Positions 1-30,295 of a stretch of 30,295 bases of DNA are shown here, one piece after another. Under the pieces are notes generated by a model. It did no database searches. It was not told where the DNA came from and saw nothing but the letters and a program-made list of their open reading frames with translations. How positions within the stretch are numbered: position 1 is the first letter of the stretch; every line of letters begins with the position of its first letter. The stretch covers positions 1 to 30,295 of the forward strand of contig JBKJSQ010000057.1 in NCBI GenBank assembly GCA_046594495.1, given 5' to 3'. Origin of the DNA: Minisyncoccia bacterium (GTDB lineage: Bacteria > Patescibacteriota > Minisyncoccia > Phycocordibacterales > UBA2100). The translations under genes were made by a program, and so were the position numbers.

Positions 1-2
1 GC

Positions 3-473
3 GCCATTGCGGGCATTGGGCTCTGCACATATCCCTTGCCCTATCTCATATATCGATATCTGGGCACGGTTGGCACATCGGATATCCCCCTTGGCTGGAT
101 GCTCGCAGACGCACAATTTCTCCCGTTTATATTGGGTGGTGGCATTCTGTATGTCGTGGGTATGCGTATTCTGCGATTCCTCGGAATGACAACACGTCTC
201 TATTTTCTACCGAGTGTAGCCGTCAGCTACGCGCCAATGCTTTCACCCAACTGGTACCCGTTTCTCATCGTTACAGCACTCCTTCTGACCACATGGAGCC
301 TCATTGTATGCGTACGCATAGTGCAGGCGGAGGCACGCACCATTTCCGTGATTTCTATTGATGCAATCCGTAATTACTCTTTGCGGGCGCGAACACTGCT
401 CTTTAAACACCTGCAAGCGCTCCTGCAACACCGTAAACAAACGAACCAAATGCGCCACCGAGGAGCAAAATAA
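3..473 (+). CDS. 3' part of a membrane protein, truncated by the window start
   Basis: Frame is open from base 3 (AIAGIGLCTYPLPYLIYRYLG...) with several hydrophobic segments; the tail overlaps the convergent protease gene by about 70 nt. Confidence 0.45.
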   Translation, partial: AIAGIGLCTYPLPYLIYRYLGTVGTSDIPLGWMLADAQFLPFILGGGILYVVGMRILRFLGMTTRLYFLPSVAVSYAPMLSPNWYPFLIVTALLLTTWSLIVCVRIVQAEARTISVISIDAIRNYSLRARTLLFKHLQALLQHRKQTNQMRHRGAK

Positions 474-1029
474 TGACGACGACTAGCACCATGCCCATGA
501 GTGGATTGCTTTCCATGCGCTCACGCCATTGCGCATAGCCCCGCGCGAGTGAACCCGGCAAAAACGGCTCAATAACTTTCGATCCATCGAGTGGCGGGAT
601 CGGGATAAGATTGAAGAAGAAAAGCATAATATTGACCACCACCACTATGAATACAAGGCTTGCGGCAAGCTCAGAGACGAGACCAAGGCGCAGGATCAGC
701 GACATCACGAGCGCAATCGCCAAGTTCGAGGCAGGACCGGCAAACGCTACTATTGCCTCCGAAAAGCGCCCGGCACGCAGATTGTAGGGGTTGTATGGTA
801 CCGGTTTCGCATAGCCAAAGAAGATTGGTGAGTGCGCGAGCGCGAGCGAAATGGGAATTATGATAGAGCCCCATAAATCGAGGTGCGGGATAGGGTTGAG
901 TGTAAGGCGCCCTGCATAGCGGGCCGTGGGATCGCCCAGCTTATCGGCGGCAACGCCGTGCATCACTTCGTGAATGACGGCCGAGAATATAACTACCGCA
1001 ACTACAAATAGTATGTCTGCGAATTCCAT
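403..1029 (-). CDS. Site-2 protease family (peptidase M50) intramembrane zinc metalloprotease
   Basis: HEVMH zinc motif, FAGPASN and NLIPIPPLDG motifs, multiple TM segments. Confidence 0.92.
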   Translation of the reverse strand: MEFADILFVVAVVIFSAVIHEVMHGVAADKLGDPTARYAGRLTLNPIPHLDLWGSIIIPISLALAHSPIFFGYAKPVPYNPYNLRAGRFSEAIVAFAGPASNLAIALVMSLILRLGLVSELAASLVFIVVVVNIMLFFFNLIPIPPLDGSKVIEPFLPGSLARGYAQWRERMESNPLMGMVLVVVIILLLGGAFGSFVYGVAGALAGV

Positions 1030-1093
1030 AGATGACTAGTATACCCCGCGATTTTTTCCCGCCCAAGGCGGACCCGCCTCTTCACGAACAAAC

Positions 1094-1134
1094 AGCGCCT
1101 CAATGTCAAGGTGACACCTTGACATTGAGGCGCT
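1094..1134. repeat. Perfect 41-bp palindrome (20-bp arms, 1-nt spacer)
   Basis: agcgcctcaatgtcaaggtg-a-caccttgacattgaggcgct, read directly from the sequence. Confidence 0.85.
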
Positions 1135-1158
1135 CATCGAGAATCTGGTGGGCCTATT

Positions 1159-1187
1159 TTGACAATATTCCCTCTCCACGCTACAGT
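1159..1187 (+). promoter_or_regulatory. sigma70-type promoter of rpmB
   Basis: TTGACA (1159-1164), 17 nt spacer, TACAGT (1182-1187); ATG at 1198. Confidence 0.65.
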
Positions 1188-1197
1188 ACGCCGACGT

Positions 1198-1440
1198 ATG
1201 GCAAAGGTATGTGCAATAACAGGGGCTACATCACAAGTTGGAGGCGGGTACTCTAACCGTGTTCGTGCTACCAAGTTCAACCCAACCGGCAAGCGCCGCC
1301 GACAGGTAAACTTCCAGAGCAAGACCCTATTCATCCCTGAGCTCGGCAAAAAGGTCACAGTGACCGTTTCGGCTCGCGGACTCAAGACCATGAAGAAGCG
1401 CGGCGCATTCGCAACACTCAAGAAGGCGGGACTCATTTAA
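1198..1440 (+). CDS. rpmB: 50S ribosomal protein L28
   Basis: MAKVCAITG...KRRRQVNFQSKTLFIPELGKKVTVTVSARGLKTM is typical of bL28; start moved to ATG 1198 downstream of the promoter. Confidence 0.92.
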   Translation: MAKVCAITGATSQVGGGYSNRVRATKFNPTGKRRRQVNFQSKTLFIPELGKKVTVTVSARGLKTMKKRGAFATLKKAGLI

Positions 1441-1466
1441 AAACCCTCGCAAAAGCGAGGGTTTTT
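1439..1466 (+). terminator. Intrinsic terminator after rpmB
   Basis: aaaccctcgc-aaaa-gcgagggttt followed by T run. Confidence 0.8.
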
Positions 1467-1472
1467 AAATTT

Positions 1473-1542
1473 GAGACCCGTCGGTTCTCAACGCTCGTTC
1501 CTCGCGGGTCTCTTCCTCGGGGAACCGGCCGCGGTTCCCCGA
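1473..1542. repeat. REP-like double hairpin
   Basis: gagacccg/cgggtctc (1473-1480/1505-1512) and perfect 11-bp tcggggaaccg/cggttccccga (1517-1542). Confidence 0.5.
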
Positions 1543-1589
1543 CCCCCTCCGCCCATCTGCTTTGCAAATGTTCTAATCTCAACCAAACG

Positions 1590-1617
1590 AAAAGCCCCGG
1601 GAAACCGGGGCTTTTTT
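1590..1617. terminator. Bidirectional intrinsic terminator
   Basis: aaaagccccgg-gaaa-ccggggctttt just past the stop of the 1636-2043 gene. Confidence 0.8.
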
Positions 1618-1635
1618 AGTTTGGAACACGCACGA

Positions 1636-2043
1636 TCAAGAACGCTCTCGCAGCATCCGAAGACCAAGTCGGTCGAACACGAGCACGCGATGGATCATCA
1701 CGAAACCCGCTACGAGAAGCCATGGCCATGCATGCTCCATGTCTTCCCTGCCGCTATCAGCGAGCTTCAGCGCCGCGCTTGAAACGAAAACAAGTGCCCC
1801 TCCGAAACCGAATGAGAACGAAAGGTGCATATCGCGATCCTGCATAAAATACAGCAGCCACAGTGACAGGAACGCAGCGATCATTCCGCCCGTTTCGGGA
1901 ATGGCGTCCGGGGCGTGACCGCGCAACATCCAGACGAGCGTACCGCCGATAGCAATCGCCAACACACTCGTGCAAAGCGCGAAGTAGATGTGTGTGAACC
2001 TCCGCTCCGGTCGACCGAGAAAATACGTCATCACGCTGTCCAT
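1636..2043 (-). CDS. Hypothetical membrane protein (about 4 TM)
   Basis: 135-aa hydrophobic ORF with AGGAGG Shine-Dalgarno and a downstream terminator. Confidence 0.7.
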   Translation of the reverse strand: MDSVMTYFLGRPERRFTHIYFALCTSVLAIAIGGTLVWMLRGHAPDAIPETGGMIAAFLSLWLLYFMQDRDMHLSFSFGFGGALVFVSSAALKLADSGREDMEHAWPWLLVAGFVMIHRVLVFDRLGLRMLRERS

Positions 2044-2125
2044 TTCGTCTCCTCCTGAAACAGATATCTAGCCCGCAACCATCCTACCGCCACCGAGCGG
2101 GATGTCCACAAAATTTGAGAGACAG

Positions 2126-2989
2126 CTACTTATGAGAGACCGTTCGTCCATCTGAGACAAACGTGATGGATCCGTCGGTACACGTATCAAGTGTCGGAAT
2201 TTTGAATCGTTCGAACGTGTCTATTGTCTGCTTGGCCGGGTGTCCATAGGTGTTGTCGCAGCCGCGCGAATACACTGCAACTTCGGGATCCACCATGCCC
2301 ACAAACAATGCCGCCGACGATGACTTTGACCCGTGATGCGCCGCTTTTAAAACATTTGATTTCAGATTCGTTCCATCGAGCAAGACGAGATACTTTTCGA
2401 TTTCATCTGGTGCGTCACACGGAAGCATGAACGATGTCTCGCGATACACGAGACGCATCACTATGCATCCTGTATTTGTCTCAAGCGTTGGTACCGGTCG
2501 ATCGGGAAAGAGTACGTCGAGATACGCGCCACTCCCTAAATCGACTCGATCTCCTCGATCTGCGTTCACGATCTGTGCACCGGACTTTATTTCCTGTCGC
2601 AGTTCGTCGAGATACGCGCGCCACACTTCGGTCGTGCCCGGTGTCGACGGAACAAGTACGCTTGCAACGCGATAGCGCGGTAATACGTCGACGAGACCAC
2701 CTATATGGTCGGAATCCGCATGCGTTCCGATGATCAGGTCGATCGAACGGTCATACCACGGCATCACGTTTGAAAGTTCGCGAAGCACTGCGGTAGTTGC
2801 ACCGCCGTCTATCAATACCTGACGACCGGACGGCGAGACAATAAATATTGCGTCTCCTTGCCCCACATTTAGAAACGATACCGTGAGCAATCCCCGACGG
2901 TCTTCATGCATCGCCGCAATCCAGATCACACATACGAGAACTAGCAGTGCGAGTATCGCAATCAAGGTTACTCGCGTACTCTTTTGCAT
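2126..2989 (-). CDS. ComEC/Rec2-type metallo-beta-lactamase domain protein (stand-alone C-terminal half of ComEC)
   Basis: N-terminal TM anchor; FLNVGQGDAI, VLIDGG, THADSDHIGG, LKAAHHGSKSS, NTYGHP motifs. Confidence 0.88.
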   Translation of the reverse strand: MQKSTRVTLIAILALLVLVCVIWIAAMHEDRRGLLTVSFLNVGQGDAIFIVSPSGRQVLIDGGATTAVLRELSNVMPWYDRSIDLIIGTHADSDHIGGLVDVLPRYRVASVLVPSTPGTTEVWRAYLDELRQEIKSGAQIVNADRGDRVDLGSGAYLDVLFPDRPVPTLETNTGCIVMRLVYRETSFMLPCDAPDEIEKYLVLLDGTNLKSNVLKAAHHGSKSSSAALFVGMVDPEVAVYSRGCDNTYGHPAKQTIDTFERFKIPTLDTCTDGSITFVSDGRTVSHK

Positions 2990-3041
2990 GGAACGAGTAT
3001 GTCACGATTCCTTCATACGACCCGATGCTATACTCACAGCC

Positions 3042-3641
3042 ATGAATTACGAACCGAAACCTACGCGATTTAATATCCCGAAACTCGAAGGCATCTCGGA
3101 GAAATCCATCGAAGAGCACATCGGCCTATACGAGGGGTACGTGAAAAACTTTAATGCGATCGGGGCAAAGATCGAGGAGTACCTCAAGGATTCCGCGCAA
3201 CACTCCATCGCGCTATCCGAACTCACACGCCGACACTCGTTTGAATTCGGCGGAATGAGACTACACGAACTATACTTTTCTCAATTCGAGGGCGGAGCGG
3301 CGCCAGTTGTCGCAGATGGCCCGTTTGCTGCGGCCATAACCCGGGACTACGGCTCTGTGGAAAATTTGGTTAAGGAAGCAAAGCAAGTCGGTCTTATGCG
3401 AGGGCCTGGATGGTCGCTTCTCTATTGGGACGCTGTTGGCCAAACATTCCATCTGGGCTTTTCGGGCGAGCAACATCAGGGGCATTTTGTAACGCTCCCC
3501 GTTATCCTTGCGCTCGATGTGTGGGAGCACGCGTTCCTGCTCGACTACGGCGCCCAGGGCAAGGGAAAGTATATCGACGCGTTCTTCAAGAACCTCAATT
3601 GGGGCAGTGTTGAAAAGCGGTTTGCTGAAGCTACGAAATAG
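3042..3641 (+). CDS. sod: Fe/Mn superoxide dismutase
   Basis: Metal ligands in HIGLYEGYV, GMRLHELYF and LDVWEHAF; start at ATG 3042, 7 nt after TGcTATACT. Confidence 0.9.
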   Translation: MNYEPKPTRFNIPKLEGISEKSIEEHIGLYEGYVKNFNAIGAKIEEYLKDSAQHSIALSELTRRHSFEFGGMRLHELYFSQFEGGAAPVVADGPFAAAITRDYGSVENLVKEAKQVGLMRGPGWSLLYWDAVGQTFHLGFSGEQHQGHFVTLPVILALDVWEHAFLLDYGAQGKGKYIDAFFKNLNWGSVEKRFAEATK

Positions 3642-3675
3642 CATTTCGACTAGTTCGACAGACTCACTACAAGCA

Positions 3676-3945
3676 GCTCTGGGTACTTATCCTCGCCGAA
3701 GCCCCGAGTTTGCACCGAGCGATCCTTTGTGAGGCGAGTCGAAGTGTGTAAAAGCGATTTGCCCGGTTAGTAGGAACTGGCGAATAAGTGCACTGGGAAT
3801 ACTTTCATATGGCAGTGGTAATCACGCGTATGTACAACACAAGATCACGCGTTTACTGCTAGCGCTATCGCGCCTCTCCAGTTCACACTACCGGGTTTGC
3901 ACGACGGCCTAAGTAGCGATACCCTTACGCTATTAGCACGTGGTC
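3676..3945. ncRNA. Candidate structured ncRNA with a 6S RNA-like rod (core 3732-3910)
   Basis: ORF-free intergenic region with nested complementary blocks cccgg/ccggg, gaactgg/ccagttc, tggcagtgg/ttactgcta and acgcgt/acgcgt around a central bubble, plus flanking hairpins. Family assignment unverified. Confidence 0.5.
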
Positions 3946-3970
3946 ACAAATCTATTAACTATTTAGAATT

Positions 3971-4423
3971 ATGAATCTTGAACGATCGATTTTGGTTGCA
4001 TTCATCGGCAACTACATTATCAATAACGTCGTCGCAGCCATCGTTGCACTCATTCCAGCGGGAGAATCCACAAGCGTTCTCACACCGCAATACATTGCGT
4101 ACGTGATTCTCGCAGCAGTCTTTGCCGCAGGGTTCGCGTGGTGGGCACTCAAAACAGTTGCTCGTTCACATGCAATGAAAGCCGGCATCATCTTCGGCGC
4201 TATTGCATTCGTTGTATCGATCGTCACTGCATTCGTGACCGGTATCACCGGCGTGCTCGCACAAACCGGTTCTATCTCGCAGATGTTCTCCATCATTCCA
4301 AACTTCGGACCATTCCTCTTGAGCTGGTCTACGCTCGTGCTGCTCGCGTACTGGGTCATCCCGTCCGCACTTGTCGGTTGGTACGTACAGCGTGGCGCAC
4401 AACCTGTGCACACAGAAATGTAA
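3971..4423 (+). CDS. Hypothetical integral membrane protein
   Basis: 150-aa ORF with about 4 TM segments, followed by a terminator. Confidence 0.75.
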   Translation: MNLERSILVAFIGNYIINNVVAAIVALIPAGESTSVLTPQYIAYVILAAVFAAGFAWWALKTVARSHAMKAGIIFGAIAFVVSIVTAFVTGITGVLAQTGSISQMFSIIPNFGPFLLSWSTLVLLAYWVIPSALVGWYVQRGAQPVHTEM

Positions 4424-4436
4424 TCACTCGTAGCAC

Positions 4437-4470
4437 AAAAAACAGCCTGACCACCGTCAGGCTGTTTTTT
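4437..4470. terminator. Bidirectional terminator
   Basis: aaaaaacagcctgac-cacc-gtcaggctgtttttt between convergent genes. Confidence 0.85.
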
Positions 4471-5938
4471 TATGTTTCGCAAGCGGGTATCGTCTCATGA
4501 GCACAATTATGATCGTGAGTATTAGTCCATACACCACAAAGAGCATCCACGGCGGAAACGCACCAACCTCAATCGAGGCATACGGTATCGCCGCGCAATA
4601 TTCTGCCACAACCACGATGTAGCGAAGTAGTAGATACGCAGGAAACGCGATGAGCGCACCCCACGTTCCAAATACAATTCCTCCAACGGCGGCGATCGCG
4701 GAGAACACCATCGCAAGCGGTACTGCAATGAGCGCGAGTAAATTTGCCGGGAGCGAAACGATGCTAAGGAGACCGTTGCTAAACAAGAGGAGCGGAAGCA
4801 CGCTCAGTTGTGTTGCGATCGTTGCTGCGGTTATTTCGCGAAGCGTTAACGTATTTGGCATGCGATGCAGTAATCGTTCAACGTATGGCGCGATCAGAAT
4901 CAGTCCAAGTGTTGCAAGCACTGAGAGCTGAAATCCGGGGTCATACACGAGCAGATACGGATTCCAAACAACCATGACAAACACAATCGCACCGAGCACG
5001 CGCAATGCAACAAATTGTCTGCCATAGAGCGAGGCGACGACTGCGCAAAACGCCATGGCTCCCGCGCGCATGGCGCTCGCCGCACCCCCCGAAATAACCG
5101 CGAAGAAAACTACTACAAGTAGTACCGAGAGCAGTTGTGGCGTGCGTTGCATACGCGTAAGCAATCCCATACATGCACCGAGCACGATTGTGATGTTGTA
5201 TCCGGAGAGAACTAAAATGTGCACAAGCGATACTTCTTGAAACACATCGGAAAGCTCACTGCCGACAGAGCGCTTGTCGCCCGCAGTAATTCCAGCAGCA
5301 AGTCCTGCATAGGGCTCGGGTAATACTGCGCGCAGCCCAGCTATGTATACGGATTTGATACCAAGCATCGCCGCTTTAATCGGATTCCCACCGTGCTCTA
5401 GCACACGCACCTGTGCATACGACAGTTCGTATGTAACCCCACGTGAGGCAAGAAAGTTTGGATAATCAAACACTCGGCCCGCTCCGCTTTCGAACGCTTT
5501 TGGTTTGTGCAGTTTTCCTTCCGAAGAAATTCGGTCTCCGTATGCAACGCTCGAGTGCGATGGAGCAATGACGAGCATCCGTGTTTCAATCGCCTCCCCA
5601 TTAAAAGTCGACACGTCGACGGTGAGCCGTATATTTCGCTCGCGCACATCTGGCTCTCCTATAACCACACCTTCAATAAAAACTTTTTGCTCAACGGATG
5701 CTTCTACTTGAGGCGGATAGTGCACCCGCGCTCCATCAAAGCGAACCATTCCAAGCACCAAAGCACAGACACCGAGCGCCGCGAATGCAAATACGCGAGC
5801 GGGACGCGAAACGACTAGCAACAAAAGGGCTACGCAAAGAAAGCCTGTGACAAGTGTCGTTGAAACAATAAACAACGATGCATAAAATATGCCGAGCAAA
5901 AAACCACCAACACATACTCCAGCAATACGCGTGAACAT
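4457..5938 (-). CDS. comEC: ComEC/Rec2 competence membrane channel (N-terminal OB-like and Competence domains, no MBL domain)
   Basis: HILVLSGYNITIV, SAMRAGAM, DPGFQLSVLAT and SLPANLL motifs of the Competence domain; multi-TM. Confidence 0.88.
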   Translation of the reverse strand: MFTRIAGVCVGGFLLGIFYASLFIVSTTLVTGFLCVALLLLVVSRPARVFAFAALGVCALVLGMVRFDGARVHYPPQVEASVEQKVFIEGVVIGEPDVRERNIRLTVDVSTFNGEAIETRMLVIAPSHSSVAYGDRISSEGKLHKPKAFESGAGRVFDYPNFLASRGVTYELSYAQVRVLEHGGNPIKAAMLGIKSVYIAGLRAVLPEPYAGLAAGITAGDKRSVGSELSDVFQEVSLVHILVLSGYNITIVLGACMGLLTRMQRTPQLLSVLLVVVFFAVISGGAASAMRAGAMAFCAVVASLYGRQFVALRVLGAIVFVMVVWNPYLLVYDPGFQLSVLATLGLILIAPYVERLLHRMPNTLTLREITAATIATQLSVLPLLLFSNGLLSIVSLPANLLALIAVPLAMVFSAIAAVGGIVFGTWGALIAFPAYLLLRYIVVVAEYCAAIPYASIEVGAFPPWMLFVVYGLILTIIIVLMRRYPLAKHKKTA

Positions 5939-5952
5939 ACGCTCACAGTACC

Positions 5953-5988
5953 AAAAGAAATAACCTCCGGAGCAGATGCTCCGGAGGT
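5953..5988 (-). terminator. Intrinsic terminator downstream of the 6011-6190 ORF
   Basis: Perfect 12-bp stem acctccggagca/tgctccggaggt followed on the minus strand by tatttctttt. Confidence 0.8.
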
Positions 5989-6010
5989 CACTGTGCCGAC
6001 CGTGTCGCCG

Positions 6011-6190
6011 TTAACCGAGCCAGTCCTTGGCCTTGAGACCAGGCCGTTCCGCCGGCGTCCGCCCCGCGCTCGTGCCGCTCGCGTTGCCCGTCGTGCCACT
6101 TGCGTTCCCGCCGACCAATTCCGCAATCGCCGCAGACGTTGTCACCGTATGCCCGCCGCTCAGAGCACGCATCTTAGCTGTACCAGACAT
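6011..6190 (-). CDS. Small low-complexity protein (59 aa) ending in Gly
   Basis: Manually translated MSGTAKMRALSGG...PGLKAKDWLG. It has a GGAAGGA SD 6 nt upstream, a putative TTGACG-17-TACTGT promoter (6266-6238) and its own terminator. Below the ORF-track length cutoff. Confidence 0.4.
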   Translation of the reverse strand: MSGTAKMRALSGGHTVTTSAAIAELVGGNASGTTGNASGTSAGRTPAERPGLKAKDWLG

Positions 6191-6242
6191 GAGCTATCCT
6201 TCCGGTTCGGGACATGCACTGCGCACATCCTCTCTCCACAGT

Positions 6243-6282
6243 AAGAAAAGAGCACCCCTGCGTCAAGTACGCAGTGGTGCTC
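6243..6282 (-). terminator. Terminator after the E1-like gene, overlapping a putative promoter
   Basis: gagcacc-a-ctgcgt..acgcag-g-ggtgctc followed by ttttctt on the minus strand. Confidence 0.7.
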
Positions 6283-6296
6283 AGAATTTTCGAATC

Positions 6297-6953
6297 TCAC
6301 CAGATGTGCGATTCAAGACGCGGCGGCCGCATACCAATTTGAATCTGATTTACCAGACGGTCATTCGACCCGTTCACGATCTCAGTAAAGCGAACCGCTT
6401 GCCATACCGCGATCTCTGCGACTATGTTGGCAATCGGGCCAAGTGACACCGTCACACCGCAACTGACTTCTGCACCGGGAGGATCCGGATACCAGTAGTG
6501 TTCCCATGCATCTTGATGCGCTTTTTCCGACGGATCGAGCACACGTATCGTTGCAGTATCTTGTCCGACGCGAAGTTCAATCATGAGAACGTCGTCGTTG
6601 CCTTTGAGACACGTTTCCCAAATGCGCCACCGTGCAGCCATGGTGTGAACACACACGAACGCAATGCCTGAAATGTGGTGTTTGCTATCAACGTACGTGT
6701 TGTGTGCAACGATGGGCAAATTACTCCACGTATTAAGAATGCCTTTTGCAGCCTCAACCTTTGGAAAACTCACATGCTCGGCTCTGAACAGTTGTGCACG
6801 TACGTTCTGCGACTCGACGTTGTCGCCGTCCCACAGATTAAGCGTGCTCGAAATACGTTCCAGCCCAAGCTCGTCGAGCGAGCGAGCGATGCGCATCCCC
6901 AATGTTCCCACACCGATGATGTGAATCGGATCCGTAAGTTTAGCGTGTGCCAT
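6297..6953 (-). CDS. ThiF/E1-like adenylating enzyme
   Basis: IIGVGTLG nucleotide-binding loop, WDGDNVESQNVRAQ, KVEAAK and C-terminal SCG; SD-led start MAHAK at 6953, 1 nt after the upstream stop. Confidence 0.8.
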   Translation of the reverse strand: MAHAKLTDPIHIIGVGTLGMRIARSLDELGLERISSTLNLWDGDNVESQNVRAQLFRAEHVSFPKVEAAKGILNTWSNLPIVAHNTYVDSKHHISGIAFVCVHTMAARWRIWETCLKGNDDVLMIELRVGQDTATIRVLDPSEKAHQDAWEHYWYPDPPGAEVSCGVTVSLGPIANIVAEIAVWQAVRFTEIVNGSNDRLVNQIQIGMRPPRLESHIW

Positions 6954-6954
6954 T

Positions 6955-7533
6955 TCAATCCCCTTCTCTTTTTGGCCAGTGCTCGAGCCCAAGATATGCC
7001 ATTTGTACATCCACCACATCAGCGTCCATGCGCAAACACGGCATAAGACGATGCATAGCAGTCGATATGCGCGCGTCTAGCAACAAGCGCATCAGCTCCT
7101 CGCGTGCCGAGAAGCAGATCGTTCCGTCTATAACGTGCGGGTGTGCGCATAGTCGCTGGTCCTCACGCGTTTGCGTGCGACCGACATTCTCGAATTTGAG
7201 TGTTTTTGTGACCGCGAAGTATGTGACGATCAATTCGCCGATGGTTCGCCACGTACCGCGATCGTCGCGCATATGGATACACTCAGTGAGCAGATGTAGA
7301 CGCGAATACTCGAGATTCACTCCAATTTCTACAATTCCCGGAACTGCACACAGTCGACGGAAATCCTCAATTCCCCTGTTGCGCCATTCGTCCGCTGAAT
7401 TATGATTTATGCGCGAACAGAATTCGCCGTAGTCGGCATGGATTTTCGGGATATTCGACGCCACGACCGGTAATTGCTGAGGTGTCCGCTTCTGAAAGGC
7501 ACTGATGCCGTGCTTACGCGTGAGTCCCATCAT
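6955..7533 (-). CDS. Prokaryotic E2 (ubiquitin-conjugating fold)-like protein
   Basis: HPHVIDGTICF resembles the E2 HPN..G.IC catalytic signature; coupled to the E1-like gene; AAGGAG SD. Confidence 0.6.
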   Translation of the reverse strand: MMGLTRKHGISAFQKRTPQQLPVVASNIPKIHADYGEFCSRINHNSADEWRNRGIEDFRRLCAVPGIVEIGVNLEYSRLHLLTECIHMRDDRGTWRTIGELIVTYFAVTKTLKFENVGRTQTREDQRLCAHPHVIDGTICFSAREELMRLLLDARISTAMHRLMPCLRMDADVVDVQMAYLGLEHWPKREGD

Positions 7534-7562
7534 GCACTCCTTCTCTGTATGTCGCTCTAGCG

Positions 7563-7591
7563 ACGATAGACCGCTTGGTCACTGATGTCAA
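7563..7591 (-). promoter_or_regulatory. sigma70 promoter of the E2-E1 operon
   Basis: Minus strand TTGACA (7591-7586), 17 nt spacer, TATCGT (7568-7563). Confidence 0.65.
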
Positions 7592-7995
7592 AGCACTTCG
7601 TCGAGCGCTTCGTTTACGAGTCGGTCAGCCACTTTGTTTTGTTCACGCGGTACGTATTCAAATCGCCACGTTTTGAACTCTTTCAAAAGTACATGAGCTT
7701 TTGCTGCTTGCGGCTTGAGTGTAATTTCTTTTATTTTCCAATTACCCGAGATCTGCTCTACGACGAGTTTGCTGTCCATTCGAACGGTCACATTGCGGCC
7801 GCTCAGGCCGGATTCGACCGCTTTTTCAAGCGCGAGCGAAACCGCTTCATATTCAGCCCAGTTATTCGTTTGACGCTCTCCGAGGTACTTCTTACCCTCA
7901 ATCGCATTGCCATCGACATATATTACGAATCCTGCTGCGGCTGGCCCAGGATTTCCGCGAGCACCACCATCTGTATAAATGACTATTGGTTGCAT
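7588..7995 (-). CDS. rnhA: Ribonuclease HI family protein
   Basis: YTDGGARGNPGPA, TNNWAEYEA, MDSKLVVEQ, NKVADRLVN; start MQPIV 7 nt after TATCAT. Confidence 0.9.
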   Translation of the reverse strand: MQPIVIYTDGGARGNPGPAAAGFVIYVDGNAIEGKKYLGERQTNNWAEYEAVSLALEKAVESGLSGRNVTVRMDSKLVVEQISGNWKIKEITLKPQAAKAHVLLKEFKTWRFEYVPREQNKVADRLVNEALDEVL

Positions 7996-8056
7996 GGTCG
8001 ACATGATACACGAAGAACCCACCGGTATTTCCCGGTGGGTTCTTGCGAATGCTTTC

Positions 8057-8704
8057 TTACGCAGTAACCGGAGCAGCAGATTCCGCGGGCACGACTTCGC
8101 TCGCCTTATGACCAAGTGTTCGATACGCGTATACCATCGCGAGCGACGATACCGGAATCGTGACGAGGAGCGGCACGAGCAAGAGAATCGCACCAACGAT
8201 ATTGATGACCGCTATCGCGAGCACAAACAGGAAGAGTGTCATGCGGTTTCCTTTTGTAATACGCACGCTTTCCTTGAGGGCTTCGATTGGGCTGAGTTTA
8301 CGATCAACGATGATGAATTTTACGAACAAAAGTGCGACTGCAGCAATAATGCCCGGAACGATGAGGAGCACGAGCCCTACGACTACGATGGCAGCAGTCA
8401 AAAGTGTGGCAGCGAGGTATGGCAGGTATTGTTGCGGATGCCAAAGATCCGAAAGTGTTGCACTCTCCGGATTGTCGAAGATCTTCAGCATCGTAGCCAC
8501 CACACCAAGGTCGACGAGCGTTGTGATTGCAAGGTTTAGGAGGCCTCCAATCATGTTGCCCTCTTTACCTATCATCCCGATTACAAATCCCGTCACCCAT
8601 GACACCATGAGAATAATGACCGTCATACCGATAAAAAAACCAGGGCGCTTTTTAAAGGTTTCCCAGCCAAACTTAAACGCCGCTTCTATAGAAAATGTTT
8701 GCAT
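8057..8704 (-). CDS. Conserved membrane protein (DUF975/GDPD-membrane-domain-like)
   Basis: Hydrophobic; LLIVPGII, IEALKESVRITKGN pattern typical of this family. Confidence 0.7.
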   Translation of the reverse strand: MQTFSIEAAFKFGWETFKKRPGFFIGMTVIILMVSWVTGFVIGMIGKEGNMIGGLLNLAITTLVDLGVVATMLKIFDNPESATLSDLWHPQQYLPYLAATLLTAAIVVVGLVLLIVPGIIAAVALLFVKFIIVDRKLSPIEALKESVRITKGNRMTLFLFVLAIAVINIVGAILLLVPLLVTIPVSSLAMVYAYRTLGHKASEVVPAESAAPVTA

Positions 8705-8768
8705 AGCTCAACGCTAGCACGAGAACGGGCGTTTCCTAGTCGTTACAGTGGAGACGACAATGGAACAA

Positions 8769-10448
8769 TCAGGGAAGCATGTCGAGCAAACGAAGCGCGA
8801 GTCCACCGCGGAATGTGTCGCGTTCGATCGTAACAATGGCAGTCGTCGGGGCCTCGAGTGAGGGAACCTGAGTAAAATCATCCGGTCCGCGGAAAAAGTC
8901 GTACGCGCGCTGCTCACAACCGGTTTCGGTGCATGTGAGCGTGACTTCCACATGATTTTTTTCCTTTCCGAATCGCTTCATACTTGTCACCTTGGCCTGG
9001 CTAATGCGTACTTTCGGCTTCGGATTGCCCATGCCAAACGGTGCGAGTTTCGCCATGTCACGAAAGAGCGGCCACGACACCTGTTCGAGCGTCAGTGTCA
9101 TGTCGTGCGAAATAAGCTCTTTCTCCGCAGCACGTTCGAGCGTAGTAGCTGCGCGAGCCATGTCTTCCTGCAGCGTATGCACCTTGTCGGGAACCACGGA
9201 GAATCCCCCCGATGCCGCGTGACCACCGAACTCCTCGAACGAATCTTTGGCTGCAGTAAAAAGTTCCACAACCGAAAGTGAGCCATCGGAGCGGCACGAA
9301 CCTTTGATCGCACCGTTCCCATCGCGCCCCCACAAGCACACCACGCCACCGCGATCATTCATGATTGAGTTTGCAGCGAGACCGAGTAGCGCCGGCTTCC
9401 ATTCCGGATTTCCAAGCACCACCACGTGATCGGATTCAGTGAAGCGCTCTTTTGCCCGTTTCTTAATTTCGCGCACGATCCCCGCGACGACCACCTTTCG
9501 TGTCGCGAACAGTTTTTCAAGATCCGAGGCAATCGCGTCTGCCTCCGCATGGTCTTTTGTAGTAAGCAGTTTGAACGCAAGCAATGGCTCACCCATACGC
9601 GATGCCGCATTGATACGTGGCCCAATGGAGAACCCAATATCTTCTTCGGTGAGCTCTGCTTTTCGTAGTCGAAGCTTTATGCACAGCGCTGTTATTCCCG
9701 GTCGCGGCGATTTGCGCAGTACCTGGAGTCCCCAATGAGCGAGCACCCGATTCTCCCCAATGAGCGGCACCATATCGGCAATAGTTGCAATAGCGACCAA
9801 ATCGAGCAGCCATTTTTCCCACCCGTTAGGAACGCTCAAGTAGCGAGCAATCTCGCGGCGCTTCCCTTCGCGAATTGTTGCCTGCACAAGCTTGAACGCC
9901 ATCGCAGCTCCACAGAGATCAGGAAACGGATATTCACCTCTCTTTGGGTTGAGTATCGCAATAGCTTTGGGTGCATCCCCAATGAGCTCATGGTGGTCGG
10001 TGACAATTACGTCCACGCCGAGCATGTTTGCGTGCGCAACGGCGTCAAACGCATTGGTGCCAACATCAACAGTAATAATGAGCTTTACAGCGTCGCCGGC
10101 GAGCTCAGTTATGGCAGCGGTATGAAATCCGTATCCCTCGCGATCGCGATGCGGAATGTAGATGCGTACATTCTCGTAGCCAATTTTTGCAAAGAAATCA
10201 CTCAATACGGATGCGCCAGGAATGCCGTCGCAATCAAAGTCGGCATACACCGCGATTCGCTCGTTATTCTCGATTGATCTGATCATCCGATCCGTCGCAA
10301 GCGACATGTCGGCGATGAGCTCGGGGGCGTGCGTGTGCGCATCGTAATCAGGTTGCAGAAATACTCGAATTTCGTCTGCAGTTGTCACGCCGCGCCCCTT
10401 GAGGAGTGAGCGTACAACATCGCTCAACTCGATCTCGGCAGTTTGCAT
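8769..10448 (-). CDS. recJ: Single-stranded DNA exonuclease RecJ
   Basis: DHH motifs YADFDCDG, ITVDVG, VTDHH, ATIADMV, GPRINAASR, GGHAASGG and LAPFGMGNP; start MQTAE 7 nt after TACAAT. Confidence 0.93.
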   Translation of the reverse strand: MQTAEIELSDVVRSLLKGRGVTTADEIRVFLQPDYDAHTHAPELIADMSLATDRMIRSIENNERIAVYADFDCDGIPGASVLSDFFAKIGYENVRIYIPHRDREGYGFHTAAITELAGDAVKLIITVDVGTNAFDAVAHANMLGVDVIVTDHHELIGDAPKAIAILNPKRGEYPFPDLCGAAMAFKLVQATIREGKRREIARYLSVPNGWEKWLLDLVAIATIADMVPLIGENRVLAHWGLQVLRKSPRPGITALCIKLRLRKAELTEEDIGFSIGPRINAASRMGEPLLAFKLLTTKDHAEADAIASDLEKLFATRKVVVAGIVREIKKRAKERFTESDHVVVLGNPEWKPALLGLAANSIMNDRGGVVCLWGRDGNGAIKGSCRSDGSLSVVELFTAAKDSFEEFGGHAASGGFSVVPDKVHTLQEDMARAATTLERAAEKELISHDMTLTLEQVSWPLFRDMAKLAPFGMGNPKPKVRISQAKVTSMKRFGKEKNHVEVTLTCTETGCEQRAYDFFRGPDDFTQVPSLEAPTTAIVTIERDTFRGGLALRLLDMLP

Positions 10449-10588
10449 GTGCAGCATTGTATCTCACAACGATAGTTGTTCACCGCGTGGGATAACAAAC
10501 TCCGAGACCACGCAAGCTCAAGTCCTTCGCATGCATCCTGCGCCTCTGCTTTATCGACCTCGGGTATCCAATGGGGTACACTCTCGAC

Positions 10589-11002
10589 ATGAAGGACTGT
10601 GTCTTCTGTAAAATCATTCGCGACGAATTACCCTCGTCCCGTATTTACGAAGACGACAAAGTACTAGCAATCCTCGACATAAATCCGGTTTCTACTGGGC
10701 ATACGCTTGTTATCCCAAAAAACATAAATACACGAAATATTTTTGATGTTCCCCTTGAGGATTGGGCGGCAATGACTGCGGTCGTGCATAAACTCGCATC
10801 TGCAATCGAGCACGCAGTACAAGCAGACGGCATTAATATTCTCATGAACAACCGCGAACATGCGGGGCAAGTAGTAGATCACCCACATATTCATATTGTG
10901 CCGCGATACAAAGGCGATGGACTTCGATTATGGCCGCACGGAAGCTACAAAGACGGACAAGCTGCGGATCTGGTGAAAAAAATACTCGAGGCACTCGGAT
11001 AA
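10589..11002 (+). CDS. HIT family hydrolase
   Basis: DCVFCKI, GHTLVIPK and the HPHIHIVPR histidine triad. Confidence 0.92.
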   Translation: MKDCVFCKIIRDELPSSRIYEDDKVLAILDINPVSTGHTLVIPKNINTRNIFDVPLEDWAAMTAVVHKLASAIEHAVQADGINILMNNREHAGQVVDHPHIHIVPRYKGDGLRLWPHGSYKDGQAADLVKKILEALG

Positions 11003-11032
11003 ACAAACGGCGCCTTTCGGCGCCGTTTGTTT
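11001..11032. terminator. Bidirectional terminator
   Basis: aaacaaacggcgcc-tttc-ggcgccgtttgttt between convergent genes. Confidence 0.85.
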
Positions 11033-12632
11033 AATTATCTGCGGTCGTACACGCACCTTCGTGAACAAAATCTGCGTTCGAGTTATTCATTTGGCAACGG
11101 TTGGAATATGTTTGCGCCTGATGCATTTGGCACATGAGTGCACACATCATTCCTGGCGGGCATGTATTTACACAGCCCTGTGGACGGCCACACACTGGTG
11201 CATAGTCGGCTGTGCACGCCGTTTGTGACACCTGCACTGTTGCGGTTGATCGTGCTTCTTTACCTTCGCTATCCGTGACCGTAAGCGCCACGGTGTAGGT
11301 GCGGGCAGTCGAGTACGAGTGCGTAAACGAAGTGTCCTGCTGGATACTCGCCTGCGGCGCCATTGCACGCATCGAGCTATCAGTGGTCGGCCACTCGTCG
11401 CCCCACACGATCGAATATTTGAGCGTCCCGTTTTCCGGATCGGTTGCCGTGATTTTCCATGTACCGATTTCGTTTACGGTAAGTGATACTGGTCCTGAGA
11501 AGGTGGAGATTACCGGCGGCTTGTTCGTCGACGTATCGTCAAAGTATGCGGTGCAGTAGGGCTTCGTCATGCTCTCTGGGGTACATGCCCGGAGCGTGCA
11601 GTACGCGGGACCACCGTTTTCTGAGCGGCCACACGAATTGCAGCCGTCACTCCATGATTTGCACATCGGATTGCTTTCAGGATTGGCTGTCGTATCTTTA
11701 CACTCTCCGTTGTAGAGGAAGGACGCGCCGTCGGCTTTCATGGTGCATAGATTGCCATAGGTCGTAGGCACTGGATTACATGGCGTCGTAATGCACACGA
11801 CCGGCTTTCCTCCGCAGACAGGATTGTATTCTCTCGTGCATGCGATAGGGGCATCTCCAACTATGACGCGTTCAGTCGCAAGCGTCGTTTCTTTGCAGCC
11901 GCCGATGCACATGCCTCCCGCTTTTACGATAGAAACCGTATATGATCCGTTTTTACCATAGGTGTGGCTGAACGATACTGGGTTTACACAGCGGGATGGA
12001 TAGATCTCTTGCGGCGAAACTTGGCAATGGACCCACTGTCGTTCTGAACCGTCGCCGAAATCAATGAGTGTGTCCTGACCATCAGCCATGCTTGGGCGAT
12101 AATCGGAGGCGTCGCCAGTCTTTACAGTTACAGTGACGGTAAGCGGCGCACTACCTTTTTGAGGAGACACATTCAGAAGCGAATTACCGCTGTTGGTGCA
12201 CCACATTTTTATGCGCTCGCGCGAAAGAGGGCCAAAAGCCCCGATAGCAGATACACCATTGTTTGACTGCCACTTTGCGACTGCCTGCGCTGTTGCAGGA
12301 CCGAAGTAGCCTGTTGCTGATGCTCTCAAAAATCCCTCTGTTGAAAGATATTCTTGAAGACCGCGGACATCATCACCAGTGTGTCCACGCGAAAGGTTTC
12401 TATTGAGGAGTGTGCAAATGCGAACCGGTTTAACCTCGCTCCAGGCGCTGACCGTCTGCGCTGAAGATGATGAGGTCGTCTGCTGCTTCATCTGCAATTG
12501 CAGCGATGCCACTTTGGCGAGTAAGTCTTTGATCTGTGATTGCAGATCTTCTATTGAAAGTGCCGAGGTGGCAAAAGGCGCCACGAATGCGACCGCGATA
12601 ATAATGCCGGCTACGAGTGATTTGGTATTCAT
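11031..12632 (-). CDS. Secreted protein: peptidoglycan-binding domain, two PKD-like domains, two Kazal-like and one pacifastin-like Cys domains
   Basis: Signal peptide, coiled coil, PG-binding (LSRGHTGDDVRGLQEYL...GYFGPATAQAVAKWQ), PKD (IDFGDG...HTY; WGDE...HSY), CTREYNPVCG..TYGNLC, CTADYAPVCG..TYSNRC, CNSC..CTLRAC. Confidence 0.8.
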   Translation of the reverse strand: MNTKSLVAGIIIAVAFVAPFATSALSIEDLQSQIKDLLAKVASLQLQMKQQTTSSSSAQTVSAWSEVKPVRICTLLNRNLSRGHTGDDVRGLQEYLSTEGFLRASATGYFGPATAQAVAKWQSNNGVSAIGAFGPLSRERIKMWCTNSGNSLLNVSPQKGSAPLTVTVTVKTGDASDYRPSMADGQDTLIDFGDGSERQWVHCQVSPQEIYPSRCVNPVSFSHTYGKNGSYTVSIVKAGGMCIGGCKETTLATERVIVGDAPIACTREYNPVCGGKPVVCITTPCNPVPTTYGNLCTMKADGASFLYNGECKDTTANPESNPMCKSWSDGCNSCGRSENGGPAYCTLRACTPESMTKPYCTAYFDDTSTNKPPVISTFSGPVSLTVNEIGTWKITATDPENGTLKYSIVWGDEWPTTDSSMRAMAPQASIQQDTSFTHSYSTARTYTVALTVTDSEGKEARSTATVQVSQTACTADYAPVCGRPQGCVNTCPPGMMCALMCQMHQAQTYSNRCQMNNSNADFVHEGACTTADN

Positions 12633-12724
12633 AGCACAAGTATATGACAATTTGTTTATATAAAACGGCACATTTCTAGGTGTCCGTGTATATAAAGACG
12701 CACCTCCATGGCACTTCTTTCAGG

Positions 12725-12749
12725 ATGAGTGACGTCGGACGTCACTCAT
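12725..12749. repeat. REP-like palindrome after pgk
   Basis: atgagtgacgt-cgg-acgtcactcat, 11-bp arms, no U-tract. Confidence 0.6.
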
Positions 12750-12752
12750 TCG

Positions 12753-13880
12753 CTATTCAAGCGCTTCGAGCCCTGGGAGCGTACCCTCGAGGATGTACTC
12801 GAGCATCGCTCCCCCACCTGTTGAGAGAAATCCGAGGTTTTCGCGCCGCATACCACTTTCCTCAATAACCGCGATGGTGTCGCCGCCGCCTATAACCTTT
12901 CGCGCGTCCGACTTTGCAATGAGTTCAGCAATTGCATGTGTCCACTCGCCGTACCCTCCTTCATAGAGACCGGACGGCCCATTCCACAGTATGAATTTTG
13001 CTTCAGCGATTTTCGGCGCAATAAGCGCAAGTGTTTCCGGACCAATATCAACAATTTTGTCGCTCGATTCGACGTCGCTCGGATGTTTGACGCGCGCTTG
13101 TTTGTCGAGGCGCTCAACGGTCACATCGATGGGTGCCAAAAAATGCGGATTGTCCAGCACATCTTGGCCGGGTAGCTCACTGGATATTGTAGATCGGCCC
13201 ACAGGCAACCCGCGCGCTTTGAATACGTCATTGGCAAGCGCGCCGGTAATAAATACCGTGTCGTATGCAGCAAGGAGGGAGCGGATGAGTGGAGCTTTTG
13301 TTTCAAACTTTGCGCCGCCCAGTATTGCAAATGACGGGTGGAGCGGCGCGCGCGCAAGCGAGATCTCGCGGACTTCTGCGTCTATGAGCAGCCCTGAATA
13401 GTGTGGAAGATATTTTGGAATGCCAACGATCGAAGCATGCGAGCGATGTGCAGCCGAAAATGCATCGTTTACATAAATGTCCCCGAGTCCTGCAAGCTCG
13501 CGCGCAAGACCGTCATCATTTCTAATTTCACGGGGATCGCGGCGGAGATTTTCGAGTAAGAGCACATCTCCGTCGCGCATGGCGTGTTTCGCGTCATGGG
13601 CAACTTGCCCGGTGAGATCTTTTACGTAGGTTAGCGCCACCTCACTTTTGAGCGCGCGTGCAACCAGTGCATTCGTTTCATCTGGGTCGCGCCCGATGTG
13701 GGACAAAATTATGACGCGCGCACCGATTTTTGCGAGATAGGCAATCGTTTCTGCTGAGCGACGGACGCGGAATAAATCGGCAACTTCCCCCGTTGCAGTA
13801 AGTGGCACATCAAAGCCCGCACGAACGAGGATGTATTTCCCCTTCAACTCACTCTCAGGCACATCTCGAATGCACTTCAT
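12753..13880 (-). CDS. pgk: Phosphoglycerate kinase
   Basis: VRAGFDVP, SHIGR, LLENLR, NDAFSAAHR, LGGAK, WNGPSG, GGGDT, LSTGGGAMLE; start MKCIRD 2 nt after the tpiA stop. Confidence 0.93.
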   Translation of the reverse strand: MKCIRDVPESELKGKYILVRAGFDVPLTATGEVADLFRVRRSAETIAYLAKIGARVIILSHIGRDPDETNALVARALKSEVALTYVKDLTGQVAHDAKHAMRDGDVLLLENLRRDPREIRNDDGLARELAGLGDIYVNDAFSAAHRSHASIVGIPKYLPHYSGLLIDAEVREISLARAPLHPSFAILGGAKFETKAPLIRSLLAAYDTVFITGALANDVFKARGLPVGRSTISSELPGQDVLDNPHFLAPIDVTVERLDKQARVKHPSDVESSDKIVDIGPETLALIAPKIAEAKFILWNGPSGLYEGGYGEWTHAIAELIAKSDARKVIGGGDTIAVIEESGMRRENLGFLSTGGGAMLEYILEGTLPGLEALE

Positions 13881-13882
13881 GT

Positions 13883-14635
13883 TTATGCGGTGCCAAGAGC
13901 TAAAATAAGTGCGGTCATTTTGCGCGAGTCCGACGAAGCGCGCCCAACGAGCAAGCCTTCCACATCTCCGTCTTTGCACATTTCAACTGCGGTAGTTTCA
14001 TCGATGGAGCCCCCGTAGAGAATTCGCATCTGCATGCCAACTTCGCCATGAATTCCTACGACGGTTTTTCGTATAAAAATAGCCATCTCGTGCATGTCGC
14101 GCGGCGACATCGGGCGTGACGCGCCGATGGCCCACACCGGCTCGTACGCGATCAGCACTTTTTTTATCATCGGCTTCTGCACACCCTCGAGACCAACCTT
14201 GATTTGTTCTGCAACAATTGCAAAATGCTCTCCGGAATTTGTTCGCACCGTTTCGCCAACACATAACACCGGTGTCATGCTGAGTGCAAGCGCAGCTGCC
14301 ACTTTTTTCTTTGTATCGGTGTTCGTTTCGCCTCCTGCACGACGCTCGGCATGTCCAACTAGTACATACGTCGCTTTCGCATCACGTACCTGAGTCAGGG
14401 ATATGTCTCCTGTAAACGCCCCCGCAACTTCCGCGTTGGCTGACTGCGCACAAAACGCAATGCGCTTTCCCTTATAGAGCAGTCGTAATTGTCGAAGATA
14501 CAAACTCGGGGGTGCGACTACGATGGAAACCTGTTTCGCTTTGTCGCCCGCTTTGCGAGTAGCATCAAGGAGTGTTTTTGCTTCATTAAATGAGGGCGGA
14601 TTCATCTTCCAATTCGCAACCAGCAACGTTTTCAT
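13883..14635 (-). CDS. tpiA: Triosephosphate isomerase
   Basis: ANWKMN, AFTGDIS, VGHAERR, AYEPVWAIG, LYGGS, LLVGRAS. Confidence 0.95.
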   Translation of the reverse strand: MKTLLVANWKMNPPSFNEAKTLLDATRKAGDKAKQVSIVVAPPSLYLRQLRLLYKGKRIAFCAQSANAEVAGAFTGDISLTQVRDAKATYVLVGHAERRAGGETNTDTKKKVAAALALSMTPVLCVGETVRTNSGEHFAIVAEQIKVGLEGVQKPMIKKVLIAYEPVWAIGASRPMSPRDMHEMAIFIRKTVVGIHGEVGMQMRILYGGSIDETTAVEMCKDGDVEGLLVGRASSDSRKMTALILALGTA

Positions 14636-14746
14636 CCCGTTAGAAATAGGACGCGAGAGACAATGCTCCGAGCCCTAAATTATTATCGTGTGTAAATATC
14701 CCCTGATGGCTATCTGGACCGACGCGTCCGCGATTTCTAACGGGAT
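14634..14746. mobile_element. 113-bp MITE-like element with 14-bp terminal inverted repeats in the tpiA leader
   Basis: atcccgttagaaat (14634-14647) / atttctaacgggat (14733-14746) plus inner ggacgcg/cgcgtcc pairing. Confidence 0.5.
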
Positions 14747-14805
14747 TCATGCGCCGAATTGTATCACGGTCGTTTTTCTATACGTCTGACCGTATACGGC
14801 GTACA

Positions 14806-16251
14806 TCAACGCCCGTACTTTTCGCGCCAGAGCGCAAGACCAAAGTCAGTTGACGTTACCGGCGTGAACGGCGGCGGCGAGAGCGCGAGGAGCTGATCGT
14901 AGTAATCATAGCGAGTCTGAAAGCCCGAGCAGAATATGCCGCCGCAAATCCACGACGTTCCGGTGCGACCATTAGAGACGACCGTCCCGATCGTGCGCAA
15001 ACTAGTCTGAGAAACGTATTGATCAAGCGCGCTTGGTATGTTGTTGATTGAGAAATAATCACGCCCGTAATGTCCACTTTGCGCAACGAAAATGCCGTGG
15101 ATTTCCATATTGTCAGGAACAATGAGCGGAATGAGCACGTTACGCTCCGCAATCACGGTCAGTCCGTCGGTTCCATCATATGAGTTGTAATAGATATTGT
15201 TGTTGAGATACACGTCCGGGGTCGTACCCTGGGCAGCGGTTGCGGCCACAACCGTAACCTTCGCATTCACCGTCCCCTCCACCCATACACGATCCTCAAA
15301 ATACATGAGCGAACAATCGGTCGGCACCGCGAAGGTTCCGATCAGGCTTTGGGCTGAAATCACACTGAACTGACTCGTGTTGCCGTATTGACTCGATGAG
15401 CTGGGATATCCGTCGGTCGAGGTCACGCGATAGAGTGTATAGGTGCCGTCTGCGTTAAATATAACGTGATAGCCGCGTGAGTTTGCGGGGCCGGACGCCG
15501 GAGGATAATAGACGCCGCCACCGGTCTGCGCCTTGGTCTTCAAGTCGGTAAAGTTTGTAGCAATAAGGGCAAAGTCGATTGTGGGTACCGGATACTCCCA
15601 CAATTCAGGATTTGCGCCGCTTCCCATGACACCCGGAGCATTCGTTTGCGATGGGGCACAGCCGTAACTCGACGTGCAGTTCCAGTCTGTCACAGAACTC
15701 GACACGATTGAATTGGTTCCCCCATCCATGCGGACACCTCCGTTGGAGTGGTATGCCCCGCGAATATCCCTATCGGAACCCGCCCACACGTTTGTATTGA
15801 CCACGTATGAATACTCGGCGACTGTCGGGCGCATGTACCGCGCTGTAATCGTGCGTGGAAACTGGCGGTCTGCATAGGCGACGCCGGTCGATTCCAAATC
15901 AATCCACTGCACCGCGCCGCATTGCATTGATGCTGATGCGGTGACTGTTGCGTCTCCCACAGCTCCTGTTTCGGGATCAGTTTCAGTATAGGTTGTGCTC
16001 ATGAGTCCGGTTCCACTGCTTGCGATTGAGGGGTTGTGCGCAAGGAACCACCGATAGTATTCAAGCCCTGCTTCTGCAATGTGGAGCGCCTGTTCACGCG
16101 CTGCGAGCGCTCTTCCATACCGCGACTGCGTGAGCGCGTACCCGGAAATCGTCGTCAAAATTAGTACGAACAGCCCCATATACAGCAACACCAAGAGCGT
16201 TGTTACGCCCGACTGTGCCCCGCGCCCATTGTGATGTGTTTTTGTGTACAT
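14806..16251 (-). CDS. PilX/GspK-like minor pilin with a large C-terminal domain
   Basis: SG|VTTLLVLL hydrophobic N-terminus without Glu5, then QALHIAEAGLEY (PilX N-terminal motif); lies in the pil cluster. Confidence 0.7.
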   Translation of the reverse strand: MYTKTHHNGRGAQSGVTTLLVLLYMGLFVLILTTISGYALTQSRYGRALAAREQALHIAEAGLEYYRWFLAHNPSIASSGTGLMSTTYTETDPETGAVGDATVTASASMQCGAVQWIDLESTGVAYADRQFPRTITARYMRPTVAEYSYVVNTNVWAGSDRDIRGAYHSNGGVRMDGGTNSIVSSSVTDWNCTSSYGCAPSQTNAPGVMGSGANPELWEYPVPTIDFALIATNFTDLKTKAQTGGGVYYPPASGPANSRGYHVIFNADGTYTLYRVTSTDGYPSSSSQYGNTSQFSVISAQSLIGTFAVPTDCSLMYFEDRVWVEGTVNAKVTVVAATAAQGTTPDVYLNNNIYYNSYDGTDGLTVIAERNVLIPLIVPDNMEIHGIFVAQSGHYGRDYFSINNIPSALDQYVSQTSLRTIGTVVSNGRTGTSWICGGIFCSGFQTRYDYYDQLLALSPPPFTPVTSTDFGLALWREKYGR

Positions 16252-16253
16252 GG

Positions 16254-16850
16254 TTATTTACCGATGAGGTTTCGAATTGCGGCAGACGAATAGAGACTAA
16301 TTTGATTGGGAAGTGTCTCAAGATGTATGTTCACACCGAGCGTAACTTTTACAAATCGGATGGCGGTGTATGCGGCTGTGGAAGAGGCGACTTCTGTACC
16401 GAGTGCGTCGTAGTATCGAAACGTTGAAGTCCCGACGGAAAGGTTTCGTACGTATTCCGACACAACGTTCGTTGTTTCGGTGCCGATGTAACTCGGCGGA
16501 TTTCCGGTCGGATTCAAGACACCGCGCATGAGCGTCGAACCCGATAAGTAATAGTGTACTCTCTCGATTAAAGGGTCCTCGTCGACATCCGCATAAAACA
16601 CAAAGTCATGCGGCGCAACCGACACAAGGGGAAATGCGCCCTCGCTCGAGAACGCCGCTTCGCGAACAGCGCGCACCACGGAATCAAGCCCGCGCTGGGC
16701 CGAAGTAACGGCAGTTGCTTGCTCGAGCGAATACGCGTTGGTTCGATAAAAGTACAAAACGGTTGAAGCGATTGCAGACATTGCAGCAACCATGAGCCCA
16801 ATCCATACCATCGCTTCAATAAATGTCATTCCACGTGATTTCATACGCAT
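16254..16850 (-). CDS. Type IV minor pilin/pseudopilin (PilW/GspJ-like)
   Basis: Class III signal RG|MTFIEAMVWIG. Confidence 0.8.
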   Translation of the reverse strand: MRMKSRGMTFIEAMVWIGLMVAAMSAIASTVLYFYRTNAYSLEQATAVTSAQRGLDSVVRAVREAAFSSEGAFPLVSVAPHDFVFYADVDEDPLIERVHYYLSGSTLMRGVLNPTGNPPSYIGTETTNVVSEYVRNLSVGTSTFRYYDALGTEVASSTAAYTAIRFVKVTLGVNIHLETLPNQISLYSSAAIRNLIGK

Positions 16851-16851
16851 A

Positions 16852-18636
16852 TTACGGTTCGAGTGTTATAGAACTGCGCGTGTCTCCGATTACCGTTTGA
16901 CTCGAGGTGCTTGTTTGGAATCCGGATTTGGATACGACAAGCGTGTATCCGCTTCCTCCAGCGAGTGATCGGAAGAAGGATTGTCCGCACGCAGACGAAA
17001 GACTTGTTTGATTGGTGCTCGACGCCGTGAGGGTAATTGTCGCATCAGCGATATAGGATCCGTCGGGGCGGCGCACATCAATGAGCAGTGACTTCGGTGT
17101 ACTCGTTGCCACATACAGTCGCGTAATCTGGGATGAGCCTGGGGAGAGTAGTTCGGGCTGTACGGCACACACTTCTGCAGTTTCGTAACCGCTCATACTC
17201 GACGCATCAATGGTGTATGTATCCCACTCGATTTGCGGCAAAGCTATCTCACCCGAGGCGTTGCTCGTACTTGTGGCATTGTATTTATAAATTGTCGGAC
17301 TATTTCCGATTGTTTTGAGTCCGCGAACGGTAACCGCGAGATTCGGTAAGACTTCGGGACCGTAGTTGTACGATATGCCCCACATATCAATAAGCGGGGT
17401 CTGGCCTCCTGCTTCGGTTGTGAGCGTTGCGCCGATGCGAACCAACGGGTAGGCACTCACAGAAAGACCGGTCAGATTAACTGGAGAGTCCGTAAACCCG
17501 AGAGCGTTTCCTGGTAGTGCACTCTCAGGAATTAAGGTCGGCGTTCCGCCAACCATCGTGTAGAGCGAATAGCGGATATCGGTCTGGGTTGGTGTGGTAT
17601 CGGTCCATGTCAGCGCCATCCAGCGATTCAACAATGTGCTCGTTATATCAGTTGAGAGCACGAATCCACTCGCGGCGTACGGCACGCCGCCTGCAAGCTG
17701 TGCGACGCCACCGGAGACTGTGACATTGCTTGTCGTTGCAATGTACGTATCCGCCGACATAGCATCACTCCACGAGCGCGATTCGATTGCCTTGAATGTT
17801 TGGATTGTTTTATCCGCGAGCACGTCAATCGCAAAGGTATACGAGGTGGTGAGATTATTGGAAACCGTGAGGTGACGAGGATTTGGATTCAGGTTCTGCG
17901 ACGTAACGGTATAGGTGCGCGCCGTCGAGTATCCGGTTTTTGAAACGACGATTTGGTATGCGCTCGATGCCGGCGCGCCGATAAAGGTGATAGAACCGAG
18001 ATTGTTGGTATAGGTGCGAATGGATACCGTGGGAGACGTAGCGGTGTTCGTGATATCAATCTGCGCGTCTTGGAGTGGCGCGTTGTTTGCATCGACCACG
18101 TTAATGGTGAGTATGCCACCGGGGACTGCGGTTTCTATACCTTTCGGTGACATGCGACCGACGGTCTGAATACTGCGCAACACGCGCTTTGTCATCCATG
18201 AAATTTCGACGCGGATGGTTTTGTAATCTGCCACAATTGCATTCGAGTCGGCCCCGCCGCTGCCATCGTTGGGATCATCGGAGTAATATACGAGCGTTCT
18301 GCGCGTATACGGCACACCGTTCAGTGTGATGGTCTCTGTTTGCGGAACGATTCCAGCCGGAATACCGCCGAGCACACCCACCTGCGCATACGACAAACTT
18401 TTTAAATATTCCATGCGCTCATTGGCAAGTGCGATAGCACCCGCGCGCGCCTTGCTGTTGCTAACCACTGCGACTGTCAGCTGAAATGCCGCTGAAATGC
18501 CGAGAAATACCACGAGCATGAGTGCGGTACCCACGATAGTGTCGATAAGCGTAATCCCTGCCTGCGCAGGCCGGCCACGAGTATCAGTTCGTAGTCTATA
18601 GAACGTAGAACCTAGAATTCGTTTTTTTGATTCCAT
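16852..18636 (-). CDS. Large prepilin-type protein (PilV-like N-terminus, beta-sandwich/carboxypeptidase-regulatory-like domains)
   Basis: AG|ITLIDTIVG class III-like signal (Asp at +5), ERMEYLKSLSY, repeated YxIxVSKxGY motifs. Confidence 0.75.
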   Translation of the reverse strand: MESKKRILGSTFYRLRTDTRGRPAQAGITLIDTIVGTALMLVVFLGISAAFQLTVAVVSNSKARAGAIALANERMEYLKSLSYAQVGVLGGIPAGIVPQTETITLNGVPYTRRTLVYYSDDPNDGSGGADSNAIVADYKTIRVEISWMTKRVLRSIQTVGRMSPKGIETAVPGGILTINVVDANNAPLQDAQIDITNTATSPTVSIRTYTNNLGSITFIGAPASSAYQIVVSKTGYSTARTYTVTSQNLNPNPRHLTVSNNLTTSYTFAIDVLADKTIQTFKAIESRSWSDAMSADTYIATTSNVTVSGGVAQLAGGVPYAASGFVLSTDITSTLLNRWMALTWTDTTPTQTDIRYSLYTMVGGTPTLIPESALPGNALGFTDSPVNLTGLSVSAYPLVRIGATLTTEAGGQTPLIDMWGISYNYGPEVLPNLAVTVRGLKTIGNSPTIYKYNATSTSNASGEIALPQIEWDTYTIDASSMSGYETAEVCAVQPELLSPGSSQITRLYVATSTPKSLLIDVRRPDGSYIADATITLTASSTNQTSLSSACGQSFFRSLAGGSGYTLVVSKSGFQTSTSSQTVIGDTRSSITLEP

Positions 18637-18670
18637 GTATTTCTACGTACTACAAACTACGTTCTACGTA
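18588..18670. repeat. Two inverted arrays of CTA-N4 heptamers flanking the prepilin start codon
   Basis: Plus strand ctacgta ctacaaa ctacgtt ctacgta (18643-18670); minus strand ctaggtt ctacgtt ctataga ctacgaa (18615-18588). Confidence 0.7.
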
Positions 18671-19888
18671 CTAAATGTGTTCGGAGAGCTGGTAGATCGG
18701 AGAAATCATCGAGATTGCGAAAAATCCGACCGCCCCGCCGATAAAAAGCATCAGAAACGGTTCGATAATGGTCGACATGTCTTTTGTCTTACGATCGACT
18801 TCGGCCTCATAGTACGCAGCGAGTCGCTTGAGCATCTCTGCTGTCTGGCCGGTCTCCTCACCAACAGCCATCATCTCGCCCACGAACGCCGGATAGAGCT
18901 TTTCGCTGCGAACGAACGTGGCGGAGAGCGGTTCGCCGTCGCCCACTGCTTTGCGCGCCATTCTGAGCGCGTCTTGAAAGTATGAATTTTGCACAACCTC
19001 CTGTGTAATCTCGAGACTCGTAAGCACATCCACTCCGGAACTTGAAAGTGATGCGAGCGTACGCGCCGTACGAGCGGCGTTGACCTCTTTCACCATTTCT
19101 CCAATGATTGGTAGGCGGATTGAAAGCGCGTCGCCAATGCGCTTACCTTGTTTTGTTTTTATCAACAAATATATTCCGGTAATGAGCGCACCCAAAAGCA
19201 CGATCGCACCAACTGTGTTGTTGATGAGAAAATCACTGATACCAATCACGATCTGTGTTGACTGCGGAAGCTCTGCATTCATTTCCTCAAATGTCTGTGC
19301 GAGCGTCGGTACTACTTTGATCATCATGAGTACACCGATACCGAGAATTGCAAAGAGAATGATGGCCGGGTAGAGCATCGCGCCGCGGATCTTTTTTTTG
19401 AGATCATACATGCGTTCCATTTGATCAGACGTGACGGTGAGTGATTGTGACAGGTCACCTCCCTCCTCGCCGGCTCGCACCATCGCAACCATAAGCTTTG
19501 AAAAGACTGTCGGATATTTCGCGAGTGCGATGTGGAGTGCATCACCGCGCCGAACATCGGAGGCGAGCTCGGCAACAGTCGACTTCAGTTTTGCGTTCTT
19601 CGACTGGCGTTCAATAACAGAAAGTGCACGCGCAAGCGACAATCCGGCACCCAGCATCGCGCCGAGGTTACGCGCGAGCAATATCTTGTCGTATTCCTTG
19701 ACGGTGCTGAACTTAGAATTCCAAAAAGACCAGCTGAGTGCACTCGTACTCGTATCTTCGTGTACTGAGATGACGCGCGCACCCTCGCGTCGAATTATCT
19801 GAAAAAGTTCGAACCGATCCGGCGCTTCTGCAACTCCGGTATAGATTTCTCCGTCGTTTTTTTCGGCGGTGTAAGTAAAATGCGCCAT
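18671..19888 (-). CDS. pilC: Type IV pilus inner-membrane platform protein (PilC/GspF family)
   Basis: Two T2SSF repeats: NLGAMLGAGLSLARAL, RAGEEGGDL, YPAII, VGEETG, IEPFLMLFIG. Confidence 0.92.
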   Translation of the reverse strand: MAHFTYTAEKNDGEIYTGVAEAPDRFELFQIIRREGARVISVHEDTSTSALSWSFWNSKFSTVKEYDKILLARNLGAMLGAGLSLARALSVIERQSKNAKLKSTVAELASDVRRGDALHIALAKYPTVFSKLMVAMVRAGEEGGDLSQSLTVTSDQMERMYDLKKKIRGAMLYPAIILFAILGIGVLMMIKVVPTLAQTFEEMNAELPQSTQIVIGISDFLINNTVGAIVLLGALITGIYLLIKTKQGKRIGDALSIRLPIIGEMVKEVNAARTARTLASLSSSGVDVLTSLEITQEVVQNSYFQDALRMARKAVGDGEPLSATFVRSEKLYPAFVGEMMAVGEETGQTAEMLKRLAAYYEAEVDRKTKDMSTIIEPFLMLFIGGAVGFFAISMISPIYQLSEHI

Positions 19889-19983
19889 TCATTCAAGTAT
19901 ACCGTGGCCACACACCGCTGCGGCCACAAAAAATCAGAAACGTGTACATGATACGAGGAGCACGCGGTGGTATCGTTGAGTAC

Positions 19984-20673
19984 ATGAATGCATTTTGGAT
20001 AAAGGTGATCGCAATTGTCGCAATGCTGGTGGATCATGTCGCACTCATATTCTTTCCCGACTCATTTTCACTACAAATCACCGGACGCTTCTCCTTCATA
20101 CTCATCGCATGGCTGATCGCAAACGGCGCGCATTACACTGCCAACATTGAGAAGTACTTCTGGCGGCTCGGAATTTTTGCATTGCTCGCTCAAATTCCAT
20201 ATGAAATGGGTTTCTTTCTCGCCGGACGACATCCGATATTCTTGAACGTCTTGTTTACCCTCCTTCTTGGACTCCTCGCGATTCGGTTTCTGCGGGTTGA
20301 TGGGTTTCGTTTCATTAAGATTGCCGGCGTTCTTACATCTATCGCACTCCCAAGCGTTTTGAATACTGATTATGGGGCGGGCGGAGTGCTCTCTATCGTT
20401 GCGTTTTATATCTTTTTTAATCGACCGCTCCTCCTCGTGGCGAGCCAAGTGTTCATCCACGCGATTCTGACAAACCTGAGCTTCTTTATTGCCCCGGGAT
20501 TCGGCAGCGAATTCGTAATGCATCCACTCGAGGAATACGCGATACTCGCTCTCCCCCTTATTCTCCTCTACAACAAGGCCCACGGATATGCCACAGGCTT
20601 ATTTTTCTATTGGTTCTTTGTGGTGCAAAACTTTGCGGTGCTCTTGCTGAAGATGATCCTCTCGAATCGGTAA
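19984..20673 (+). CDS. TraX-family membrane protein (putative pilin acyltransferase-like)
   Basis: IKVIAIVAMLVDHVA, GRFSF, NVLFTLLLG, TDYGAGG motifs; start 7 nt after TATCGT. Confidence 0.8.
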   Translation: MNAFWIKVIAIVAMLVDHVALIFFPDSFSLQITGRFSFILIAWLIANGAHYTANIEKYFWRLGIFALLAQIPYEMGFFLAGRHPIFLNVLFTLLLGLLAIRFLRVDGFRFIKIAGVLTSIALPSVLNTDYGAGGVLSIVAFYIFFNRPLLLVASQVFIHAILTNLSFFIAPGFGSEFVMHPLEEYAILALPLILLYNKAHGYATGLFFYWFFVVQNFAVLLLKMILSNR

Positions 20674-20692
20674 CCAAAAGTGCAGTTTAGGG

Positions 20693-22423
20693 TTAGTCCG
20701 TAATTACTCGGAGTACTTCTTCGATAGTAGTACTGCCCTGCACGGCCTTGAAGATGCCGTCCTCGCTCATCGTAAGCATGCCTTCTTTTCGCGCCTGATC
20801 ATGAATCTGGTCTCCGCTCGCGCTCCCCATGATGAGCTCTTTGATGGTTGCTGTTACCGGCAAGACTTCGTAAATACCAACGCGCGTTGAATAGCCTGAT
20901 GGCGATGCTCCGTTTTCGTGCGGTTTATAAAACGGTACGTTTTTCCACATCGCATCGTTTTGCACGATTTTTTCATCTTTCAGCGCTTTCAGCACTGTCC
21001 CCTTATCAATAATTTTCTCGAGGTCGGCGTATTGATCTTTCGACAATTCGTACTGTTCTCGGTCGGGAGTGAGTCGACGCACCAAACGCTGACCGATGAT
21101 GACACGCAACGTGGAGACGAGCAGGAATGGCTCGATTCCCATGTCGAGGAGTCGTGCCACTGCTCCTGCGGCGGAATTTGTATGAAGTGTTGAAAGCACT
21201 AAATGACCGGTAAGCGCAGCGTTCACTGCGAGCGCCGCGGTTTCTTTGTCGCGAATTTCGCCTACCATCACGATGTCTGGGTCCTGACGCACCAGAGACC
21301 GAAGTCCGTTTGCAAATGTGAAACCAATTTCGGGACGCACCTGCGTTTGATTGACGCGCGCCATCTGGTATTCAATCGGATCTTCAATTGTAGAAATATT
21401 TACGTCTGGTGTGTTCACGATATCGAGCAGCGTGTAGAGCGTGGTCGATTTACCGGCTCCGGTCGGACCCGTTGTGAGAATCATGCCGGTGGTTTTTCGC
21501 ATTGCATCATGCATGCGCTCAAGACCGGTTCCGTGAAAGCCAATACCCTCGAGCGTGAATCCGGAGATATTATCGCGGAGTAATCGCATAACAATTTTCT
21601 CGCCGAAGTATGTTGGAAGCACGGACACGCGGAACGATACCCGCTCCCCGCCATTGTCGGTACCGAATCGCCCGTCTTGCGGTAAACGCTTTTCATCGAG
21701 CTTCATGCTTGCGAGCACTTTGATGCGTGCCGTAATTGCGGGTGCCGCGTGTTTCGGTAATTCCATCGCATCGTGCAAAATGCCGTCGATACGGTAGCGG
21801 ATGAGGAGCGTTTCTTGCAGTGGTTCGATGTGAATATCGGAAGCGTTCTGGGCATTGGCGTGACGCAACAGCGTATCGACGATGCGGACTGCGGGCACAC
21901 CTTCCGCCATCTTCTTTTCGTCGAGATCGTTGAGCGCCCCGGCGAGCGCCGCAGTTTCACGCTCGATCACATCGCCAAGATTGTCTTTAAGCCCTTGCTG
22001 ATACTGCTTGAGTGCATATTTTACTGATGCAGCATCGGTAAGACGCGCCTGCACCTTTAAATGAGTCTTCTTCTTGATGAAGTCAATCGCGGCCAAGTCG
22101 TCGGTGTCGAGCATCGCAACTTCGAGCTCATCGCCACGATGGTTGTAGGCAATAATGTTGTTGCGGCGCGCAACGGGTTCGGGAATGAGTGAGAGCGTGT
22201 CGTACTTGATTTGTGTGCCGGTAAGCGCAACAAATGGAATGCCGAGAATGTACGCATACGTGCGGCGCAACTCATCTTCACCAATTGCATTTTTTGCAGT
22301 AAGCACTTCACCCACGGTCTGACCGTTCGCTTTTGCTTCCGCTTCCGCAGCATCGAAATCTTTTTGCGAAACAAGGCCGGCGTCGGCAAGAAATGTTTTG
22401 AGGTGTGTCTCGGAGATATACAT
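20693..22423 (-). CDS. pilB: Type IV pilus assembly ATPase (PilB/GspE family)
   Basis: ASDIHIEP, RLPQDGR, Walker A GPTGAGKSTT, TIEDPIEY, RQDPDIVMVGEIRD, GHLVLSTLHTN. Confidence 0.93.
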   Translation of the reverse strand: MYISETHLKTFLADAGLVSQKDFDAAEAEAKANGQTVGEVLTAKNAIGEDELRRTYAYILGIPFVALTGTQIKYDTLSLIPEPVARRNNIIAYNHRGDELEVAMLDTDDLAAIDFIKKKTHLKVQARLTDAASVKYALKQYQQGLKDNLGDVIERETAALAGALNDLDEKKMAEGVPAVRIVDTLLRHANAQNASDIHIEPLQETLLIRYRIDGILHDAMELPKHAAPAITARIKVLASMKLDEKRLPQDGRFGTDNGGERVSFRVSVLPTYFGEKIVMRLLRDNISGFTLEGIGFHGTGLERMHDAMRKTTGMILTTGPTGAGKSTTLYTLLDIVNTPDVNISTIEDPIEYQMARVNQTQVRPEIGFTFANGLRSLVRQDPDIVMVGEIRDKETAALAVNAALTGHLVLSTLHTNSAAGAVARLLDMGIEPFLLVSTLRVIIGQRLVRRLTPDREQYELSKDQYADLEKIIDKGTVLKALKDEKIVQNDAMWKNVPFYKPHENGASPSGYSTRVGIYEVLPVTATIKELIMGSASGDQIHDQARKEGMLTMSEDGIFKAVQGSTTIEEVLRVITD

Positions 22424-22507
22424 ATAACGAACTCATTATATCAGCAGTACAAACAGAACGGCGGACTTGAATCGGTCCGCCGTGGAATGCTCGTCGCGAG
22501 ATAGCGA

Positions 22508-22831
22508 TTATGCGTTTGTTTGTACAAGCGGAGTGATGCATGCCACCAAAATCACTGAAAGAAAAAACGGCATGCCGAGAATAATGAAAAGCGTGTCGCC
22601 CCATTGTCCGTGGTGGTCTCGCGAAGCGTCCCAATTATGCTCACCGTTCATGTAGGTGTCGGCGATGACATATCCGATCTCGGTTTCGTATACACCACAT
22701 CCTTGAAGCAGCCCTAATGCCCCGAGAGACAACGAGACAAGAATTCCAGCAGCAATAATCAGTTGCGGAATGACCTGTATCGGCAAATCGGGTGGTGCCA
22801 AGGGCGCCACACGTACGTCATGTATGCTCAT
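22508..22831 (-). CDS. Hypothetical two-TM protein
   Basis: ORF with two hydrophobic segments; likely start MSIHDV after an AAGG-type SD. Confidence 0.5.
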   Translation of the reverse strand: MSIHDVRVAPLAPPDLPIQVIPQLIIAAGILVSLSLGALGLLQGCGVYETEIGYVIADTYMNGEHNWDASRDHHGQWGDTLFIILGMPFFLSVILVACITPLVQTNA

Positions 22832-22875
22832 GAAAACCTGCCTTTCTCCATGATTTTTAGCACGACAGTACACTC

Positions 22876-22904
22876 TTGACGAGGCACGTTCGCGTCCGTA
22901 TACT
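22876..22904 (+). promoter_or_regulatory. sigma70 promoter of nusA
   Basis: TTGACG (22876-22881), 17 nt spacer, TATACT (22899-22904). Confidence 0.8.
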
Positions 22905-22915
22905 GCCCGCATTAG

Positions 22916-22941
22916 TTCCGCCGCTGGCGGAAACTTTTTTT
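22916..22941 (+). terminator. Terminator/attenuator-like hairpin in the nusA leader
   Basis: ttccgcc-gct-ggcggaa followed by actttttt(t) between the promoter and the ATG. Confidence 0.55.
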
Positions 22942-22953
22942 AAAAGGCATTTA

Positions 22954-22988
22954 CTACAGACTACGTTCTACTAACTACTTACTACTCT
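22954..22988 (+). repeat. Five CTAC-N3 heptamers abutting the nusA start codon
   Basis: ctacaga ctacgtt ctactaa ctactta ctactct ATG. Confidence 0.75.
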
Positions 22989-24332
22989 ATGGCACTCTTT
23001 GACCTCAAATCACTGAATTCAGCTCTTGAAGAGCTCCAGGCTGAGCGCGGCATCACGCGCGAGTCTGTAATTGACGCACTCGCAACAGCCCTCGCTGCCG
23101 CATACCGCCGTGAATACGGGAAGCGCGGTCAGATCATCCGTGCCACGTTCAACCCTGAATCGGGCGACATGGAGTTCCGTCAGGCAAAAATTGTCGTTGA
23201 CGACACGCTCGTTCGTCGCGAAGACGAAGAGGCCAAAGATGACAATGACCACCGTTCACGATTCAATCCGGAACAGCACATCATGCTCGCTGATGCACAG
23301 CGCATTAAGCGCGACGCAGCACTCGACGAAGAAATCTCATTCCCATTGGAAAACCAAGAAGACTTCGGCCGTATCGCAGCGCAGGCTGCAAAGCAGGTCA
23401 TTATGCAAAAAGTACGCGAAGCAGAGCGAGCCTCAATAATCGAGGAATACGGCGAACGAGAAGGAGAGATCGTAACTGGTCACGTGCAACGCTTTGAGCG
23501 CGGCAATCTCTACATCGACCTCGGACGTGCCACTGCCATTCTCCCCTACGATGAACAAATCCCTGGGGAGCGATACCGACAGGGAGAGCGCGTGCGCGCA
23601 CTCTTGCTGCGAGTAGACGAAGGCGTTCGTGGTACGTTCATCCGCCTTTCCCGGTCGCACCCACGCTTTTTGACAAAGCTCTTCGAAACCGAAGTGCCGG
23701 AAATGGCAGCAGGTACCGTAGAAGTGAAGGGCATCGTTCGTGAACCGGGTTCACGCGCAAAGATTGCAGTGCACTCTATTGACGACCACGTGGACCCTGT
23801 TGGCGCACTCGTAGGTCAGCGTGGAGTACGCGTAGCGGTTGTTACCTCTGAACTCGGCGGTGAGAAAATCGACGTGGTGGAGTGGTCGCAGGTTGCAGGC
23901 GACTATGTGAAGGAGGCGCTCAAGCCAGCGCAGGTGCTTTCTATTGAACTCTTCGAAGAAGAAAGTCGCGCAATCGTGCAGGTAGCCGAAGACCAGCAGT
24001 CGCTCGCAATCGGCCGTGGCGGACAAAACGTGCGATTGGCCGCGCGACTCACTGGTTGGAAAATCGATATCCGCTCTATGGGCGGCGAGCAAGTTGCAGC
24101 GGCTGACGCAACAGAACCGGTACAGTCAGTGCCAACGGATGTTGAGAACGTAAGTGCAACCGAAGACACGTTTGCAGAGGCGAAGAAAGACATCTCCGGC
24201 GATGACGACGAGGCCAAGGACGAAGGCGTCGATAATCTCGACCCAGTTGAACAGGATCGCGACGTTGCGGATGAAGTTGTTGAGGAACAGCAGGGCGAAG
24301 AAACAAACGACAAAGAGAAGGACGCGGAGTAA
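22989..24332 (+). CDS. nusA: Transcription termination/antitermination factor NusA
   Basis: FGRIAAQAAKQVIMQKVREAER, S1 domain, REPGSRAKIAV, DPVGALVGQRGVR, LAIGRGGQNVRLAARLTGWKIDI; acidic tail. Confidence 0.96.
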   Translation: MALFDLKSLNSALEELQAERGITRESVIDALATALAAAYRREYGKRGQIIRATFNPESGDMEFRQAKIVVDDTLVRREDEEAKDDNDHRSRFNPEQHIMLADAQRIKRDAALDEEISFPLENQEDFGRIAAQAAKQVIMQKVREAERASIIEEYGEREGEIVTGHVQRFERGNLYIDLGRATAILPYDEQIPGERYRQGERVRALLLRVDEGVRGTFIRLSRSHPRFLTKLFETEVPEMAAGTVEVKGIVREPGSRAKIAVHSIDDHVDPVGALVGQRGVRVAVVTSELGGEKIDVVEWSQVAGDYVKEALKPAQVLSIELFEEESRAIVQVAEDQQSLAIGRGGQNVRLAARLTGWKIDIRSMGGEQVAAADATEPVQSVPTDVENVSATEDTFAEAKKDISGDDDEAKDEGVDNLDPVEQDRDVADEVVEEQQGEETNDKEKDAE

Positions 24333-24345
24333 TGACTACCGTCGG

Positions 24346-24377
24346 CAAAAGAGGCTCTTCAGAGCCTCTTTTGTTTT
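24346..24377 (+). terminator. Intrinsic terminator after nusA
   Basis: caaaagaggctct-tc-agagcctcttttg followed by tttt. Confidence 0.8.
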
Positions 24378-24405
24378 GGAGTAAACTTGTTACACTCTCC
24401 CCTAT

Positions 24406-24942
24406 ATGAATCTTTGGCACGATGTACCGCTCGGCGAAAATGCGCCGGAAGAAATTAATGTAATTATTGAGGTCCCGAAGGGTTCCAACAACAAGTACGA
24501 AATCGATAAGACGACGGGTCTCATTAAACTCGATAGAGCAAATTACTCAGCTGCAGCATTTCCGTATGACTACGGGTTCGTGCCACAAACACTGTGGGAC
24601 GATGGGGATGCGCTCGATGTGATCGTGCTCACTACGTATCCCTTGAATGTGGGTATTTTGGTGTCCGTACGACCTGTCGCGGTCATTGAAATGATCGATA
24701 CCGGAGAAAGCGACTTCAAAGTTATTGCAGTACCGGTCGACGACAAACGTTGGGACGACGTTCAAGACCTCACCGACATCAATTCCCATTCCCTTAAAGA
24801 ATTTCAACACTTCCTCGAGACCTACAAAGCACTCAAGGGAAAGCCCGCTCCAGTTGAAATCAAAAGCATTCAAGGGAAGGCGGCCGCGATCGAAGCAGTC
24901 AAAAAATCCATTGAGATCTACAAAGAGAAGTTTTCCAAATAA
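24406..24942 (+). CDS. ppa: Inorganic pyrophosphatase (family I)
   Basis: IEVPKGSNNKYE, YGFVPQT, DGDALDV, ESDFKVIAV. Confidence 0.95.
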   Translation: MNLWHDVPLGENAPEEINVIIEVPKGSNNKYEIDKTTGLIKLDRANYSAAAFPYDYGFVPQTLWDDGDALDVIVLTTYPLNVGILVSVRPVAVIEMIDTGESDFKVIAVPVDDKRWDDVQDLTDINSHSLKEFQHFLETYKALKGKPAPVEIKSIQGKAAAIEAVKKSIEIYKEKFSK

Positions 24943-24971
24943 CCTTTAGGGGTCACTAACTCCTCGGTTCG

Positions 24972-25003
24972 AAAACAAAAGACGCGTATGCGTCTTTTGT
25001 TTT
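24972..25003. terminator. Intrinsic terminator after ppa
   Basis: aaaacaaaagacgc-gtat-gcgtcttttgtttt. Confidence 0.8.
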
Positions 25004-25090
25004 GTTCGCACTAGTCGCAGGTTGCGCTTCGGAGCAATCCACACCGATGCGCTCCATTATCGCGTCATGCGAGAGGTGTACTATATATGC

Positions 25091-25279
25091 ATGCCACCGA
25101 TCGTTGACAAAGTTCCACATCAACGAGCAACACGCGAGGATGGTGCGGGACCAATAATTGGCGCCATCATTATCGTGATTCTCCTCGTATTTGGCGCGCT
25201 CTATTTTTGGGGTCAGAAACTCAATAAACGCACTCCACCGACCGCCCCGCTCGTACAAAGTCAGATCGTGATTGATTAA
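25091..25279 (+). CDS. Small single-TM protein
   Basis: MPPIVDK...GAGPIIGAIIIVILLVFGALYFWG; start 6 nt after TACTAT. Confidence 0.6.
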   Translation: MPPIVDKVPHQRATREDGAGPIIGAIIIVILLVFGALYFWGQKLNKRTPPTAPLVQSQIVID

Positions 25280-25373
25280 TGGTTGATACAGGCTGGATGC
25301 CTGCCCTGCTCCCTAATATTGGAATCCGATACAAAAACTGTATTTAGTCGTCAATCCGTGCTAAAAATCTCCG

Positions 25374-26522
25374 ATGAATACTGAAAGCAAAAAGGCTGCC
25401 CACTCATTTTTAAATGTGAATATAACCCGCGATTCTGAGCGCTGGGAAACGGAAATTCGCGCGGAAATTCCGGTCGAGGTGCTCACCAAGTACCGCGGAG
25501 TCGCACTCAAGGAGATGCAAAAGACCGCAAAGCTCGATGGCTTCCGTCCCGGCAAGGCACCCGAGGACCGAATTCTCGCAGTCTATGGGGAATCACAGGT
25601 ATTGCGCCGTGCAGTTGAGCACGCAATCGAGAATGAGCTCCCGCTCTTACTCGCATCTGAGAAGCTCCCTATTGTGGAAGCCCCACGAGTAACGACCGAC
25701 ACACCAACGCTCGATAAGCCGGTCACCTTTACCGCACGTGCCGCACTCGCTCCAGAAATTGCACTCGGTGACTACAAATCCGTTGCCAAGAAGCACACTG
25801 ATATCAAGGAAGATACGAGCGTCTCTGACGCTGAGCACACCGAGGCACTCACTCATTTGCGTCGCGAACGTGCGCGCATCGATCGCATCGAGTCTGGCAC
25901 AGAACCGCAAAAGGCAGCTGAGGAAACGAAGGCGCTTGCGGAAACCGACCTTCCAGAGCTCGACGACACGTTCGTGCAGACGCTCGGCTACGAGAACACT
26001 ACTGCGTTCACGACCGCACTTCGCAATAACATCCAAACCGAAAAAGAGATGCGCGCGAGCGAAAAGCGCCGCGCTGGTATCCTCGACGACATGGTGAAGG
26101 GCTCTAAGATATCCTACCCTGTTTCACTTCGCGCATTTGAACTCGACGAAATGGAGGCGCGCTTGAAGGACGACCTCTCGCGCATTGGCCAAACGATCGA
26201 GCAATACCTTGCAGAAACAAAGAAGACTCGTGAAGAGCTCCTTGCAAGCTGGAAGGATGCCGCAGATAAGCGCGCAAAAGTACGTCTTATTCTTTCAGAG
26301 ATTGCACGACAAGAAAATATAAATCCACCAGCTGCGGAGCTAGAACATGAACTCGAGCACGCGCGAGAGCACTATCCAAAAGCGGATCCCGAAAATCTCC
26401 GCGCACACATTTCGCACGCGATGCGTAACGAAATGACACTGCGCTTCCTCGAAGGAAATCCAGAGCCGGTCGGCCACACCGCTTCGAGTCACGGAGGGCA
26501 AGCCGCCCACGCTCACAAATAA
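25374..26522 (+). CDS. tig: Trigger factor lacking the FKBP/PPIase domain
   Basis: Ribosome-binding signature LDGFRPGKAP, then a short linker directly into LPELDD and the C-terminal domain; 382 aa. Confidence 0.9.
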   Translation: MNTESKKAAHSFLNVNITRDSERWETEIRAEIPVEVLTKYRGVALKEMQKTAKLDGFRPGKAPEDRILAVYGESQVLRRAVEHAIENELPLLLASEKLPIVEAPRVTTDTPTLDKPVTFTARAALAPEIALGDYKSVAKKHTDIKEDTSVSDAEHTEALTHLRRERARIDRIESGTEPQKAAEETKALAETDLPELDDTFVQTLGYENTTAFTTALRNNIQTEKEMRASEKRRAGILDDMVKGSKISYPVSLRAFELDEMEARLKDDLSRIGQTIEQYLAETKKTREELLASWKDAADKRAKVRLILSEIARQENINPPAAELEHELEHAREHYPKADPENLRAHISHAMRNEMTLRFLEGNPEPVGHTASSHGGQAAHAHK

Positions 26523-26549
26523 GAAAAGGCCCTCACGTACCATTCCTGA

Positions 26550-26673
26550 AATCCAAGGGTAACCCTTGGATTGAGCTCTAGGGTGACCTCACTTAGCGAG
26601 GGTTCCCCTCGCTATAACTCGACCAAAGTGCGCCGAAGGGCGATCTTTGCTGTTTCCAAGGGTAGTCCTTGGA
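26550..26673. repeat. Cluster of three REP-like palindromes (AGG-N5-CCT core)
   Basis: aatccaaggg-taa-cccttggatt (26550-26572), tagcgaggg-ttc-ccctcgcta (26594-26614), tccaaggg-tag-tccttgga (26655-26673). Confidence 0.65.
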
Positions 26674-26688
26674 GTAGTCACAAATAAC

Positions 26689-26714
26689 AAAACGGCACCT
26701 CGCGGTGCCGTTTT
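26689..26714. terminator. Bidirectional terminator
   Basis: aaaacggcacc-tcgc-ggtgccgtttt. Confidence 0.85.
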
Positions 26715-26736
26715 CGGTGTGCAGACACATGCGGTG

Positions 26737-27000
26737 TCAGCTTCGTTGTTTCGGCTCATAGTTTAAAAGCGCAAACGTAGTGCCCTGCCCTTTCGTTATT
26801 GCGATATGGGGGTCATCGCCATAGGCCGACGGATCACGAACGGTATGAGGCGACTCTTGTGGCGGAACGAAGGCTACCAGTCCCATATCGCCGGCAGCGA
26901 TGATGGTTGGAAGCATTTCGGCACCAAGATGAACCGGCTCTGCCGTGTCCAACAGTCGCACGAGTTCCGTGACTTGCCTGCTCGCAGTGTACGTACTCAT
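26737..27000 (-). CDS. Hypothetical protein
   Basis: TTGACA-17-CATAAT promoter (27056-27028), GGAGA SD before MSTYTAS, terminator downstream; alternative start at 27012. Confidence 0.6.
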   Translation of the reverse strand: MSTYTASRQVTELVRLLDTAEPVHLGAEMLPTIIAAGDMGLVAFVPPQESPHTVRDPSAYGDDPHIAITKGQGTTFALLNYEPKQRS

Positions 27001-27058
27001 ATCGTTCTCCATGAGTTTCCGTAAAGAATTATGTGGAGCCTGAGTACGCGTGTCAAGC

Positions 27059-27352
27059 CTAGTGCACTGTTTCCGGACCGGACTCGCCGTGCTTGGACAG
27101 CATCTCTTTATAAAAAAGTTCGATTACCTCATCGTCGCTCAACGACACCGACTCCCCGACATGCGCGTCGACTACTTTTCGCCAATCGGCTGCGTGCTCG
27201 CGAACCCAGTCCATCATAATCTCATTGCGCCCTGCGCTCACGCCCGGGTGTTCAATCTTAAACGCATGTTCGGCAACACGCGCCTGTATTTTACCGTGTT
27301 CAATAGGCAACTCTATTGGTGCATCAATACGATGCATGCGCTCCATATTCAT
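27059..27352 (-). CDS. Hypothetical protein
   Basis: ATG 7 nt after TATACT (leaderless pattern of the core genes); 97 aa. Confidence 0.6.
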   Translation of the reverse strand: MNMERMHRIDAPIELPIEHGKIQARVAEHAFKIEHPGVSAGRNEIMMDWVREHAADWRKVVDAHVGESVSLSDDEVIELFYKEMLSKHGESGPETVH

Positions 27353-27375
27353 GCGTTCAGTATACAAAATAAAAA

Positions 27376-27552
27376 CTACTCCAATTGATAATGGGAGTAG
27401 TTATAGTAGTGTCCGCCGCCATAATCAGAAGAGTCGTACGAGGCGCCGGTGGAGACAACCGACTGTTTCTTATACGCAACGCTGATGTTGAAGTCCCCGA
27501 CCATGTACAGGGCGAGCACAACTCCGACGAGGAACGAGATCACATGGGTCAT
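27376..27552 (-). CDS. Array cargo: 58-aa membrane-anchored peptide with a Tyr/Ser/Gly-rich tail
   Basis: AAGGAGG SD right after repeat R7; MTHVISFLVGVVLALYMVG...SDYGGGHYYNYSHYQLE. Confidence 0.6.
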   Translation of the reverse strand: MTHVISFLVGVVLALYMVGDFNISVAYKKQSVVSTGASYDSSDYGGGHYYNYSHYQLE

Positions 27553-27745
27553 AGGCACCTCCTTTATCAATTCGGGAACCATTCCTGAACTGAACAAAAG
27601 CCTCGATATTACGCGTCGAGGAGGCGCGTCCCTTGCGGGTGTGCTTTTTCCGGTTGCGCACAACGCGCAAACGGTAACGGTTGTCGGCAAGCGAACGCGC
27701 GGATTCGCTTCGGCGCTTCGGCGCGGGACCGGTGATCTGTTTCAT
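27470..27745 (-). CDS. Array cargo: ArfA-like basic protein; ORF reads through a terminator hairpin and repeat R7
   Basis: GAGGAGG SD after R6; SLADNRYRLRVVRNRKKHTRKGR resembles the ArfA LxDPxFRxRVxxxKK..xRK core but lacks GKGS. Confidence 0.45.
   Translation of the reverse strand: MKQITGPAPKRRSESARSLADNRYRLRVVRNRKKHTRKGRASSTRNIEAFVQFRNGSRIDKGGAYDPCDLVPRRSCARPVHGRGLQHQRCV
27567..27593 (-). repeat. Array hairpin repeat R7
   Basis: Minus strand tcagttcaggaa-tgg-ttcccgaattga. Confidence 0.8.
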
Positions 27746-27762
27746 ATAACATACCTCCTCTA

Positions 27763-27790
27763 TCAACCCGCGAACCATTTCGCGGACTGA
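27763..27790 (-). repeat. Array hairpin repeat R6
   Basis: Minus strand tcagtccgcgaa-atgg-ttcgcgggttga. Confidence 0.9.
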
Positions 27791-28218
27791 AAAGAATGGA
27801 CGATGACGCTCGTCCGGACGGATAGTAATCGGGATATCAGCCCACGCGTCAATACGCGCTGTCGACGACAAAGTCGCCGAATGAACGGCCGCTGTGGCCG
27901 CTCACATCTTCTACCGGGAGGCCCTCTATCTCCCGACAGTAGTACTTGCCGCTGCCCGGTCCGGAGGATTACTGTCCGCGCTCCAAGCTCCTTCGCTTGT
28001 CGCACGAGTGCAGCAACTTCCGGTTGCAGGCCGCGATCGCAGCAGCCGTCTTGGCAACAGTACGGCAGGCGCCGACCATTGCTGAAGCGGAGCCCGTACC
28101 GGCTCGACGAACGCTTCAGGATGTGGACGGTCTTCGCGACCACGATCGCCGTCGTGCGATCCGCAGTCAGAATGACTGCGCCGGCGGTCGAGGCGGTAGC
28201 GAAGTGAGTGTCGGTCAT
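27763..28218 (-). CDS. Array cargo: hypothetical protein with a CCQDGCC cysteine cluster; stop codon lies inside R6
   Basis: GGAGGG SD before MTDTHF; 151 aa; the C-terminal third crosses hairpin-rich sequence. Confidence 0.5.
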   Translation of the reverse strand: MTDTHFATASTAGAVILTADRTTAIVVAKTVHILKRSSSRYGLRFSNGRRLPYCCQDGCCDRGLQPEVAALVRQAKELGARTVILRTGQRQVLLSGDRGPPGRRCERPQRPFIRRLCRRQRVLTRGLISRLLSVRTSVIVHSFQSAKWFAG

Positions 28219-28262
28219 GTGGTGCCCTCCAAGAGCGATGCGCAGAATTGCGCAGAATTTTA

Positions 28263-28289
28263 TCAACCCGCGAATCATTCACGAGCTGA
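28263..28289 (-). repeat. Array hairpin repeat R5
   Basis: Minus strand tcagctcgtgaa-tga-ttcgcgggttga. Confidence 0.85.
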
Positions 28290-28323
28290 ATAAATAGGAC
28301 GAGCCGTGGCTCGTCCTGTTTGA

Positions 28324-28548
28324 TCATAAGCGGTCGAGTTCTCGCAAGGCGTCGTTGGTTTCATCTTGCCCGAAGACACGATTACTTTCTTCAACAGCCT
28401 CGCTCCACTCATCGCACTTATCATCGTATGTATAGCTCTCCGATATATACAACCAATCTTCGTAAGCCTTTTCTTGTTGTTCTTCTAAGACTGCGCGAAG
28501 AAAACTGATTGCACTATAGTTTCGCTCTACAAGGTACTTGATATCCAT
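28324..28548 (-). CDS. Array cargo: acidic 74-aa protein
   Basis: AGAGGA SD before MDIKYL; followed by a strong hairpin (28296-28317) and R5. Confidence 0.6.
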   Translation of the reverse strand: MDIKYLVERNYSAISFLRAVLEEQQEKAYEDWLYISESYTYDDKCDEWSEAVEESNRVFGQDETNDALRELDRL

Positions 28549-28620
28549 TTGTAATCCTCTGTTAGTTGCCTTCGCCACCATGATCGGATTACAAACGCGA
28601 GCAGCTCACTCCCTTTTCGA

Positions 28621-28648
28621 TCAACCCGCGAACGATTTCACGGACTGA
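28621..28648 (-). repeat. Array hairpin repeat R4
   Basis: Minus strand tcagtccgtgaa-atcg-ttcgcgggttga. Confidence 0.9.
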
Positions 28649-28698
28649 AAGGAATGGACGATGGCGCTCGTACGCACGGAGAATGCTTTCACATCCGC

Positions 28699-29289
28699 TC
28701 ACATCTCAGTGAGCAGTACTGTTGTAGGTGATATGAGTGTCGGCATCGACAACACCGGTGTCGACATACACCGCTGCTGCGAAGAGCAGTCCGCACGCCA
28801 CAGCAACACCGACGACGACACCTGCCGAAAAGAGCACAATTCTACGCATATATTTCTCCTTAAAACTCTATCAACCCGCGAACGATTTCGCGGACTGAAA
28901 AGAACGGGCGAATGGTGTTCACCCTTAGAAAGTACTTCCACGAAACCGGTGTGCCGAAACACCATGGTCTTTTTGGTAGACCCGTCCGGCTGCGACACTT
29001 CAGTGCTTTCACGTTTGGAAAACGCGTAGAGCACTTTGATGTTCGCCCGCACAAGCGCGACTTCGAGGGGCGCCATGAAATACGGTGCGCCACCGATCAT
29101 TGCAGCGCCGCAACCAGACTCCCGCGCAATGTCAGCGAGCTTAGCGGCGCGCTGAGCAAGCAGGCCGGTGCTCGGGAGCTCGTCAAACGTCAGATACATC
29201 TGGACGAGCGACTTCTTGTCGGTCTCAACCACGCCGACGGCGAGCTGATCCGCAGTCGCTTCGTGTTGAGTCAGATTCAAGATACGCAT
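28699..29289 (-). CDS. Array cargo: Csx20-like protein (about 120-aa core) with a read-through tail across R3
   Basis: ILNLTQHEATADQ...AMIGGAPYFM...LYAFSKRES..QPDGSTKKTMVFRHTGFVEV; GAGG SD after R2. Confidence 0.55.
   Translation of the reverse strand: MRILNLTQHEATADQLAVGVVETDKKSLVQMYLTFDELPSTGLLAQRAAKLADIARESGCGAAMIGGAPYFMAPLEVALVRANIKVLYAFSKRESTEVSQPDGSTKKTMVFRHTGFVEVLSKGEHHSPVLFSPRNRSRVDRVLRRNICVELCSFRQVSSSVLLWRADCSSQQRCMSTPVLSMPTLISPTTVLLTEM
28706..28849 (-). CDS. Array cargo: 47-aa single-TM peptide
   Basis: Manually translated MRRIVLFSAGVVVGVAVACGLLFAAAVYVDTGVVDADTHITYNSTAH; AAGGAGA SD right after R3. Confidence 0.6.
   Translation of the reverse strand: MRRIVLFSAGVVVGVAVACGLLFAAAVYVDTGVVDADTHITYNSTAH
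28871..28898 (-). repeat. Array hairpin repeat R3
   Basis: Minus strand tcagtccgcgaa-atcg-ttcgcgggttga. Confidence 0.9.
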
Positions 29290-29531
29290 GTGTGTATTCC
29301 TCGCTCTATCAATTCGCGAACCATTTCGCGGACTGAAGAAAGCGGGGAAGATTGGTCTTCCCCGGAATATTCGCTTGCCTCACGGCGGCGATCGGCTTTT
29401 GCACGATCGGCACGGAGGTTCTCAAGCTGGACGAAGAACTCACCCCGCGCATTGCGCTCACTGAGTACGCGCAGCGCTACGCTGTAGCCACTCTGCGCGA
29501 ACATAAGTGCGACGTGCTTGCGTGTCATCAT
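29277..29531 (-). CDS. Array cargo: hypothetical protein reading through R2
   Basis: GAGGG SD right after R1; no stop before the hairpin at 29343-29364. Confidence 0.5.
   Translation of the reverse strand: MMTRKHVALMFAQSGYSVALRVLSERNARGEFFVQLENLRADRAKADRRREASEYSGEDQSSPLSSVREMVRELIERGIHTCVS
29309..29336 (-). repeat. Array hairpin repeat R2
   Basis: Minus strand tcagtccgcgaa-atgg-ttcgcgaattga. Confidence 0.9.
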
Positions 29532-29547
29532 GTGGCATCCCTCATCT

Positions 29548-29575
29548 TCAATCCACGAACTATTTCATGGGCTGA
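29548..29575 (-). repeat. Array hairpin repeat R1
   Basis: Minus strand tcagcccatgaa-atag-ttcgtggattga. Confidence 0.85.
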
Positions 29576-29694
29576 AGAAAGGTGCGGAGTAAGGCTCCGC
29601 ACAACCTATGGTGATGTTCAGCATCTGGCCGTAATAAAACGGCAAGATTGAGAACTTCTGTTGCCAAGCGACACCACATCGCTCCGTTGCCATG

Positions 29695-29895
29695 TTAATG
29701 GAGACGGTATCCGTCGAGAGAACGCTCAAGAAACGCGAGCGCTTCGTCAGGATAACCGGACTTCTCCATGTACAAGGCGAATGCCAGGATGTCATCGTCT
29801 GACACGCTCCGACGGGGGCACTTCAGTGCAACAAACCCCCGAACGAAATCATGTGTTCCGATGACACGCCCGTCGATAGAAATAACCTGCCTCAT
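29695..29895 (-). CDS. First gene of the array region, hypothetical 66-aa protein
   Basis: GGAGGGG SD before MRQVISIDG. Confidence 0.55.
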   Translation of the reverse strand: MRQVISIDGRVIGTHDFVRGFVALKCPRRSVSDDDILAFALYMEKSGYPDEALAFLERSLDGYRLH

Positions 29896-29919
29896 GTAGT
29901 CCCCCTCCGTGAAGTTGAT

Positions 29920-30295
29920 GAAAGAACGCGAGTGCACTCATGTACACACGAAACGAAATCGCGAGAGCTGTTTGACTGATGATGCGGTCTAGAACCCGTA
30001 CCCACCTTTCAAACTTCGGGGCTGGACATCCCCATGGCGCTCTCTTCCACACTCACACCGTATCTCGCGCCGAGACACAATATGAGATTACGAAGAACGG
30101 CGTGCGCGGTAAGCATTTCGCTGACCGCCCTACCGTCCTTTTTTCTGCATCCACAGCCTTTCGGACCTGTGGAAACGAAAAGGTAGTCGTTGGCTACCCC
30201 TGACCCGGCAACGGCATGCGCCGCCCCGAGTAACCTCTTTGGAATCCGAAGATTCCTTCGCTAGCGGTAATCGCCCCAGAGTTAACCACCAAAAG
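29920..30295 (-). ncRNA. Highly structured non-coding region or long leader RNA, continuing beyond the window
   Basis: Several stems with UUCG/GAAA loops and G-U pairs that form only on the minus strand; no convincing ORF. Confidence 0.5.

What the first reader, a model, noticed from the sequence alone, without database searches (positions are those of the whole stretch)
27376..29895. Cassette-like array of small genes punctuated by seven covarying 27-28 nt hairpin repeats
Seen: seven same-orientation copies start at 27567, 27763, 28263, 28621, 28871, 29309 and 29548 (spacing 196-500 nt). On the minus strand all read TCAG-N5-GAA-(3-4 nt loop)-TTC-N5-TTGA. The ends are invariant, including a G-T pair at position 4, while the middle covaries (CCGCG/CGCGG, CCATG/CGTGG, TCAGG/CCCGA, TCGTG/CGCGG) and the wobble pairs form only on the coding strand. 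Five copies lie 14-21 nt before an SD-led ATG and the other two within 39-72 nt. Cargo is unrelated small proteins. This is not CRISPR or a canonical integron attC. Inference: either (a) RNA elements for processing, antitermination or re-initiation of a long operon, analogous to phage T7 RNase III sites or T4-type mobile regulatory cassettes, or (b) single-strand recombination sites (the 28-mers parse as 11-6-11) of an unrecognised integron-like gene-capture system. This is the best candidate for a new system in the window.
Basis: partly seen in the sequence, partly recalled or inferred. Interest (0 to 1): 0.92.

Follow-up and report, generated by a model that had tools for sequence, protein, structure and literature searches.

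The report
Intercistronic two-hairpin RNA module, CPR operon
The seven repeats are real and are the conserved half of a previously undescribed two-hairpin RNA element that sits between every gene of a small accessory operon in Kaiserbacteria-like (CPR) bacteria, most likely an mRNA processing and stabilising signal, not a gene-capture recombination site.

Summary
Observation confirmed. Seven same-strand copies exist at the stated coordinates and nowhere else in the 1.14 Mb assembly. 

The repeat is larger than described. Each unit has a sequence-variable GC hairpin (S1, terminator-like). It abuts a conserved ~46-nt element (S2): a 3-bp helix CUC:GAG, a small U-rich internal loop, an 11-12 bp helix and a variable apex. 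An SD-ATG follows. 

Both S2 helices covary strongly in 32 and 43 copies from related genomes (0/500 shuffles). About 18% of pairs are G.U, so the fold exists only on the coding strand. 

The modules lie strictly between genes of one operon. In relatives and in this genome's contig C68 it starts at a conserved sigma70 promoter with two inverted-repeat operators, downstream of a TrmB-family regulator, between clpP and tig. Cargo recurs: a g0 family, one ring-nuclease-like gene (Csx20-like or DUF1874-like), an ArfA-like gene lacking a stop codon, and small membrane proteins. 

No recombinase, Rfam match or viral-contig match was found. 

Best reading, not proven: an RNase Y/III-type processing and end-protection module, as at B. 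subtilis cggR-gapA.

The parts
29540..29585 (-). S2 copy H1 (P1 / internal loop / P2 / apex), 46-nt model span
   Evidence: CM R1/R2 hits; regex
29301..29346 (-). S2 copy H2
   Evidence: the fold shows S1 plus P1-P2, z -4.46
28863..28908 (-). S2 copy H3
28613..28658 (-). S2 copy H4
28255..28299 (-). S2 copy H5 (27-nt core)
27755..27800 (-). S2 copy H6
27559..27603 (-). S2 copy H7 (27-nt core)
29582..29602 (-). S1 hairpin before H1 (variable, terminator-like)
29343..29364 (-). S1 hairpin before H2; lies inside the run-on ORF of gene 1
28906..28924 (-). S1 hairpin before H3; lies inside the run-on ORF of the Csx20-like gene
28656..28673 (-). S1 hairpin before H4. Degenerate paralogue of the H6 S1 (87% identical 69-nt unit); coordinates approximate
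   Evidence: family D1; read from the sequence
28296..28317 (-). S1 hairpin before H5
27798..27815 (-). S1 hairpin before H6
27601..27621 (-). S1 hairpin before H7. Lies inside the ArfA-like ORF directly after its conserved core
29695..29895 (-). g0: first gene of the array, 66 aa, no S2 upstream. Family of 114 representative clusters of 60-75 aa; three strands plus one TPR/PPR-like helical hairpin
29277..29531 (-). gene 1 (84-aa ORF; runs through S1 and H2; no homologs found in the arrays compared)
28699..29289 (-). gene 2, Csx20-like. The conserved part is 28900-29289; the ORF runs on through S1 and H3
   Evidence: NCBIfam NF040559 E 6e-6, 26.7 bits, below the 70-bit cut-off; orthologs in L066, L071, L085
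28706..28849 (-). gene 3, 47-aa predicted membrane peptide
28324..28548 (-). gene 4, 74-aa acidic protein
27763..28218 (-). gene 5, frameshifted relative to its 122-aa ortholog in G111
27470..27745 (-). gene 6, ArfA-like. The core is 27608-27745; there is no stop before S1 or H7
27376..27552 (-). gene 7, 58-aa membrane peptide; last gene, no module after it
29896..30295 (-). 3' part of the long non-coding leader between the operon promoter (on contig C68) and g0

Best explanation
The repeats are the conserved half of a two-hairpin intercistronic RNA module.

Structure: each module is S1, a sequence-variable GC-rich hairpin followed by a pyrimidine-rich tract. S1 abuts S2, which consists of P1 (3 bp, CUC:GAG), a conserved U-rich internal loop (5' U-N-U, 3' U-N), P2 (11-12 bp) and a variable apex. 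S2 ends 0-30 nt before the Shine-Dalgarno sequence of the next gene.

Setting: the modules separate the cistrons of one operon. That operon is transcribed from a single conserved sigma70 promoter with two TGTCA-N8-TGACA operators, downstream of a TrmB-family regulator gene, between clpP and tig. It is found in an order of Parcubacteria (relatives are named Kaiserbacteria, Adlerbacteria and Paceibacterota).

Inferred mechanism:
- The primary transcript is partly terminated at S1 and/or cut in the U-rich tract or internal loop by a host endonuclease. RNase Y and RNase III are both encoded.
- S1 then caps the 3' end of the upstream cistron. For the ArfA-like gene this would produce its non-stop mRNA.
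- P2 caps the 5' end of the downstream cistron against RNase J.
- Each small gene would thereby acquire its own stability and expression level.

Shown: the structure, its strand specificity, its intercistronic position, the single promoter, the conserved locus and the RNase repertoire.
Inferred: cleavage, the enzyme responsible, and the stabilising effect.
For: Repeats and structure:
- Seven copies, all in this array and nowhere else in the genome.
- P2: 95.3% of cells paired on 32 copies, 6 pairs with double changes, 0/500 shuffles, slid controls 29-47%.
- P2 on 43 partly independent copies: 94.6% paired, 39 doubly changed cells.
- About 18% of cells are G.U or U.G, so the opposite strand cannot form the helix.
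- P1: 95.8% and 95.3% paired. Pair types are CG, UA, UG and AU. 0/500 shuffles reach the covariation score.
- Apical insertions of 10-45 nt are tolerated. This rules out a fixed-spacing promoter.
- S1 is present in 45/45 analysed units and ends 0-1 nt before P1. Five of the seven window S1 hairpins score as terminator-like.
- Whole units fold as S1 plus P1-P2, with z from -2.3 to -4.5.

Position and context:
- All 43 hits in 36 TrmB1 loci are co-oriented with TrmB1, and 42 lie 0.9-4.8 kb downstream of it.
- 12 of 13 loci with the clpP/TrmB1 arrangement and enough downstream sequence carry the modules.
- The modules occur only between genes, never before the first or after the last.
- A conserved TTGACA-16/17-TATACT promoter with flanking inverted repeats is present in 15 loci. 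In this genome it is at C68 8653-8680. No sigma70-like promoter lies in the intergenic spacers of the array; the one weak (9/12) match in that span is inside gene 1.
- The genome encodes RNase III, RNase Y and RNase J. RNase E/G was not found.

Precedents:
- RNase Y cleavage is guided by a downstream duplex (PMC5449607).
- At cggR-gapA and glnR-glnA, a bulged downstream hairpin protects the product from RNase J1, and an AU-rich tract 3' of the hairpin is brought next to the cut (bioRxiv 10.1101/2023.03.12.532304).
- Intergenic stem-loops act as cleavage signals and end stabilisers in the cip-cel operon (PMC10311766).
- arfA and brfA are expressed from hairpin- or terminator-truncated non-stop mRNAs (PMC8012679).
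Against: - No RNA data. Only low-coverage soil-metagenome DNA contigs hold this sequence, so no 5' or 3' ends have been seen.
- S1 and P1 are adjacent, so little single-stranded linker is available for RNase Y. The cut would have to fall in the 3-nt internal loop or within S1.
- The combined P1+P2 helix (about 15 bp) is short for a classical RNase III site unless S1 stacks on it.
- Sequence conservation of P1 and the internal loop is more than a generic stabiliser hairpin needs. It hints at a specific partner.
- A boxA-like motif follows S2 in 13 of 68 units. The processing model does not explain this.
Confidence: 0.5

Rival explanations
1. RNA operator for a dedicated trans-acting protein. 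S2 would be bound by a locus-encoded or host protein that co-ordinately represses or activates translation of every internal cistron. This would resemble Aca1/Aca2 binding to hairpins in anti-CRISPR mRNAs.
For: - P1 and the internal loop are conserved in sequence while P2 and the apex vary. That is the typical signature of a protein-recognition site.
- S2 ends a few nucleotides before the SD.
- The Aca1 RNA motif has the same layout: a 3-bp conserved lower stem, up to 2 unpaired bases and a covarying upper stem. csx20 and AcrIII-1 homologs are Aca-regulated cargo (PMC13551039).
- An HTH regulator (TrmB1) is always encoded upstream on the same strand.
- P2 is homogeneous within a genome but differs between genomes.
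Against: - The promoter operators (TGTCA-N8-TGACA) do not resemble S2, so TrmB1 is unlikely to read both.
- The first gene of the operon lacks S2.
- No RNA-binding domain was recognised in any cargo protein. g0 has no significant structural match.
- An outer helix that would sequester the SD was tested and rejected, p 0.44.
Confidence: 0.2
2. nut-like processive antitermination site. S2 would act as a boxB-like hairpin, with a boxA-like element in some units, that re-arms RNA polymerase after each S1 terminator. One promoter could then express the whole array.
For: - There is a single promoter but a terminator-like S1 before every internal gene.
- A boxA-like motif (for example GTTCTTTGAAAA, CGCTCTTTAACAA) lies 0-10 nt after S2 in 13/68 units, against 2.4% of background windows, p 7e-9.
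- The S1-S2 linker itself reads CUCUUUA-like.
- That boxA accompanies a hairpin in rrn and lambda nut sites is my own knowledge, not tested here.
Against: - Only about one fifth of units carry the motif, and none of the window's seven does so clearly.
- This genome's own 16S leader shows no recognisable boxA for calibration, and the same motif precedes an SD at an unrelated gene.
- Known antitermination systems need one or two sites per operon, not one per gene.
- The linker nucleotides are base-paired in P1.
Confidence: 0.12
3. Single-strand DNA recombination site of an integron-like gene-capture system. S2 would fold in ssDNA and be recombined, moving cassettes in and out of the array.
For: - The repeats bound small ORFs in one orientation. 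The base of the stem is conserved while the apex varies in length, as in attC.
- Gene order and content differ between genomes.
- One homology block between L088 and L069 ends about 15 nt inside S2.
- G.T pairs can also form in DNA.
Against: - No recombinase lies within 6-10 kb of about 20 arrays. The flanks are rny, clpP, TrmB1, tig and nusA.
- The only PF00589 gene in this genome is on contig C130.
- The array sits at one fixed chromosomal slot and draws on a small recurrent gene pool.
- S2 occurs nowhere else in the genome.
- There are no R''/R' core sites and no extrahelical bases, and the element is 46 nt where attC is 57-141 nt.
- No joints were seen in the DNA contigs that could be laid, though that evidence is weak.
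- Breakpoints at 45-nt direct repeats are expected from ordinary homologous recombination.
- An indel of one gene (the TM76 protein in G111 against the window) is not bounded by a second S2.
Confidence: 0.05
4. Small self-cleaving ribozyme. S1 plus the P1-loop-P2 element would cut itself in or near the conserved internal loop.
For: The element is compact and conserved, with an invariant small internal loop flanked by covarying helices. It is repeated between genes, as some small ribozymes are.
Against: There is no similarity to any Rfam ribozyme family, even at permissive thresholds. Very few nucleotides are invariant and unpaired, and no tertiary pairing is evident.
Confidence: 0.04
5. DNA-level element: a promoter or a palindromic operator in front of each gene.
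For: Each S2 follows a terminator-like hairpin and precedes a gene. TTCAG...TTGATA sit 17-19 bp apart in most copies.
Against: - The putative boxes covary with each other (TCAG/TTGA against TGAG/TTCA), and spacing ranges from 17 to more than 60 bp.
- The SD starts 0-10 nt after the putative -10, so the transcripts would lack it.
- G.U asymmetry marks one strand only.
- Stem sequences differ among copies within one genome, with compensation.
- The genome uses canonical TTGACA/TATAAT promoters.
Confidence: 0.03

Closest known systems
RNase Y processing sites with a downstream stabilising hairpin (B. subtilis cggR-gapA and glnR-glnA; S. aureus saeP-saeQ)
   Same: - Intercistronic position in an operon.
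- A U/A-rich tract immediately 5' of a bulged or interrupted hairpin.
- A purine/AU-rich tract just 3' of the hairpin, brought next to the 5' tract.
- An organism with RNase Y and RNase J and without RNase E.
   Different: - Here the element is a conserved sequence-and-structure family repeated between every cistron.
- It is fused to an upstream terminator-like hairpin with no linker.
- Cleavage has not been observed.
Phage T7 early-region RNase III sites (R0.3 to R1.3); comparison from my own knowledge
   Same: Repeated, same-strand, interrupted hairpins between successive small genes of one long transcript. An internal loop separates an upper and a lower stem.
   Different: - T7 sites have roughly 10 bp on each side of the loop. 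Here the lower stem is 3 bp and the total is about 15 bp.
- The setting is chromosomal and lineage-conserved, not a phage.
- RNase III dependence is untested.
Selective RNA processing and stabilisation stem-loops of the Ruminiclostridium cip-cel operon (PMC10311766)
   Same: Stem-loops in successive intergenic regions act as cleavage signals and protect both ends of the processed cistrons, which sets their stoichiometry.
   Different: The cip-cel stem-loops are not a single conserved motif family. Here all modules are homologous and have a conserved internal loop.
Aca1/Aca2 RNA motifs in anti-CRISPR operon 5' UTRs (PMC13551039)
   Same: - Small hairpin with a 3-bp conserved lower stem, 1-2 unpaired bases and a covarying upper stem, upstream of a start codon.
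- An HTH regulator is encoded alongside.
- Ring-nuclease (csx20, AcrIII-1-type) cargo.
   Different: - Aca motifs sit directly after the transcription start and resemble the regulator's DNA operator. S2 is internal to the operon and unlike the promoter operators.
- The +1 inverted repeat of this operon is the closer analogue of an Aca site.
Integron attC sites
   Same: Same-orientation imperfect palindromes between small ORFs, with a conserved base and a variable apex.
   Different: - No integrase, no attI and no RYYYAAC/GTTRRRY cores.
- Shorter, and without extrahelical bases.
- The folding strand is the coding strand.
- Fixed locus with semi-conserved content.
arfA/brfA internal hairpin or terminator
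   Same: S1 lies inside the ArfA-like ORF directly after its conserved core, and there is no stop codon before it. This is the same arrangement that makes arfA and brfA mRNAs non-stop (PMC8012679).
   Different: - Homology to ArfA is marginal (E 0.24-0.6 against PDB ArfA chains, no Pfam hit).
- Here the hairpin is one instance of a module used between all genes of the operon.

Membership tests
Integron (attC array) | Adjacent integron integrase (tyrosine recombinase) with attI and Pc | tested here: not met
   The flanks of about 20 arrays hold rny, clpP, TrmB1, tig and nusA only. The single PF00589 hit in this genome is on contig C130.
Integron (attC array) | R''/R' core sites RYYYAAC ... GTTRRRY at the stem base | tested here: not met
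   The stem base is UCAG/YUGA, covarying to UGAG/UUCA. The outer helix is CUC/GAG.
Integron (attC array) | 57-141 nt imperfect palindrome with an unpaired central spacer and extrahelical bases, folding on the bottom strand | tested here: not met
   The element is 46 nt with a 3x2 internal loop and no conserved extrahelical base. The G.U pairs place the fold on the coding strand.
CRISPR array | Short direct repeats separated by 25-50 nt non-coding spacers; cas genes or a leader | tested here: not met
   The intervals are 196-500 nt and contain SD-led ORFs. No cas genes are in the window or flanks.
Any Rfam 15 family | Score at or above the family's gathering threshold | tested here: not met
   No hit in the window at gathering thresholds. 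Only chance-level hits at E up to 5 in 26500-30295. None in relatives other than tRNAs.
Intrinsic terminator (for S1) | GC-rich hairpin followed by a U-rich tract | tested here: met
   Five of the seven S1 hairpins pass the terminator scan. In total 11 sites were found against 3.9 expected in the region. The tract is C-interrupted (CUCUUUU) and doubles as P1 and the internal loop. Actual termination was not tested.
RNase III site of T7 type | About 20 bp of duplex with an internal loop, cleaved by RNase III | tested here: inconclusive
   P1+P2 is about 15 bp, reaching 21-27 bp only if S1 stacks coaxially. RNase III is encoded. Cleavage is not testable here.
RNase Y processing site with 5' stabiliser hairpin | Endonucleolytic 5' end just upstream of a hairpin; RNase Y- and RNase J-dependent product levels | not testable with these tools
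   The geometry fits and both enzymes are encoded. No RNA reads are available.
Aca-type RNA operator | Hairpin directly downstream of the transcription start of the operon, resembling the regulator's DNA operator | tested here: not met
   S2 lies 1-4 kb downstream of the promoter and between genes. The promoter operators read TGTCA-N8-TGACA, unlike S2.
nut / rrn antitermination site | boxA sequence next to a boxB hairpin | tested here: inconclusive
   A boxA-like motif follows 13/68 units, p 7e-9. It is absent from most units, and this genome has no recognisable reference boxA.
ArfA (gene 6) | Significant sequence match to the ArfA family | tested here: inconclusive
   No Pfam or NCBIfam hit at E up to 1. 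The family profile's only coherent PDB hits are six ArfA chains, in register over the functional core, at E 0.24-0.62.
ArfA (gene 6) | ORF interrupted by a hairpin or terminator before any stop codon (non-stop mRNA design) | tested here: met
   There is no stop before S1 in the window or in the L066, L068, L077, L085, L088, L019 and L013 orthologs.
Csx20 ring nuclease (gene 2) | Score above the NCBIfam NF040559 cut-off | tested here: not met
   26.7 bits against a 70-bit cut-off, E 6e-6, C-terminal 38 residues only. Csx20-like, membership not established.

The most novel reading that the evidence does not exclude
The module could be the signature of a dedicated post-transcriptional control system specific to this CPR lineage. 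A specific factor, protein or RNA, would recognise the conserved P1/internal-loop of S2 and cut or remodel the transcript at every cistron boundary. This would generate defined monocistronic RNAs, including deliberately non-stop mRNAs for the ArfA-like and some Csx20-like genes. Expression of a ribosome-rescue factor and a cyclic-oligoadenylate ring nuclease would then be coupled to the state of trans-translation and ClpP proteolysis. An even more radical reading, S2 as a recombinase-independent or trans-encoded gene-capture site, is not strictly excluded.
Probability: 0.15. Interest if true: 0.8.

Novelty: new variant of a known kind. Interest (0 to 1): 0.55.

Why it matters
- Almost nothing is known about gene regulation or RNA metabolism in CPR/Patescibacteria, which cannot be grown alone.
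- This is a well-defined structured RNA motif, strongly supported by covariation and absent from Rfam. It marks a conserved, regulated accessory operon in one Parcubacteria order.
- It gives a concrete handle on how these reduced genomes set the stoichiometry of small accessory genes.
- The cargo is itself notable for CPR: one ring-nuclease-like gene per array (Csx20-like or DUF1874/AcrIII-1-like), and an ArfA-like gene with the classic non-stop design far outside the proteobacteria where ArfA is known.
- If the module proves to be a compact, portable cleavage and insulation signal, it could also serve as a synthetic-biology part for operon design.

Tried and rejected
1. **Phage or prophage origin.** The window's large ORFs are cellular: ComEC, RecJ, PGK, PilB/C, NusA, Tig. 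A degenerate S2 pattern found nothing in the viral contig collection.
2. **RNA gene at the contig end.** No tRNA or tmRNA, and no Rfam hit.
3. **Strain variants or RNA ends from reads.** Only three soil-metagenome DNA runs hold the stretch, as short low-depth contigs. There were no joints and no RNA, so this was uninformative.
4. **Lower-stem extension tested by duplex energy of 11-nt flanks.** Not significant (p 0.12). The test was too blunt. The column-wise test then showed a real 3-bp P1. Positions 3-4 with 61-62 do not pair consistently.
5. **Outer helix pairing sequence 5' of S1 with the SD (three-way junction).** It appeared in the minimum-energy folds of all four window units. It is not systematic: own -7.81 against cross -7.77 kcal/mol, p 0.44. 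Rejected.
6. **General 'non-stop regulon'.** 39 of 58 upstream ORFs stop normally before S1. Run-on ORFs are mostly the ArfA-like family and two Csx20-like genes. Rejected as a general property.
7. **sigma54, ECF, K-turn, hammerhead and group II domain V resemblances.** Checked by eye against consensus sequences recalled from memory. None fits. Not pursued.
8. **g0 as a nuclease or RNA-binding partner.** AlphaFold2 model pLDDT 84.6, no Foldseek PDB match below E 1. The protein atlas gave only unnamed clusters at score 0.70. No conclusion.
9. **Locus search with the ArfA-like alignment.** The TrmB1 alignment was used instead.
10. **G020 SecD match to the strict pattern.** A chance hit inside a coding sequence.

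Full report
**1. The observation.**

The window is the whole of contig C71 of a 1.14 Mb, 51% GC, 164-contig assembly. Its large ORFs are cellular: ComEC, RecJ, PGK, PilB/PilC, NusA and trigger factor.

A strict regex for TCAG-N5-GAA-N3-4-TTC-N5-TTGA finds exactly seven matches in the whole genome. All are on the minus strand, at 27567, 27763, 28263, 28621, 28871, 29309 and 29548. A one-mismatch search for the 28-nt form gives 5 hits against 0.01 expected. The distances to the next SD-led ATG are 14-21 nt for five copies, and 44 and 72 nt for the other two.

**2. The repeat unit is larger than 28 nt.**

Each copy is directly preceded by a GC-rich hairpin of unrelated sequence followed by a pyrimidine-rich tract. 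Five of the seven pass a terminator scan. I call this hairpin S1 and the conserved element S2.

In 45 of 45 units analysed across genomes, an S1 hairpin ends 0-1 nt before the conserved element.

**3. Homologs and structure.**

A covariance model built from the seven copies plus one relative finds arrays of 1-4 copies in 13 of 115 genomes of the same genus.

A second model gives this distribution:

| Group searched | Genomes with a hit |
|---|---|
| Rest of the order | 9 of 150, in at least 8 families |
| Rest of the class | 1 of 150 |
| Rest of the phylum | 0 of 150 |

The phylum result also shows that the model is specific. Relatives are named Candidatus Kaiserbacteria, Adlerbacteria, Paceibacterota and Nomurabacteria.

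The 11-12 bp helix (P2):
- On 32 copies it is 95.3% paired. Six pairs show compensatory double changes, and 0 of 500 column shuffles reach the observed values. Slid-register controls give 29-47%.
- On 43 copies from 36 TrmB1 loci it is 94.6% paired, with 39 doubly changed cells.
- The 'invariant' stem base covaries: pair 2 is CG 26, GC 11, UA 3, UG 2.
- About 18% of all cells are G.U or U.G. The helix can therefore form only on the coding strand.

The conserved flanks are part of the fold. Model positions 5-7 (CUC) pair with GAG two nucleotides after P2.
- 95.8% of cells pair on alignment A3 and 95.3% on A7.
- Pair types include CG, UA, UG and AU.
- 0 of 500 shuffles reach the covariation score.

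S2 is therefore P1 (3 bp), an asymmetric U-rich internal loop (5' U-N-U, 3' U-N), P2, and an apex. The apex tolerates insertions of 10-45 nt. Whole units fold as S1 plus P1-P2, with z-scores from -2.3 to -4.5.

**4. Genomic setting.**

In long contigs of relatives the order is rny, clpP, TrmB-family HTH (TrmB1, opposite strand to clpP), about 1.3 kb without ORFs, the array, then tig, nusA and pilB. In this genome, contig C68 ends with rny, clpP, TrmB1 and 784 nt of non-coding sequence. It evidently abuts the window's end.

In 36 TrmB1 loci, all 43 S2 hits are on the TrmB1 strand and 42 lie 0.9-4.8 kb downstream of it. Of 13 loci with the clpP/TrmB1 arrangement and enough downstream sequence, 12 carry S2.

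About 430-500 nt after TrmB1, every locus has a canonical promoter: TTGACA, 16-17 nt, then TATACT or TATAAT. It is bracketed by two inverted repeats, TGTCA-N8-TGACA. One overlaps the -35 and the other lies at about +1. In this genome they are at C68 8641-8703.

No sigma70-like promoter lies in the intergenic spacers of the array; the one weak (9/12) match in that span falls inside gene 1. The array therefore looks like one operon with a 0.7-0.9 kb non-coding leader. Window 29896-30295 is the 3' part of that leader.

The S1-S2 modules occur only between genes. The first gene has none upstream and the last has none downstream.

**5. Cargo.**

The genes are small, but they are not random.
- **g0 family** (66-73 aa). 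Often the first gene. It forms 114 representative clusters in the 1.84-billion-protein library. The AlphaFold2 model has three strands plus one TPR/PPR-like helical hairpin and no significant PDB match.
- **Ring-nuclease-like gene.** Nine arrays carry exactly one, and never both kinds.
  - Csx20-like: the window, L066, L071 and L085. NCBIfam NF040559 gives E 6e-6, below the cut-off.
  - STIV B116/DUF1874-like: L067, L069, L075, L088 and L093. For the L055 protein, Pfam gives 4e-8 and PHROG 5063 gives 6.5e-16.
  - Csx20 is a characterised ring nuclease, and csx20 and AcrIII-1 homologs are known counter-defence cargo (bioRxiv 10.1101/2024.09.24.614671; PMC13551039).
- **ArfA-like family.** A basic ~45-aa core. 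Its profile's only coherent PDB hits are six ArfA chains, aligned in register over the functional core, but only at E 0.24-0.62. Pfam and NCBIfam give nothing. In nearly every genome the ORF has no stop codon before S1. This is the arrangement by which arfA and brfA are expressed from non-stop mRNAs (PMC8012679).
- **Small membrane peptides** make up much of the rest.

Gene 5 of the window is frameshifted relative to its ortholog. Order and content vary between genomes. Between L088 and L069, one homology block ends about 15 nt inside S2.

**6. Mechanism.**

A promoter or DNA operator is excluded for four reasons.
- The supposed boxes covary with each other.
- Their spacing ranges from 17 to more than 60 bp.
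- The SD would fall outside the transcript.
- The G.U asymmetry marks one strand only.

An integron-like recombination site is unlikely.
- No recombinase lies near any array.
- The genome's only tyrosine recombinase is on contig C130.
- The locus is fixed and the gene pool small.
- attC core sites are absent.
- Breakpoints at 45-nt direct repeats need only homologous recombination.

The remaining readings act at the RNA level. The genome encodes RNase III, RNase Y and RNase J but not RNase E/G. That is the Bacillus-type decay machinery.

In that setting three points are established:
- RNase Y cleavage is guided by a nearby downstream duplex (PMC5449607).
- At cggR-gapA and glnR-glnA, a bulged hairpin immediately downstream of the cut protects the product from RNase J1, and an AU-rich tract 3' of the hairpin is brought next to the cut site (bioRxiv 10.1101/2023.03.12.532304).
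- Intergenic stem-loops serve as both cleavage signals and end stabilisers in the cip-cel operon (PMC10311766).

The S1-S2 module has this geometry. I therefore favour partial termination and/or endonucleolytic cutting at the S1/S2 boundary. S1 would cap the upstream 3' end, making the ArfA-like mRNA non-stop. P2 would cap the downstream 5' end.

This is inference. No RNA data exist for this organism: the only runs holding the sequence are low-depth soil-metagenome DNA.

**7. Rivals.**

- *A specific RNA-binding regulator.* Sequence conservation of P1 and the internal loop suggests a specific partner. The Aca1 RNA motif has the same layout of lower stem, gap and upper stem, and is found with similar cargo. 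However, S2 is unlike the promoter operators and is absent from the first gene.
- *nut-like antitermination.* A boxA-like motif follows S2 at a fixed offset in 13 of 68 units (p 7e-9). That keeps this reading alive. However, the motif is a minority feature, and the genome's own rRNA leader offers no reference boxA.
- *A self-cleaving ribozyme* cannot be excluded, but nothing positive supports it.

**8. Tests that failed or were negative.**

- An SD-sequestering outer helix, seen in the folds of the window's units, is not systematic (p 0.44).
- The missing-stop feature is confined to a few families: 39 of 58 upstream ORFs stop normally.
- A first, energy-based test of the lower stem was negative. 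The column-wise test then succeeded.

**9. Verdict.**

The finding is real and the structure is well supported. It is a new RNA motif, with no Rfam family, of a functionally familiar kind: an intercistronic processing, stability or regulatory hairpin. It sits in a conserved, regulated accessory operon of CPR bacteria.

It is not CRISPR, not an integron, and probably not a gene-capture system. Interest is moderate to good.

Noticed in passing
window 27470-27745 (-); orthologs L040 9635-9766, L041 10088-10222, L042 10488-10625, L043 6249-6392, L044 1336-1467: ArfA-like basic peptide family in CPR. Its profile's only coherent PDB hits are ArfA chains, in register over the core but only at E 0.24-0.62. 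The ORF lacks a stop codon before the S1 hairpin in nearly all genomes, as in arfA and brfA. ArfA is otherwise known from proteobacteria.
   Followed up: partly
window 28900-29289 (-); L055 9680-9994; L042 9356-9697; survey of L066-L101: Nine arrays carry exactly one ring-nuclease-like gene, either Csx20-like or STIV B116/DUF1874 (AcrIII-1 family)-like, and never both. This suggests functional interchangeability. Whether these genomes have type III CRISPR or other cyclic-oligoadenylate signalling was not checked.
   Followed up: partly
own genome contig C68 8641-8703 (outside the window); aligned in 15 related loci: Highly conserved sigma70 promoter (TTGACA-16/17-TATACT) bracketed by two inverted repeats, TGTCA-N8-TGACA, one over the -35 and one at about +1. 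This is probably the operator pair of the adjacent TrmB-family regulator. The +1 repeat would also form a 5'-terminal RNA hairpin.
   Followed up: partly
window 29896-30295 (-) plus C68 8704-8998: A 0.7-0.9 kb leader lies between the promoter and the first array gene. It has no credible ORF, is conserved at nucleotide level (both-strand translations hit equally) and has no Rfam match. It may be a large regulatory leader or a non-coding RNA.
   Followed up: partly
L023, L047, L048, L049, L051, L053, L054, L066, L067, L071, L093 units: A boxA-like motif (GTTCTTTGAAAA, CGCTCTTTAACAA and variants) lies 0-10 nt after S2 in 13 of 68 units, against 2.4% of background windows. It is not clearly present in the window's own units.
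   Followed up: partly
window 27763-28218 (-): Gene 5 carries a frameshift near codon 95 relative to its intact 122-aa ortholog in G111 (L044 1822-2187). It is either a pseudogene or an assembly error.
   Followed up: yes
window 27028-27056 (-), 26737-27000 (-), 26689-26714: Just after the array there is an 11/12-match sigma70 promoter, an 87-aa ORF of unknown function, and a strong bidirectional terminator shared with tig. This is a separate small transcription unit.
   Followed up: no
L088 7754-8928 against L069 7707-8220: The same genes occur in a different order in two related arrays: g0 | X | B116 | Y against B116 | X g0 | Y. One homology block ends about 15 nt inside S2. This is consistent with recombination between the repeats.
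   Followed up: partly
G227 contigs C14 and C17 (L064 9970-10035, L065 9563-9628); G221 C2 and C6; G254 C8: In some other families of the order, S2-like elements occur at loci that are not the clpP-tig slot. They include two identical copies on different contigs, one followed by a 317-aa ORF without Pfam hits.
   Followed up: no

What the first reader, a model, noticed from the sequence alone, without database searches (positions are those of the whole stretch)
27470..27745. ArfA-like ribosome-rescue factor with an internal terminator right after its conserved core
Seen: MKQITGPAPKRRSESARSLADNRYRLRVVRNRKKHTRKGR is followed in frame by CCTCGA-cgcgtaata-TCGAGG-CTTTTGTT. Established: arfA and brfA are expressed from non-stop mRNAs made by RNase III cleavage or internal termination, so the protein accumulates only when trans-translation is limiting. 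Inference: the same logic here, inside an array that itself appears to generate non-stop messages. Caveat: the ArfA KGKGS motif is absent.
Basis: partly seen in the sequence, partly recalled or inferred. Interest (0 to 1): 0.68.

Follow-up and report, generated by a model that had tools for sequence, protein, structure and literature searches.

The report
ArfA-like rescue peptide gene with in-frame hairpin
A tiny, very basic gene in a small-genome (CPR) soil bacterium is a distant relative of ArfA, the E. coli peptide that frees ribosomes stuck on broken messages, and like arfA it runs without a stop codon into a conserved RNA hairpin, so this self-limiting rescue design may reach well beyond the proteobacteria.

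Summary
ORF 27745..27470 (minus strand) has a 40-residue core, then in frame CCTCGA-N9-TCGAGG (27621-27601) and CTTTTGTT, with no stop for 51 more codons.

The gene is real. Orthologues in related metagenomes give core dN/dS of 0.07-0.23, and protein-level constraint ends at the hairpin.

The window protein itself hits neither Pfam ArfA nor DUF7230. Its family does:
- hhalign against enterobacterial ArfA gives 91% probability.
- A search of PDB sequences returns ArfA as the top six hits.
- 0 of 5000 shuffled ArfA sequences reach the real score.
- One relative passes Pfam's ArfA cut-off.
- ArfA's KGKGS turn is shortened by three residues.

Family members outside the array, several on viral contigs, carry unrelated strong hairpins plus U tracts at the same place inside the ORF. 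That supports arfA-type non-stop control as a family trait.

Caveats:
- This copy's hairpin is weak (about -7 kcal/mol).
- The same hairpin type follows other genes in related arrays.
- Close orthologues stop at a TGA in the next repeat.
- Termination and rescue activity are untested.
- The gene is a rare accessory: 3 of 37 genomes in the genus, 0 of 400 others in the phylum.

The scan has noted similar ArfA-like/DUF7230 genes on other DNA before.

The parts
27763..27791 (-). Upstream array repeat (H2 hairpin, TTCAG-N5-GAA-loop-TTC-N5-TTGA) in front of the gene
27754..27760 (-). Shine-Dalgarno GAGGAGG, 8 nt before the ATG
   Evidence: sequence
27626..27745 (-). Conserved coding core, codons 1-40 (MKQ...RKGR). 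ArfA-like motif LADxRYRxRVVRxRKK-(3-residue deletion)-HTRKGR, under purifying selection.
   Evidence: (dN/dS 0.07-0.23)
27470..27745 (-). Whole open frame as it reads in this window (91 codons plus TAA). Codons 41-91 run through the hairpin and the repeat, then out of frame over the next gene.
   Evidence: tail not constrained as protein
27601..27621 (-). In-frame hairpin H1, CCTCGA-cgcgtaata-TCGAGG
27593..27600 (-). U-rich tract CTTTTGTT after the hairpin. It overlaps the first two bases (27594-27593) of the next repeat.
27567..27594 (-). Downstream array repeat (H2 hairpin). In close orthologues the TGA of its TTGATAG ends the 58-residue ORF. Here the frame is 2 nt off, so that TGA is missed.
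27558..27562 (-). Shine-Dalgarno GGAGG of the next cassette gene (start 27552). It can pair with GCGCCUCC just upstream of H1.
   Evidence: -27.8 kcal/mol, z -2.3

Best explanation
The ORF is a real gene for a small basic peptide of about 40-52 residues. It belongs to a widespread, uncharacterised family that overlaps Pfam DUF7230 and is distantly homologous to the alternative ribosome-rescue factor ArfA.

By analogy with ArfA, the basic RKK..TRKGR end would lie in the empty mRNA channel of a ribosome stalled at the 3' end of a truncated message. The LADxRYRxRV segment would recruit release factor 2 to release the chain. This function is inferred, not shown.

The hairpin plus U tract that begins one codon after the core would end, or allow cutting of, part of the transcripts. 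The peptide would then be made from a stop-less message. With trans-translation active it would be tagged and degraded; when tmRNA is saturated it would accumulate. This regulation is also inferred.

Shown here: the gene is under purifying selection; family-level homology to ArfA; the conserved hairpin at the end of the core; no stop before it; equivalent but unrelated in-ORF hairpins in relatives outside the array.

In this organism the gene is a rare accessory cassette, probably acquired horizontally, perhaps from phage. It is not a core rescue factor.
For: Gene is real:
- Four 58-69-residue orthologues at 71-83% identity.
- Core dN/dS of 0.07-0.23, while the tail (codons 41-52) is relaxed.

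Family:
- 79 cluster representatives at E <= 1e-3 among 1.84 billion proteins.
- 47 of 82 members match DUF7230 and 12 of 82 match ArfA.
- P0076 scores 29.9 bits against ArfA, above the 25.5-bit cut-off.

Homology to ArfA:
- PDB hmmsearch gives E 1.7e-7 with the whole family and 0.0016 with array-type members only; the top six hits are all ArfA.
- hhalign gives 73.6% against E. coli ArfA and 91.2% against an ArfA alignment.
- 0 of 5000 shuffles reach 19.1 bits.
- The shared D-(P)-x-[FY]-R-x-R-V and Y-x-R-K-G-[KR] motifs include the equivalent of ArfA Phe25, which contacts RF2 Trp319 (PMC5378476).

Hairpin:
- It is invariant in all orthologues.
- Non-array relatives L029, L037, L043, L069 and L072 have unrelated strong hairpins plus U tracts starting in the KGR codons inside the ORF. 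In L072 the stop comes only after the U tract.

Partner machinery in this genome: RF2 with SPF and the switch-loop Trp, RF1, RNase III and SmpB are present, and no ArfB was found. tmRNA is present in 10 of 15 genomes of the genus.

The published arfA/brfA logic is confirmed in PMC8012679 and PMC11633108.
Against: - The window protein alone gives no hit to ArfA or DUF7230. Its narrow subfamily profile is only marginal against ArfA (15 of 5000 shuffles).
- KGKGS is missing.
- H1 here is weak: 6 bp, 9-nt loop, z +0.7. In orthologues the tract after it is U-poor (GTTCCATTCA).
- The same CCTCGA..TCGAGG hairpin follows at least three other ORFs, so it is an array module rather than a private feature of this gene.
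- Close orthologues have an in-frame TGA 18 codons after the core, so a complete 58-residue product is possible.
- No promoter is seen inside the array. Efficient termination at H1 would therefore silence the downstream cassette.
- The gene is found in 3 of 37 genus genomes and 0 of 400 others in the phylum.
- ssrA is not found in this assembly.
- No RNA data were listed.
Confidence: 0.5

Rival explanations
1. Generic array punctuation. The hairpin (H1) and the following repeat (H2) are inter-cassette elements shared across this gene array. They could act as partial attenuators, mRNA-stabilising or processing hairpins, translational-coupling structures, or recombination sites that shuffle cassettes. 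Under this reading the ORF merely overlaps them. Ribosomes read through to the next stop, and the ArfA-related peptide is made constitutively with a meaningless tail.
For: - The identical H1 type follows other ORFs, in other frames.
- Every cassette has an H1-like stem plus H2.
- Cassette order differs between genomes.
- Close orthologues stop at the repeat's TGA.
- The anti-SD-like flank of H1 pairs with the next SD, -27.8 kcal/mol, z -2.3. Translation through H1 could unmask the next start.
- H1 is weak as a terminator.
Against: - Family members outside any array carry unrelated hairpins plus U tracts at the same position inside the ORF.
- Tails after the core follow no constant frame or length: 15 have 6 residues or fewer, 28 have 7-20, and 35 have more than 20. 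They show no protein-level constraint.
- In this window the read-through would run 51 codons, out of frame over the next gene.
Confidence: 0.3
2. A mobile-element or phage-derived ribosome-binding peptide with a different role. It would keep the ArfA-like channel-binding part but serve the element rather than act as the cell's back-up rescue. Examples would be coping with mRNA cleavage during infection or defence, or releasing products of the array's own stop-less cassettes.
For: - The family is common in viral contigs and phage families: phrog_20887 matches 51 of 82 members and phrog_2701 matches 19 of 82.
- 12 IMG/VR loci carry it.
- One member lies in a T4-like context next to gp32/gp59.
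- The nearest protein-atlas clusters are viral.
- The gene is rare and patchy in this phylum.
- It sits in a shuffled accessory array in which other ORFs also lack stops before their hairpins, in two genomes.
Against: There is no direct evidence for any alternative activity. The conserved residues are those ArfA uses for RF2 and the ribosome.
Confidence: 0.15
3. Not a functional gene. The frame would be open by chance in repeat-rich DNA, and the ArfA resemblance would reflect basic composition only.
For: The window protein has no direct Pfam or NCBIfam hit.
Against: - Purifying selection on the core.
- A conserved start codon and Shine-Dalgarno site.
- 79 family representatives.
- The shuffle control.
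Confidence: 0.03

Closest known systems
ArfA (YhdL), alternative ribosome-rescue factor A of E. coli and other beta/gamma-proteobacteria (Pfam PF03889; PDB 5H5U, 5MDV, 5U4I, 5MGP, 7OJ0)
   Same: - A small basic peptide.
- Shared motif L-x-D-(P)-x-[FY]-R-x-R-V ... K-K ... Y-x-R-K-G-[KR].
- A hairpin inside the reading frame just after the functional core, with no stop codon before it.
- A non-conserved tail beyond the hairpin.
   Different: - Three residues shorter at the KGKGS turn.
- Below Pfam's threshold.
- The hairpin starts 1-2 codons after the core, against about 8 in E. coli, and is much weaker.
- It lies in a CPR bacterium and on phages, whereas ArfA is described as restricted to beta/gamma-proteobacteria (PMC8012679).
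- It sits in a repeat-punctuated accessory array, and the hairpin type is shared with neighbouring cassettes.
Pfam DUF7230 (PF23876) / phrog_20887, small proteins of unknown function
   Same: 47 of 82 family members, and 18 of 27 array-type members, match this model. Length and core motif are the same.
   Different: The window protein itself gives no hit even at E <= 10. No function is recorded and no paper mentions the family.
BrfA of Bacillus subtilis (PMC6881298)
   Same: The regulatory logic is the same: an RF2-dependent rescue peptide made from a stop-less mRNA and repressed by trans-translation.
   Different: No sequence similarity was detected. NCBIfam and Pfam scans gave nothing.

Membership tests
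ArfA (PF03889) | Match to the Pfam model above its gathering score (25.5 bits) | tested here: not met
   No hit for the window protein at E <= 1 or in a six-frame scan at E <= 10. A retrieved relative, P0076, scores 29.9 bits.
ArfA (PF03889) | Profile-level homology to experimentally characterised ArfA | tested here: met
   - hhalign of the array-type core alignment A6 against ArfA alignment A8: 91.2%, E 1e-6.
- PDB hmmsearch with A4: ArfA at E 0.0016, top six hits all ArfA.
- 0 of 5000 shuffles reach the real score.
- With only the five closest sequences the result is marginal.
ArfA (PF03889) | KGKGS motif between the RF2-binding part and the channel-binding tail | tested here: not met
   All alignments place a 3-residue gap here: RKK---HTRKGR against KKGKGSYMRKGK.
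ArfA (PF03889) | Hydrophobic patch and Pro23 used to hold RF2 and the decoding centre (Leu19, Pro23, Leu24, Phe25; PMC5378476) | tested here: inconclusive
   Equivalents of Leu (L19), Asp (D21) and Phe25 (Y24) are conserved. Pro is present in many relatives but is Asn in the window protein, and the Leu24 position is Arg.
ArfA (PF03889) | Positively charged C-terminal segment (Y-x-R-K-G-K) | tested here: met
   HTRKGR in the window. Y35, R37, K38 and G39 are nearly invariant in the family.
ArfA (PF03889) | Stem-loop inside the ORF that yields a stop-less mRNA by termination or RNase III cleavage | tested here: inconclusive
   A stem-loop plus U tract is present and conserved, with no stop before it. 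It is weak. No transcript data are available.
ArfA (PF03889) | RF2-dependent peptide release on non-stop ribosomes; synthetic lethality with ssrA | not testable with these tools
   Only the partners could be checked. RF2 (SPF, switch-loop Trp) is on C149 and SmpB on C161. tmRNA is present in the genus.
DUF7230 (PF23876) | Match to the Pfam model above its gathering score (27 bits) | tested here: not met
   The six-frame scan of the window's genome gives no match at this gene at E <= 10. 47 of 82 relatives match, best E 2e-10.
Integron gene cassette (attC site) | Conserved R''/R' boxes (RYYYAAC ... GTTRRRY) flanking a variable centre, with a nearby intI | tested here: not met
   Read from the sequence. 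The conserved part is one 28-nt hairpin on the 3' side of a variable hairpin, GTTGATA does not fit GTTRRRY, and G-U pairs point to RNA of the sense strand. No dedicated search for an integrase was run; a tyrosine recombinase seen 3 kb away in L036 is not linked to the array.

The most novel reading that the evidence does not exclude
The array would be a module gated by trans-translation. Several cassettes run without a stop into their own hairpins in two diverged genomes: the ArfA-like gene, the Csx20-like gene and the 84-residue gene. Their products would then come from stop-less messages. The co-resident ArfA-like peptide would recruit RF2 to release those products untagged. The whole accessory array would be expressed productively only when tmRNA is overloaded or disabled, for example under phage attack or RNase-toxin stress.
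Probability: 0.1. Interest if true: 0.85.

Novelty: new variant of a known kind. Interest (0 to 1): 0.58.

Why it matters
Published surveys place ArfA only in beta- and gamma-proteobacteria and treat BrfA and ArfT as separate inventions (PMC8012679). A distant ArfA-like family that keeps the in-frame hairpin design and occurs in a CPR bacterium, in other bacteria and on phages would change that picture. It would show that RF2-recruiting rescue peptides with self-limiting non-stop expression are older or more mobile than thought. It would also give small, easily synthesised candidates for direct biochemical tests. The link to mobile arrays and phages raises the possibility that rescue of stalled ribosomes plays a part in phage-host conflict.

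Tried and rejected
- Direct family scans of the window protein (Pfam, NCBIfam, PHROGs) gave no hits.
- tblastn of the window protein and of P0036 against deposited phage genomes gave no match, probably because of low-complexity filtering.
- Rfam gave nothing credible on the array or on related loci.
- The weak PF03889 hit on contig C110 has no open frame and is spurious.
- ARAGORN's 'permuted tmRNA' on C10 has an unidentified tag and is taken as false. The Rfam tmRNA hits in this genome are tRNA-sized.
- For RNA evidence, only soil DNA runs hold the locus and no RNA run was listed.
- The covariation test on H1 was uninformative. Five of seven pairs never vary, there is one compensatory change, and shuffles often do as well.
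- The integron/attC reading of the repeats was rejected on anatomy.
- The H2 pattern in IMG/VR gave only seven singleton matches, about the number I estimated for chance, so no arrays were seen on viral contigs.
- AlphaFold was not run. ArfA is unstructured off the ribosome and the tool folds single chains only.

Full report
**What is there.** The window is one whole 30,295-bp contig (C71) of a 1.14-Mb, 164-contig genome that is 95.6% complete. A related locus is titled Candidatus Paceibacterota. On the minus strand between 29586 and 27558 lie seven copies of a roughly 28-nt hairpin repeat, H2: TTCAG-N5-GAA-loop-TTC-N5-TTGA, usually followed by TAGAG and a Shine-Dalgarno site. They occur nowhere else in the genome. 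Each is preceded by a sequence-variable G+C-rich stem and a T-rich tract (H1). Five of the seven H1 stems are called terminator-like by the consensus scan, which found 11 sites against 4.2 expected.

The target ORF (27745..27470) starts 8 nt after a GAGGAGG site. It encodes MKQITGPAPKRRSESARSLADNRYRLRVVRNRKKHTRKGR. One codon later it runs in frame through CCTCGA-cgcgtaata-TCGAGG (27621-27601), CTTTTGTT, the next H2 repeat and the start of the next gene. It stops only at 27470.

**The gene is real.** A word-indexed search found four orthologues of 58-69 residues at 71-83% identity. All lie in the same kind of repeat-punctuated array of small genes in soil and groundwater metagenomes. Pairwise Nei-Gojobori estimates give dN/dS of 0.07-0.23 for codons 1-40. 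For codons 41-52, dN rises and dS falls. Protein-level constraint therefore ends at Arg40, and nucleotide-level constraint takes over at the hairpin.

In the four close orthologues the frame ends at the TGA of the repeat's TTGATAG. The window copy is 2 nt out of register and misses that stop.

**Is it ArfA-like?** The window protein alone matches no Pfam or NCBIfam model. Six-frame scans of the genome with PF03889 and PF23876 do not touch it. The family gives a different answer.

An exhaustive HMMER search with the five-sequence profile found 79 cluster representatives at E <= 1e-3. They share PKxRSxAAxxLADxRYRxRVVRxKKxYxRKGR. Scanned one by one, 47 of 82 match DUF7230 and 12 match ArfA. One of them, P0076, has a KGRGSY insertion and scores 29.9 bits, above ArfA's 25.5-bit gathering score.

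- A profile of the whole family finds E. coli ArfA in the PDB at E 1.7e-7.
- To avoid circularity I repeated the search with only the 27 array-type members. ArfA is still the best hit (E 0.0016) and fills the top six places.
- hhalign of the array-type core gives 73.6% against the single E. coli sequence and 91.2% (E 1e-6) against nine enterobacterial ArfAs.
I tested it directly. The array-type HMM scores real ArfA(1-55) at 19.1 bits, and none of 5000 shuffles exceeds 15. With only the five closest sequences the signal is marginal: 6.4 bits, reached by 15 of 5000 shuffles.

The alignment pairs L-x-D-(P)-x-[FY]-R-x-R-V and Y-x-R-K-G-[KR] with ArfA residues 20-29 and 39-44. It places a three-residue gap at ArfA's GKG. 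The conserved aromatic residue corresponds to Phe25, part of the patch that binds Trp319 of RF2 (PMC5378476). This organism's RF2 keeps SPF and the switch-loop Trp.

I conclude that the gene belongs to a remote ArfA-like family bridging DUF7230 and ArfA. It is not a member of PF03889 as that family is defined.

**The hairpin.** Folded alone, H1 is weak: -6.8 to -8.1 kcal/mol, z +0.7. Its loop of 9 nt is outside the range the terminator scan accepts. Its stem is invariant in 14 distinct copies. There is one compensatory A-U to U-A change and a variable loop, which the covariation statistics cannot distinguish from chance.

The same CCTCGA-YGCG-N5-TCGAGG stem also follows at least three unrelated ORFs in related arrays, in other frames and again with no stop before it. 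H1 of this type is therefore an array module, not a private feature of the ArfA-like gene.

The sequence just upstream of H1 (GCGCCUCC) can pair with the next gene's Shine-Dalgarno region, enclosing H1 and H2 (-27.8 kcal/mol, z -2.3). This would also fit a translational-coupling role.

**A hairpin at this position looks like a family trait.** Family members outside any array carry unrelated, strong hairpins with U tracts that start in or right after the K-G-R codons and lie inside the ORF:
- L029: GGGGCGCC/GGCGTCCC, -24 kcal/mol, z -4.5.
- L037: GGGGTCCC/GGGACCCC, z -4.1.
- L043: AAGGGGCGG/CCGCCCCTT followed by TCATTGTTT, z -3.4.
- Two IMG/VR contigs, L069 and L072. In L072 the TGA comes only after the U tract of a canonical terminator.

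Members from A+T-rich sources instead have plain stops 2-5 codons after the core. Across the 78 of 81 retrieved relatives (P0002-P0082) in which the core was found, the tail after the core is 6 residues or fewer in 15, 7-20 in 28 and more than 20 in 35, in no constant frame. This is the pattern published for arfA and brfA, where a stem-loop causes termination or RNase III cleavage and the peptide is made from a non-stop mRNA repressed by trans-translation (PMC8012679, PMC11633108). In E. coli arfA the stem begins about eight codons after the core.

**Cellular context.** The genome has RF1 (PAT), RF2 (SPF), RNase III and an SmpB fragment at a contig end. There is no third RF-1-domain protein, so no ArfB was found. 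A tmRNA gene is not in this fragmented assembly, but 10 of 15 other genomes of the genus have one above Rfam's threshold.

The gene is a rare accessory. Clear matches occur in 3 of 37 genomes of the genus and in none of 400 other genomes sampled across the phylum. The H2 repeat was found only in this genome (7 copies) and one other (1 copy).

The family is frequent in phages:
- phrog_20887 matches 51 of 82 members.
- 12 IMG/VR loci carry it.
- One copy lies next to gp32 and gp59 in a T4-like contig.
- The nearest protein-atlas clusters are viral.

**The array.** Cassette order differs between this window and L007 or L014. A TrmB-family regulator and a roughly 0.8-1.2-kb leader precede the array in relatives, and the window's last 170 nt match that leader.

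Of the four ORFs said to lack a stop before their hairpin, one (28218..27763) is explained by a 1-nt insertion relative to its L014 orthologue, which has a normal stop. The Csx20-like ORF and the 84-residue ORF lack a stop in both this window and L007. Running into H1 is therefore common in these arrays. That weakens the gene-specific reading, but it keeps open the bolder idea of an array whose products depend on non-stop rescue.

**Verdict.** 'ArfA-like' is supported at family level. 'Internal terminator' and 'rescue factor' remain plausible but untested.

I rate the layered explanation at about 0.5:
- Remote homology to ArfA: about 0.8.
- RF-dependent rescue activity: about 0.5.
- Non-stop control of this particular copy: about 0.35-0.4.

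Earlier notes of this scan describe similar ArfA-like/DUF7230 genes with in-frame terminators in other genomes and phages. They agree with this reading but are not independent evidence. No paper in the searched library mentions DUF7230.

Noticed in passing
window 27763-28218 (-), indel near 27945: This ORF appears to lack a stop before its hairpin only because of a 1-nt insertion (CAAGTACT against CAA-TACT) relative to its orthologue L014:2406-2774. That orthologue ends ...FVVDSAY* about 40 nt before H1. The insertion is either a real frameshift or an assembly error.
   Followed up: yes
window 28699-29289 (-) and 29277-29531 (-); L007:3829-4269 and 4451-4678: The Csx20-like ORF (NCBIfam Csx20 E 1.5e-5, 25 bits, far below its cut-off of 70) and the 84-residue ORF run into their hairpins without a stop in both genomes. 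The 84-residue gene does so even though its hairpin differs between the two: GGGGAAGA..TCTTCCCC here, CCTCGA..TCGAGG in L007.
   Followed up: partly
window 27555-27632 (-): GCGCCUCC just 5' of the hairpin can pair with the next gene's GGAGGUGC (Shine-Dalgarno region), enclosing H1 and an extended H2 (-27.8 kcal/mol, z -2.3). This is a possible translational-coupling or masking structure.
   Followed up: partly
window 30125-30295; L014:1018-1858; L007:905-2117; L036:3742-5190: In relatives the array is preceded by a TrmB-family regulator and a roughly 0.8-1.2-kb stretch without credible ORFs. The last 170 nt of the window are 75% identical to part of that leader. No Rfam family matches it.
   Followed up: partly
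window 27376-29937 compared with L007:2100-5300 and L014:1800-3850: The same small genes occur in a different order and combination in different genomes, as if cassettes were shuffled at the repeats. No H2 array was seen in 2.9 million viral contigs, only seven singleton pattern matches.
   Followed up: partly
L056 (G028:C1:1911-5030): In another species of the genus the ArfA-like gene is not in an array. It lies between a Ro60 orthologue (TROVE plus vWA_Ro60, E 2e-62) and a BRO-N domain gene. Its stop codon sits in the loop of a 13-bp hairpin.
   Followed up: partly
L072 (IMGVR_UViG_3300017650_000001, 103.6 kb), around 4090-4125: A phage copy of the family has a canonical terminator (AAGGGCCGA-cgtaaa-TCGGCCCTT-TCTTTTT) that begins in its K-G-R codons. 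The TGA comes only after the U tract. This is the clearest non-stop design seen here.
   Followed up: partly
genome contigs C161, C10, C6: SmpB is present only as a fragment at the end of a 1.7-kb contig. No convincing tmRNA gene is in the assembly, although most genomes of the genus have one. It was probably lost in an assembly gap.
   Followed up: partly
P0082 (151 aa, from the representative library): In one metagenomic relative, a homologue of the window's 66-residue ORF (29895..29695) is read through into the ArfA-like gene as one frame. This indicates that the two cassettes are adjacent there.
   Followed up: no

What the first reader, a model, noticed from the sequence alone, without database searches (positions are those of the whole stretch)
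27567..29601. Every repeat is preceded by a sequence-unrelated terminator-like hairpin, and several ORFs lack a stop before it
Seen: stems at 29583-29601, 29343-29364, 28906-28924, 28657-28672 (weak), 28296-28317, 27798-27815 and 27601-27621, each followed on the minus strand by a U-rich tract running into TTCAG. ORFs 29277-29531, 28699-29289, 27763-28218 and 27470-27745 have no stop before these stems. Inference: if the stems terminate or are cleaved, those genes yield non-stop mRNAs whose products depend on ribosome rescue. Alternatively the conserved hairpin is an antitermination signal, or cassette shuffling removed native stops.
Basis: partly seen in the sequence, partly recalled or inferred. 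Interest (0 to 1): 0.75.

Follow-up and report, generated by a model that had tools for sequence, protein, structure and literature searches.

The report
Double-hairpin gene junctions with stop-less genes
A small accessory operon of a Saccharibacteria (CPR) genome separates its genes with a conserved two-hairpin RNA junction, and three of its gene families, one of them a relative of the ribosome-rescue factor ArfA, regularly have no stop codon before that junction, so they may be translated from messages that end without a stop.

Summary
All seven repeats are preceded, 5-6 nt upstream, by a different GC-rich hairpin (hp1). Four upstream ORFs have no stop before it.

The repeat is the core of a 12-bp covarying RNA hairpin (hp2: UCAG-stem-loop-stem-YUGA). 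G.U outnumbers A.C 127:16 on the gene strand.

The hp1-linker-hp2 unit is not private to this window. I found it in about 60 contigs of Saccharibacteria, Kaiserbacteria, Paceibacterota and other CPR lineages. It was in only 3 of 37 genomes of the genus and 1 of 151 of the phylum. It usually sits in arrays headed by a TrmB-like regulator and a long leader.

The four stop-less ORFs have different causes:
- **27763-28218** carries a 1-nt insertion. Intact homologues stop 35 nt before hp1.
- **27470-27745** is a remote ArfA homologue. All 16 copies checked run into hp1, as in the known arfA/brfA design.
- **28699-29289** (MJ1673 family) and **29277-29531** lack the stop in 5/5 and 3/3 related arrays. 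Their tails differ in frame and length, so they are not conserved.

Best reading, about 45% confidence: hp1 defines mRNA 3' ends, so these cistrons are non-stop messages handled by ribosome rescue. No RNA data were available.

The parts
29582..29602 (-). hp1 of junction 1 (8-bp GC hairpin, then CUUUC)
29543..29576 (-). hp2 element 1 (TTCAG..TTGAAGATG), followed by SD and the ATG of g2
29343..29364 (-). hp1 of junction 2, inside ORF g2
29304..29337 (-). hp2 element 2
28906..28924 (-). hp1 of junction 3, inside ORF g3. The homologous hairpin in four other arrays differs by compensatory changes.
28866..28899 (-). hp2 element 3
28657..28672 (-). hp1 of junction 4 (weak, -5.3 kcal/mol)
28616..28649 (-). 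hp2 element 4
28296..28317 (-). hp1 of junction 5 (9-bp stem, then AUUUAUUCAG)
28258..28290 (-). hp2 element 5 (3-nt loop)
27798..27815 (-). hp1 of junction 6
27758..27791 (-). hp2 element 6 (the consensus copy)
27601..27621 (-). hp1 of junction 7 (CCUCGA..UCGAGG), inside the ArfA-like ORF. It is conserved in the family's copies whose junction sequence was read.
27562..27594 (-). hp2 element 7 (most diverged copy, several compensatory pairs)
29695..29895 (-). g1, 66 aa, first gene after the leader. It has a normal stop 95 nt before hp1. Homologues head most arrays.
29277..29531 (-). g2, with no stop before hp1. It reads through hp1 and hp2 and ends 10 nt inside g3. Homologues in L074 and L008 also lack a stop.
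28699..29289 (-). g3, MJ1673 family (PF27247). The conserved domain ends at FVEV (about 28930), followed by an unconserved 76-codon tail through hp1, hp2 and all of g4.
28706..28849 (-). g4, 47-aa membrane peptide with a normal stop
28324..28548 (-). g5, 74 aa, with a stop 7 nt before hp1
27763..28218 (-). g6, frameshifted by an extra G at about 27945. Intact homologues (L008, L047) stop at the TGA that corresponds to window 27850-27852 (35 nt before hp1).
27470..27745 (-). g7, ArfA-like small basic protein. The conserved core is residues 1-45, and there is no stop before hp1 or hp2.
27376..27552 (-). g8, 58-aa membrane peptide after the last junction
26737..27367 (-). g9 and g10, distal genes without junctions. 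Homologues end the L008 array.
26689..26714 (-). Strong terminator (11-bp stem, long U tract) that closes the array and faces tig
29940..30295 (-). 3' part of the long conserved leader. Its 5' part, a sigma-70-like promoter (seen in L001) and the TrmB-like gene lie on contig C68.

Best explanation
The junction is a modular intercistronic RNA element of a horizontally spread accessory operon of CPR bacteria. The operon runs: TrmB-like regulator, promoter, long leader, g1, then cassettes.

Each cassette ends with its own GC-rich, terminator-like hairpin (hp1). A U-rich 5-6-nt linker follows, then a conserved 12-bp RNA hairpin (hp2) whose 3' tail leads into the next gene's Shine-Dalgarno sequence.

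I infer that mRNA 3' ends are made at hp1. This could happen by leaky intrinsic termination in the linker, or by endonucleolytic cleavage in the linker or hp2 followed by trimming back to hp1. I infer that hp2 caps and insulates the 5' end of the next cistron.

Cistrons with no stop before hp1 would then be translated as non-stop messages. These are the ArfA-like gene in every copy checked, and the MJ1673-like and g2-like genes in the related arrays (5/5 and 3/3). Their products would be tagged by tmRNA/SmpB, or released untagged by the array's own ArfA-like factor with RF2.

Shown: the structure, its conservation, its RNA-strand bias, the family-specific absence of stops, and the ArfA relationship. 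Inferred: the 3' ends, the cleavage, and the rescue dependence.
For: - hp2 covaries: 94% of cells are paired and 6 of 7 pairs show compensatory changes. With the UCAG/YUGA base it has 573 Watson-Crick, 127 G.U and only 16 A.C pairs in 65 distinct copies. It therefore folds on the gene strand.
- hp1 is present at 93 elements with a fixed 5-6-nt linker. It is terminator-like in 5 of 7 window copies.
- hp1 travels with the upstream gene and keeps its stem by compensatory changes. The g3 hairpins are GGGTGAA/TTCGCCC, GGGTGAC/GTCGCCC and GGCGAC/GTCGCC. L035 and L044 show the same.
- SD and ATG follow hp2 within 8-16 nt in most window copies, so hp2 must be in the transcript.
- The stop is absent before hp1 in all 16 ArfA-like genes, 5/5 MJ1673-like genes and 3/3 g2-like genes. 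Their tails differ in frame and length.
- The g7 profile finds only ArfA chains in the PDB (E 0.003-0.009). hhalign against E. coli ArfA gives 80% probability, E 1.3e-5.
- arfA and brfA are known to be expressed from mRNAs truncated at an internal hairpin or terminator (PMC8012679).
- SmpB, RF2 (SPF motif), RNase III and RNase Y are all encoded in the genome.
Against: - There are no transcript data, so no 3' end has been seen.
- Seven terminators in series would starve the distal genes unless they leak or are overridden.
- The U tracts are short and interrupted.
- Most cassettes in other arrays have ordinary stops just before hp1, so the junction does not require non-stop translation.
- The Pfam and NCBIfam scans of three family members returned no ArfA family, so the homology is remote.
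- No tmRNA gene was found in this 95.55%-complete assembly.
- Read-through products with junk tails would also fit the sequence.
Confidence: 0.45

Rival explanations
1. Polycistronic read-through with no functional meaning. The hairpins only stabilise or insulate a long operon transcript. Ribosomes translate through them, and stop-less genes simply carry arbitrary C-terminal tails until the next stop. That stop is often the UGA/UAG in hp2's YUGAU(A/U)GAG tail.
For: - About 5 of 11 stop-less ORFs in four arrays end at the UGA inside hp2.
- The TTGATTGAG variant common in other lineages holds UGA in two frames, so hp2 could act as a catch-all stop before the next SD.
- g2 ends 10 nt past the start of g3, which would allow translational coupling.
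Against: - Frames into hp2 differ between orthologous cassettes, and tails reach 46-76 codons, overlapping the next gene.
- A single point mutation would give a stop, yet none arose before hp1 in 5 diverged MJ1673 copies or in 16 ArfA-like copies.
- For ArfA relatives, the stop-less hairpin is a known functional design.
Confidence: 0.25
2. Processive antitermination. The long leader, or hp2 acting as a nut/put-like RNA site, modifies RNA polymerase so that it ignores the hp1 terminators. hp1 then stops only unmodified polymerase.
For: - A leader of 0.7-1.2 kb with a sigma-70-like promoter precedes every array whose head was seen.
- There are many terminator-like hairpins in series inside one operon.
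- The linker (GCUUUA, CUCUUUA) loosely resembles boxA. This resemblance is my recollection and was not tested.
Against: - hp2 lies after each terminator, not before it, and a single site would suffice.
- The only arginine-rich protein present is better explained as ArfA-like.
- Rfam shows no antiterminator family.
- Single junctions occur between ordinary genes, and no leader was seen there.
Confidence: 0.12
3. A DNA-level cassette recombination site. hp1-hp2 is the 3' end of a mobile gene cassette, analogous to an integron attC folded as single-stranded DNA, with crossover at the 3' edge of hp2.
For: - Cassette order differs between arrays (window g1-g2-g3...g7, against L008 g5-g6-x-g3-g7-g2).
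- Homology between L035, L040 and L044 breaks exactly at the end of hp2, and a different small gene follows.
- hp2 variants travel with the upstream gene (L008 and L047 after g7 and g6).
- The hairpin base is conserved while the stem covaries, as in attC.
Against: - No integrase lies next to any array. The nearest tyrosine recombinase in the L005 genome is about 14 kb away, and nothing integrase-like is in the leader even with stops read through.
- The core does not fit RYYYAAC/GTTRRRY, and hp2 is 28-30 nt against 57-141 for attC.
- 34-60 nt of identity plus natural transformation could explain the exchange by homologous recombination. ComEC and type IV pilus genes are in the window.
Confidence: 0.1
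4. Terminator-promoter units, or a palindromic operator. hp2 DNA is a promoter (TGnTAGAGT as an extended -10) or the binding site of the neighbouring TrmB-like regulator, so each cassette is its own transcription unit.
For: - A TrmB-like gene lies within 4 kb of almost every array and of about a third of single junctions.
- TTGATAGAGT and TTGATAGTGT resemble TGnTAnnnT. In low-GC lineages the ATG is 20-35 nt downstream.
Against: - G.U outnumbers A.C 8:1, which a double-stranded site would not show.
- The base at the -7 position is T in only about a third of copies.
- In the window the SD overlaps the motif and the ATG is 8-16 nt away, so a start there would leave out the SD.
- The sigma-70 scan finds no promoter at any junction.
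Confidence: 0.06

Closest known systems
arfA (E. coli) and brfA (B. subtilis): rescue-factor genes expressed from non-stop mRNA
   Same: A small basic protein gene with a hairpin or terminator inside the ORF and no stop before it. The g7 profile matches ArfA over its functional core (L.D..[FY]R.RV..[KR]K..Y.RKG[KR]). RF2 and SmpB are present.
   Different: It is found in CPR bacteria rather than Proteobacteria or Bacilli. hp1 is a 6-7-bp hairpin, not the roughly 22-bp RNase III stem of E. coli arfA. The gene sits in a cassette array, and unrelated neighbours share the same stop-less design.
RNase III processing sites between the early genes of phage T7
   Same: Conserved hairpin elements between successive cistrons of one operon. 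Cleavage leaves a protective 3' hairpin on the upstream message. This comparison is from my own knowledge.
   Different: Here there are two separate hairpins, only one of which is conserved. The 12-bp stem is short for RNase III. Cleavage has not been shown.
Integron gene-cassette arrays (attC)
   Same: Small genes in one orientation with no promoter found at their junctions, each followed by a folded repeat with a conserved stem base. Cassette content and order vary between genomes, and ORFs sometimes end inside the repeat.
   Different: There is no integrase and no R''/R' core. The repeat is much shorter, and the strand bias together with the SD position points to RNA. A second, cassette-specific hairpin precedes each repeat.
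REP/BIME elements
   Same: An imperfect palindrome with a conserved 5' motif in intergenic regions after genes.
   Different: All seven copies are in one locus with none elsewhere in the genome. All share one orientation, and each sits at a gene start.

Membership tests
ArfA-type rescue factor gene (for 27470-27745) | Sequence relationship to ArfA | tested here: met
   A profile of 15 homologues against 177,635 PDB sequences gives ArfA chains as the top six hits, E 0.003-0.009. hhalign gives 80% probability, E 1.3e-5. BLASTP gives E 0.004. The match is remote: no ArfA family was returned by Pfam or NCBIfam.
ArfA-type rescue factor gene (for 27470-27745) | Hairpin or terminator inside the ORF with no in-frame stop before it | tested here: met
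   All 16 homologues run into hp1 (CCUCGA..UCGAGG) without a stop. ORF lengths range from 49 to 341 aa.
ArfA-type rescue factor gene (for 27470-27745) | Truncated mRNA, RF2-dependent release, repression by trans-translation | not testable with these tools
   No RNA runs were listed. SmpB and RF2 genes exist.
Intrinsic (Rho-independent) terminator (for hp1) | GC-rich stem-loop followed directly by a U tract | tested here: inconclusive
   5 of 7 pass a consensus scan. There is a mean of 4.6 U in the 10 nt after the stem, but the tracts are interrupted (CUUUCUUCAG and similar) and two stems are weak.
Intrinsic (Rho-independent) terminator (for hp1) | RNA 3' ends 7-9 nt after the stem | not testable with these tools
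   No transcript data.
Integron attC / cassette array | R'' RYYYAAC and R' GTTRRRY cores, 57-141 nt | tested here: not met
   The flanks are UCAG/YUGA. GTTGATA does not fit GTTRRRY. hp2 is 28-30 nt.
Integron attC / cassette array | Adjacent IntI-type integrase | tested here: not met
   In four of the five genomes searched (own, L026, L032, L028) PF00589 hits lie on contigs other than the array's. The L005 genome has one about 14 kb from the array. Nothing integrase-like is in the leader.
REP element | Many copies dispersed over the genome | tested here: not met
   All 7 copies are within 2 kb of C71, and none is on the other 163 contigs.
CRISPR array | Short (about 30-40 nt) spacers between repeats | tested here: not met
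   Repeats are 196-858 nt apart, and the stretches between them hold genes with SD and ATG.
Any Rfam family | Covariance-model match | tested here: not met
   There was no hit at gathering score in the window. Only chance-level hits (E 0.27 or higher) appeared in 26500-30295, and none in L001 or L008.

The most novel reading that the evidence does not exclude
The array is a self-contained, stop-codon-independent expression module. Its cistrons end at hairpin-defined mRNA 3' ends, and the array's own ArfA-like factor, working with RF2, releases the stop-less products (MJ1673-like, g2-like and itself). These products then accumulate only when trans-translation is saturated or blocked. This would be a horizontally mobile 'non-stop regulon' in CPR bacteria.
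Probability: 0.25. Interest if true: 0.85.

Novelty: new variant of a known kind. Interest (0 to 1): 0.7.

Why it matters
Non-stop expression is so far known as a private trick of the rescue-factor genes themselves (arfA, brfA). Here an ArfA relative, in a phylum where none has been described to my knowledge, sits in an operon where unrelated neighbours share the same stop-less, hairpin-ended design. That design has been kept across diverged arrays.

If the 3' ends are real, it would be the first case of cargo genes gated by the cell's ribosome-rescue capacity. It would also give a testable handle on gene regulation in Saccharibacteria, some of which can be cultured and genetically manipulated.

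Independently of mechanism, hp1-linker-hp2 is a new, well-supported RNA element (93 copies, strong covariation, not in Rfam). It marks the borders of exchangeable small-gene cassettes across several CPR classes.

Tried and rejected
**No result**
- RNA evidence: no RNA run was listed for the locus. The three DNA runs are soil metagenomes kept as contigs. They confirm the sequence, including the extra G in g6, and break at the repeats.
- Complex prediction of the ArfA-like protein with this genome's RF2 gave no verdict. This is not evidence either way.
- The Pfam and PHROG scans gave nothing significant for any of the ten small genes. The MJ1673 family of g3 came only from precomputed Pfam labels.
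- The ESM Atlas gave nothing for g1.
- A scan of viral contigs for the repeat gave 0 hits, so a phage origin is not supported.
- Literature searches found no description of the element.

**Considered and rejected on sequence**
- Hammerhead or other small ribozymes: the core order does not fit and there is no Rfam hit.
- K-turn or box C/D: the flanks do not fit.
- tRNA-like minihelix.
- -1 frameshift site: the spacer is too short.
- Pairing of the linker with the 3' tail: no consistent complementarity.
- Pairing of the tail with sequence upstream of hp1: seen in one copy only.

**Rejected by search**
- Five other genomes of the genus have no repeat array beside tig, so this is not a fixed feature of the lineage.
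Full report
**Setting.** The window is a whole contig (C71) of a 1.14-Mb, 164-contig assembly with 51% GC. It carries ComEC, RecJ, PGK, PilB/PilC, NusA and trigger factor. The nearest named relative that holds the same locus is an uncultured Candidatus Saccharibacteria MAG. Genomes of the genus are 0.6-1.1 Mb.

The finding lies in a minus-strand run of ten small genes (g1-g10, 29895 to 26737). This run sits between the contig end and tig. None of the ten genes gave a significant hit in my Pfam or PHROG scans.

**The observation.** Seven copies of a roughly 34-nt repeat (TTCAG-stem-loop-stem-TTGATAGAG) lie on the minus strand between 29576 and 27562. No copy lies anywhere else in the assembly.

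Five of the seven pass a terminator consensus scan, and two are weak.

In a set of 93 elements from many genomes, the 33 nt upstream fold at a mean of -11.7 kcal/mol. Random segments of the same loci give -5.4 and shuffles give -4.4. The distance from hp1 to TTCAG is 5-6 nt in 69 of 93. hp1 and the repeat are therefore one unit, not a chance neighbourhood.

**What the repeat is.**
- A covariance model built on the copies finds 48 copies in related loci. In the resulting alignment 94% of cells are paired, and 6 of 7 pairs show compensatory changes. No shuffle or slid control comes close.
- The flanks are part of the helix: UCAG pairs with the YUGA after the stem, giving 12 bp.
- In 65 distinct copies there are 573 Watson-Crick, 127 G.U and only 16 A.C pairs. 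This 8:1 bias means the hairpin (hp2) folds on the gene strand. RNA is therefore the simplest reading, and a double-stranded operator or promoter is unlikely.
- In the window the Shine-Dalgarno sequence follows or overlaps the 3' tail of hp2, and the ATG is 8-16 nt away in most copies. hp2 must therefore be inside the transcript.
- There is no Rfam match.

**Distribution.**
- The same composite was found in related Saccharibacteria contigs (L001/2, L005, L008). It consists of a variable hairpin, a YWUUA linker, UUCAG, a covarying stem and YUGAU(A/U)G(A/U)G.
- It was also found in 23 contigs of one-genome-per-species collections (Saccharibacteria, Kaiserbacteria, Paceibacterota, Moranbacteria, Parcubacteria, Minisyncoccia).
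- It was found in 37 metagenome contigs, with up to 13 model matches on one contig (L051).
- No viral contig has it.
- It is rare. It occurs in 3 of 37 genomes of the genus and in 1 of 151 genomes drawn across the phylum. Five genus members have no array beside tig.
- In L005 the island sits between clpP and tig. In this assembly contig C68 (RNase Y, TrmB-like gene, 5' leader) abuts the window's end.
- Arrays are headed by a TrmB-like gene, a sigma-70-like promoter (seen in L001) and a 0.7-1.2-kb untranslated leader. They nearly always contain a g1-like and a g7-like gene.

This pattern points to a horizontally spread accessory module.

**Cassette behaviour.** Gene order differs between arrays. 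The window has g1-g2-g3-g4-g5-g6-g7-g8. L008 has g5-g6-x-g3-g7-g2. L002 has g3-g7-g8.

hp1 stays with its upstream gene and keeps its stem through compensatory changes. The g3 hairpin does so in five arrays, and L035 and L044 show the same. hp2 variants also follow the upstream gene (L008 and L047).

Between L035, L040 and L044, homology ends exactly at the 3' edge of hp2, and a different small gene follows. No integrase is adjacent. Exchange by homologous recombination at the repeats is therefore enough to explain this, although a dedicated mechanism is not excluded.

**The four stop-less ORFs are not one phenomenon.**
- **g6 (27763-28218).** It has an extra G at about 27945 relative to L008 and L047. 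In their frame the gene ends ...DFVVDSAY-TGA, 35 nt before hp1. An independent contig set shows the same base. The frameshift therefore seems real, but it is a lesion, not a design.
- **g7 (27470-27745).** It belongs to a family of small arginine- and lysine-rich proteins with 155 clusters, all unnamed. The family profile hits only ArfA in the PDB and aligns with the functional core of E. coli ArfA. All 16 copies examined run into hp1 without a stop. This is exactly how arfA and brfA are built and regulated (PMC8012679). An earlier first-reader note (e1-5297413) had suggested this, and I tested it here.
- **g3 (28699-29289, MJ1673 family).** Homologues normally end 0-5 residues after FVE[AV]. 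The five copies in related arrays all lack a stop before hp1 and carry unrelated tails of 15, 19, 26, 46 and 76 codons in different frames. Two copies in another lineage end FVEAL-TAA.
- **g2 (29277-29531).** All 3 copies lack the stop, and two of them end at the UGA in hp2.

Across the larger set, most other cassettes stop just before hp1. Lack of a stop is therefore a stable property of particular gene families.

**Inference.** A stop before hp1 could arise by single substitutions. Even so, it is absent from three families over 50-80% protein divergence, while the tails drift freely. That pattern is expected if ribosomes seldom translate past hp1, meaning the message usually ends there.

It is also the established situation for ArfA relatives. 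The genome encodes SmpB, RF2, RNase III and RNase Y. I therefore favour hp1 as the 3'-end-defining hairpin and hp2 as the structured 5' edge of the next cistron. The stop-less cistrons would then depend on ribosome rescue.

None of the RNA steps is shown. Read-through with junk tails remains a serious rival (about 25%). Antitermination, DNA-level recombination and promoter or operator readings are less likely, for the reasons given under the rival explanations.

**Verdict.** The element and its arrays are undescribed. The regulatory logic is a new extension of the arfA/brfA principle, not a wholly new kind of system.

Noticed in passing
window 29940-30295 (-), continuing on contig C68:8636-8995: A long untranslated leader (0.7-1.2 kb in relatives) lies between a TrmB-like gene and g1. 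L001 and L008 share 408 nt of it at 90% identity. L001 has a TTGACA-16-TATACT promoter at about 3221-3253. There is no Rfam hit. Contigs C68 and C71 overlap by about 10 nt and are adjacent.
   Followed up: partly
window 27945 (-): A single extra G frameshifts g6. The same base is in an independent contig set of the likely source sample (X1 record 2).
   Followed up: yes
window 28699-29289 (-): g3 belongs to Pfam PF27247 (MJ1673 family), according to the precomputed labels of the protein collection. My Pfam scan returned nothing for it. Relatives occur in Microbulbifer and in a Caudoviricetes record.
   Followed up: partly
window 27028-27056 (-): A near-consensus sigma-70 promoter (TTGACA-17-CATAAT, 11/12) lies just upstream of g10. 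The last gene may therefore have its own promoter.
   Followed up: no
L035, L040 and L044 (Paceibacterota / Parcubacteria MAGs): Here a single junction sits between an ordinary upstream gene and a small gene that differs in each genome, before a conserved convergent gene. Homology stops exactly at the 3' end of hp2.
   Followed up: partly
proteins P0133, P0140, P0146 and others: Part of the g7/ArfA-like family carries the Pfam label DUF7230 (PF23876). Weak members come from Rhodospirillales and Hyphomicrobiales MAGs. DUF7230 may be an unrecognised ArfA-like family.
   Followed up: no
window 27655-29513: Contigs of the public runs break at the repeats (27655/27663, 28642/28670, 28941, 29273, 29513). 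Arrays of this kind are probably under-assembled in metagenomes.
   Followed up: no
L047 (labelled Paceibacterota) against the window and L008: The g6 and g7 cassettes and the leader are 78-90% identical in nucleotides between MAGs labelled as different CPR classes. This means either recent horizontal transfer or mislabelled bins.
   Followed up: no

What the first reader, a model, noticed from the sequence alone, without database searches (positions are those of the whole stretch)
28699..29289. Stand-alone Csx20-like protein, a possible cyclic-oligoadenylate ring nuclease outside any CRISPR locus
Seen: N-terminal NLTQHxATxxQ, central MIGGAPYFM and C-terminal LYAFSKRESxExxQPDGSxKKTxVFRHxGF. 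From my recollection this pattern parallels Csx20 of type III CRISPR loci (SHxLTxxQ...IQG...PVYxTTKR...DGxxxKxSxFxHxxF), a family linked to ring-nuclease activity. No cas genes are in the window. Inference: an anti-defence (signal-degrading) cargo, which would make the array a counter-defence or host-manipulation island.
Basis: partly seen in the sequence, partly recalled or inferred. Interest (0 to 1): 0.62.

Follow-up and report, generated by a model that had tools for sequence, protein, structure and literature searches.

The report
Orphan Csx20-family ring-nuclease-like gene
A small gene in a tiny-genome (CPR, Saccharibacteria-like) bacterium is a genuine but diverged relative of Csx20, the CRISPR enzyme that destroys the cyclic-oligoadenylate alarm signal. 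It sits in a genome with no such CRISPR system, so it is a plausible but untested signal-degrading enzyme of a kind already suspected in phages.

Summary
The motifs are real. ORF 28699-29289 (-) starts with a 119-residue domain of Pfam PF27247 (MJ1673/Csx20). The last 77 codons are read-through of an intergenic repeat and of the next small gene.

**Homology.** Profile-profile comparison with bona fide Csx20 gives 96.5% probability (E 9.5e-10, 115 columns). Csx20's invariant His, Gln, Tyr, Arg, Phe and His are kept; its QGDFG loop is IGGAP here. The NCBIfam Csx20 model scores 26.8 bits against a cut-off of 70, so this is a sister clade, not Csx20 proper.

**The clade.**
- It is large: 1771 representatives.
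- It is frequent in phages and prophage-like runs.
- One member is fused to a WYL regulator inside a type III operon.
- It is rare in CPR: none of 300 other sampled phylum genomes has it.

**Protein features.** Predicted homodimer. dN/dS is 0.07-0.15.

**Context.** No Cas10 or Cas1 in this 95%-complete genome, and no Cas10 in 18 other CPR carriers. A CBASS elsewhere in the genome shows no association.

**Verdict.** Most likely a metal-independent cA4-type ring nuclease or binder, carried as accessory cargo of a variable small-gene operon. The "counter-defence island" reading is not supported. It is a new member of a known kind. This scan had already noted the surrounding array.

The parts
28933..29289 (-). 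Conserved MJ1673/Csx20-family domain (codons 1-119: beta1-NLTQH loop, MIGGAPYFM helix start, long beta-hairpin with YAFSKRES and FRHxGF).
   Evidence: Homologues end at about this point. Precomputed PF27247. hhalign to Csx20 96.5%. AF2 model pLDDT 95. dN/dS 0.07-0.15 against close relatives.
28699..28932 (-). Read-through tail (codons 120-196 plus stop). It has no homologues. It translates the intergenic repeat and overlaps the next gene out of frame.
   Evidence: Alignment with relatives shows that a length difference in the variable hairpin puts this copy in the one frame of the repeat that has no stop. Relatives stop inside or just after the conserved hairpin.
29298..29302 (-). Shine-Dalgarno GAGGA, 8 nt upstream of the ATG at 29289.
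   Evidence: Read from the sequence.
29314..29363 (-). Upstream repeat unit: variable GC hairpin (29344-29363), a T-rich stretch, and the conserved hairpin CCGCGAA-ATGG-TTCGCGA (29314-29331), followed by ATTGATAGAG.
28866..28924 (-). Downstream repeat unit lying inside the ORF tail: variable hairpin GGGTGAA-CACCA-TTCGCCC (28906-28924), GTTCTTTTC, conserved hairpin CCGCGAA-ATCG-TTCGCGG (28876-28893), and GTTGATAGAG (28866-28875).
28706..28849 (-). Next cassette gene: a 47-aa hydrophobic peptide with its own AAGGAG Shine-Dalgarno (28856-28861). The tail of the Csx20-like ORF overlaps it in another frame.

Best explanation
Codons 1-119 encode a small alpha/beta protein of the MJ1673/Csx20 family (Pfam PF27247). 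It belongs to a diverged sister clade of CRISPR-associated Csx20, marked by the motifs NLTQH, MIGGAPYFM and YAFSKRES.

Most likely it forms a symmetric homodimer with a CARF-like pocket on the two-fold axis. That pocket would bind a cyclic oligoadenylate (cA4-type) and cleave it without metal, by 2'-OH attack, to linear products ending in a 2',3'-cyclic phosphate, as shown for Csx20. His9 would be the key catalytic residue, with Arg93 and His113 holding the phosphates.

**Shown here:** homology, conservation of the candidate residues, purifying selection, and a predicted fold and dimer.

**Inferred:** the ligand, the chemistry, and the role.

In this genome the gene is an accessory cargo gene. 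It is the third ORF of a repeat-punctuated, variable small-gene operon that lies downstream of a TrmB-like regulator and a long leader. It is not part of a CRISPR locus. What signal it meets in this cell is unknown, because the genome has no Cas10.
For: **Family membership**
- PF27247 is precomputed on this protein, on all its homologues, and on proteins that NCBI names Csx20.
- hhalign of the clade alignment A3 against the Csx20 alignment A4: probability 96.5%, E 9.5e-10, 115 columns.
- The Csx20 model NF040559 hits other clade members over their full length, at 36-39 bits.

**Residues.** Csx20's invariant H7, Q13, G75, Y93, R98, F116 and H118 align with H9, Q15, G67, Y88, R93, F111 and H113.

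**Fold**
- The order of secondary-structure elements is the same as in a bona fide Csx20 model.
- The ESM Atlas structural search matches a Csx20-type domain of a 740-aa Bacillota protein family at TM 0.71.
- CARF and SAVED cOA sensors recur among the PDB matches: Cam1 Z 6.5 (rmsd 2.9, 102 aligned), Csm6 Z 6.0, SAVED Z 5.4-5.9.

**Dimer**
- Complex prediction score 0.74, best of 3 controls 0.00. That mark was reached by 20 of 30 proteins solved as pairs of one chain and by 1 of 23 solved as single chains. Runs agree in at least 85% of contacts, and partner pLDDT is at least 88.
- Many natural tandem duplicates exist.
- In most of them only one half keeps His9 while the other has F, W or I, and R93 and H113 mostly stay in both halves. 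This is the pattern expected if His9 is catalytic and one active site is enough.

**Link to cOA signalling**
- A clade member 52% identical to this protein is fused to a WYL-WCX regulator inside a type III operon (Cas10 palm domain and RAMPs upstream).
- 8-9 of 22 non-CPR carrier genomes encode Cas10.
- Csx20 itself cleaves cA4 in EDTA buffer (PMC12409355).

**The gene is alive.** dN/dS is 0.07-0.15.
Against: - No biochemical data exist for any member of this clade.
- The Csx20 QGDFG loop, which lies at the predicted dimer axis, is replaced by a shorter IGGAP, so the ligand may differ.
- Direct structural similarity to CARF ring nucleases is weaker than for real Csx20: Sso2081 Z 4.6 and Sis0455 Z 4.8 here, against 7.1 and 7.0 for the Csx20 control model. 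Generic Rossmann-like folds score as high (aspartate racemase Z 6.6).
- The genome has no Cas10 or Cas1, and 0 of 18 other CPR carriers have Cas10, so there is no known cA4 source in the cell.
- The ORF lacks a stop before a terminator-like hairpin. The product therefore either carries a 77-residue junk tail or comes from a non-stop mRNA.
Confidence: 0.55

Rival explanations
1. The gene is anti-defence cargo, an Acr-like ring nuclease in the manner of AcrIII-1, and the whole array is a counter-defence or host-manipulation island of a mobile element.
For: - The clade is common in viruses. The nearest ESM Atlas clusters are 67-82% viral among members with a record.
- Phage RM378 gp002 is 45% identical, and Pasteurella phage Pm86 carries a copy followed by an RHH gene.
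- A 2026 preprint reports csx20 homologues in Aca14-regulated anti-defence operons and suggests counter-defence (10.64898/2026.07.27.740549).
- Many non-CPR loci look like prophage runs of small same-strand ORFs.
- The order of cassettes is shuffled between relatives.
Against: - The array occupies a conserved chromosomal slot in related CPR genomes, next to TrmB and a leader and between clpP-rny and tig-ppa-nusA.
- No integrase, phage or other anti-defence gene is present. The other eight array ORFs tested have no PHROG hit, and the six of them scanned against Pfam have no Pfam hit.
- The neighbours include an ArfA-like gene.
- A free cell without Cas10 has nothing of its own to counter.
Confidence: 0.15
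2. The protein binds a nucleotide but does not cleave it. It would be a sponge or sensor, or it would act on a ligand other than cA4, such as cA3, a CBASS product, or a 2',3'-cyclic phosphate RNA end.
For: - The loop at the dimer axis differs from Csx20.
- The WYL-fused relative looks like a ligand sensor of a regulator.
- The related Csx15 showed almost no ring-nuclease activity and was proposed as a possible sponge (PMC12409355).
- The genome does encode a CBASS cyclase.
Against: - The His, Arg and His residues shared with active Csx20 are kept under strong purifying selection.
- The loss of His9 in only one half of most pseudo-dimers fits catalysis better than binding.
- CBASS does not co-occur with the gene: 0 of 10 other CPR carriers have a SMODS cyclase, against 14 of 300 other genomes in the phylum sample.
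Confidence: 0.2
3. This copy is a decaying or non-expressed remnant, because it has lost its stop codon.
For: There is no in-frame stop for 77 codons after the domain. The ORF crosses a terminator-like hairpin and overlaps the next gene.
Against: - The domain is intact, with every family-conserved residue present.
- It has a good Shine-Dalgarno sequence.
- dN/dS is 0.07-0.15.
- Relatives also place their stops beyond the variable hairpin, inside or after the conserved hairpin, so running into the repeat is normal for this cassette.
Confidence: 0.08

Closest known systems
Csx20 (NCBIfam NF040559; type III CRISPR-associated cA4 ring nuclease, PMC12409355)
   Same: - Same Pfam family, PF27247.
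- Full-length profile-profile match (96.5%).
- Same size and same order of secondary-structure elements.
- Shared His (beta1 loop), Gln, Tyr-x-x-x-x-Arg and Phe-x-His motifs.
- Predicted dimer.
   Different: - About 16% identity.
- Scores 26.8 bits against a cut-off of 70.
- The QGDFG loop is replaced by IGGAP, three residues shorter.
- It is not in a CRISPR locus, and there is no Cas10 in the genome.
- Weaker structural match to Crn1-type CARF proteins.
Phage-borne 'csx20 homologs' of Aca14 (RHH)-regulated anti-defence operons (bioRxiv 10.64898/2026.07.27.740549); Rhodothermus phage RM378 gp002
   Same: Same clade. The Pm86 copy carries MVGGAPFF...YAFSQRE...FKHAGW and is followed by an RHH gene. 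RM378 gp002 is 45% identical.
   Different: Those genes sit in phages or prophages, some with an Aca regulator. This one sits in a chromosomal small-gene operon of a CPR bacterium. None has been assayed.
AcrIII-1 / Crn2 (DUF1874) viral ring nuclease
   Same: The proposed job is the same: a stand-alone small dimeric enzyme that destroys cA4 outside a CRISPR locus.
   Different: The fold and family are unrelated. No Pfam hit to DUF1874 was found.
Crn1 (Sso2081, Sis0455) CARF ring nucleases
   Same: Rossmann-like CARF-type fold, dimer, metal-independent chemistry (inferred).
   Different: Only Z 4.6-4.8 to this model. No sequence similarity.

Membership tests
Csx20 sensu stricto (NCBIfam NF040559, equivalog) | Score at or above the curated cut-off of 70 bits over the whole model | tested here: not met
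   26.8 bits, residues 80-117 only. A true Csx20 from Thermoanaerobacter scores 157 bits.
Csx20 sensu stricto (NCBIfam NF040559, equivalog) | Encoded in or beside a type III CRISPR-Cas locus | tested here: not met
   No Cas10 (Csm1 or Cmr2) and no Cas1 in the 95.5%-complete genome. No cas genes in the window.
Csx20 sensu stricto (NCBIfam NF040559, equivalog) | Invariant residues H7, Q13, Q71-G72-x-F74-G75, Y93, R98, F116, H118 | tested here: inconclusive
   H, Q, G75, Y, R, F and H are kept. The QGDFG loop is replaced by IGGAP.
Csx20 sensu stricto (NCBIfam NF040559, equivalog) | cA4 ring-nuclease activity | not testable with these tools
   This needs biochemistry. It has been shown only for Csx20 proper (PMC12409355).
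Pfam PF27247 (MJ1673 family, which contains Csx20) | Match to the family model | tested here: met
   The precomputed PF27247.1 hit is listed for this protein and all its homologues. The model is absent from the local Pfam copy. Independent support comes from hhalign to Csx20, 96.5%, and from Atlas clusters named MJ1673 at cosine 0.95 and TM 0.85-0.87.
CARF superfamily (ligand-sensing Rossmann-like dimers) | CARF fold similarity to solved members | tested here: inconclusive
   Cam1 Z 6.5, Csm6 Z 6.0, Cad1 Z 5.0, Sis0455 Z 4.8, Sso2081 Z 4.6. Generic Rossmann folds score the same. The control Csx20 model gives Z 7.0-7.2 to CARF proteins.
CARF superfamily (ligand-sensing Rossmann-like dimers) | Homodimer | tested here: met
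   This is a prediction only. Score 0.74 against a best control of 0.00 (mark reached by 20 of 30 solved homo-pairs and 1 of 23 single chains). Natural tandem duplicates also exist.
Integron gene cassette | An attC site (R''-L''...L'-R' forming a single imperfect hairpin) and an integron integrase | tested here: not met
   The repeat is a variable hairpin followed by a separate conserved 7-bp hairpin, with no RYYYAAC/GTTRRRY pair. There is no integrase in the window or flanking the array in the syntenic relative, whose called genes are listed.
AcrIII-1/Crn2 (DUF1874) | Match to DUF1874 | tested here: not met
   No Pfam family matches at E<=1.

The most novel reading that the evidence does not exclude
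In CPR bacteria that have no Cas10, this Csx20-like clade is not an anti-CRISPR. Instead it would be an orphan nucleotide-signal hydrolase recruited into a leader-driven, repeat-punctuated operon alongside an ArfA-like rescue factor. It would act on a signal other than CRISPR cA4, or on cOA made by the host bacterium on which the episymbiont lives. Its output might be gated by the missing stop codon, through a non-stop mRNA and trans-translation.
Probability: 0.12. Interest if true: 0.65.

Novelty: new member of a known kind. Interest (0 to 1): 0.4.

Why it matters
Ring nucleases decide whether a cyclic-oligoadenylate alarm ends in recovery or cell death, and viruses steal them to switch the alarm off. 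This gene belongs to a very large, unassayed sister clade of Csx20: at least 1771 clusters at 50% identity, many of them viral. The curated Csx20 model misses this clade.

If the clade is active, stand-alone Csx20-type enzymes would be a much more common anti-type-III tool than the four phage cases counted so far. Their presence in CPR bacteria without any Cas10 would then raise the question of what signal they meet there.

The gene offers a compact 119-residue test case, with clear point mutants to try: H9, R93 and H113.

Tried and rejected
- **Searches that gave nothing.**
  - Local Pfam scan: no hit, because PF27247 is not in that copy.
  - PHROGs: nothing useful.
  - PDB by sequence and by profile: nothing.
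  - Foldseek against PDB: no match at E<=0.001.
  - Rfam on 26400-30295: only chance-level hits, so the repeat is not a catalogued RNA.
- **attC or integron reading of the repeat: rejected.** The architecture is wrong and there is no integrase.
- **Strict pattern search for the repeat elsewhere in the genome.** Copies were found only in this contig.
- **Regulator of the genome's own CBASS: rejected as a general link.** 0 of 10 other CPR carriers have a SMODS cyclase, against 14 of the 300 other genomes in the phylum sample.
- **Fusion partners of long homologues.** They were uninformative in Pfam: DUF4116 and weak hits.
- **Contig for the Caudoviricetes homologue P0115.** It was withheld.
- **Makarova 2020 CARF paper.** Not held in the library.
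- **Papers linking ring nucleases to Patescibacteria.** None found.
- **Matched base rate for Cas10 among non-carrier genomes.** None was run, so the 8-9 of 22 figure is only suggestive.

Full report
**Observation**

The minus-strand ORF 28699-29289 encodes 196 residues. These are family signatures, not chance. The word-indexed search found 129 homologues. The exhaustive search found 1771 cluster representatives at E<=1e-3, 1325 of them at E<=1e-10. In an alignment of 67 homologues, T7, Q8, H9, G67, A68, L75 and F111 are invariant. N5, Q15, M64, G66, P69, Y88, S91, R93, K107 and H113 are at least 90% conserved.

**Gene limits**

Homologues are 118-130 aa and end at GFVE(A/V), which is residue 119 here. 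In the window there is no stop at that point. The frame continues through a repeat unit (28862-28930) and then, out of frame, over a 47-aa hydrophobic ORF that has its own AAGGAG-ATG (28706-28849).

An alignment with the closest relatives shows why. The variable hairpin just after the domain differs in length, which puts this copy in the one frame of the repeat that has no stop. Relatives stop inside the loop of the conserved hairpin (TAG), in its 3' arm (TGA), or just after it. Running into the repeat is therefore normal for this cassette. Only the 77-codon length of the tail is peculiar to this copy.

The domain itself is under strong purifying selection: dN/dS is 0.07-0.15 against relatives that are 78-79% identical, although dS is near saturation.

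**What the protein is**

The local Pfam copy gives nothing. The precomputed Pfam family on this protein and on every homologue is PF27247, named MJ1673. MJ1673 is the small protein associated with type III-A loci in Methanococcales (PMC3973734).

Three Csx20 models give weak hits:

- NCBIfam NF040559: 26.8 bits, E 5e-6, residues 80-117, against a cut-off of 70.
- PADLOC Csx20: E 3e-6 and 4e-4.
- A PADLOC CARF-HEPN-Csx20 fusion model, aligned over residues 3-117.

To test homology properly I took a bona fide Csx20 from a Thermoanaerobacter genome. It scores 157 bits on NF040559 and is followed by a 433-aa gene whose sequence ends in an RNDINH motif, which looks HEPN-like by eye (not scanned). 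I collected its family, several members of which NCBI names Csx20 and all of which carry PF27247, aligned 35 members, and compared the two profiles. The result was probability 96.5%, E 9.5e-10, over 115 columns, that is, full length.

Csx20's invariant H7, Q13, G75, Y93, R98, F116 and H118 align with H9, Q15, G67, Y88, R93, F111 and H113. The Csx20 loop QGDFG is replaced by a shorter IGGAP. Other members of the window's clade hit the Csx20 model over their full length at 36-39 bits.

The protein is therefore a member of the MJ1673/Csx20 family, in a sister clade, and not an equivalog of Csx20.

**Structure**

AlphaFold2 with the 67-sequence alignment gives pLDDT 95 and pTM 0.83. The elements in order are E3-5, H13-17, H26-33, H41-58, E62-65, H69-81, then a long beta-hairpin E85-99/E105-118. 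A control model of true Csx20 has the same elements in the same order.

Foldseek against PDB has no hit at E<=0.001; its weak list includes cA4-bound Cam1 and the ring nuclease Sso2081. The VIA-align results were:

| Target | This model (Z) | Csx20 control model (Z) |
|---|---|---|
| Cam1 CARF | 6.5 (rmsd 2.9, 102 aligned) | 5.7 |
| Csm6 CARF | 6.0 | 6.3 |
| Cad1 CARF | 5.0 | 7.2 |
| SAVED domains | 5.4-5.9 | 5.8 (Cap5) |
| Sis0455 | 4.8 | 7.0 |
| Sso2081 | 4.6 | 7.1 |
| Aspartate racemase (generic Rossmann-like) | 6.6 | not among the 50 rows listed |

For this model; for the control. The control model's top 19 rows are all CARF or SAVED proteins. The window's clade therefore lies in the CARF/SAVED neighbourhood but further from Crn1 than Csx20 does. 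On its own the fold evidence is inconclusive.

The ESM Atlas structural search returns MJ1673 clusters at TM 0.85-0.87. It also returns a 740-aa Bacillota family carrying PF27247 plus 'MJ1674_2nd', at TM 0.71.

**Dimer and active site**

Complex prediction with two copies plus two AMP scored 0.74, with the best of 3 controls at 0.00. That mark was reached by 20 of 30 proteins solved as pairs of one chain and by 1 of 23 solved as single chains. The runs agree in at least 85% of contacts, and partner pLDDT is at least 88. This supports a symmetric dimer but does not prove one. The interface uses residues 35-44, 65-76 (the IGGAPYFM helix), 88-92 and 114-120.

Nature has made the same dimer covalent many times. 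Numerous homologues are tandem duplicates with two full-length copies. In 12 of the 14 checked, only one copy keeps His9 while the other has F, W or I. S91/T is kept in every copy, and R93 and H113 in most copies of both halves. I read this as a sign that His9 is catalytic and that one active site suffices. This is inference.

Csx20 cleaves cA4 in 5 mM EDTA to products with 2',3'-cyclic phosphates (PMC12409355). Metal-independent chemistry is therefore the default expectation here.

**Context in this genome**

The window is a whole 30.3-kb contig of a 1.14-Mb, 95.5%-complete genome.

- Positions 1-26522 are housekeeping genes: pgk, recJ, comEC, pilB/pilC, nusA, ppa, tig.
- From about 26700 to the contig end lies a row of small minus-strand ORFs. 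They are separated by seven copies of a unit made of a covarying GC hairpin, a T-rich stretch, a conserved hairpin CCGCGAA-n4-TTCGCGG, GTTGATAGAG and a Shine-Dalgarno sequence.
- A strict pattern search finds the conserved hairpin-GTTGA core (four copies) nowhere else in the genome, it has no Rfam match, and it is not an attC site.

The closest long relatives are Candidatus Saccharibacteria MAGs with the same synteny: clpP-rny...TrmB-like...leader...small genes including the homologue...tig-ppa-nusA. One search shows this gene order, and extend it to further relatives. They carry the same repeat.

In the window's own genome, contig C68 carries the TrmB-like gene. Its end matches the relative's leader region, so C68 probably abuts the window's right end.

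The order of cassettes differs between relatives. The homologue is followed by an ArfA-like gene in two of them, by the homologue of the window's upstream 84-aa ORF in a third, and by the 47-aa peptide gene here.

The other eight array ORFs tested have no PHROG hit, and the six of them scanned against Pfam have no Pfam hit. No integrase or phage gene flanks the array.

**Distribution and link to signalling**

- In one-genome-per-species contigs, the motif M[IV]GGAP[YF][FL]M finds 57 loci. About 25 are in Patescibacteria. The rest are scattered over many phyla, often in runs of small same-strand ORFs that look like prophage early regions.
- In an even sample of 300 other genomes of the phylum, none has the gene. 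It is rare accessory cargo there.
- The nearest Atlas clusters are mostly viral.
- Among cultured phages, RM378 gp002 is 45% identical. Pasteurella phage Pm86 carries a copy followed by an RHH gene. That matches the csx20-aca14 operons of a 2026 preprint (10.64898/2026.07.27.740549), which suggests, without an assay, a counter-defence role.
- No Cas10 or Cas1 is found in the window's genome, and 0 of 18 other CPR carriers have Cas10.
- In contrast, 8-9 of 22 non-CPR carriers encode Cas10. I ran no matched control. For scale, 536 loci with a cA4 effector were counted in 38,742 complete genomes (PMC12409355).
- In a Synergistaceae MAG, a clade member 52% identical to this protein is the C-terminal domain of a WYL-WCX regulator. 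That regulator is encoded at the end of a type III operon, with a Cas10 palm domain and RAMPs upstream. This ties the clade itself, and not only Csx20 proper, to cOA signalling.
- The window's genome does carry a type I CBASS (cyclase plus 4TM effector) on another contig, beside a serine recombinase and a Rep gene. SMODS cyclases do not co-occur with the gene: 0 of 10 carriers, against 14 of the 300 other genomes in the phylum sample.

**Verdict**

The best-supported mechanism is a homodimeric, metal-independent cA4-type ring nuclease or, at the least, a cOA binder (confidence about 0.55). Its role in this Cas10-less CPR cell is unknown.

The 'counter-defence island' reading is not supported by the context. 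It remains a minority possibility, because the clade is common in phages.

The family is known: it is in Pfam, Csx20 has been assayed, and phage homologues have been noted. This is therefore a new member of a known kind. The open points of moderate interest are:

- a very large clade that has never been assayed;
- orphan copies in CPR bacteria;
- the one-His pattern in pseudo-dimers;
- the missing stop codon.

The array, its terminator-like hairpins, the ArfA-like gene and the leader had been noted earlier in this scan. I re-checked only the parts that touch this gene.

Noticed in passing
own genome contig C59 = L078:7102-11628: A type I CBASS: an oligonucleotide cyclase (9918-10799, PADLOC E 1.5e-101, Pfam SMODS) plus a 4TM effector (10720-11628, E 1.2e-26). 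It lies beside a large serine recombinase (7102-8670) and a Rep ORF2/G2P gene (8613-9341). This looks like a defence system on an integrated element in a 1.1-Mb CPR genome.
   Followed up: partly
L030:8645-10387 (Synergistaceae UBA5560, DIMS01000003.1): A 580-aa protein with WYL and WCX domains and a C-terminal domain of the window's Csx20-like clade. It is encoded at the end of a type III operon (Cas10 palm2 and RAMPs upstream). It is a candidate cOA-sensing or cOA-degrading transcription regulator.
   Followed up: partly
proteins P0121, P0122, P0124, P0127, P0128, P0130, P0137, P0146, P0152 (tandem forms): These natural pseudo-dimers of the clade keep Ser91 (or Thr) in both halves and, with a few exceptions (P0127, P0128), Arg93 and His113 too. 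They keep His9 in only one half; the other half has Phe, Trp or Ile.
   Followed up: partly
window 27545-29631, minus strand: There are seven repeat units: a variable covarying hairpin, a T-run, a conserved hairpin CCGCGAA-n4-TTCGCGG, then GTTGATAGAG and a Shine-Dalgarno sequence. The same unit occurs in Saccharibacteria relatives (L002, L009, L017, L019) with compensatory changes in the conserved stem. It is not attC-like and has no Rfam match. The 9-6-9 inverted symmetry of the conserved part would also suit a tyrosine-recombinase core site; this was not tested.
   Followed up: partly
own genome C68:7492-8921 and window 29596-30295: C68 carries the TrmB-like regulator. Its 3' end matches the leader region of the syntenic relative L002, so C68 probably joins the window's right end. 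The assembly broke inside the leader.
   Followed up: partly
window 28912-29487 (+): A 191-aa ORF lies antisense to the Csx20-like gene. A similar antisense ORF recurs over homologues in 11 other loci. It is a shadow of the conserved gene, not a gene.
   Followed up: partly
window 29277-29531 (-) and L076:933-1154: An 84-aa ORF (MMTRKHVALMF...) lies upstream of the Csx20-like gene here. Its homologue lies downstream of the Csx20-like gene in a relative. Its tail also reads into the repeat. This is evidence that cassettes are reshuffled between genomes.
   Followed up: no

What the first reader, a model, noticed from the sequence alone, without database searches (positions are those of the whole stretch)
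29920..30295. Dense structured non-coding RNA upstream of the array, on the same strand
Seen (minus strand): ggaatc-UUCG-gattcc (30256-30241) inside a taactct/agaggtta stem, a G-U-rich ggcggc/gccgtt stem, ggtag/ctacc (30198-30182), ccacag..cc-GAAA-gg..ctgtgg (30172-30151), and nested aggacgg/ccgttct around gcggt..gaaa..accgc (30139-30094). At least 370 nt has no credible ORF and I recognise no rRNA, tRNA, RNase P or intron landmarks. Inference: the 3' part of a large ncRNA or a leader that may license read-through of the array's terminators (put/EAR-like antitermination) or otherwise serve as the RNA component of the system.
Basis: partly seen in the sequence, partly recalled or inferred. Interest (0 to 1): 0.65.

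Follow-up and report, generated by a model that had tools for sequence, protein, structure and literature searches.

The report
BoxA-bearing structured leader of stress operon
The folded RNA is real: it is the back half of a roughly 700-base, uncatalogued leader RNA in some tiny uncultured (CPR) bacteria, which starts like a ribosomal-RNA operon but heads a row of small, partly stress-related genes, and probably helps RNA polymerase and the transcript get through that row.

Summary

The window is a whole contig of a Kaiserbacteria-like (CPR) genome. Contig C68 continues it (13-nt overlap, colinear with a relative), giving a ~700-nt leader:
- an rRNA-like sigma70 promoter flanked by two operators;
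- a boxA matching this genus's 16S, 23S and tmRNA leaders;
- a covarying long hairpin and rod ending in a two-way GAUUCC/GGGAUC pairing;
- a modular 3' half, which is most of the flagged region. Its 30139-30094 stem covaries in four genomes.

The leader was found in 11 of 116 genus genomes, in an island (TrmB-like regulator, leader, small-gene array, often with an ArfA-like gene) between tig and clpP. It was not found in order or class samples or in viral contigs.

Best reading (about 0.5): a Nus-factor-loading leader that keeps this long, mostly untranslated operon processive and folded. Against it: Rho is missing and the array's terminators are weak. Main rival: a released stable ncRNA. The scan has noted boxA leaders on other CPR DNA, but not this family. 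Function is untested.

The parts
29896..30295 (-). 3' ~400 nt of a ~700-nt structured leader RNA. The 5' ~300 nt (promoter, operators, boxA, long hairpin H1, 5' strand of the rod) lie on contig G000:C68 at 8641-8998.
   Evidence: 13-nt overlap with the C68 end and colinearity with G080; joined leader z = -7.2, window part z = -4.6
30251..30295 (-). 3' strand of the conserved rod: UUUUGGUGG (30294-30286), YUAA bulge (about 30285-30282), CGAUUACCG (30273-30265), GCGAAGGAAUC (30261-30251). Its partners are on C68.
   Evidence: joined fold; rod base 94% paired, 7 of 18 pairs with two-sided change in 9 homologues
30241..30256 (-). Alternative hairpin GGAAUC-UUCG-GAUUCC, competing with the rod base for GGRAUC (possible conformational switch)
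   Evidence: both pairings possible in 11 of 11 homologues, 64/66 and 66/66 cells; predicted balance varies from 0.06 to 0.99
30151..30235 (-). Three tandem hairpins (30235-30201, 30200-30180, 30172-30151), shared in sequence mainly with G080; variable elsewhere
30094..30139 (-). Module F: two covarying helices around an invariant internal loop UAGG / GYACG, followed by the linker UCGUAAUC (30093-30086)
   Evidence: model R2 finds it in 4 of 116 genus genomes, always in this leader
30052..30086 (-). 16-bp G-U-rich hairpin; a hairpin of different sequence occupies this slot in other module-F carriers
29957..30051 (-). Module G: helix RGAGY/RCUCY with a 4-nt bulge, closing a variable multibranch domain. 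Inferred from homologues; the single-sequence fold of this genome prefers another arrangement.
   Evidence: 25/25 and 19/20 cells paired, 2 pairs with two-sided change in 5 genomes
29920..29947 (-). Last hairpin followed by UUCUUUC; not scored as a terminator, and not conserved as one in G080 or G138
29695..29908 (-). Shine-Dalgarno (29908-29901) and first array gene (29895-29695, 66 aa), with homologues at first position in G003, G028 and G070
27376..29694 (-). Rest of the small-gene array with seven double-hairpin junctions; includes an MJ1673-family gene (starts 29289) and an ArfA-like gene (starts 27745)
25374..26522 (+). Trigger factor gene (tig), fixed distal flank of the island; clpP is the other flank, on C68

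Best explanation
The region is the 3' part of a regulated, rRNA-operon-style leader. Shown by sequence comparison: a strong sigma70 promoter (TTGACA, 16-bp spacer, TATACT) sits between two TGYCA-N8-TGACA palindromes, a boxA follows 21-99 nt after the start, then a covarying hairpin-and-rod core, then interchangeable hairpin modules, then the gene array. Inferred: the adjacent TrmB-like protein binds the palindromes and gates the promoter. Inferred: on induction boxA loads NusB-S10, NusA and NusG as at the 16S, 23S and tmRNA genes, and the modified polymerase, helped by the structured core in the manner of conAn2 or EAR, transcribes and folds 700 nt of untranslated RNA and passes the weak terminator-like junctions of the array. 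The transcript is then probably cut or trimmed at those junctions (RNase III and an RNase Y-like gene are present), giving separate small mRNAs, including a stop-less ArfA-like message. The flagged 400 nt are accessory modules of this leader, not its most conserved part.
For: Promoter conserved in 11 of 11 leaders with a 16-bp spacer in 10; 6 of 9 rRNA promoters of the genus also have 16. An 11-nt boxA matrix trained only on 16S, 23S and tmRNA leaders scores a site in all 11 leaders, 10 of them above 97% of random genome windows. Four leaders, plus G023, carry the full 19-nt rRNA-type box. The core matches B. subtilis boxA AUGAUCUUUGAAA, shown to bind NusB (PMC13753749). NusA is in the window; NusB and NusG are in 5 of 5 genomes. 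Core covariation: 93.4% paired, 19 of 41 pairs with two-sided change, 0/500 shuffles. No terminator scored inside the window part of the leader. Leader and array share one fixed island, while tig-clpP are adjacent in three genomes lacking it. A 260-600 nt structured RNA doing this job is known (conAn2, PMC8191782).
Against: Rho was not found in 5 of 5 genomes and SuhB in only 1 of 5. Without lambda N, Nus factors are documented against Rho-dependent termination, not intrinsic termination (PMC5725501). Junction U-tracts are weak (median 5 of 8, usually not starting with U), so read-through may need no help. In this genome and G080 the box lacks the 3' extension and can pair into a hairpin (mean pairing 0.5). 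G003 has a full leader but only two array genes. Homologues are few and related. There are no expression data.
Confidence: 0.5

Rival explanations
1. The leader, or its conserved core, is cut out and works as a stable non-coding RNA in its own right, for example as a decoy or scaffold for a protein during stress. boxA is there because, as for rRNA and tmRNA, the Nus complex chaperones its folding.
For: In this genus boxA marks stable-RNA genes (16S, 23S, tmRNA). Rho is missing, which leaves folding as the likely job of the Nus complex. Invariant unpaired or internal-loop nucleotides in the rod and in module F look like binding sites. The core is kept while the genes behind it turn over. One array carries Ro60.
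Against: There is no conserved 3' end or terminator. Leader length and 3' modules vary freely (three types). The RNA was never seen away from the array and was found in one genus only.
Confidence: 0.27
2. The core is a cis-acting switch or processing signal. The GAUUCC/GGGAUC/GAUUCC alternative pairing, or RNase III cleavage of the rod, sets the stability or translation of the downstream message in response to a protein or ligand.
For: Both pairings are kept in 11 of 11 sequences. The rod is a long irregular duplex and RNase III is present in 5 of 5 genomes.
Against: No terminator, Shine-Dalgarno site or leader peptide is coupled to the switch; the first gene lies about 40 to 350 nt downstream. 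The competing strands show no two-sided change, so the alternative may only reflect sequence constraint.
Confidence: 0.15
3. The flagged 3' 400 nt are mostly a protective, RNase-resistant spacer made of hairpins gathered by recombination, with no specific function beyond stability.
For: G028 and L053 lack most of it, and other genomes replace it with unrelated modules.
Against: Modules F and G keep invariant loop sequences with compensatory changes across 4-5 genomes whose sequences barely align by BLAST.
Confidence: 0.08

Closest known systems
rRNA-operon leader antiterminator (boxB-boxA-boxC; NusB-S10, NusA, NusG, SuhB, S4), and boxA sites at CRISPR arrays and suhB
   Same: Strong 16-bp-spacer promoter, boxA 21-99 nt after the start, long untranslated hairpin-rich leader, Nus genes present.
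   Different: No rRNA follows. The core has no similarity to this genus's rRNA leaders. The promoter carries operators. Rho and mostly SuhB were not found. The cargo is small protein genes.
conAn2 RNA of Gram-positive conjugation operons (PMC8191782)
   Same: A 260-600 nt structured RNA near the start of an operon with several internal terminator-like sites.
   Different: No conjugation genes; fixed chromosomal site; boxA present (the conAn paper does not mention boxA); no ConAn1 partner identified.
HK022 put and Bacillus EAR RNA antiterminators
   Same: Cis-acting structured RNA ahead of or within a long operon.
   Different: Much larger than put or EAR, no Rfam match, and it carries a Nus-factor loading site.
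Large bacterial ncRNAs GOLLD, ROOL, OLE and the raiA motif
   Same: Size of 500-700 nt, dense structure, unknown function; raiA also lies ahead of translation-stress genes (own knowledge).
   Different: No Rfam match. Only about 250 nt are conserved, the 3' half is modular, no pseudoknot was established, and the range found is one genus.

Membership tests
rRNA-type boxA antitermination leader | boxA sequence near the 5' end of the transcript | tested here: met
   core in 11 of 11 leaders, full 19-nt form in 4 plus G023; only the core in this genome
rRNA-type boxA antitermination leader | NusA, NusB and NusG encoded | tested here: met
   (S10 not searched)
rRNA-type boxA antitermination leader | SuhB encoded and Rho present as the target | tested here: not met
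   SuhB family 1 of 5, Rho 0 of 5 genomes of 90-100% completeness
rRNA-type boxA antitermination leader | rRNA gene downstream, or homology to the rRNA leader beyond boxA | tested here: not met
rRNA-type boxA antitermination leader | boxB hairpin and boxC | not tested
   hairpins precede boxA in most leaders but no specific test was made
rRNA-type boxA antitermination leader | NusB-S10 binding and read-through activity | not testable with these tools
   needs a biochemical or reporter assay
conAn bipartite antiterminator | conAn1 gene directly upstream, at the start of a conjugation operon | tested here: not met
   upstream gene is TrmB family, separated by a divergent promoter; no conjugation genes seen in the arrays
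processive antitermination operons | final terminator with an unusually long stem (TerR, 15 bp; PMC10325885) | tested here: inconclusive
   distal terminators 10-15 bp with 6-7 U, stronger than the junctions, but only some reach 15 bp
EAR, GOLLD, ROOL, OLE, raiA, riboswitches, introns, tmRNA (Rfam 15) | covariance-model match at gathering score | tested here: not met
   window, C68 end and ten homologous loci
RNase P RNA | match to RF00010, as the genome's RNase P gene | tested here: not met
   RNase P RNA lies elsewhere in 5 of 5 genomes
leader-peptide attenuator | conserved short ORF coupled to a terminator in the leader | tested here: not met

The most novel reading that the evidence does not exclude
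In bacteria without Rho, a large RNA teams up with the rRNA Nus complex to form a new RNA-based antiterminator for intrinsic terminators, or is released as a new class of stress-induced structured RNA. It would control an island of ribosome-rescue and RNA-damage or counter-defence genes (ArfA-like, Ro60, a weak AcrIII-1-like match).
Probability: 0.25. Interest if true: 0.8.

Novelty: new variant of a known kind. Interest (0 to 1): 0.56.

Why it matters
It defines an uncatalogued, covariation-supported RNA family with a precise promoter, operators and boxA. It shows the rRNA antitermination signal reused for a protein operon in bacteria where Rho was not found. What the Nus-boxA complex does where Rho is dispensable is an open question (PMC13753749). 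This locus supplies a natural test substrate: leader plus junction hairpins in front of a reporter. It also gives a first handle on regulated stress gene expression in CPR bacteria.

Tried and rejected
Searches that found nothing useful:
- Rfam on the window, the C68 end and homologues gave no family.
- BLAST of the flagged DNA against 60 relatives found nothing; homologues came only through the array hairpin pattern and motif searches.
- Viral contigs: four patterns, no match. Model R1 found nothing around six phage homologues of the MJ1673-family gene.
- Order and class samples: 0 of 150 each; only 15 candidates per genome were scored, so weak homologues may be missed.
- Phylum-wide promoter pattern: four 2-mismatch hits. 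The one inspected (G563) drives an ordinary gene.
- Sequencing runs: no RNA holder listed, and no listed contig piece bridged the contig end. This is no evidence either way.

Chance hits discarded: L050/L055, L057/L059, L063, L064 (they lack the promoter and rod).

Readings considered and dropped:
- Group II intron domain V: the GAAA at about 30010 lies in another helix.
- RNase P and tmRNA.
- Pistol or hairpin ribozyme for module F, and a Y-RNA Ro-binding helix: judged by eye from recalled consensus, no match.
- Integron attC or dif sites for the repeats: G-U pairs and variable loop length.
- The 5' GUCAG/CUGAC hairpin as RNA structure: better explained as a DNA palindrome with a fixed 8-bp spacer.

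The 19-nt boxA matrix failed in 7 of 11 leaders, including this genome; only the 11-nt core holds throughout. That shorter matrix was chosen after this failure, so its scores are somewhat favourable. Alignment A6 had wrong coordinates and was discarded.

Full report
SETTING. The window is the whole contig C71 of a 1.14-Mb, 164-contig genome, 95.6% complete. Public records carrying the same element are titled Candidatus Kaiserbacteria, Paceibacterota or Patescibacteria, and one Saccharibacteria. Most of the window is housekeeping genes. Its last 3 kb, on the minus strand, hold an array of small genes separated by a repeated hairpin, preceded by the flagged region.

OBSERVATION. The minus strand of 29900-30295 folds with z = -4.09 and the plus strand with z = -1.79. 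Rfam has no match. No reading frame is conserved among homologues. Two need correcting once the missing 5' half is added: the taactct/agaggtta stem vanishes (probability 0.0), and ggaatc-UUCG-gattcc is one of two competing pairings.

EXTENDING THE CONTIG. The array hairpin pattern found arrays in other genomes of the genus. G080 holds a homologue of the flagged RNA (nhmmer E = 1.5e-23) with 1.6 kb of upstream DNA. A covariance model of the shared core (R1) then hit the end of contig C68 of the window's own genome. C68 ends in 13 nt identical to the first 13 nt of the window's minus strand and is colinear with G080 across the join. The overlap is short and no read bridged it, so the join is inferred, but the resulting gene order is that of the contiguous relatives. 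The leader runs from about C68:8687 to window 29896, about 700 nt, z = -7.2.

ANATOMY (shown by comparison). First, a sigma70 promoter TTGACA / TATACT with a 16-bp spacer in 10 of 11 leaders; 6 of 9 rRNA promoters of the genus have the same spacing. Second, the palindrome TGYCA-N8-TGACA over the -35 box and again, with up to two mismatches, over the start site. Two of only three perfect copies in the genome are here. Third, boxA. The genus's 16S, 23S and tmRNA leaders carry a B. subtilis-like box (PMC13753749). A 19-nt matrix from those sites scores four leaders above all 5000 random windows but fails in seven, including this genome. The 11-nt core, chosen afterwards, scores a site at +21 to +99 in all 11, ten above 97% of random windows; here it is at +75, fraction 0.0006. 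Fourth, a long hairpin and a rod with a YUAA bulge: 93.4% of cells paired, 19 of 41 pairs with two-sided change, 0/500 shuffles, slid controls 43-47%. The window holds the rod's 3' strand. Fifth, GGRAUC at the rod base can pair upstream or downstream in 11 of 11 sequences, with no two-sided change. Sixth, a modular 3' half of three types. The window's type is shared with G080, G138, G003 and partly G136: module F (30139-30094) and module G (30051-29957). These counts come from few, related sequences, and the structures were derived from them, so they support pairing but are not formal probabilities.

DISTRIBUTION. R1 hits 10 of 116 genus genomes, and G023 has the 5' part at a contig end, making 11; one metagenome variant adds a further type. 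None was found in 150 genomes each of the order and class or in viral contigs. The element sits in an island, TrmB-like gene, leader, array, placed in reverse between tig and clpP wherever assembly allows the check. tig and clpP are adjacent in G008, G016 and G033, which lack it. Array content varies. An ArfA-like gene is in 10 of 116 genomes, eight of them leader carriers; G106 is truncated upstream and G129 has a stand-alone copy. Its ArfA link is weak (E = 0.06 to ArfA structures; DUF7230). Other cargo includes Ro60, an MJ1673-family gene, a weak STIV B116/AcrIII-1-like match (E = 0.0075) and a hammerhead-like RNA below gathering score. G003 and G099 have the leader but no ArfA-like gene.

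MECHANISM. The best-supported reading is an operator-gated, rRNA-style leader that loads Nus factors and carries polymerase through 700 nt of untranslated RNA and the array. NusA, NusB, NusG and RNase III are present, and no terminator was scored in the window part of the leader. Steps from boxA onward are inference. The weak points are real. Rho was not found and SuhB rarely. Nus factors alone are documented against Rho-dependent, not intrinsic, termination (PMC5725501). The 28 junctions examined have median -13.6 kcal/mol and 5 of 8 U, weaker than the distal terminators, and may be cleavage sites. If read-through of intrinsic terminators does occur, the structured core would have to supply it, as conAn2 does (PMC8191782). 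The main rival is that boxA serves folding of a stable RNA, as at tmRNA; the lack of a conserved 3' end and the free exchange of 3' modules argue against this.

COMPARISON AND NOVELTY. It works like an rRNA leader in promoter and boxA but is not one: no rRNA follows and the core has no match in rRNA leaders. It is not put, EAR, conAn2, GOLLD, ROOL, OLE, raiA, RNase P or an intron by the tests run. A search for papers on boxA in Patescibacteria returned only model-organism work among the eight listed. Earlier notes of this scan describe boxA leaders in other CPR genomes (unchecked), but none shares sequence with this family. I class it as a new variant of a known kind: a new RNA family built on a known signal, narrow in range, function untested. 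Interest 0.56.

Noticed in passing
G000:C68 about 8540 to 8270, strand opposite to the leader (in L112); same place in homologues: A divergent sigma70 promoter sits 112-115 bp from the leader's -35 box in 11 of 11 loci. In 10 of 11 it drives a micro-ORF, mostly 9-18 aa and often with a Shine-Dalgarno site, ending in GDG plus 1-3 residues and a stop. Possible regulatory or arrest peptide, convergent on the TrmB-like gene.
   Followed up: partly
window 25092-25109: Third perfect copy in the genome of the TGYCA-N8-TGACA palindrome, between ppa and tig.
   Followed up: no
L152 (G012), around 1501-1850 on the minus strand: TrmB-like gene plus the first operator and promoter but no leader or array; a tRNA-like gene follows instead. 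Suggests the operator belongs to the TrmB-like gene.
   Followed up: partly
L053 5518-5464 (minus): Hammerhead type III-like RNA inside the array (37.4 bits, E = 1.2e-4, below gathering score).
   Followed up: partly
L070 1186-2763 and 3651-4532; L069 5356-5700: Arrays carry Ro60/TROVE, a Bro-N protein near the tig end, and a weak STIV B116 (AcrIII-1-like) match.
   Followed up: partly
window about 29657-29668; L069 4883 and 5730; L034 2339; L053 5559 and 2634: A recurring motif CTTGGCAACAGAAAC lies shortly after stop codons in most arrays; function unexplained.
   Followed up: no
window 28218-27763 (minus): This gene appears frameshifted by one extra base near 27945 relative to its G080 homologue (122 aa), so it runs to the next junction hairpin. 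Could be real or an assembly error.
   Followed up: no
L129 (G020 C2), L131 (G136 C4), L123 (G070 C27): A boxA-like site lies just upstream of the tmRNA gene in G020 and at the end of an smpB-like gene in two other genomes.
   Followed up: no
G000:C12 23353-24657: rnc (RNase III) and nusB are neighbours in all five genomes checked.
   Followed up: no
L107 11834-11986 (G129): Stand-alone ArfA-like gene with its own promoter, a stop codon and a canonical terminator, outside any array.
   Followed up: partly
window 26520-26740 (minus): Hairpin-rich non-coding stretch between the last small gene and tig, with a 19-nt repeat at 26552 and 26655.
   Followed up: no
L053, between boxA and the long hairpin: Exact tandem duplication of an approximately 68-nt hairpin unit inside the leader, single in G028.
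   Followed up: no
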